Shown here: one piece after another, positions 1 to 64,000 of the stretch
How the letters are laid out: every line of letters starts with the position of its first letter
Numbering within the stretch: position 1 is the stretch's first letter
NCBI GenBank assembly: GCA_025786725.1
Contig: JAHLTZ010000010.1
Location: forward strand, 682,001 to 746,000
Reading direction: 5' to 3'
DNA length: 64,000 nucleotides
Source: Syncephalis fuscata S228
Lineage: Eukaryota > Fungi > Zoopagomycota
The notes under the pieces: model-generated
Database searches by the model: none
The model's input: the letters and a program-made list of their open reading frames with translations, nothing else
Told to the model about the DNA's origin: nothing
Program-made: the position numbers and the translations under genes

Positions 1-3000
1 TGTCGTCCGATTCAAAGAAACGTACCACTTGAATATCGCCTTCCACCAATTGAATGCCATCAACTAGCAACTCGTGCGTAGTGAGAATTGCTTAACTTGA
101 TCGGATGGCAAGCTAGGCAATGCATTCTTTACTTTCATGAGGTCCTTTTTGAGCTTTTGACCCAGCACTTTGTAGTCTGCTTGGGCACGATATTTAATAC
201 CATATTTTGCTTCATCGTCGGTGATGGTCAGTGTGCGCACATTCAATTCCTATGTATTTATTTAGCTATTTGCCTATTATAAATGACTATTACATACCTC
301 AAGAATGTATGATTCCAACGAGCGAATGTCTTGATGGTATTCAGCATCCATATGGATCACAATCAATTCGCGCAATGGTGTCTATTTTGTTCAATCAATT
401 ATTAATATTGATGAGCTGTTATACTTTGTAATTAATCAGTTTTCTTACCTTTAAACTAATGTTACGCTTTTCGCGAATAACACGGCCCAATTCAATGACT
501 GTTTGCATACGTGCCACCTGGCGTTCAATGACCTTATCAAAATATTCGGCACGTGCCTCTGGGAAAGGCAAAAAGTGCACACTGCGTACATCTTCCTCTT
601 TGCCACTGGCTGGAATAAAGTCCTTTAACTTCTGGTACATATGCTCGGCAAGGAATGGTGTAAATGGCGACATTAGCTTGACTAGCGTGAATAGAATTTC
701 AAACAGCGTATTCATGGCTGTTACACCATCTTCAACGCCTTGTTCTCCCTTAAGGCGTTTACGATTGAATCGAATATACCAATTGGTCAATGATTCAATC
801 AACTTGAGCAATTCCGGTGTCACTGTGTACAAACGATAAGCGGCCATTTCCTGGCGTACAAAAGTTATTAAACTTTGGCAAGAGGCCAAAATCCAACGAT
901 CCATTACATTGTCCGATCTTGGCTTTTCTGGATTGTATTTGAATTGCACATTATGCTCTTGTTCAAGCCATTGAACCTGGTTAAGGAAGAAACGGAATGA
1001 ATTGTACCATGGTAGCAATACGCGAGAAATAACATCCTTGACGCCATCTTCACGGAAACGCAATGGTTCAGCACGTACAACCGGTGAATTGATCAAATAG
1101 AGACGAAGGGCGTCCGCACCATACTTGTCGATAATCAACTGGGGATCCGGGAAGTTGCGAAGACTTTTACTCATCTTCTTGCCATCACTGGCCAGCACTA
1201 AGCCGTTAACAATGACGTTTTGGAAGGGCGATTTATCAAACAGATGTGTTGATAGTACAAGCAACGTGTAGAACCAGCCTCTTGTCTGGTCTAAACCTTC
1301 AGCAATAAAGTTGGCAGGAAATGTCTGTTCAAATAGCTCCTTGTTTTCGAATGGATAATGCTTCTGGGCGTATGGCATGCTTCCACTCTCAAACCAACAG
1401 TCAAATACTTCGTCAATACGACGCAATTTGCCTTGACCCGTCTTTGATGGAATGGTGACATGGTCAATCTTGTGGCGATGAATATCGGTAAATGGACCTT
1501 CGCCAGACAATTCCTCAAGTTCTTTAATAGAACCAACACAAACAATTTCTTTAAAGTCTTCGCTCACCCATAGCGGAATAGGTGTACCCCAGAATCGACT
1601 ACGCGATACGTTCCAGTCGCGCGCATTTGCTAGCCAGTTAGCAAATCGTTTCTCTTGTACAAACTCTGGTACCCAGCGTGATTCGGCATTGCATTTCAGC
1701 AATTTGTCGGCAATAGTGCTAACGCGAATAAACCAGGATGGCACTGTACGATAAATAAGTGGTGTATTAGAACGCCAGCAGAAAGGATAGCTGTGAACGA
1801 TTTGAGACTGGCGGACCAAACGTCCTTCAGCCTTTAGTCGCTTTTGAATAAGCTTGTCGGCATCCTAAAAGTCACTTATTGTCACAAAAAAGCTTCATGG
1901 TATATATTAATACCTTACCTTTACATAAACGCCAATATAGTCGGTAACAGGTTCGATAAAGCGGCCTGACTCGTCAATTGGACAAGGAATGTGACCATCG
2001 GCAACAATAACATTATTGGCTAGGCACACACGCATATCATCTTCACCAAAGCCGGGTGCGTTGTGTACAATGCCTGTACCACTATCGCTCGTGACATAAG
2101 TGTCTGTAAGTACCTTGAATGCACGGCCTTTGAACTGGAGTTATTATGAGTAACATAATATTAAGTTTTTATTATTACTTACTTCTTCGACAAAGTAGTC
2201 AAACAGTGGTTTATATTCGATACCAGCCAATTCAGCACCCTTCATGCGTGATAAGACTTGGAAGTTGGCCTTGGCTGGATTTTTGTAAAGAATGTCCAAA
2301 CGTGCTTCTAACAAAATGTATTGCTGGCCAGTCTCGCCGTCTAAATGCCAAGTGTGTCAAATAACAAAACTAATAAATGGCCTATTATATCGCTTACCTT
2401 TAATCTTGACATAATCAAATTCTGGATGCACACATAGACCCATATTGCTAGGAAGTGTCCATGGCGTTGTAGTCCAGGCCAAAAAGGCAGTTTCTGGTTC
2501 GCTGATCAACGAAAATGCCACCGTTACTAATCATAATTCAATTATACTTGATGAGTCACAATTACTAGTAAACAACAGATTTGGACTTACCTGCTGGATC
2601 GCTGACATCCTTGTAGTTTTGAGATGCCTCAAAGTTGGCCAACGGTGTGGTACAGCCAGTTGAGAATGGCATTACCTTTATTAATTATAGTATAATTAGC
2701 ATAACAACAATATGGCATGTTTGTGTATTAATTTACCTGGAAGCCACGGTAGACCTGTCCTTTGGTAAACAACTCTTTAAATGCCCACCATTCACTTTCC
2801 ATAAATGATGTATGCAGTGTCTTGTATGCGTTATCAAAATCAATCCAACGACCAGTACGCTCGACTGTCTTTTTCCATTCGCTAGAATAGCGCATTACAA
2901 TAGCACGGCATTCTTCGTTGTATTTTTCAATACCCATAGCCATAACATCTTCTTTTGACTAGATTGGTATTATGCCAATTAATAGATTGTCTTGATTTAA

Positions 3001-3452
3001 TAAATAAACTTACTTTAATACCAAACTGCTTATCAATCTCGTGCTCAACCGGTAATCCATGGCAATCCCAGCCAAATCGGCGTTCAACATGATGGCCAGT
3101 TTGATGCGCATAACGAGTTACGACATCCTATAAACAGTCATCATTAATATGCTGCATAACAACGATATAATAACAATAACAATAACAACAATAGAAGTTA
3201 CCTTAATTGTACCGGCCAATATATGGCCATAATGCGGAAGGCCAGTGGCAAATGGAGGACCATCGTAGAACGTATACGGCTTACGTCCTTCTGAAAGCTT
3301 GACCGAAGTACGGAAAGCATCAATCTCTCTCCAGAACTCGATGGTCTTTTCTTCCTCTTTAGGAAAGTTGAAAAGTGTAGAGCCTATTAAAAGTTAGTAC
3401 TAGTGAACAAGTATAATATTATTCTTTAGTTATAGCTACCTTCTGAGGCCAT
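1..3452 (-). CDS. ILS1: Cytosolic isoleucyl-tRNA synthetase (multi-exon, 3' end runs off the window)
   Basis: Exons encode [14 protein letters not shown] (HIGH region), [33 protein letters not shown] and KMSKS. ATG at 3452. Apparent 1-nt frameshift near 85. Confidence 0.97.
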
Positions 3453-3859
3453 GATTTGTTTATAACAGGGCAGTTAGGGACAATAACTGGCGCGTATAAT
3501 CAAGTAAGCGGAGAAAAAAATAGAGAGAAAGAAGCTCAATATGGAAAATAAATTGATGGAATATATATATGTCATTTTGAGATGACGAGATCTAATAATG
3601 ATTTGGCATGGACTGAATTCGATTAATCAAGATTAAATAAGCTGAAATTATCCTGGGAAAAATAGGCCAGCTTAATTACTGTAAATGTATGTATGGGTGT
3701 GCGTATACGTGTGCGTATTGGCCTATTTGTCTGTCTATTCGCCTGTCTAACTGCCTATTTGTCTACCTGTCTACCTGTTTGTCTGTTTGTCTGTCAACCG
3801 GCCCTACGTGTTACTTGTTCATTGATCGCCCCCCTGCCCTTTATTATTTTCTACTGATC

Positions 3860-6411
3860 ATGTCTCATTGGCGTCGGTTTCTTACCGTATCGAGGAACAA
3901 CCAGTCTTTCTCTACTGGACTAGTCCGTTCAGTACTAGTAAGCAGCCGTGCTATTCGACCACACCATTTAGTCTCTGGCACTAGCGTATTGACACCACGG
4001 GCATATCACGCACACCATGAAGCACAAAGTGCCATTCTACCTGATATGGTTGACCGACAATCGGATATCTTTAAGGTCAGTCTATATCAAGCTGTATAGC
4101 TATATCAACGTATTAATGCAATATATACGTAGGATAACCATTTACGTATGAATCAATTAATTGAGGATTTGGAATTAAAGACCAGTGTACTCCGTCAAGG
4201 TAACATTGAATGATGTCAATTATACGCAATTGTAATAACATACAAACATTGATTATAAGGCGGCGGTGAAGTTGCCCGTCAACGTCATCTTAAGCGTAAC
4301 AAGTTATTACCACGTGATCGGTGAGTGTATAAATCTATAGCATTAATCAATTACTTAATTAAATTTAATAAATTGTATAGTGTCAATCGATTGTTAGATA
4401 ATGGGTAATTAAATAATGGCAATCATAGACATTCACAATTAATCAATAGATAATGTGGTTAGATCGCCATTCTTGGAATTCTCAGCCTTTGCTGGCTATG
4501 AGCTCTATGAGGACAATGTGCCATCAGGAGGTATTATTACGGGTATTGGACGAGTTAATGGGTAATACGATAATAGATAGCCATTAATTAATAAGTATTA
4601 ACACGCTATCAGAGTCGAGTGTATGATTGTAGCCAATGATCCAACGGTTAAAGTTAGTAATAATATTAGTTAGTATAGATAGCTAATAATACATATGATA
4701 TAATAGGGCGGCACCTATTATCCAATTACAGGTAACTATTTATGATTACAGTTATTAGTAAATAAACTAACCACTATTTAGTTAAAAAGCATTTAAGAGC
4801 TCAGGAAATTGCCCGAGAGAATCGCTTACCGTGCATTTACCTAGGTAATCTATACAATATATGCTAATTAATGCAATAGCATTAATATGCAATAATAGTT
4901 GATTCAGGCGGTGCCAATTTACCACGTCAAGCCAATGTATTCCCTGATCGTGAACATTTTGGCCGTATATTCTACAACCAGGTATGGCTACTATTGAATT
5001 GTACCAATTAAATACTAATAGCAATCCATTAGGCCACTATGTCAGCACAAGGTATTCCACAGATTGCCGTCGTTATGGGATCGTGTACAGCCGGTGGTGC
5101 TTATGTACCAGCCATGGCCGATGAATCGATTATTGTAAGCAAGCAAGGTACTATTTTTCTAGGTGGACCACCGTTGGTTCGTGCTGCCACCGGGGAAGTT
5201 GTTAGTGCCGAGGATCTAGGCGGCGCCGATCTTCATTGTAAGTGGCCCATATAATACAATAGACTGTATCAATAACATAACGATAATAAATAGGTCGTAC
5301 ATCAGGTGTTACTGATCATTATGCACTTGATGATGAACACGCATTAGTATTGGCACGCCGTGTTGTATCTACACTTAATTACACGAAACAGCCATCAGTT
5401 ACTATGCAATCGCCGGAGTCACCGCTTTATTCGGCATCAGAGCTCGGTGGTATTGTTGGCGATAACTTGAGAAAGACATTTGATGTTAAACAAGTCATTG
5501 CTCGCGTAGTTGATGGTAGTCGATTCAGTGAATTTAAAGAACTTTATGGCACTACACTAGTAACAGGTAGATGGTATTTGTAGTTATTAATATCCATTAA
5601 TTGTTAACACTTTATTAGGATTTGCACATATTCATGGTTATCCTGTGGGTATTGTGGCTAATAATGGCATTCTATTCTCAGAATCGGCATTAAAAGGCGC
5701 CCATTTCATTCAATTATGCAGTAAGCGTAATATTCCTTTAGTATTCCTGCAGAATATTACTGGCTTCATGGTGGGATCATCGGCCGAAGCAGGTGGCATT
5801 GCCAAGAACGGTGCTAAACTAGTTACCGCTGTGTCTTGTGCGCGTGTTCCTAAATTCACCATGATTATTGGTGGTAGTTTTGGTGCTGGCAACTATGGCA
5901 TGTGCGGTCGTGCTTATAGGTAGGTTAACTAGTTAATTTAATAGCAATAATGCTAACATGTACTCATAGCCCGCGATTCTTATGGATGTGGCCTGTAAGT
6001 GGTTTATGAGTTGTTATTCAATGACAGTATACTAATAACAGTAATGACTATTAATGGCAATAGAATGCACGTATATCAGTTATGGGAGGCGAACAGGCCG
6101 CCAATGTATTGGCTCAAGTAAAACGAGATGCCATGTCCAAACGTGGTGAAGAGGTAGATATTATCGCATAGTATATAGTAATACAGTATTTATAATGAAT
6201 GCTATAGTGGAGTGTGGATGAAGAGACTAGTTTCAAGAAGCCAATTCAAGATCAATATGAAAAAGAAGGCCATCCTTACTTTGCTTCAGCCCGTCTATGG
6301 GATGATGGCATTATTAAGCCACAAGATACAAGAGAAACACTAGGTCTTGCTCTTAGTGCTGCTTTAAATACACCAATAGAATCAACTGATTTCGGTGTAT
6401 TCCGTATGTAG
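3860..6411 (+). CDS. MCCC2: 3-methylcrotonyl-CoA carboxylase beta subunit, mitochondrial
   Basis: Arg/Ser-rich presequence; [50 protein letters not shown]-terminal FGVFRM. Many short exons. Confidence 0.95.
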
Positions 6412-6705
6412 TGACACTACTACTACTACTACTGGCTATTCTATTATCTTTTAATTGATAATAGATTAAATAAAATAATATTAAATTAATTAAAATTTAA
6501 TCATTGAAGATTGATTCTTGGGAAAATTAGCAAAATACATCGTTTTTAAATTTTTAAATTTTCCATTTTTTCCATTTTTATAAAATAAATACATTGTTTT
6601 AAGTGTTACCATAATAAATTGTTCTTTTGAAGCTTAGTATAATAAATAAAATAATTGTTTTTTAATTTTATTTGTTGAAATACACCGTTTTGAAAAATCT
6701 AGCAA

Positions 6706-6981
6706 ATGTCTACCAAACTATATAAAGAAGCTATATTTAACAGTATTGAAGAGCTGAGGGCCGCTGTTGACAAGTTTAAGCTTGTTAGCGATTGCAGTTT
6801 TAAGAGGAAAGATAGTGATTCAACAAGATTACAGCTTATTTGTCCTCATGAAGGCCGTTCCAGCAACAAATTTCAGTTTGTTTTAATTGCCAGAAAGCAA
6901 AAAATTGGCCTAGTAAAAACTGTTCAATGCAATCTTGAACTTTTAATGACTGTCTATATAACTCTGGTAATGATACTATAA
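6706..6981 (+). pseudogene. Truncated MuDR-family transposase N-terminal DNA-binding domain
   Basis: FNSIEELRAAVDKF...FKRKDSDSTRLQLIC matches the MuDR N-terminal pattern (F.s.eelk.av..y...f...ksd..r...C). The ORF ends after 91 aa. Confidence 0.65.
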
Positions 6982-7274
6982 ATATATTATTAAATATATT
7001 ACAAATAATGCAGCTACATTTTCAAATGTAAATCAACAGATATACAAATAAAAGTATCAAAGTATGTACACATTTGATTATTTAATATACACTAACAATT
7101 GTAATGCTTAACAGATGCTATTATTTTTTATTACAAAGCTTGATTTGCTTTTGATTAAATAAAAAACGACATTGTTATAACACCAGTAATAAATGATGTA
7201 ACCTTGAGCAAGTAACCAAAGGAAAAATATATAAATAGTAGCTTAATCAAATATTATTGGATAATAAGAACTAC

Positions 7275-7620
7275 AAAGCTAAAAATGCTTGATAAGAAAA
7301 AAATTAATTATTATAAATGCAACAATTCTAATTTAAAACTTTGTTTATCTACATAATTTAATTAATGTAGCAATATTAACGGCAATGCCAATCGTGTTTT
7401 ATTTTCCAAAATACTTTCAACAACTTACTGGTGCAAATGCAACTAACAAACACAATACAAAAACATGCTCTGTAAGGATTAGGATTAATAATATTGACAC
7501 AGTAGTTAATATTGAAGCAATCGTTTTTATTGAATAGATACAAACTACTAATGAAACAACTATTAAGATAAAGAAAGTGTAATACAAACAAAAATGATTT
7601 AATTAATAAGTATTTTTTAA
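7275..7620 (+). repeat. Diverged direct repeat, copy 1 (copy 2 at ~13094-13400)
   Basis: AAAGCTAAAAATGC(T/C)TGATAAGAAAAA...ATAAATGCAA...AATTTAAAAC and ATACAAAA.ATG / AATGAAACA.CTAT blocks occur colinearly in both copies. Confidence 0.8.
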
Positions 7621-8854
7621 ATTTAAATTTAATCAACAAATAAAATTAAACTGGTTATTTAAAGCGTTCAATATCAATTTAGCAATTAAATAATTCGAAT
7701 TACATGAAAGTATTATTCCTTTGATCAACTCAAATTAGTTAGTTGGTCATCAAGCAAGAGTGAAGATATGCAAAATAAAGCCGCCAACATGGCATTTGTC
7801 ATTGATAAACTAGAATAATCTACTCGTAACATTATTCTTAAATGTCGCAGTAGTTGCTCCAATATTCTAATTTAGAAAAGTTATGGAACATGGTAAAAAA
7901 AGCTTAAGAGGATGTTGTGGTGGATTATTTAAACCACTTGCTTTGTATTAAATCTTATGATATTTTCATTAACTAAATAAAGATAACTTTTCACAATATT
8001 AAGCACACTATTGGTTGTTTAATCTGATTTGGCAGTTAAATAGTTATAATAATCACACATTTAAACCAGCTATTTATTTTATTGAAGATGAAAATGGGTG
8101 TTGAATGTCATTGATCATTAAACTATTTACTTATCATTATTATTGTACTGTACATATCTATCCTGTATACATATATTATATGTCCATCTATATCATTAAT
8201 AATGTAAATTATAAAAACTATATTAAAAAAAGCTAAAAGTTTATTGCTAACTGTATTCTTTCAGTAGTTTTTGATTCATTTCGTTCATGACTCTTGGTTA
8301 ATTGCATACAGTAGTTTCACTATCATTATTCACATATTCGTTCTGTCTACTTATTTTGTATTATAATATTTATGCTTTATTGCCATGTTTTATTAAAAAA
8401 CGCTTTTATTCTAATTTCAGCATAATGTTACTTAGCTATATGATAATGATAGCTTTGCTACTATCCATACCAATCTATACCTATAGCTTAGGCAATATAT
8501 CATACACACTTTGTTATTAATTTAACTATTTGATTAATAATTGTCAATTATTGGATACAAATAGAACATGATTATAGATGTAGCAATTTGATTGTATATA
8601 TCTAAGATGAAACCATAATTTATTACTATAAGCTTACACAGTTGAATAGAAACAACTAGATGCAAACTTGTTAATAAAATAACGATTCCATTGGTTAAAG
8701 ACTGGATAAACCGGAGCATTGGCCAAAACTTGATATATAAATAGACTGGACGGCGTAGTTGTCAAATGGTCTTGATTTTCACCGAATATATACCTAAAGT
8801 GTATTGGAATAATGGCTTGATTGCACTACCAATGCTGATGTCTTGAAACCATGA

Positions 8855-10498
8855 TTATGCTGTATTTACAAATAAAGATATTATATGTCATATAATTAAT
8901 GTATAAGCCATCGATATGCAATACTACTTACACGCTGTTAATATTAAATAATCAATACAGTCAGTAAATAGCGTGGTTAATATATGGTCAGTTAATATAC
9001 AATAGTACTTACGGCCTATTGATATTGAATTATTTATAGGCATAACACATGGTATGTAATTAGTGCATAGTCAGTTAATATATAATACTACTTACATGCT
9101 ATTAATATTAAGATAGTTATAGTTATAATGTATGGTGCATAATTAGTGCATAGTCAGTTAATATATGATACAACTTACGGTCTATTAATATTAAGTTGTT
9201 TATACGCATAATGTATAATACATAATTAGTACATATTAATTTAGTATAATACAACTTACACCCTATTGATATTGAATTATTTATACGCATAATACACGGT
9301 ACATAATTAGTATATATTCATTCAATATATAATACAACTTACAGCCTATTAATATTAGGTTATTTATACGCATAATACATGGTACATAATTAGCCAGTAG
9401 TCAGACAGTATATAATACTACTTACCAGCTATTAATATTAGGTTATTTATACGCATAATACATGATACATAATTAGTGCATAATCAGCCAATATATAATA
9501 CAACTTACTCCCTATTAATGTTGTTATTTATACACATAATACATGGTACATAATTAGTGCAGCCAGTTAATATATAATACAACTTACATACTATTAATAT
9601 TAATATAGTTATAGTCATAATGTATAATAAATAATTAGTGCAGTCAGTTAATATATAATACAACTTACCAGCTATTAATATTAGGTTATTTATACGCATA
9701 ATACATGATACATAATTAGTGCATAATCAGCCAATATATAATACAACTTACTCCCTATTAATGTTGTTATTTATACGCATAATACATGGTACATAATTAG
9801 TGCATAATCAGCCAATATATAGTATAACTTACAACCTATTAATATTAAGTCATTTATACACATAATACGTGGTACATAATTAGTGCGTAGTCAGTTAATA
9901 TATAATACAACTTACATGCTATTAATATTAAGTTGTTTATACACATAATACATGGTACATAATTAGTGCATAGTCAGTCAATATATAATACAACTTACGT
10001 TCTATTAATTTGAATTATTTATACGCATAATACATGATACGCAATTAGTGCATAGTTAGTCAGTATATAATATAACTTACTTGCTATTAATTTGGATTGT
10101 TTATACGCATAATACATGGTACACAATTAGTACATAGTCAATCAATATATAATACAACTTACGTTCTATTAATTTGAATTATTTATACGTATAATACATA
10201 GTACACAATTAGTGCATAGTCAGTCAATATATAATACGACTTACCAGCTATTAATATTAAGTTATTTATACGCATAATACATGGTATATAATTATTGCAT
10301 ATTTATTTAATCTATAATACAACTTACCCCCTATTAATATTAAGTAGAAATACTGTTAGTAAGCATAATAATATGATATATCTATTGTTATTGCAACATA
10401 CCAGCACGACGAACTAAGGCTGGATTAGCGCCCACCATGGCTGTACTGGCCGCAAGAGCCACGACAATGGTGCAAACGACGGCAATGGAAAGCTTCAT
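8855..10498 (-). CDS. Secreted 51-aa prepropeptide encoded by 20 exons, 18 of them 3 nt: MKLSIAVVCTIVVALAASTAMVGANPALVRRAGAEPKPCWTVWTGWYPCPS
   Basis: Exon 1 is 10498-10402 (97 nt, signal peptide + RR, donor GTATGT). 3-nt exons (lowest + coordinate) at 10328, 10245, 10163, 10081, 9999, 9916, 9833, 9752, 9669, 9588, 9509, 9426, 9343, 9260, 9179, 9096, 9013 and 8932, each flanked by (T/C)AG and GTAAGT. Last exon starts CA TAA at 8859-8855. The joined frame is open throughout. Confidence 0.85.
8925..10345 (-). repeat. Tandem array of 79-83-bp units, each one intron plus a 3-nt exon
   Basis: Minus-strand consensus GTAAGTTGTATTATATATTRACTGACTATGCACTAATTATGTACCATGTATTATGCGTATAAATAACYTAATATTAATAG-NNN, with CTAAT branch-like motifs. 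Confidence 0.95.
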
Positions 10499-10629
10499 GG
10501 TGATATTTATTTGTTAAAACAAACAAATAAGAGAGATAATAGAGTGTGGTTGGTATAGAGTAGAGAGTAGTGCGTGTATAGCAAGAAGTAGAGTGTGATG
10601 ATGATATCGCAGTTGGTTGTGTATATTTT

Positions 10630-10646
10630 GTGGGCTATTTAAGCCT
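10630..10646 (-). promoter_or_regulatory. Possible TATA-like element of the micro-exon peptide gene
   Basis: TTAAATA about 140 nt upstream of the ATG, followed by a CT-rich leader and ATCACCATG start context. Confidence 0.3.
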
Positions 10647-10789
10647 ATGGCTATGGTGAGATTTCAGTGTACTGTAGTATACGAGATATATCATTGATAT
10701 ATAATATGAACCAATAAAGCAAACCCAAAAATGGTTTAAGGTGTATGTGTATATTAATAGATTGGGAGTGTGATAGTATGCTTCTTAGC

Positions 10790-11320
10790 TTTGACTTCAA
10801 CCTGCCCAGTCTTGATTTCAACCTGTTTGGCCTTGATTTCAACCTACCTGGTTTTTACTTCAATCTTCTCGGCATTTACACAAATGATACGGCAATTCCA
10901 ATGAGCAGTGCATATACGATAGAGATATGTACACCGTTCTGTGTTTTTTGTTTCACGGTCTAACTATTTGATAAAAACAAGTATATTGTTTGGTTTTGTG
11001 AAAACGATAATGGTGTTTTTCCTGTTACTTCCACCGAATGACTCGGGTCCCAACATCTGCATGCATACAAAATAACACATAACTTGCCCGGTCTTTATTT
11101 TAATCTGTTAGTCGTTTGCACGATTACTGTGATGCTGTTTATAATTTAGTGCATATACGATAAAAATAGATATTAGCCTGTATTTTTGTTGCACAATCTA
11201 ACTATTTGGTAAAAACAAGTATATTGTTTGGCTTTGTAAAACGATAACGATGTACTTGCCGCCATTTCTGTCGATTCAGTCCTCAATATCTGTTGCATAC
11301 AGAATAGCACACAAAACTGA
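10790..11320 (+). repeat. Four 21-bp tandem repeats followed by a diverged ~240-bp tandem duplication
   Basis: TTGA(C/T)TTCAACCT units at 10791-10870. GTGCATATACGATA...CTAACTATTTG.TAAAAACAAGTATATTGTTTGG.TTTGT occurs at ~10908 and ~11149. Confidence 0.8.
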
Positions 11321-13632
11321 TGCAAAAACAAGCTTAATGTATCAAACTGGTATTTTATACAGGTTTTACTGCCATACATAAGCCAATTATAATTCCTTAA
11401 ATTATAAAGTGTGTTGATTGGTATATGTATGTATTCCATTCGACACTATGCCCATTGTTATGGGGCAATCACTGCTTTGAATTTACAAATCCATTACATT
11501 CAGGCATATTATGTTACATGTTGCACAATTATCATCATTCAAATGGCGGTTAATCCAAATTACCTGAACTTGACTATACAATAAGTACTGTTTGTAGAAT
11601 AATGCATCACAGTATTTGGAGCAATGGAACATTCCAACAAGCATTTTCGTCATCAGCTTTCAGCTTTAAACTAAATTGCATCGGCTAAATTATACGCAAT
11701 ACAATATGCAGACATTAGACTAGATACAATAAAAAGTTCTAGCCAAACATCAGCAATTTCAGGTGCATAATAGCAATGGATTGCATATGTGCTGTTTATA
11801 TTTCTAAAATCAATTTTGACGAGTCAAGCAAAATGGATTATAGAAGAACAAGCCAAACCAGAAACCAATGAAAAAACAATTGGCATCTTAAAGGCTTACT
11901 GGCTTAGCTTATAGCAAATCATTATAGCTATGCTAAGCCGGACTACATTTATCAAAAAGTTGGCTGTTGCTGATGCAGCTAAAACAACAGTAACGTTAAA
12001 CCGAGATAACGCACAAAAAACGGAGAGATGTAAATAAAATTGAATAAATAAGTTTAGTAATTAAATAGCTTATTGTTGTTGCTATAATTTATAATTCTGG
12101 TTATTTGTGCGGATAAATATTTACAATCACATTGTTTTCTTATATGCTTACATTTATACAACCACTAACTAAGCCAACTATTATAAGAACTAATTTAATC
12201 ATTTATTAGAGTAAGCAGCTAATATTATACATTATTGCAATAATAGAAAGACAGATTAATTTTATTTATTGACCATTAATAAAAGTTGTATAGCTATATT
12301 AAAATAAAACAAAAATAACAAATTGAACGCGTAATAGTATAATTAAGTCATTTTTACTTCGACTCCACGTCTTTTATTTACTCATTTTACCATCTTTTTC
12401 TTATTACTATCTTATTGTTTTATTTTGTAGTATATTATCCAATAATGCCAAATATAACAATATAAATAGCATGCGTATTTGAACATCAATAAAAACATTA
12501 TTTAATCCCTAGTCTTTATTTTTCTTATTTTACATCAACACCTGTTCAAGTAACCTCAACGGCATGTCGTATATTCTGGTTACAACTGTCGCCACAAGAT
12601 CTTCCTGGTAAATACACTCAACCTATCATTATTACATATGATGGAGGCCATTTGCTTGATCAATGATTGGCAAATAATCTGCACCTATCAATTTGATACC
12701 AAGTATACTCAAGAGAATGGTGAACATTAGAAATGCTAGCCTCCTATCTCTTTGTCACCATAGACGAGTATTTACATTGAAAATATGCCCAAATACAACA
12801 GTAGAAGCTTAGCAGATAGAAGTGACCATTTAGATACAAGAAACCACACTGTACGTAGTAACAGCAACAACAACTGCGGAATAACATGGAATCGCAATCA
12901 ATGGCTTTTATTAATATTCAATCAATCTTTCTACACATGGCTAACAACAACAATAGGCTCCGCGAATTGCAAAGTAGTTGAATAAAAACATTATAACTAT
13001 GTTTTTTGTACATAACAGCATTTTTTCAATTAAAATCAATTTTGCTTTGAAGACTCAAAATATGAAAGTTAAAGTAAAATTGGCAAATTTTGAAAAGCTA
13101 AAAATGCCTGATAAGAAAAAGTTAATTATGATAAATGCAATAATTTTAATTTAAAACCGCTTATTTACGTAGTATAGTTTATTGCAGCAATACTAACAGC
13201 AATCCAATTGTGTTTTATTTGTTAAAAAACTTTTAACAATATACAATACAAAAATATGCCGTGTAAAATTAGTACTAATAGTGTTGAACTAGTAGTTAAT
13301 GTTAAACGTCTTTTATTAAACAAATACAAAATAATAATGAAACAGCTATCAAAAAAGAAAAGAAAGTGCCATTAAAAAGTATTTAATCTGAGGTAAACGG
13401 CATTACAAAAAACAGTGTGGACAAATAAAATGATTTTATCAATAAACAAATTTAATAAATTTAAAACGGAGAATTTATTATGGGGAAATTTAAAACAGTG
13501 TATTTTCCTAATTTTCCTTTGATTCTTTTTTCTTTTTTTTTTAATTCGCCACCGATCTTCATCGCGTGTATCTGTGTGTGTACATCTGCACTTGTACGGC
13601 TACTACTTTACTTTACAGTTCGTTTATATACC

Positions 13633-16600
13633 ATGCGTTCTAAAGGCTGGCGTAAAAGAAATGTGGTTAGGAAACCCCGTGATGCACCTAATGGTGAACG
13701 AGGTGTTGGCTATAAAGAACTAGAGAAAAGTAATCCCGTACTAGAAAGCTATTACAAAGTGAGTTATATACCAACTCATATTAAGAATAGTATAGTATAT
13801 TAAACAGTATGGTATAGGAACAGAATGTTGTACCAGAAGAAGAATGGGAGTCTTTTCTAACCTATTTACGAACTGAATTGCCAACTACATTCCGTGTTAC
13901 CGGTACACGCAAGTAAGTTACTACAAATCAGTCATAATAATATATCAATGTAATTTAAATAATAGAGTGGCCACTGAATTAAATGAAAATATTAAGAAAA
14001 AGTATATTCCAATATTAACGAATATTACAATCGATGACAAACCCGTTGAAGCACCTACTAATTTACCATGGTAAGTGTATTAATAACTATGAAATACGTT
14101 TAATTAATAGATTTTATATATAAATATATTAGGTATCCTAATGGCTTTGGATGGCAATTATTAAGTAGCAAAATGGCTGTTAAACGATCCCCTGAATTTA
14201 AACAATTCCATCAATTTTTGGTGGCTGAAACAGAAGTGGTAAATATTTATAAATACATTAATTAATTATTAATAATCAGCACTAATATATCTATTTTCTA
14301 TTAATAGGGAAATATCAGTCGACAAGAGGCTGTAAGTATGATTCCTCCGCTGTTACTCGATGTAGAGCCACATCATCTAGTAAGTGACTACTAGTATGTC
14401 TATACAACTATGTGTTAACTATTGAACAGGTACTTGATATGTGTGCAGCACCTGGATCTAAAACGGCTCAATTGGTTGAAGCTATACACGCTAATGATAC
14501 ACCGGGCGTCATTCCAGGTAATTAAGCGTTACTAATACACGTGTTACTATTAACTTTATTATACGATTATATAGCGGGTGTCGTGGTGGCTAATGATGTT
14601 GATGCCCGTCGTGCTTATATGCTCGTCCATCAAATGCGTCGACTTCAAAGTCCATCACTTGTCGTGACTAACCATGAAGCACAGCATTTCCCTAATATTC
14701 AATTTGATTTGGGTGTAAGTTGTAGTACAGGCTAATGAATACGGTTAACTAATAGTCGGTCATTGATAGTTGGCACCAGGCGATAAGTCCAAGTTACAAT
14801 TCGACCGTGTCCTATGTGATGTGCCATGCAGGTAAGTCGAATAGTAAATACGGTACAATACAATACAATCTAATATATCTATATATGTATGTGTGTATTA
14901 GTGGTGATGGTACTTTGCGCAAGAATGCTATTATATGGCAGAATTGGCATTTGGGTAATGCTATTGGTCTACACACGTAAGTGTTAACTATAGTTTATTT
15001 GATATAGCGATTGACATGAATACCACTAGTACACAGATAAGCATTTTAATGCGAGGATGTCAATTATTGAAAGTGGGTGGCCGTCTTGTTTATTCAACCT
15101 GTTCAATGAATCCCGTTGAGAATGAATCAGTAGTAGCTGCAGTGCTTAATCGATATGCTGGTAAATCAATATATAAATGTGTCATTGACTATTTACTAAT
15201 AGTTATGTTATCAAGGATCAATTAAGTTGGTTGATGTCAAGGATCGCCTGGTAGAGTTGAAGAGACGACCAGGTTTGACCAAATGGAAGGTAGATAGAAT
15301 AGAATAGACCGCATTAATAGAAACATAGTATTAATCGTATCGTTTGTAATAGATGATGTCGAAGAGTGGTGCTTGGTATGATTCATATGATCAAGTGCCA
15401 GCATCAGAACATAAAGTACTTCGTTCAAGTCTTTTCCCACCTGCCAATGCTCATGAATTGGGATTAGAACACTGGTAAGTGGTCCTATTATTATGACAAC
15501 ACGTAGTATACTTATATTTGATATAGTTTACGTATTTACTCGCACCTTCAAAACACGGGTGCCTTTTTCGTTGCTGTATTTGAAAAGACAGCGGCTATCA
15601 CAATGGCAGAAAAAGCCAAAGAAGAAGCTGAATCGAACGGCTCAGATAGTGAAAAGATTGATGATACTGAAGTGGATACAGTAATTGAAGATAACACCGC
15701 TAATGATGTAGCAATTGAAGATGGCACTGTTACTGATGCAGCAAAACGGTCGGCTTCTTCTATTCCAGCCGAGTCGAATCAAGAAGTGAAACGGGCCCGT
15801 AATGACGACAATGATCAATCAGTATCCGATAAAGCAAAGGATTCAGAAAAACCAGTCTCTAAAGGTGGCTATAGTAACCCAGAAGGACCATTTAAACTAT
15901 TAAGTGCCAACAATACTAGTATAGCCGAGATTTGGTAGGCTGATCAATATATATGTATATATATAATTAATACTTGTATATTTATATAATAGTGAATTCT
16001 ACGGATTATCAAATGAATTTCCTCGTGATCAAATACTTGTTCGCTCTGATGTGGAAGAGAATAACAAAACATTATTTTTAGTATCGGGTACCGTTAAGAA
16101 AATACTACAAGCCGCCGACATTGCCCGATTAAAGGTAATGGTCAAATATGTTTATTTATATGAATAGTGAATACTGAATAATGAATGATATAGCTTGTGC
16201 ATACAGGTATACGTGTATTCATCCGTAATGAAGGCAGCAATGAGCGGGCCTTCCGTTATCGCTTACAAGCTGATGGTCTTGGTGTTGTGGCGCCATTGTT
16301 ATCACCGACCCGTGTAGTGAATGCCCACTTGGACGATTTACGGGCATTAGTATTACATCAAAATCCATTATTGGATGATTTGACACCAGAAACCAATAAA
16401 TCTTTAGATGAGTTACGTAAGTTGTATTATTATTATTACATTAATAACTATATTGATTACTATTGATGTTATGGTTATTGTTATTAGAACCTGGTTGTTG
16501 TGTTCTTCGATTTGATCCATCGCCTTATCCTGAATTGACGTAAGTATCGATAATACAACTAACCAATTAATCTTGTATTATTTATAATAACGTTGATACT

Positions 16601-16926
16601 GATACCGATATATATATATACAGTATGTATGAGATGCTTTATATTCCAGTATGGCGTGCACGTATCTCTGTCAATCTACTATTGAGTAAACAAGAGAAAA
16701 GGTAAGAAGGAAGCTTATCATAGACTAGCTATAATACAATAATGAATTTAAATACGGTCGTGTTTTATTATACGATTTTAGATCACTTGGATTCCGTATT
16801 GGCATCGACATTCTATCTATTGAGAAACAGTCGAAAGAGGAAACAGCTACTGATGCAACTGCGGCCACAACAATTACCGCAACAACGACGGAAACCACGG
16901 AAACGACAACCATGACGTCAGATTAA
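13633..16926 (+). CDS. NCL1: tRNA (cytosine-5) methyltransferase NCL1/TRM4 (NSUN2 family)
   Basis: [64 protein letters not shown]. Confidence 0.95.
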
Positions 16927-16995
16927 TGCGTAATAAATTTTATAGCACATAATAATAGCATTATCTTGTAACAAAGTGTCATTGATAAAATAATC

Positions 16996-19900
16996 TTATA
17001 GTTTTTTACACTTTAGCACAGATTGTTGTTTACGTTTCTCGCGTTGCTCTATCATTCTCTAATGATATCATAGGAATAATAATTAGTATGGATTCAGGAG
17101 TGGCTATTATTGTTACTTACTTGGCGTCTTTCTTCTCGGCGTTTATTTAATTCATCGGTACGGTCACTACGGGCCGCTGTACGGGCATCTGGCGATGGTC
17201 GTCGAATAGGTTCGGCTATATTTAATTGTTCACCGAATGGAGAAGGTGGCGCGCCCGACTGATCATCATCACCATCAAGTCCCCAGCCATCATCGCCCCA
17301 TCCATCACCGATATCCGCTACAATTACATAGTGTTAATCAGAGAATTATTATAAAATATAGAAATTACCTAATAGATTGGTCACTTCTGTGGAGCGTTGA
17401 CCTAATTTCATGCCTTTTCCACGGCTAGTATTTGGTAGAGATAGATGCTCTGGTCCTTTACTGCTACAACCATTACTACTATTATGACCACCCGCATTAT
17501 CATCCTCCTATGTTGTCATATATATGTACATATATATATAAAATTAATGAATGATTTGATATATAAATATATACAATTACCAGTGTTAATGGACCTAAAT
17601 CGACATCAAAATCACCCCATCCACCTATGGCGTCTTCTGTTGTCTCGTTCGTAATGGCTCTAGTAATATTAATACGAGGTTGCGGTGTTGGTGTGACTAT
17701 ACTATGAGTTGTTGCTACTGTTGTTGTTGTTGCTACTGTCTTTATACCACCATTACCGGTGTAATGAGTAGTAGATTGGTTTGTATATTTACTATTACTA
17801 TTATTACCACTAGATGGTGGCGATGTTGGCGGTATAGATCCATCCACTGTAGTGAATGCTACATCAGATATCTATAATTGGATTAGTAATTAGATTAGAT
17901 TAACAATTAAATTAATGCAATTACTAATCTAGTTACCTTTTTGGCTACTGAAGAAACAGCCCAACCAGCCCACTCAGCACCAACTGACATGGCCATACCA
18001 CCAACACCTGCAGCTGAAGATGCAGCAACTTCATTAGGTGTATTTGAGTTTGGATCAATGATAGGCGCATCGGGCTAACATAATAATTGATCGTTAATAA
18101 ATTGTCAAATACTACATGACATATAATCATTACCATGCTTTCAGAGTAAGCTTGTAGTTTCTGTATCATTTGTTCAAGTGCTTTAAATGCTTGTACACGT
18201 ACATCACTAGTGTTTAGTGTGATATAAAATGTTAAATAATACATTAAGATTATTTGTGTGCGGTTATATACAACTTACCGATGTGGATCGACCAATAGCG
18301 GTGATATCGATGGCACAATACGTGTGGCATAATCAGCAGCGGCATAATCGTCAATAGTAGCTACATTAGACAAATGTAAATAAACAATAATAATTAACTA
18401 ATTAAAACTAACCAGTAATAGCCATAAGTGCTGAAGATCGGGCAGCTGGAAATGGATCTCTTAATCCATTAAACAAGGCAACCAGAATGGCTTTTGACCG
18501 GGTCTATATAAAGATTGTTATGTTATTGTTATCTATTAGTAACCAATTAATATTATGTATTACTTACTGTCTCGTTCATATATTTACTTAATTTACCAAG
18601 GCACACAATGGCATTGGTACGAATACCTGGTTCAGGATCCATCAGAGCTTTACAAATGTATTTGGATAGCTCTTGGTTATTCGTCTTTTCACTAAGCTAT
18701 TAAATGGTAATATAAATGAGATTCAGTATTATATTAGCATGATATAGCTATATTGCTGTAGTGTAGTCACCTTGGGAGCTATTACTAATGCACTTCTTAC
18801 AGTAGCATCTCGAATAATAGGCGCTGAATCAGTAAAACCAGTAATCTAACCAATAAGAATGGTATTAGTTTACATAGCAGTAATAAATATTTAATAATGG
18901 ATCTTACATAATGTGGAAATATCGTATTGACCGTCGTCTTGACACTTAGATGTTGAACAAATGGCCCCAAATGGTCTAATAAACCCATACGGATACTGCG
19001 ATCAGGTAAGGCAAATAAGCGAGTAATGGCCGGTGCCACTAGTGTGTGGTATTCTTTCTCATCAAGCTGTCCACTAATCTGAGCAATGGGACTGATTACT
19101 TTATTGCCACCTAAATGGATCAACATCTATTAGATTTATAGTTGGTTATATTCATTACAATTTACCTGATCCAAATTCCAATACTTTTAATAGTTCAGGC
19201 AGTAATTTGTGTCGATTGAAATCAGTTGGGAATTGACCAATCATTGGTGTTAATCGACTAGAGGTAGAATGGCATTCATTAATAATACGGTATTTATAAA
19301 CTGTCGTTAAATACGTACTTTAGAAATGCTTCTCGTTCAGGTTGATCTTTAACATTAAAGTTCTCCAAAAACAAATTAGCTTGTACGAAATCGTTCATAA
19401 AATATCCATCAGATCGACTTGTATGATCGATAAAACGGCCTAGTGTTGCCCGTGATCGTGGATCATTGGCAAGTAATGATAAATATGCTTTACGTAGATT
19501 CTATTAAATATATGCATTTATTAGTATTTTCTACTTTTATATACTATTTATAATTACCGCTGGAATACGACCGGGCGTTTTAAGTTGTTCTGACTGAGTA
19601 AATGATCCGTTGAACAACTCATAAATGAAACAAGCATAATGCCAACTATCAGTTGCAGATGGCTCATATCTAAAGTTATTATTAACAGTGTTATTGGTGT
19701 TAATAATATATTGCTTACTCTCTAATTGTGTCCCAAGTACCACGTGATACTTCAGGTGTGGCAAATCGTTTCGCATCTGGCATTAATCCGGCATTGGCCT
19801 AGTTTTATATTTTTATTAATATATTTTTATTTGTTTTGTTAATAAATACTACGTCAATTTGTTTACTATCTTACCGTAATAAACGGATGTTCATCTTTTA

Positions 19901-20612
19901 ATGAACTTAATAACTCAAGTCCTCCAAGTTTCCATTCTCCGGCTCCGTTAACAAACACCGAACTAATTTTAATATTGCCATGGACCAAATTACAATCATT
20001 ATTTAAAAAGTGGACCATTTTCTAATTATTATAATTTACAGTATTGTAATACAAAACTTATTAATATTTGCTATTCTATCTTAATAATAAATTACTTACT
20101 GCAATGTTAAAAAGACCCCAAGCAATTAAATTCTGATTTTGTTCGCTTTGGTTTAGAACAGTCCGTAATGGCTGGATAACATCGGTGGCCAGATAGATAT
20201 GCGTATCCGTCTGTTTCAATCTACTCGTTAATATTGCGATGGTAGTTTCAGTATGCACCGTCCTTACCTCTACACCATCAATATAGCGGATAAGTCCCGG
20301 ATGTCGAATTGTTCGAAATTTACTGAATGCATTCCGGGCCAGCGCCAATTCTCCACTAGACCCACGTGCCTTTTCGTAGACTAGCACTGATACGGCTGAA
20401 TTGTCGGCCTAGTTAATCGTCAGTCCGGTGACTGATCGGTACATCATCTGTTGACTTACGGTTTTTCTACCTTCGTACAGTGCCCATACCGAATCGTTCC
20501 TGCCGAGTTCGTGCACCCTTTCGCCAATAGTATAGGGGAACTCTTGTCCGCTCGTTCCACCTACCAACGAGGAAAGGGTCGATTTAACCAGGCCCGAGAA
20601 AACTGTCGCCAT
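16996..20612 (-). CDS. SCY1-like pseudokinase with HEAT repeats (CEX1/SCYL1 family)
   Basis: FPYTIGE, FRTIRHPGLIRYIDGVE, GEWKLGGLELL, DPEPGIRTNA, LRDPFPAARS, low-complexity C-terminus. Confidence 0.9.
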
Positions 20613-22060
20613 AGGAATAAAGAATAGGAATGATGCTAAAGAGAGTAAGGACGGTTTGGTTAACAAAGGTGTTTTGCCACTGTGGCGGTATTTGGTTATT
20701 GCTGTTAACAAGCAAATAATGATTGATACAAAAATAGGTGCATTTGTGTGTGTGTGTAATAAACGGGTAAATAAATTATTCAAATGGCGCTCAAATGAAT
20801 TGATTGGCTGATCGGATTTACCGTAAAAGTAGTTAGTAGCTCATTATACAATGAATTTAGCTGTTCTAGTTTGGTTTCTCAGCACAAGTGAAACAATAAA
20901 CAGTATCTAATGGATTTGTACATGGTAAAAGCTGCCTAAATAAACACATGTGATAAATGTGTTCATGAATGATAGGCTAGACACAGCTCGCTTATTACCA
21001 CGAGCATTATTGATCACGACGGTGTTTTCAAATGACAATGATTGGAACATAGGCGATAGAATACAAGGATGGAATGCTAGTATGATACCTATTATTTCTA
21101 AATTAGAAATTAGAAATTAAAATTAGAATAAACCCAGTAAAAAGAAGTATTATTGTACCATGTTCAACATGCCTATTGCAGAATAACCAGGATATACAAC
21201 GTGTCCTGAGCGGCTTGGTACAACAAGCATGGGAATCTTTAAAGGTCGTTGCTTTTATTTATTTTATTTTGTGTATAAGCGAGCCAAGCTATATTGAATA
21301 AAAAGTACTCGAAGGTACCTTTTAATGATGGAAAATAGGCCGTTTATATTTAAAAAAGAAACGTCATGTATTTTTAGACCGAGTAACGGCAAATTAAACA
21401 GTACGTAAAAACGATTGAAGAAAAATAGTCATGAGTCATTAGTATAGGATACACATGTTTATGGTATGACTATTGTTCATACTAATGACGATAGCAAAGC
21501 AATGGAAATTGAAGAGAAAGAGTGAAAACAAGAACAAGCAGGATGACAAGGATGAGAAGGATGAGAAGTAGTAGCAAGAACAATCACGTCGGCTCTATAG
21601 CCAATAGAATTGGCAAAATTCATTAGGAAGCGATGGCGCCATCCTCGTTTATCTGTATTTTTGCATTAATGCGTGCAAGTCGTGCAACGTTTTCAATTAA
21701 TGACTAGGCGATAAAGATTTGAATGATAGTCATTGTTACCGCAGCTCAAAATGGGAGGAAGGTTGGTCTATCTTCACATTCCCAGCTCGGGCCTCATGAT
21801 TCGTCAAGAGGTGGCGTCAGGCCACTCAACGTCGAATCACCGCATAATAAGCACATCTCCTGATGGAGCCCACAGCTACGGGTGATACATAATACCGACC
21901 TGTATTTATAATAAGCATAAAGCGCAAAAGCGACTATTGCTATTATCGCTACTTGTATCTTCCAGCAGTTACGGTCTTCGTGCTCGTTTATAAATATTTC
22001 CATCAAGCTTAGCGCTGCTTTACTGTTTTACTACCACTATTTTTATTATTGCTTTTTGCC

Positions 22061-23510
22061 ATGTCTCCCTCTGAAGCTACTGTTACAAAGCTATCGGTTA
22101 CCGTAAACGACGGCGGCGACGTATCGGCCGAACACCAATACGCAGAAGTATTGCACGGCCAAACGAAAGCCGATAGCTCTTCGTTCTTTTTTACCAAAGT
22201 GGTAAAAAAAGATCGTGAACTTCACAAAGAGGCCGTTGAAGACTATAATAACTTTTTTCAAGCGGACCGTGAGCGTGCCGAACGTGGTGAAGATGTCGAA
22301 GGCAATCAAGAAGAACGTCTTAGCAAGTACACTCGCCTAACCAATACTTATTATAACCTTGTTACCGATTTGTACGAGGTAAGTGTGCATAATGTTGAAT
22401 CCACTCATCCGTTGGCTAATGACTCGATTATGATGGATGATATTTAGTATGGATGGGGCCAATCATTCCATTTTGCTCGTCACTATCCCGGTGAAGCCTT
22501 CCGTCAAAGCATTGCTCGTCACGAGCACTATTTGGCCCACCGTATTGGTGTTAAGCCAGGTATGCACCTACTGGTAAGTTATTTACTGCACTCGTCATTC
22601 AATAGCTCATTTTATATGGCTAGGATGTTGGCTGTGGTGTAGGCGGCCCTGCTCGAGCAATGATTCATTTTGGCGACGTTAAAGTGACCGGCCTTAACAA
22701 TAACGAGTATCAACTTGAACGTGCTGCCACTTATGCTGCTCGTGAAAAGATTGCCGATAAATGGAGCTCAATTAAGGGTGATTTTATGAAAATGGATATA
22801 CCCGATAATACATTTGATGGTGTAAGTGCCATAGATTATTTATTAATTAGTATTTACTTATTTATCTTCACTCATTGGTTTGATTGATTGAATAAATTTT
22901 TATGTGTAACAATAGGCATACGCTATTGAAGCAACGGTTCATGCACCCGATCTAGCCGGTGTCTACGGTGAAATCTTCCGAGTAATTAAGCCAGGTTCAC
23001 GATTTGCTTGCTACGAATGGTGTATGACGGACAAATACAATCACGATGATCCTGAACATCGCCGCATCCGTCTAGGTATCGAGGAAGGCAACGGTATTCC
23101 ACAGATGGTTGGCACCGATGTAGCATTGGCTGCGCTACGCAAGGCCGGCTTTGAAGTTGAGTACCATGAAGTACTTGGACTCAATGACACTGTACCTTGG
23201 TACATGCCACTTGAAGGCAGCTATACTGGCAATATTGCTTTAACCTCAGCTGGTGTCTATTTCACAGATATTATGGTAAGTAAATTATACTGTTATTATA
23301 TCCATTATCACCTTACTGACTATTATTATTATTGTTATTACTATCTTTATTTAACAGTGTATGGCAATGGAAAAAGTTGGTCTAGCACCTGCTGGCACAC
23401 GTCAAGTAAGCCAAATTCTATTGGGTGCCCGTAGTCATTTGGCTGCTGGTGGTAAACTAGGCATATTCACACCTATGTTCTGCTTTGTGGCCCGTAAGCC
23501 AGAAGTGTAA
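22061..23510 (+). CDS. ERG6: Sterol 24-C-methyltransferase
   Basis: [57 protein letters not shown]. Confidence 0.96.
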
Positions 23511-23639
23511 ATTTTTTATACACTATTTTGTTCATTCAGCTTTATACCGCTTGATTTTTTTATTTACTCTTTACAATTGTTAAGATTGTAGAGTGCGCCC
23601 ATTTGCCTTATAAATCGATTATGTTAGCATGATCATTGA

Positions 23640-24520
23640 TTTGAATAAACACATTGAAATGTTAGCTTTTTAAGACAAATACAACAATTATGTTTATTTT
23701 AAAAATAAATTTGAATGATTGGATATACACATTAAAATGATAGCTTTTTATTTAAAATACATACAACAGTTATGTTTGCTATGATAATAATGACCAAATG
23801 ATTGGATGTACACATTAAATGTTAGCACCTCATATAAAATAACTACTAATTATGTCTGCTACGATAATAAATGACTAAATAACTAAATAACATATTAAAA
23901 TGTTAGCTTTTATTTAAAATAAATACAACATTATGTTTGCTATTATAATGAATGACAAATAATTGAATATACATATTAAAATGTTAGCTTTATTAAAATA
24001 ACTACGTAATATGTTGCTATGATAATAAATGACTAAATAACTAAATATACATATTAAATGTAGCTTTTATTTAAAATAAATACAACAGTTATATTTGCTA
24101 TGATAATAATGACAAATATTGATTACACATTAAATGTTAGATCATATAAATAACTACGTAATTATGCTGCTATATAATAAATGACTAAATAACTAAATAT
24201 ACATATTGAAATAATAGCTTTTTATTTAAAATAAATACAACAGTTATATTTGCTATTATAATGAATGACCAATGATTGGATATACACATTAAAATGTTAC
24301 TTATTATAACTACGTAATTATGTCTGCTATGATAATAAATGACTAAATAACTAAATATACATATTGAAATGATAGCTTTTATTTAAAATAAATACAACAG
24401 TTATGTTTGCTATGATAATGAATGACCAGATGATTGGATGTACACATTAAAATACTAGTTTTCTCTAAGATAAATACTGCAGTTATGTTTATTTTAATAA
24501 TAATGACTGAATAATTGAAT
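23640..24520. repeat. AT-rich minisatellite, ~80-bp units with alternating A/B higher-order structure
   Basis: Recurrent ACA(C/T)ATTAAAATGTTAGC...TGCTATGATAAT..ATGAC. Units alternate AAATACAACAGTTAT and AACTACGTAATTATG. About 11 units. Confidence 0.9.
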
Positions 24521-24610
24521 AATGCTACTGATAAAAAATAACTTTTTAAAATAAAGCGAATAAAGGCGAACGTGAAACTATTGTAAAAGAAAAATATGTT
24601 ATGTCATTAG

Positions 24611-53119: not shown

Positions 53120-55130
53120 TTAACCTCTAACTATTCCATAATACGGAACAAAAACAGCACGGTCTGATGGTGGTTTATCGAATCTTGGATTAGGATCAAG
53201 TACAATATACCCGGAATATGACCATATTTCATTTTTTTGTATATTCATTGGCGTACTGATCCGTATCATAATCTCGCCTTTTTGCTTTGGCTGTAGATTA
53301 ATAGATCCTGGAAAGGAAACAGCTGCAGTTACGGGTGATCTTGCCGTCATATCAATAAAATATGATACTTTTGAAGCAGCAGCAGCAGGAATGTGTGAGA
53401 TTTTATACGAGAGTGCAGTGTCAAAAAGAGATGTAATTTGATATGTAAATTCGCTGTATTGTCAAAAGTATTTTTCATATTAATTGAAGATGGTTCAACG
53501 TGAATGCGTTCATTATCTATTAATTTGTTAAGATTAATCATGCCGGCACCTTGATATTCTACAGAAACGTAGTTATTTAGATTGCTGTCTTTGACTGGAA
53601 TTGCGTTGTTCTGTAGTATAGTTTTGATAGAGGTAATATCAATCGAGCTATATTGATTATGTTGAACTATCAATGCAGCTGCACCCGCAACATAGGCAAC
53701 AGCAGCTGATATATCGCTAAAATAAGGTTTGCTTATTGTTTTACGAGTGGTAGTAGTGTAGATTTTGTAACTCGGTGCCAAGATGTCAGGATAGAAAGGT
53801 GGTATAAGTGGTTCATTCTGCGGTCCAGCCGTATCGACAGTAACGCCGCCATCCTCAGTGTAGCCATACTTTTCTGCAAAAATATATTTGTATCCAAGCT
53901 TATTTCTATAGCCTTCTTTTATAAATAAACATCTTTTTCACTGATATCAAATAAGGGTATATCGCATTTTTGTTTTTTTTTAGAAGGACCGTTTACAATG
54001 ATAAGCCCAGCCATACCTATTGATTTAGCATACTCTAAAAAATAAGGCATTTTTGATTTGTCATACCACACAAGTGCAATGTCTTGTCTTTTAAGCCCAG
54101 TATATTCGATTAATTTGCCCTTGATATTTTTAGGAATAATATCCGCTTCTTTGTTAAAGTTATAGCTCATGTTTGAACATGAAGACGTAAACTCAATACG
54201 ACGGCCAGTTGTTTTTTCCTCAAACCAATGTGATAAACGATATTCTTGTTTAAAACCACCAACGCTTAATACAGGAAGGCCTTGATATGAAAAATATTGC
54301 TGATTTACAAAATTATTAACTGATGCTGCAACAATCATAATCACACCATGTTTTGCGCATCTTCTATTTCTTGTCCCAGCTGAGTGTCGTATTCATCTAC
54401 AATGGCAATATCCGGCAATACAATGATTTTCATTTGATCCTTGATTGCTGCTTTTATGGCTTGCAACACCAATGAGGTTGAAGTTGAACCTGTGCAGCCA
54501 AATACGCGATAGGAGCCAAAGGTTACCTCGGGGGCAACTCCAGTAAAATAATTGGTTTTTGCAACAGCAATTCCAGCTAGACCTATGCCGAGTTTATTGC
54601 ATTTAAACCAATCTTTAACTTGGTCATACTTAGCAGCTACAAATTTGTGATTATACTTATAGTTTCCTTCAAATGCAGCAGCTCTAAGATTAATGCCGCT
54701 ATCAATGATTCCAATTTCACACCTCTTCCTTTGAAGCCCATGGCGTGAAGTACTTGAACACCAGTGGCACGTAGTAAGGTGTTACATAAACTGGTTTGCC
54801 GGTGATTTTAGAACTAATAAAAACGATTGGGGCTAGGTATTGTGTAAAAATCATTTTCATATGTTTTGGTACTGTCAACGGCAAAATTGTGTTGAACAAA
54901 ATAACAATAGTGTAAATATTGTCAATTGCCGTAACTGAATCGTTATCATCGTTATAATTAGTTGCTGTATCCAAAATAACTGTATAGTTTAACTGTATAA
55001 AAAGTAAAGATAAAGGTAACTAAAAAACGAAACGATGTACGTAAGGCAAAAATATTTTTGATAAATATTCGGCAGCTACTTTTAGTCTCAAATAAATATA
55101 ATAAAAAATGCAGGCATGTTTTAAATACCA
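53120..55130 (-). pseudogene. Degenerate subtilisin (S8) with PA-like and Fn3-like regions
   Basis: IGIIDSGIN, FTGVAPEVTFGSYRVFGCTG, PDILAP, YVAGAAAL, QGAGMINL, WSYSGYI. Several frameshifts; catalytic His and Ser motifs altered. Confidence 0.85.
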
Positions 55131-56139
55131 TTTTGAATTACCAAACAAAATATTTAAAACAGGCATCCAAAATTATACTATGATAAAGTAGTAATGTGAA
55201 TAAAAATTGCTGGTAGCTTGATTTTTATTTTCTATTAATTAATTTAGATATTACCATGCGGTGTTGCCTCTTCTTTAATCAACTACCACAATTTTTATGT
55301 ATTTTTTATGGAATTGGCTAACTGTGTTACTATAAACTAATATATAGTTCGGCAATTACCTCAAAGGTTGAGATCAGACATACTTTAGACTATATGTAAA
55401 GGCATTAAAATTTAGCGATAATTAACACGCGTGCTACTCACGAAGCAAAGCAATCAGTTTGAACAATAACATGTTTGTTATAATGATTAATATAATCCAC
55501 CCAAAACCACCTTTAATAAAACAAATTCTAGTTCAGTTGCACAAGTATTAGCAGACTTGGCCAATCAATCCTCAAATTATATTAAATAGCTGACAAATTA
55601 ACTAATATTTGCAAAAGAAAAGGCACGTTTATTTGGTTAATAAATAAAATATTATATAGTAATTTTGTAATATAAACTAGCTGGCTAAATGAGATATTGC
55701 ATATAGAGTCTATTTATAAACTAATCATTAGCAAATGAAAAATCATCAAGCTGCTATATGGCATTAGTACTTTATAGCAATAGTTGTTGACCAGTTATAG
55801 TAATCCTATGGCTAATAGCTTTCAGTACATATAGATAATACTGTCATCAGCTTGGTAGCAATATAGATAGAGCAATATGCCAATATTTTGTTGAATCTAT
55901 TTATATAAAAAATTTTACCAAGTTAAATTTGTATCAAGTGTAAAACTAAATCATCAAACAGCATGGCGGCTACCAGATCAAAGTGTAAAGAGTATGAATA
56001 TGGTTGATAAAATTATAGTGTTTATGCCAATAAAATGAATTAACATTTACAATAAACTTAGTTAATGATAAGAAATTAGCTTTTATTGATGATATGTAAT
56101 CAGTATAAATATTTCTAACATATAGTTACTAACCTTTTC

Positions 56140-56600
56140 TTGTCTTATTTATCTATACACACTGGGTCATATTCCTATACTTGCTATTAAACGTATTGCC
56201 GCATTTGCCGACAGCAACTCGCTTATTTCACTTTCATGTTGCAGTAAATGGCTGCGGTATTGTGTTAGCCAGCAGAACAACGTATGATGCCAGAGATACA
56301 AGCAGTATTATAGTCTTGCTAATGACAATGAGATAAAGTGACTGGCCTTGTATATGAAGACGGTACGTGCATCAAAGCTGGTGACATCACAAACCAAAAA
56401 AAAACAATCAACGCTACTCAGTTAAGCAATCAGCATATCAAATGGTTCATGCATTTGGTTATTGATGCGCTACTGATGCAAATTGGCTTAAAGACACGCC
56501 ATATTTAGTCAAAGATGTAGTAGATAAAGAGTCAGAGTATCATTAAAAAATTTAAGAGCCTGATTCAACGTCATTCATTACTAAATGATGCATTTAACAT
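56140..56600 (+). pseudogene. F-box-like gene remnant
   Basis: IPILAIKRIAAFADSNSLISLSCCSKWLRYCVSQQNNV*CQRYKQYY...EIK*L, with in-frame TGA codons at positions where Trp would be expected. Confidence 0.55.
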
Positions 56601-56994
56601 AAGAAACGCAATATTGATAGTAGATAACAGAAATTATAAAATAATAGATTTGTTGATATAATTGCTAATCTTTTATTTTATTTTTACTATTGATTAAACA
56701 ATTCGTACAATTATTTTATATTTATTTGGCGCAATCGTCAGCGTTATACGATACGGCAATGATGGCCATTTGACACTAAAACTACTTATTATCATAGAAC
56801 ATGTTCACTAGCGAAATAATATTTATACTATCATTATACATTAAAATAAAGCTTTATATTTGTTATAATGACAATTATTATTATTATTAACGTTAATATA
56901 TGGTCAATGTAAAACACGAGTATATTTGTATAAACATCTAACGTAGAGATGTGGCAGACAGGATGTACAGAATGAAACGGGAAAATAAAAGTAG

Positions 56995-59095
56995 TTATCC
57001 ATACTGAAGTTGAGCATGGCGGATACGGTCGTGCGTACGGAATTGTTGTTCCACGCTGGGTCGCACATCTTCTTGTCCAACTAGTGTTTCGAGGAACTGT
57101 AGCACATTTAATAGTTCTTTATCGGCTGGATCTTCATACCAACTCTCGATAGGAATACCGTTAGATAGTTGATATGCAAATGCTAAATAGTATTATTAGT
57201 TATCGGGTATAATATACAAAGACAGATAGCAACATACCTTGGGTGCATTATCAACAATGACTACTTTAGATAGATCACGTCCAAGGATTGATAAATCCTT
57301 TAGATAATTGCCGCAAACATGGACACATGAATCTCTAAATAGACGATATCTATAGATTGGATATATGTGTTAATATGTTATCTTTAATAGCTAGTCATAT
57401 AATAGCTTACTTTATAAGTTTACGAGCTGGATCTATAATATCAAGTAAACGGTTGGCATATGATTTCTGGCTAGCTGTGAAAATGACCACTTCAAACATT
57501 AAAGCTACTCGTTCAAGAATTCTCTATAGTGTGGACGACAACGGCCATGCACTTCATAGAGCATACCGTTGAATTCAACGGGGAACTTTAGATCAGCCTC
57601 GCCTATTAAATAGTATCAAGTGTTAATTAAATATAGCACAGCGTTTAGTGCTAATTACTTACCAATAGGCGATGTACTGCAATGAACTAGCGTTTCATCC
57701 AGATCAAGTACTGTATATATGTATATTTATTAGACAATTGAATTAATAGACTAGTTAACTTACCAAGTGTAATAGGTGGACTAGAACGTGTTTTACGAGG
57801 TAATGCGTATGGACGTGTTAGATACTCTTTTGGGACAGGTGGAACAGTAGCCATAAATAAGTATGGATCAAAGTCATCCAGTTCTAGATCTTGAGTATAT
57901 TCTTCTTCCTCTTCCTCCTCTTCTTCAATTTGTCCTTGTGCTGTTAGCATCATTGTTCCAACTTCATTCGTCATATTAAGCGTCTGATTCATATGGCTGC
58001 TAACCATTGCCTCAGTTGTTACACTTAGTGGTGATACATAATTGGTGGCAAAGGTATAATTGCTAATAGTTGCAGTGGTAGTAGTAGTGGTAGTAGTAGA
58101 CGATAACTCGTTAGTAAAAGTCGTAGATGATGCCATAACAACATCTTCCATTGCTTCTGTATCTATGCTCTGGTTATCTTCTAATTGCATTTGATCTGAT
58201 GGACTTGATACGTAATCAGAAAGTGAGCCTTGTTATTGTTATTAAATGTTATTAGTTATCTTGTTTATACCTCATTATTGTTACTTACCATATGGCATTT
58301 TCTTTAATAATTTAAATGCGGGTGAGAAAATAGCCTGGAATATGGACTGGCGTCGTGCATCGCCATTCTCGCCCATAGCCTCTTCGTTATAGAATGTACC
58401 GGTAATTGATTCAGCCGACAGTATCTCTTCCATAGCTTCATCGTTCATGTGTGTCTCATGTTGATTGCCAGCATCGTTAATTACTGTTTCTACATTGTTT
58501 TCATCAAGTGCAAATGCGCCATTTGATGTGCGTACCGTATCAGTAAATGATACGAGTTGTGCGGCATCATTTTCATCATTGGATTCCAATGGTAGCAGAT
58601 CTTGATCGTGATCTGTGTGCATATTAATTATGATTAGATAATTGTACACTTTGGTAACACAGCATTATTATCTACAGCCTATTAAATGATTGACCGTCAC
58701 AGATAATCACTGCCCAATCCAATTTATTCCATTTTTATTTTAAATCCACACAATTACTTACCTTGTTGTTCAGATTCTGTTTCAGCCCGTTTTAACGAAC
58801 GTTTATCTAAATCCTTACGGCGTGATACCGGACGAGGCGATGATGTAATAAAAGTGGCTTCTGAAACAATATTGGTATTTTCATTCTTTTGTTCAATAAT
58901 AGCAGCCGATAATGATTGCTTATTTTGTTGTGCTGCTGCTGTTACAGCACCAGTTGCAGTGGCGTCCGTAGCTTTTGTTGTTTCTTTCCGTGCTGCTTTA
59001 CGTGGTCTTGCCTCTACATCCTTTGCAGTATTGCCTTTGCTAGTCTTGGCGGTGGCAGTACGACTTCTGACTGGTCGGCCAGTTCGAGGTGACAT
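56995..59095 (-). CDS. FCP1/SCP-family CTD small phosphatase (CTDSPL2-like)
   Basis: [60 protein letters not shown]. Confidence 0.93.
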
Positions 59096-59922
59096 AGCAG
59101 CCAAGTAATAGTTGGCTATATGCCTACAAACTACAAATGACTCGTGTACGTGTATACCTGGTAAAGTATTTGTCAAACAAGCAACAACGTTAATAATCCT
59201 GTTGCCGTGTACTGTCTAGTCTGCCGAGGCGTAGGCACCACCTATTGCCTGCAGCCCTGCAGATAGGCACGCTTGTGAAAGCAGTCCACCAATCTCTTTG
59301 TCCTAATTCAAATTACAACTTGGCTATACCCAAACTTCAAGAAAAAACAACACAAGCGCTGCGTAGCGCCATAGACCGCCCTACCATCTATTTCGCGCAA
59401 GCAAAGGCTAAAAAGAAATCTATGATGACGAAAGAACCGCATACAGCCACAATGCATACACACGTGCCTGTAGAAACACTTTATAGCGTTACAATTTAAA
59501 CAATTAACTTACTGAAACTTAAATACGCCCACTGATCGGTCAACGTCCAAATAAGTGAGCGATGAGTACAGAATAGTAAAAAAAAGTGCCAGAGCGTGTG
59601 TACGTGAGGTAAGAGAGTAAAAGTACGAGTGTGCAGGATATAGCAAGCGGAGAAAGCTACAAAGAGCGAAAAAGGAGGAAATGCTGAGTTCAGTCGGGCG
59701 GTTAATACTGTCTTTTGGATTCTCAGGCCATGATTGGCCCATAGCCATTAAAAATCCAAATGCTATATCACGTGACTATTTAAAAATGTGACTGAAATCA
59801 AGCAAGCTCTGTGTGAGGCAGTATAGGTGGCCATTTTTGATCTACAAATCACTTGCTATAGGAAGTTGTTTTACGCTGAATAGACGACGATCCTTGCTAA
59901 TTCCCTTAAATAATACTAAAGA

Positions 59923-62900
59923 ATGTCATTGCCGCTTGGACAATCGTCGATGGAAGCAAATGGCGTGTCATCTGAACAGATTCAAGAGATTGCTGTGCGA
60001 TTAGCAAAAGCACTCAATAAAACGCAGCCTAATCAGTCGTTGGCTGAACGTGTGATCGCATTTGCCAATACGTCTGGCAGTAATACGCAACAGTTCAAGC
60101 AATGTAAGTAAATAGATTAAATAGAGTAGATTAACCGTAATAATACTTGTTTGTTATAGTATGCGGTGCATTTGGTAGATTCGATGACCAATTCCTTGAA
60201 AATATCCACACAGATATTAGAAAATGGCAAAAGCCAAGCCAAAGTAAAGAGTCGGCCATGCCAGCCATTGAGATTCAAGCGGTAGCCAATATAGGTAGTA
60301 ACCAGTATGACGTGGAACAAAAAGGTGGACTTATTCGACCAGCAGGCAAATTGGCCAACAAAGCAGCGAATGAAGTAAGTTTATATTTATTAATTAGTAA
60401 TTATAGAAAATATAAAATAAGCAATTAACTAATCAATTAATATAATTAATTAATATAATTAATTTAATAATAATAGCAACATGTATTTCAAAAACCAACA
60501 CCACAAAAGTCACTTTTAGGATTAGATCGATTAGCTGAAGCAAAACGACTTGAATTGGGCATAACAACGCCATCCGCATCAACAACACCCACTCTATCCG
60601 CTTCTACATCATATGCACCTACCGAAACAAAGCCAGACAAAGTTGAATTTAAACGGCCCAATCCTATTTCATCACGACTAAGTTTCCAAAATGAAGGTAA
60701 ATAAATATATTCATAATACGGCTGTTTCTAATACCATCTATCTTTATTATAAATAGACGAAGGATCATTGAAAAGAGCTAAAATAAGAAGTCGCCGTATT
60801 GAAACGCCTTCCTATACTGGTGGTGTAAGTGATGAATATCGATCAAGAGTAGAGGAACGACGTGAACGGGATAAAAATCGAGGTAATATACTATAAATAC
60901 AAATAAAAACATAATACAGTACTAATATTAATACAACTACTTATTATTAGGACACCGTCTACAAGAAAAGACTCGATCCCGTGATTATCGATCAGATGAT
61001 CGTTCTCGTTCTAATAAATACAGAGATGGCCGTAGAGATGATCATAGAGATGGCCACAGGGATAATAATGAAGATCATCCACCACCACGTGAAAATAGAG
61101 AAATCCAACGCTATTCACGTAGTGACTGGGAAAAGACACCCATGCGATCTGATTATACACCGAGTGTACGTGGTGGATTAACTACACGTAGTGGCAAGTA
61201 TAACATATCTATTAATATTAATGTATTAATTATATGATTAGAATATGATCGATTAAAATCATCTATACGCCGTTCTGAATGGGAATTGGCCACTCCACTT
61301 ATTACTTCTAGTTACAATGATGATCCATCAAGTACAACTGTACCGGATACAGCAGAGAATGAGATAGATCGACAAGAATGGGAAGATGAACAGACACGCT
61401 TAGATAGAGATTGGTACAACAGTGAAGAGTTTGGCGTAAGTATTAACAATAATATAGTATAGTATAGTATAGTATATTAATACTAAAATATGTCATAATA
61501 GGTGAATGAAGATACACCATTTGGTGATCATGATGCTTATTATCGAAAAAAAGAGGAAGAATTAACACAACGACAGGTTAAACGAATGTCTGCGCGACAG
61601 GCTCAATATAATCAAGATAATGAATTATGGGAAACAAATCGAATGTTAACAAGTGGCATTATGCATCGCACACAAGTTGATACTGATTTTGATAATGACG
61701 ATGATGTAATTACCTATTAATAGTATATATACACATATACATATACATATATATATATCTCTAATTACTAATACCATTTATTTAATAGGTTCGAGTCCAT
61801 TTATTAATCCACGATTTAAAACCACCCTTTCTTAGTGGACATTTGGTATTTACTAAACAGTTGGAAATGGTTCAACCAGTACGCGATCTTAGTTCAGATA
61901 TGGCCAGATTTTCACGTCAAGGTAGTCGTTTGGTTAAAGAAAAGCGGGAGCAACGTGAACGAATGAAGGTAACTACTAATTATACTAAATATTAACAATC
62001 ATTTATTTATATTCCAATCTATATGATAGAATGCAGAAAAGTTCAAATTAGCCGGTACTGCTCTAGGCAATGTTATGGGCATCACACAGAAGGCAGAAGG
62101 GGTCGGTGATGAAGATGAAGATAGTGATGAGGATGGCAATATGGATGACAATAACAACAATAGTGGTAAGTATTGGCAATATTAATTACTAATCAGGTGT
62201 ATTAATTACTAATTAATTGAACTAGAAAAAGATAACAAAAAGGAAAAAGAAGGTTTTAAAGAAACAAAATTTGCTCAACATATGGACAAATCATCGGAAG
62301 CAGTCAGTCAGTTTGCATTAACCAAATCTATACGGGAACAAAGAGAATTTCTACCGGCATTTGCTGTCCGTGAAGAATTACTACAAATTATACGTGACCA
62401 TCAAGTCATTGTGGTGGTGGGTGAGACCGGATCGGGCAAGACGACTCAATTGGTACAATATCTCTATGAGGCTGGATATGGCAGAAATGGTCTTATTGGA
62501 TGTACACAGCCCCGTCGAGTGGCGGCCATGTCAGTGGCTAAACGAGTGAGTGAAGAGATGGACTGTAAACTCGGTGGCCTTGTTGGTTACTCTATTCGAT
62601 TTGAAGATTGTACATCGCCAGATACACGTATCAAGTATATGACTGATGGTGTGCTGTTGAGAGAGTCACTTAAAGAAGCCGATTTAGATAAATACAGCTG
62701 TATTATCATGGATGAAGCACACGAACGGTCAACGCAAACCGATGTTCTTATGGGTCTATTAAGACGCGGTAAGTAATATAGTACATAGATAATATTAATT
62801 AATATTAACGATATATATATATATATATGCGTGTGTATTTAGTTATTACTCGTCGACGAGATTTGAAGCTTATTGTTACATCAGCTACTATGAATGCCGA

Positions 62901-64000
62901 TAAAGTAAGTAATTAACTAGTATATATACATATATTAATACTAATATACTGTATTTAATAGTTTTCAACATTCTTTGGTCACTGTCCTTCATTTACTATT
63001 CCAGGTCGAACATTTCCAGTGGATATTTCATTTAGTAAAACACCTTGTGAAGATTATGTTGAAAGTGCAGTTAAACAAGCATTAAGTATACATTTATCAC
63101 ATGGACCTGGTGATATATTGATATTTATGACTGGTCAAGAAGATATTGAAACAACATGTGAAGTAGTGAATGGTAAGTACTAGATATACCAACAACATTG
63201 TTATCTAATACATATATATATAATAGAACGACTTGAACAGTTGGATGATGCACCTCCCCTATCTGTTCTACCTATTTACTCTCAAATGCCGGCAGATTTA
63301 CAGGCAAAGATCTTTCAACGGGCTGAAGGAGGTCAACGTAAATGTATTGTGGCCACTAATATTGCCGAGACATCATTGACGCTTGATGGTGTGATGTATG
63401 TTATTGATTCGGGCTACTATAAATTGACCGTGTATAATCCACGTATTGGTATGGATTCACTGCAAATTACACCCATTAGTCAAGCCAATGCCAATCAACG
63501 ATCTGGTCGAGCAGGTCGTACAGGTCCAGGGTAAGTTATAGATATCTACACACACACATACACACACATATATATATATAATACTAATGGTATTTATTGA
63601 TAGCATGTGTTATCGATTGTATACAGAACAGGCTTATGACTGTGAAATGTTTCCCAATACCATACCTGAAATACAAAGAACCAATCTATCGGTCATTGTT
63701 CTACAGCTAAAATCATTAGGTGTCAAGAATCTACTAGATTTTGACTTTATGGATCCACCACCTCAAGAGACTATCCTCAATTCAATGTATCAATTATGGA
63801 TATTAGGTGCATTGGATGAGACAGGTGAATTAACGGCACTTGGTAGAAGAATGGTTGAATTTCCATTAGATCCACAACTAGCCAAGATGCTTATTACATC
63901 AGAAGAACTTGGATGTACTCAAGAGATTCTAGTAAGTTGTTATTATTGTAATTACTAATAGTAATATATATATATATATATATTGATATATTGATATATT
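59923..64000 (+). CDS. PRP16: Pre-mRNA splicing DEAH helicase PRP16/DHX38 (runs off the window)
   Basis: [60 protein letters not shown]. Confidence 0.96.

Follow-up and report, generated by a model that had tools for sequence, protein, structure and literature searches.

The 64,000-nt stretch of Syncephalis fuscata DNA analyzed here (the window) very probably contains an intact gene from a family whose small secreted peptides have a mature part spelled by exons of 3 nt. A She9 ORF of the window matched S. fuscata, and contig JAHLTZ010000010.1 of GCA_025786725.1 agrees with the window at 100% identity (offset 682000). Syncephalis, a genus of the Zoopagales, parasitizes Mucorales and is not known as a pathogen of humans, animals, or crop plants. 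In the proposed model, each family member would encode a signal, a pro segment, a dibasic RR site, and a variable mature part; the last of these would be assembled from tandem units, each composed of one spliceosomal intron of ~80 nt and one symmetric phase-1 exon of 3 nt, and the main product would take in every exon in order. Splicing would most likely proceed by intron definition, intron after intron, as the shortness of the introns suggests. A branch site near -48 may be used, followed by scanning through an AG-free stretch (weaker candidates are present at -14 and -8), and such a distal site would keep U2 clear of the next donor, which lies 3 nt past the AG. Duplication or deletion of a unit would add or remove one residue without a frameshift, recombination between homologous introns would homogenize and reshuffle the units as the exon bases change fast, and reverse transcription of spliced mRNA would repeatedly have generated intronless copies, either as retrocopies or by intron loss in place.

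A first-pass annotation had described the apparent satellite as an array of 18 exons on the minus strand, and a motif scan bears this out. YAG-NNN-GTAAGT units occur 18 times between 10330 and 8932, with the triplets and order as claimed, and none of the other spacer lengths between 0 and 12 nt yields a match. The scan also recovered the reported 97-nt exon 1 ending in phase 1, the unit lengths of 79-83 nt, and the terminal CA-TAA, and the joined phase-1 reading has no internal stop, as stated. The description of one codon per exon was in error, however; the exons are in phase 1, and the three bases of each are divided between two codons (2+1 nt). When the region was resampled with a first-order Markov model, YAG-NNN-GTAAGT sites numbered 0.014 on average and 1 at most, but a tandem repeat multiplies any motif, and consequently the site count by itself is not evidence of splicing. 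Likewise, 36-39% of exon-order shuffles are also stop-free, so the open frame of this gene alone is weak evidence.

The features of the locus are collected in Table 1. The 17 array introns are 76-80 nt long and have a mean identity of 83%, with invariant GTAAGT and YAG; their best-conserved internal motif is a branch-like CTAAT near -48, present in 15 of them. TRF reports the array as an 83-bp repeat. Two of the introns (9751-9672 and 9508-9429) are identical and their flanking triplets are repeated, the trace of a three-unit duplication that would have lengthened the peptide by three residues. Alignment of 5' flanks shows a TATA-like box that is conserved ahead of every intact array paralogue and ahead of two intronless copies, and the upstream end of the 5' UTR is the point at which the similarity of a retrocopy-like paralogue (L061:6001) starts. 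The product of exon 1 has, by inspection, a conserved hydrophobic N-terminus and RR, and intron 1 has an identical position in all array paralogues. The stop is placed relative to the 3' UTR exactly as are the stops of intronless paralogues, and because retrocopy-like paralogues change to a short A run near 8604, the poly(A) site probably lies there.

Table 1. Positions in the window gene and in related or comparable loci
Feature	Position	Strand	Basis or remarks
TATA-like box	10635..10642	-	5' flank alignment; putative function
Putative 5' UTR	10499..10605	-	5' flank alignment; putative start site
Exon 1, 97 nt	10402..10498	-	Signal peptide (by inspection), short pro-segment, dibasic RR; ends in phase 1
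Intron 1, 71 nt	10331..10401	-	Donor GTATGT; CTAAC near -30
Array of 18 three-nt phase-1 exons and 17 homologous introns	8932..10330	-	Motif scan, intron alignment
Micro-exons 1-9, first bases	10330, 10247, 10165, 10083, 10001, 9918, 9835, 9754, 9671	-
Micro-exons 10-18, first bases	9590, 9511, 9428, 9345, 9262, 9181, 9098, 9015, 8934	-
Three-unit tandem duplication, recent (trace)	9426..9754	-	Intron alignment; TRF period 247
Last intron, 72 nt	8860..8931	-	Homologous to last intron of L062, L063, L067
Terminal exon, coding part (2 nt + TAA)	8855..8859	-	CA-TAA; first AG past last donor
3' UTR	8604..8854	-	Common to family; 88-95% identity with closest paralogues
AATAAA poly(A) signal	8624-8619	-	Putative poly(A) site near 8604
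Insertion family	L060:9250-9580; L062:8755-9230; L063:8190-9005, 9508-9870, 11098-11492; L066:12856-13650		Antisense A-rich tail, short target duplications
Kinase-linked chains	L004, L006, L035, L040, L047, L052, L054		Metagenome contigs, GC 0.17-0.25
Phase-0 open chains of 3-nt exons	L030:36-3118, L032, L024:6237-7141, L015, L058		Asp/Tyr- or Pro/Leu-rich

In the window, the gene has housekeeping genes for neighbors, which encode a class I tRNA ligase, a carboxyl transferase, and an RsmB-type methyltransferase (419-1819, 4782-6411, and 13600-16900), and the array is absent from an unrelated fungus reached via the flanking carboxylase gene. Other repeats are also present in the window. An AT-rich tandem repeat at 23644-24521 (period 81/158), between two convergent gene ends, lacks AG-NNN-GT units and is apparently a minisatellite of the ordinary kind. 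A short 21-bp repeat is located at 10787-10845, upstream of the promoter, and a dispersed repeat of ~190 nt occurs in inverted copies, 78% identical, at 12771-12955 and about 48420-48610.

A dispersed peptide family in S. fuscata

Exon 1 matches at least 17 S. fuscata paralogues. A protein search with exon 1 returned nine proteins, all from S. fuscata and 69-87% identical, and a profile of these nine relatives reached 16 proteins, again from S. fuscata only. Family members are alike through the signal and pro segment to RR and differ beyond it. On at least 10 contigs, paralogues occur one at a time with unrelated genes around them, and the family is thus dispersed.

Twelve gene copies, including that of the window, were read. 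Homologous arrays, whose absence together with a lack of any transcription would have counted against the first-pass proposal, were looked for and found at five loci (L060, L062, L063, L064, and L067) and in a pseudogene at L066, giving seven micro-exon arrays; the five intronless copies are those of L059, L065, and L066 and two in L061 (L061a/b). The 5' UTR, exon 1, and a 3' UTR of ~250 nt are common to all 12, and in most arrays the terminal exon consists of two bases and the stop, at the place where the intronless copies stop. The array genes carry 16-40 micro-exons each, of which 158 of 166 are 3 nt; a translation-blind parser found the remainder to be of 6 nt (five), 9, 33, and 2 nt (one each), and one of 15 nt was recovered later. 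Array introns across the family range from 54 to 83 nt. The NCBI/JGI models of array genes (P0242-P0246 and P0253) splice them otherwise, reading into intron sequence, which is probably a failure of prediction and hence mis-annotation; for the window gene, there was no gene model among the protein search matches.

Two of the arrays are damaged. The frame of the L063 array is broken once, at 11806-11807, by a 2-nt exon within a run of G, either an assembly error or a real break; this one position was read as X, and the locus also has three insertions. The seventh array copy (L066:12371-15090) has ATA in place of ATG, and its splice signals are broken as well, with one acceptor AG lost, a 2-nt exon, and an insertion. 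This copy is clearly a pseudogene and served as a control for decay. Within L061, two different intronless members lie in tandem at 4752-6900, with nearly identical 3' UTRs and downstream flanks, and extra, degenerate fragments of exon 1 occur at 5526 and 6796.

Probable joining of the 3-nt exons

The earlier proposal that the 3-nt exons are spliced into a secreted peptide is supported by matches to intronless paralogues, by the depletion of stops and of AG, by the shared terminal exon and UTRs, and by the decayed copy. Array readings, with the phase set by exon 1, were compared pairwise with intronless paralogues, using 2000 shuffles of exon order as a control. The reading of L067 can be aligned over its full length to intronless P0251, with a score of 109 against a shuffled maximum of 46 (p<=0.0005), and the alignment spans six cysteines, KDPAK, and NYPYPS. 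The L062 reading scored 67 with P0241 (shuffled maximum 56) and 61 with P0251 (maximum 44), and that of L064 scored 69 with the intronless L066/P0252 (maximum 52), in a match that includes CKCxDxDGxCTSC; p was <=0.0005 in each case. Furthermore, exact strings of 14-16 nt that are split over 4-6 micro-exons in the arrays occur unbroken in intronless copies. The peptides of the window, L060, and L063 have no counterpart in any of the five intronless genes, and the case for the window gene rests on family membership and intact signals.

The junctions themselves carry a further signature. In six arrays taken together, none of the 155 consecutive junctions creates a stop, against an expectation of 9.2, whereas 7 stops occur at skip-one junctions, where the chance level is ~9. 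Because stops are absent at consecutive junctions yet present at skip-one junctions, selection acts on full inclusion. Within array introns, AG occurs 28 times versus 308 expected, and the GC content of array genes is 0.48 in exons versus 0.25 in introns, although the introns are homologous and consequently not independent in either comparison. The sequence anatomy, the family, the homology with intronless copies, and the depletion of stops and AG are observed in the DNA, whereas present-day expression, the order of splicing, and the function of the peptides are inferred.

It is possible, if doubtful, that the array serves mainly for combinatorial alternative splicing, such that transcripts skip different 3-nt exons and generate a library of peptides. 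The exons are all symmetric, and skipping would then keep the frame; in L060, L067, and the window gene, stops do not arise from any single skip, and there is a precedent for the alternative splicing of 3-nt exons in Tuber, while combinatorial splicing is also reported for schistosome micro-exon genes. However, the chance-level frequency of stops at the skip-one junctions of the six genes, against none at consecutive ones, counts against such a library. In addition, the full-length cysteine spacing is preserved in intronless copies, and skips would break the disulfide patterns; in phase 1, each skip also recodes a junction codon. Full inclusion in the main product thus remains the preferred reading.

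Peptides, unit turnover, and intronless copies

The window gene has a predicted precursor of 51 residues and, past the RR, a peptide of ~20 residues with two cysteines and three Trp. Precursors in the family are 50-90 residues long and predicted to be secreted; the L060 peptide has a second site, KR. Searches of Pfam, PDB sequences, Foldseek, and Rfam gave no significant match. Intronless P0251 was modeled as a helical hairpin (pLDDT 81), and this CxxxC hairpin, predicted for one subfamily, recalls the alpha-hairpinins, although the Foldseek matches of the model are not significant, no significant sequence match was found, and the fold is inapplicable to the two-cysteine peptide of the window. 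Precursor anatomy, rapid divergence, and lifestyle make it somewhat probable that the peptides act outside the cell as effectors or antimicrobials, on host fungi or competing microbes.

A different role is conceivable for the window peptide, which might be a pheromone-like signaling molecule in the form of a short loop, rich in Trp and closed by a disulfide, that Kex2 would release. Its size, two cysteines, and three Trp presumably recall ascomycete alpha-type pheromones, and the dibasic site, together with the second KR in L060, would suit such processing. However, the X-A/X-P dipeptides past the RR are out of register for Ste13-type trimming, there is a single mature unit rather than a repeated one, and the paralogues are larger peptides with 4-6 cysteines and unrelated sequences, more like a family in an arms race. 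This role is therefore considered unlikely.

Beyond the RR, the family diverges quickly. The pN of mature regions is 0.29-0.41 versus 0.05-0.10 in the signal, but pS is also higher in the mature part (0.32-0.55 versus 0.09-0.18), and mature pN/pS is about 0.7-1.2 despite six fixed cysteines. Positive selection, faster mutation, and conversion would all fit a pN/pS near 1 with a raised pS. Families of effectors, toxin-like peptides, or antimicrobial peptides have a profile of this kind. As for the units, the nearest relative of 100 of 152 array introns lies within the same gene, and the rate of difference between exon bases is 0.70 per base even for units whose two flanking introns have an identity of 90-95%. 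Whole units have been duplicated in the window (three units), and similarly in L062. Units with the same triplet have weakly similar flanks within genes (p 0.03) but share no flanks between genes, and wholesale transfer of triplets between paralogues is consequently unsupported. Compared by position, the introns of L062 do not correspond to those of L067.

Array introns also receive insertions (Table 1). The inserted family resembles a non-LTR retroelement and is active there; in 205 kb of S. fuscata DNA, 6 copies were found, every one of them in an array intron at an ATATT site, which suggests that the family targets the repeat unit. Given a clear pseudogene at L066:12371 and, at L063, a frame break and three insertions, the window copy might itself have been recently silenced or be non-functional, the family architecture nevertheless being real; the lack of a model from protein searches and of an intronless counterpart would be in keeping with this. 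However, the window gene retains its ATG, promoter, 18/18 donors and acceptors, terminal stop, and poly(A) signal, it is free of insertions, and its cysteines are paired. Recent silencing is thus judged quite improbable, and an intact gene is favored.

In a tree built from the UTRs and exon 1, the intronless copies are placed beside different arrays, and their monophyly is rejected (AU p 1e-7), such that at least 3 changes are needed. The introns of all arrays are homologous. Since the intronless copies are scattered and the array introns share one ancestry, the simplest history is a single origin of the array followed by repeated loss. L061a/b and L065 lack the promoter and have a short A run just after AATAAA, at the poly(A) site; these look like hallmarks of retrocopies. 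The intronless copies of L059 and L066 retain the promoter and downstream flank, as expected for replacement in place by cDNA. The intronless genes are best read as fossil spliced mRNAs in which about 30-40 consecutive micro-exons would have been included.

Similar arrays in fungal-type contigs and comparison with known systems

A search for further 3-nt arrays, as the first-pass annotation had suggested, used a two-unit DNA pattern and found 55 metagenome loci, about 30 of which have long chains specific to 3-nt spacers. By means of a prokaryote control, GGA-only arrays (L005, L012, L021, L042, and L048) were rejected as cyanobacterial CRISPR-type repeats, and L008, L017, L019, L022, L027, L034, L037, and L043 were left out of the count of splicing arrays. 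Such repeats display the same DNA pattern without splicing, and TRF sees an 83-bp repeat in the window, but a neutral minisatellite arising by tandem duplication of an intron, with non-coding triplets and lying inside one long intron or removed wholesale, is highly improbable: the triplet is invariant in the prokaryotic repeats (434/435), whereas S. fuscata triplets vary ten times more than the flanking intron bases, avoid stops, and spell peptides homologous to intronless genes, and for L062, L064, and L067 the match of exon order to intronless paralogues refutes it. A CRISPR array or plain satellite was likewise rejected for the window, as the genome is fungal, Rfam gave no match, and the triplets are variable and coding-like.

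At the kinase-linked loci, 6-24 or more 3-nt phase-1 exons lie immediately upstream of a protein kinase exon (Pfam), and at most of these loci the kinase frame is open in phase 1 from the first acceptor that follows the chain. There is 1 stop at 245 consecutive junctions versus 12.4 expected, and there are 13 at skip-one junctions. The kinases are presumably members of an expanded Glomeromycotina family. The phase-0 chains probably belong to basidiomycete and ascomycete contigs; L030 contains about 22 near-identical introns of 57 nt around triplets that vary at positions 1-2. No homology was detected when the intron units of the metagenome contigs were tested against those of S. fuscata, and independent origins are thus suggested.

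In the precursors of conotoxins, defensins, and alpha-hairpinins, a conserved signal is followed by a hypervariable mature part in one ordinary exon. The S. fuscata family shares with them a signal, a pro segment, a dibasic site, and a Cys-rich mature part, with a conserved signal exon and a rapidly changing mature region. Closer in gene structure are the micro-exon genes (MEGs) of schistosomes, which are specific to the Schistosomatidae and whose symmetric exons are mostly 15 nt (6-81) and separated by introns of 0.1-5 kb (10.1101/2023.06.21.545858). Like MEGs, the family occurs in a parasite, has a predicted secreted product with a conserved putative signal peptide and tandem symmetric short exons that hold most of the mature protein, evolves fast, and is missed by gene finders. 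Unlike MEGs, it is fungal and non-homologous, 95% of its exons are 3 nt, its homologous introns of ~80 nt form a tandem repeat, and it is known here from DNA.

Exons of this size have been described in other fungi. The nank (NACHT-ANK, NLR) genes of Tuber melanosporum contain dozens of alternatively spliced 3-bp exons (Iotti 2012, PMID 22289772, as relayed in PMC4986451, PMC9815663, and PMC13449251). As far as these accounts describe the Tuber genes, both systems are fungal multigene families with tens of tandem 3-bp exons, and the Tuber region is thought to diversify recognition in biotic interactions. They differ in that the S. fuscata product is a small secreted peptide with its whole mature part in micro-exons, rather than a segment of a cytoplasmic NLR, and has no Pfam domain, NACHT-ANK included; in that the phyla are different, with no sequence relationship expected; and in that S. 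fuscata has intronless derived copies. Moreover, the mechanism reported for Tuber is alternative splicing, whereas the S. fuscata signature favors full inclusion. In Coprinopsis cinerea, long reads demonstrate the splicing of internal exons of 1-3 nt, including 27 three-nt exons in 26 genes (PMC12230235), but these number about one per gene, rather than forming tandem arrays. A literature search that covered few subscription papers turned up no account of genes like these in Syncephalis, nor any of a fungal secreted peptide made wholly from 3-nt exons or of intronless derived copies. The novelty claimed for the window gene is to be tempered, given the dozens of 3-bp exons published for Tuber. 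The S. fuscata system is a blend of Tuber-type and MEG workings and belongs to neither.

Taken together, these observations have led to a broader hypothesis, the arguments for and against which are judged to be evenly balanced. Arrays with one residue per exon would have evolved repeatedly and independently in fungi, for the most part unannotated, as a means of diversifying interaction molecules one amino acid at a time. The molecules would be secreted peptides in Syncephalis, the N-terminal regions of an expanded family of kinases in AT-rich (probably arbuscular mycorrhizal) fungi, and the products of phase-0 arrays in other fungi. The homologous introns would act as recombination handles by which single residues are added, deleted, or swapped, and reverse transcription would periodically fix a successful variant in intronless form. 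If so, fungal "satellites," including those in kinase genes of probable mycorrhizal fungi, may be coding sequence that is masked or mis-annotated. In S. fuscata, the arrays bring to light hidden genes that are candidates for mycoparasite effectors or antimicrobials and for which the public gene models are wrong. They offer a compact, tractable case for studying the joining of 18-40 successive 3-nt exons by a spliceosome and for weighing diversification by splicing against shuffling of units at the DNA level, with the intronless copies as a record of past spliced mRNAs.

Follow-up and report, generated by a model that had tools for sequence, protein, structure and literature searches.

On the minus strand of the window, by which we mean the whole 64,000-nucleotide stretch of Syncephalis fuscata S228 DNA that was analysed, lies a gene in which a leader exon is followed by a long run of exons of only three nucleotides each and by a terminal exon (Table 1). 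The window is fungal and intron-rich. The first-pass annotation had described phase-1 introns and 3-nt exons at this position, and its stated facts about the sequence all proved correct. The array coincides with a tandem repeat (8987-10345; period 83, 16.5 copies, 83% matches) whose unit, read on the minus strand, consists of three bases preceded by an intron that has a GTAAGT-type donor and ends in an AG acceptor. Three-nucleotide AG/GT(A/G)AG candidates number 18 in these 1.4 kb, compared with 6 in the other 62.6 kb (both strands), and the structure of the array is far beyond chance. Introns 2-17 are ∼82% identical and carry a branch-point-like word ∼44 nt before the 3′ end, and the GC content is 47% in the micro-exons versus 25% in the introns.

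Table 1. Positions of the features of the micro-exon gene and of the repeats within and around it (window coordinates; L numbers denote paralogous loci).
Feature	Position	Strand	Remarks
Conserved upstream region / 5′ UTR	10499-10700	-	85-90% identity to DNA upstream of L001, L002, L003 and L006
TATA-like word	10635-10642	-	putative promoter element
Leader exon (exon 1, coding part)	10402-10498	-	97 nt with phase-1 end; holds the start codon, a predicted hydrophobic signal peptide and a short pro-piece with dibasic RR at its end
Array of 18 three-nucleotide exons	8932-10330	-	intact AG and GT in register at 18/18 junctions
Micro-exons, first nine in transcript order	10328, 10245, 10163, 10081, 9999, 9916, 9833, 9752, 9669	-	low coordinate of each (+2)
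Micro-exons, last nine in transcript order	9588, 9509, 9426, 9343, 9260, 9179, 9096, 9013, 8932	-	low coordinate of each (+2)
Introns (19)	8860-10401	-	GT-AG, all phase 1, 71-80 nt
Terminal exon	8603-8859	-	2 coding nt, stop codon 8855-8857, then conserved 3′ UTR
AATAAA	8619-8624	-	in terminal exon; putative cleavage site near 8603
Recent internal duplication	9398-9790	-	9641-9790 vs 9398-9547, 144/150 nt identical
Duplicated cassette	7263-12984	.	5.7 kb, gene plus kilobases of flank; 75-80% identity to L003 7322-14554
310-bp direct repeat	7275-7579 and 13094-13368		

The 3′ UTR is 92-94% identical to those of L002 and L003, and the position of the 3′ end is backed by retrocopies, in which the sequence switches to an A-run at the equivalent site. 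Other acceptors for the last intron were considered and rejected, since the chosen one agrees with the paralogues. If every exon is included, the gene would encode a precursor of 51 aa comprising a hydrophobic leader, the RR pair and then about 20 residues, a Trp-rich mature part with three Trp and one pair of Cys nine residues apart. Our analysis upholds the earlier reading of a gene for a putative secreted peptide, with an architecture tied to peptide diversification.

Other features of the window deserve brief mention. Interspersed repeats at 6678-7449, 12352-12974, 27345-28450 and 48277-48686 are common to many S. fuscata loci at 70-90% identity. Directly downstream of a probable sterol methyltransferase gene is an AT-rich tandem repeat (23644-24521; period 81/158, ∼11 copies), which we rejected as a second array because it does not match the micro-exon intron profile. 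A single-exon ORF at 46534-47007 (minus strand) was recognised by eye as encoding a putative secreted CAP-like protein, and had no match at E 1e-20.

Searches with the leader (as query, a 41-codon open stretch around exon 1, itself 32 aa) and with a family profile returned 18 proteins in total, all of them from S. fuscata (Zoopagales), and neither a 3′ UTR word nor the leader profile found a match in metagenomes. Paralogues were compared at eleven loci (L001-L011), all from one assembly. The window leader shares 79-88% nucleotide identity with paralogue leaders, a hydrophobic N-terminal leader is kept in at least 17 paralogues, and the RR at its end is nearly invariant. Five of the loci hold further arrays, with 40 (L002), 35 (L003), 28 (L006), 17 (L007) and 29 (L009) internal exons, nearly all of 3 nt. 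The few of 9, 15 or 33 nt lie at the 5′ side in L007 and L009, while those of 6 nt are preceded by shorter introns, which fits a shift of the acceptor inside the unit. In six arrays the all-included phase-1 frame runs open to a stop that lies in the terminal exon or beside it; in L009 this exon is uncertain, and L002 has one 2-nt exon within a G run, translated with X, which is either an assembly error or a real break.

Two more arrays, at L010 12373-15340 and at about 2740-3960 of L011 (minus strand), are pseudogenes in which the ATG has changed to ATA and the splice sites are decaying: only 3 of 10 are intact in the ATG-less L011b, while those of intact genes are retained. Each lies near an intronless member of the family, of which there are seven, sharing leader and 3′ UTR with the arrays. 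The NCBI models of P0002, P0003, P0004, P0005, P0007, P0012 and P0015 are apparently wrong, either running on into array introns or, in intronless copies, placing a false intron within the 3′ UTR. A GC-type donor is found at one unit in four arrays (L002 11327, L003 10908, L006 11398, L009 11122); its sharing, and that of 6-nt exons at a similar early position, suggests that some unit types predate the gene duplications. The L004 locus contains, at 8700-11160, a nest of processed copies, with two intronless genes that have different mature peptides and near-identical 3′ flanks, as well as a degenerate leader copy at a 1270-bp period; the nest adjoins two Dicty_CAR receptor-like genes. In L007, the 15-nt exon at 10315-10329 encodes a second dibasic site, KR, before a short Gly/Phe-rich peptide, and this pro-piece resembles those of P0009 and P0018.

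The paralogues would yield mature peptides of several kinds: a helical hairpin with six Cys, other folds rich in Cys, or a short peptide rich in Gly. For P0016 the mature part was modelled as a helical hairpin with a pLDDT of 89.5, and a full-length single-sequence model had low confidence. Pfam, PDB sequence and Foldseek searches with the intronless paralogues returned no significant match, the best structural matches having E above 5. In the arrays a Cys codon is assembled from the T of one exon and the G and pyrimidine of the next. Three arrays encode six Cys in their native order versus about two in shuffled orders (P 0.004, 0.003 and <5e-5); for the two Cys of the window gene the excess over shuffled orders is not significant (P 0.27).

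The intronless members of the family allow the inclusion of exons to be examined. We cut the intronless genes into phase-1 triplets and aligned these to the exon lists of the arrays, expressing the score as z relative to shuffled exon order. L003 and P0016 align in 36 of 36 blocks in order (73/108 nt, z 8.5), with their differences spread evenly over the exon positions (10, 13, 12), which fits fast protein change. P0001 aligns with L003 (z 6.4) and with L006 (z 6.3), while unrelated pairs reach z of at most 2.3; P0001 departs from L003 by seven gapped blocks, which may be skips or genomic indels. A second, independent subfamily gives gapless matches of 14 consecutive L009 exons to P0010 (z 11.0) and P0012 (z 8.3), and the mismatches fall mostly on the second base of the exon, which is the wobble position in the predicted frame. 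An exon-by-exon comparison of the window gene with the intronless paralogues found no intronless copy of its own peptide.

The origin of these copies can be read from their ends. In L004, L005, L008 and L011 there are runs of A5-A6 ∼17 nt past the AATAAA, which no intron-bearing gene has, and similarity to the intron-bearing genes stops at the A-run. The intronless copies at these loci combine the absence of introns with an A-run and the loss of parental flanks, and at P0016 alone there is also a target-site-like duplication of 14 nt (2 mismatches). A-runs where similarity ends, together with that duplication, lead us to regard them as processed mRNA copies. L001, which has parental flanks, and L010, which has no A-run, both look like cases of intron loss in place. 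We conclude that the colinear intronless copies are strong indirect evidence that mRNAs including all of the exons exist, with the proviso that retrocopies may have been filtered by selection and hence overstate inclusion.

Six inserts of ∼350-820 nt were also seen, in L002 introns 2, 8 and 23, L006 intron 9, L007 intron 15 and at L010 12851-13343. With their T-rich 5′ ends they resemble antisense truncated non-LTR retroelements, and two have clear target-site duplications; five of the six lie 10-25 nt past the donor, suggesting a target preference, and the L006 and L010 copies are 98.6% identical. Such retroelement-like inserts in array introns point to a source of reverse transcriptase.

Several features of the arrays point to change at the level of DNA. 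An intron tree groups introns 2-17 of the window gene in a single clade (support 0.96) and has 32 changes of gene label, compared with a mean of 74 in shuffles; the first and last introns of the window gene resemble the first and last introns of the paralogues. The recent internal duplication repeats exons 8-9 of the window gene as exons 11-12, with introns 9 and 12 identical and a Trp-Thr pair doubled in the peptide, and similar duplicates of units are present in L002, L006 and L007. Where both flanks of an exon pair reach 93% identity or more, the exons themselves still differ at 58-65% of bases, and at 55-71% for each of the three positions, the wobble base included; 57 of the 65 such pairs come from L002. 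Selection on point mutations would not easily account for near-random divergence of this kind, which would fit either conversion tracts that end inside introns or swaps of cassettes. L003, L006 and, weakly, the window gene share an order of exons but not of introns. Exons 2-16 of the window gene align with blocks 5-19 of L003 without gaps but weakly (P 0.01), which suggests an L003-like ancestor from which units were lost or replaced, the introns being homogenised later.

Our preferred explanation for this set of results is that the gene is expressed mainly as an mRNA containing all exons, and that its peptides are varied mostly in the genome, by shuffling of units, rather than by wholesale skipping; we think this probable. 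The family would have arisen from a minisatellite, each repeat of which comprises a phase-1 intron and a 3-nt exon, with a constant leader exon on one side of the variable array and a constant 3′ UTR on the other. The short introns, having strong donors and a branch-like word, would be recognised by intron definition and removed in sequence, each 3-nt exon being joined to the growing upstream exon. The main mRNA would then carry every exon in order, encoding signal peptide, RR processing site and mature peptide, and the precursor would be secreted and cut after the RR by Kex2-type cleavage, as are KEX2 substrates (PMC6339444). Unequal crossing-over and gene conversion between near-identical introns could insert, remove, double or exchange single units of codon length while always preserving the frame, and whole cassettes would duplicate as well. 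Reverse transcription of spliced mRNAs would give intronless copies, each freezing one variant.

A reading that we consider unlikely, yet the best placed of the rivals, is that diversity arises at both levels: the full-length form would be the commonest, and skipping of a few per cent per exon would add a cloud of minor secreted variants. It had been noted in the first pass that any skip preserves the frame of the window gene, and this stands, all of its array exons being 3 nt and all introns phase 1; symmetry in multiples of three would, however, follow automatically from tandem duplication of one unit. Exon skipping is documented in the micro-exon genes (MEGs) of flatworms (PMC4015677), and low rates would suffice, as we calculate that 5% skipping per exon leaves only ∼40% of window gene mRNAs and 17% of L003 mRNAs at full length. 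The same 5%, however, would destroy the Cys frame in ∼60% of the products of Cys-rich paralogues, and in L002, L003, L006 and L009 stops arise from single skips. Taken at face value, 49 inclusions out of 49 in colinear stretches bound skipping at about 6% per exon or less, which permits skipping of a few per cent; it is important to note that selection on retrocopies weakens this bound.

A strong form of the first-pass proposal is a combinatorial RNA library, in which interchangeable splice sites yield up to 2^18 isoforms from an exon order shaped against stops. We regard this as very unlikely. The introns are indeed near-identical, and no junction formed by skipping in the window gene yields a stop, the AA-starting exons being the 3rd and 5th and the first exon to end in T being the 6th; the 2^18 skip patterns would give 145,780 distinct peptides, at least two Cys being retained in only 14.5%. 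However, the stop-free property is missing in all five paralogous arrays, where 49, 48, 31, 4 and 17 junctions make stops, and the four arrays for which a null was computed have shuffle means of 38.5, 42.2, 33.9 and 8.5, which is chance level. The accompanying caveat that freedom from stops might be chance was well placed: it occurs in 2.8% of shuffled exon orders, and in 7.8% of those whose full-length frame is open. Therefore, stop avoidance is not a design of the family, and we reject it as a design feature of the window gene. Both the colinearity of intronless copies with all-included models and the enrichment of split Cys codons in native exon order speak against such a library. With skipping set at 50%, not one of the 20,000 L003 or L006 products simulated retained both Cys motifs, and a retrocopy with all 35 exons would be negligibly likely, yet one exists.

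Gain of introns, rather than their loss, is a further alternative, in which the intronless genes would be ancestral and an introner-like element would have been inserted at nearly every codon. Conserved exon order without conserved intron order, near-random exon divergence beside almost identical flanks, and the longer 5′ exons of L007 and L009 would all be compatible with it. Nevertheless, we find it highly improbable. Poly(A) remnants and truncated flanks mark the intronless copies as derived, and the 6-nt exons with their shorter upstream introns fit an acceptor shift within a unit. In the window and the eleven loci the intron profile matches arrays alone, bar one weak match, so that near-identical introns in unrelated genes, the mark of introners, were not found in ∼270 kb. 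Furthermore, we know of no mechanism that would insert introns at a strict 3-nt phase-1 spacing. That the array is a non-coding minisatellite with chance splice-like words, in a gene that is unspliced or dead, accords with NCBI paralogue models that do not use the arrays, but is scarcely credible given the colinearity with intronless genes, the Cys enrichment, the wobble-biased divergence and a splice-site decay confined to ATG-less copies.

If the all-exon reading with variation in the genome holds, the family would offer a natural test of how, and with what fidelity, the spliceosome joins consecutive 3-nt exons. It would also allow tandem intron gain to be studied cleanly together with reverse-transcriptase-mediated intron loss, as genes in either state occur next to one another. 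A literature search covering few subscription journals found no description of such arrays in Syncephalis or any fungus, and with up to 40 consecutive exons, nearly all of 3 nt, and an intron per codon, the family appears to be a limiting case of exon-intron structure. Syncephalis is a parasite of other fungi. The gene family, which gene finders mis-annotate, may represent hidden secreted peptides of this mycoparasite, candidates for effectors or antimicrobials, and we judge the arguments evenly balanced on whether the peptides act against or towards the fungal host or competing microbes. More tentatively, the family might be a two-tier diversifier, in which homologous introns serve as recombination handles in the genome, regulated or stochastic skipping samples nearby sequences at the mRNA level, and useful variants are made permanent as intronless genes by reverse transcription. 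Were that true, it would have no described counterpart, with peptides written one codon at a time in the genome.

Several known systems invite comparison. Conotoxins have a constant signal/pro region and a fast-diverging, Cys-rich mature region in one ordinary exon; the Syncephalis family shares the constant leader and variable mature part of such families, which are without its codon-unit repeat. Plant and animal microexons (1-15 nt, missed by annotation and usually in the major isoform; PMC8831610) are likewise tiny coding exons overlooked by annotation, but they occur mostly singly in ordinary genes, whereas here 17-40 consecutive ones make up the whole mature peptide. In its predicted signal peptide, dibasic RR or KR and short peptide, the family resembles KEX2-processed precursors, including the α-pheromones of Ascomycota (PMC6339444), and the window peptide has two Cys and several Trp, as do subgroup I α-pheromones (PMC6339444). 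α-Pheromone precursors and other KEPs encode repeated peptides, however, while the window gene encodes a single copy and the mature parts of its family are highly diverse, with no sequence homology to these precursors detected. We therefore rejected assignment as an α-pheromone, there being one peptide copy and no XA/XP dipeptides in register after the RR. L003, L006, P0001 and P0016 recall plant α-hairpinins (PMC11591084) in having paired Cys motifs on a predicted helix-loop-helix; there is no significant fold or sequence match to these, and the likeness does not apply to the two-Cys peptide of the window gene.

The closest structural parallel is with the MEGs of the flatworms Schistosoma, Echinococcus and Hymenolepis. 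A MEG is defined by at least 7 exons, of which at least half are <70 nt and divisible by 3, in runs of at least 4 (PMC7653826), and the window gene, with 20 exons including 18 consecutive ones of 3 nt, falls within this structural definition. In both groups a signal-peptide exon precedes many short symmetric exons that encode most of the mature protein, and the genes form multigene families in transposon-rich surroundings and encode secreted products of parasites (PMC8293314, PMC4015677, PMC7653826), secretion being predicted here from the leader. Homology to flatworm MEG families was not detected, the leader and family-profile matches all being S. fuscata proteins. Exons of flatworm MEGs are described up to 36 bp, whereas those of Syncephalis are almost all 3 nt, so that every codon is split, and the Syncephalis introns are short copies of one repeat, accompanied by numerous intronless retro-derived copies. 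The literature examined does not describe flatworm MEGs with single-codon exons, introns derived from a repeat or abundant retro-derived copies. Exon skipping is a hallmark of the flatworm genes, while the evidence from Syncephalis favours full inclusion with change at the level of DNA. The Syncephalis family suggests that micro-exon genes have evolved convergently in parasitic fungi and flatworms.
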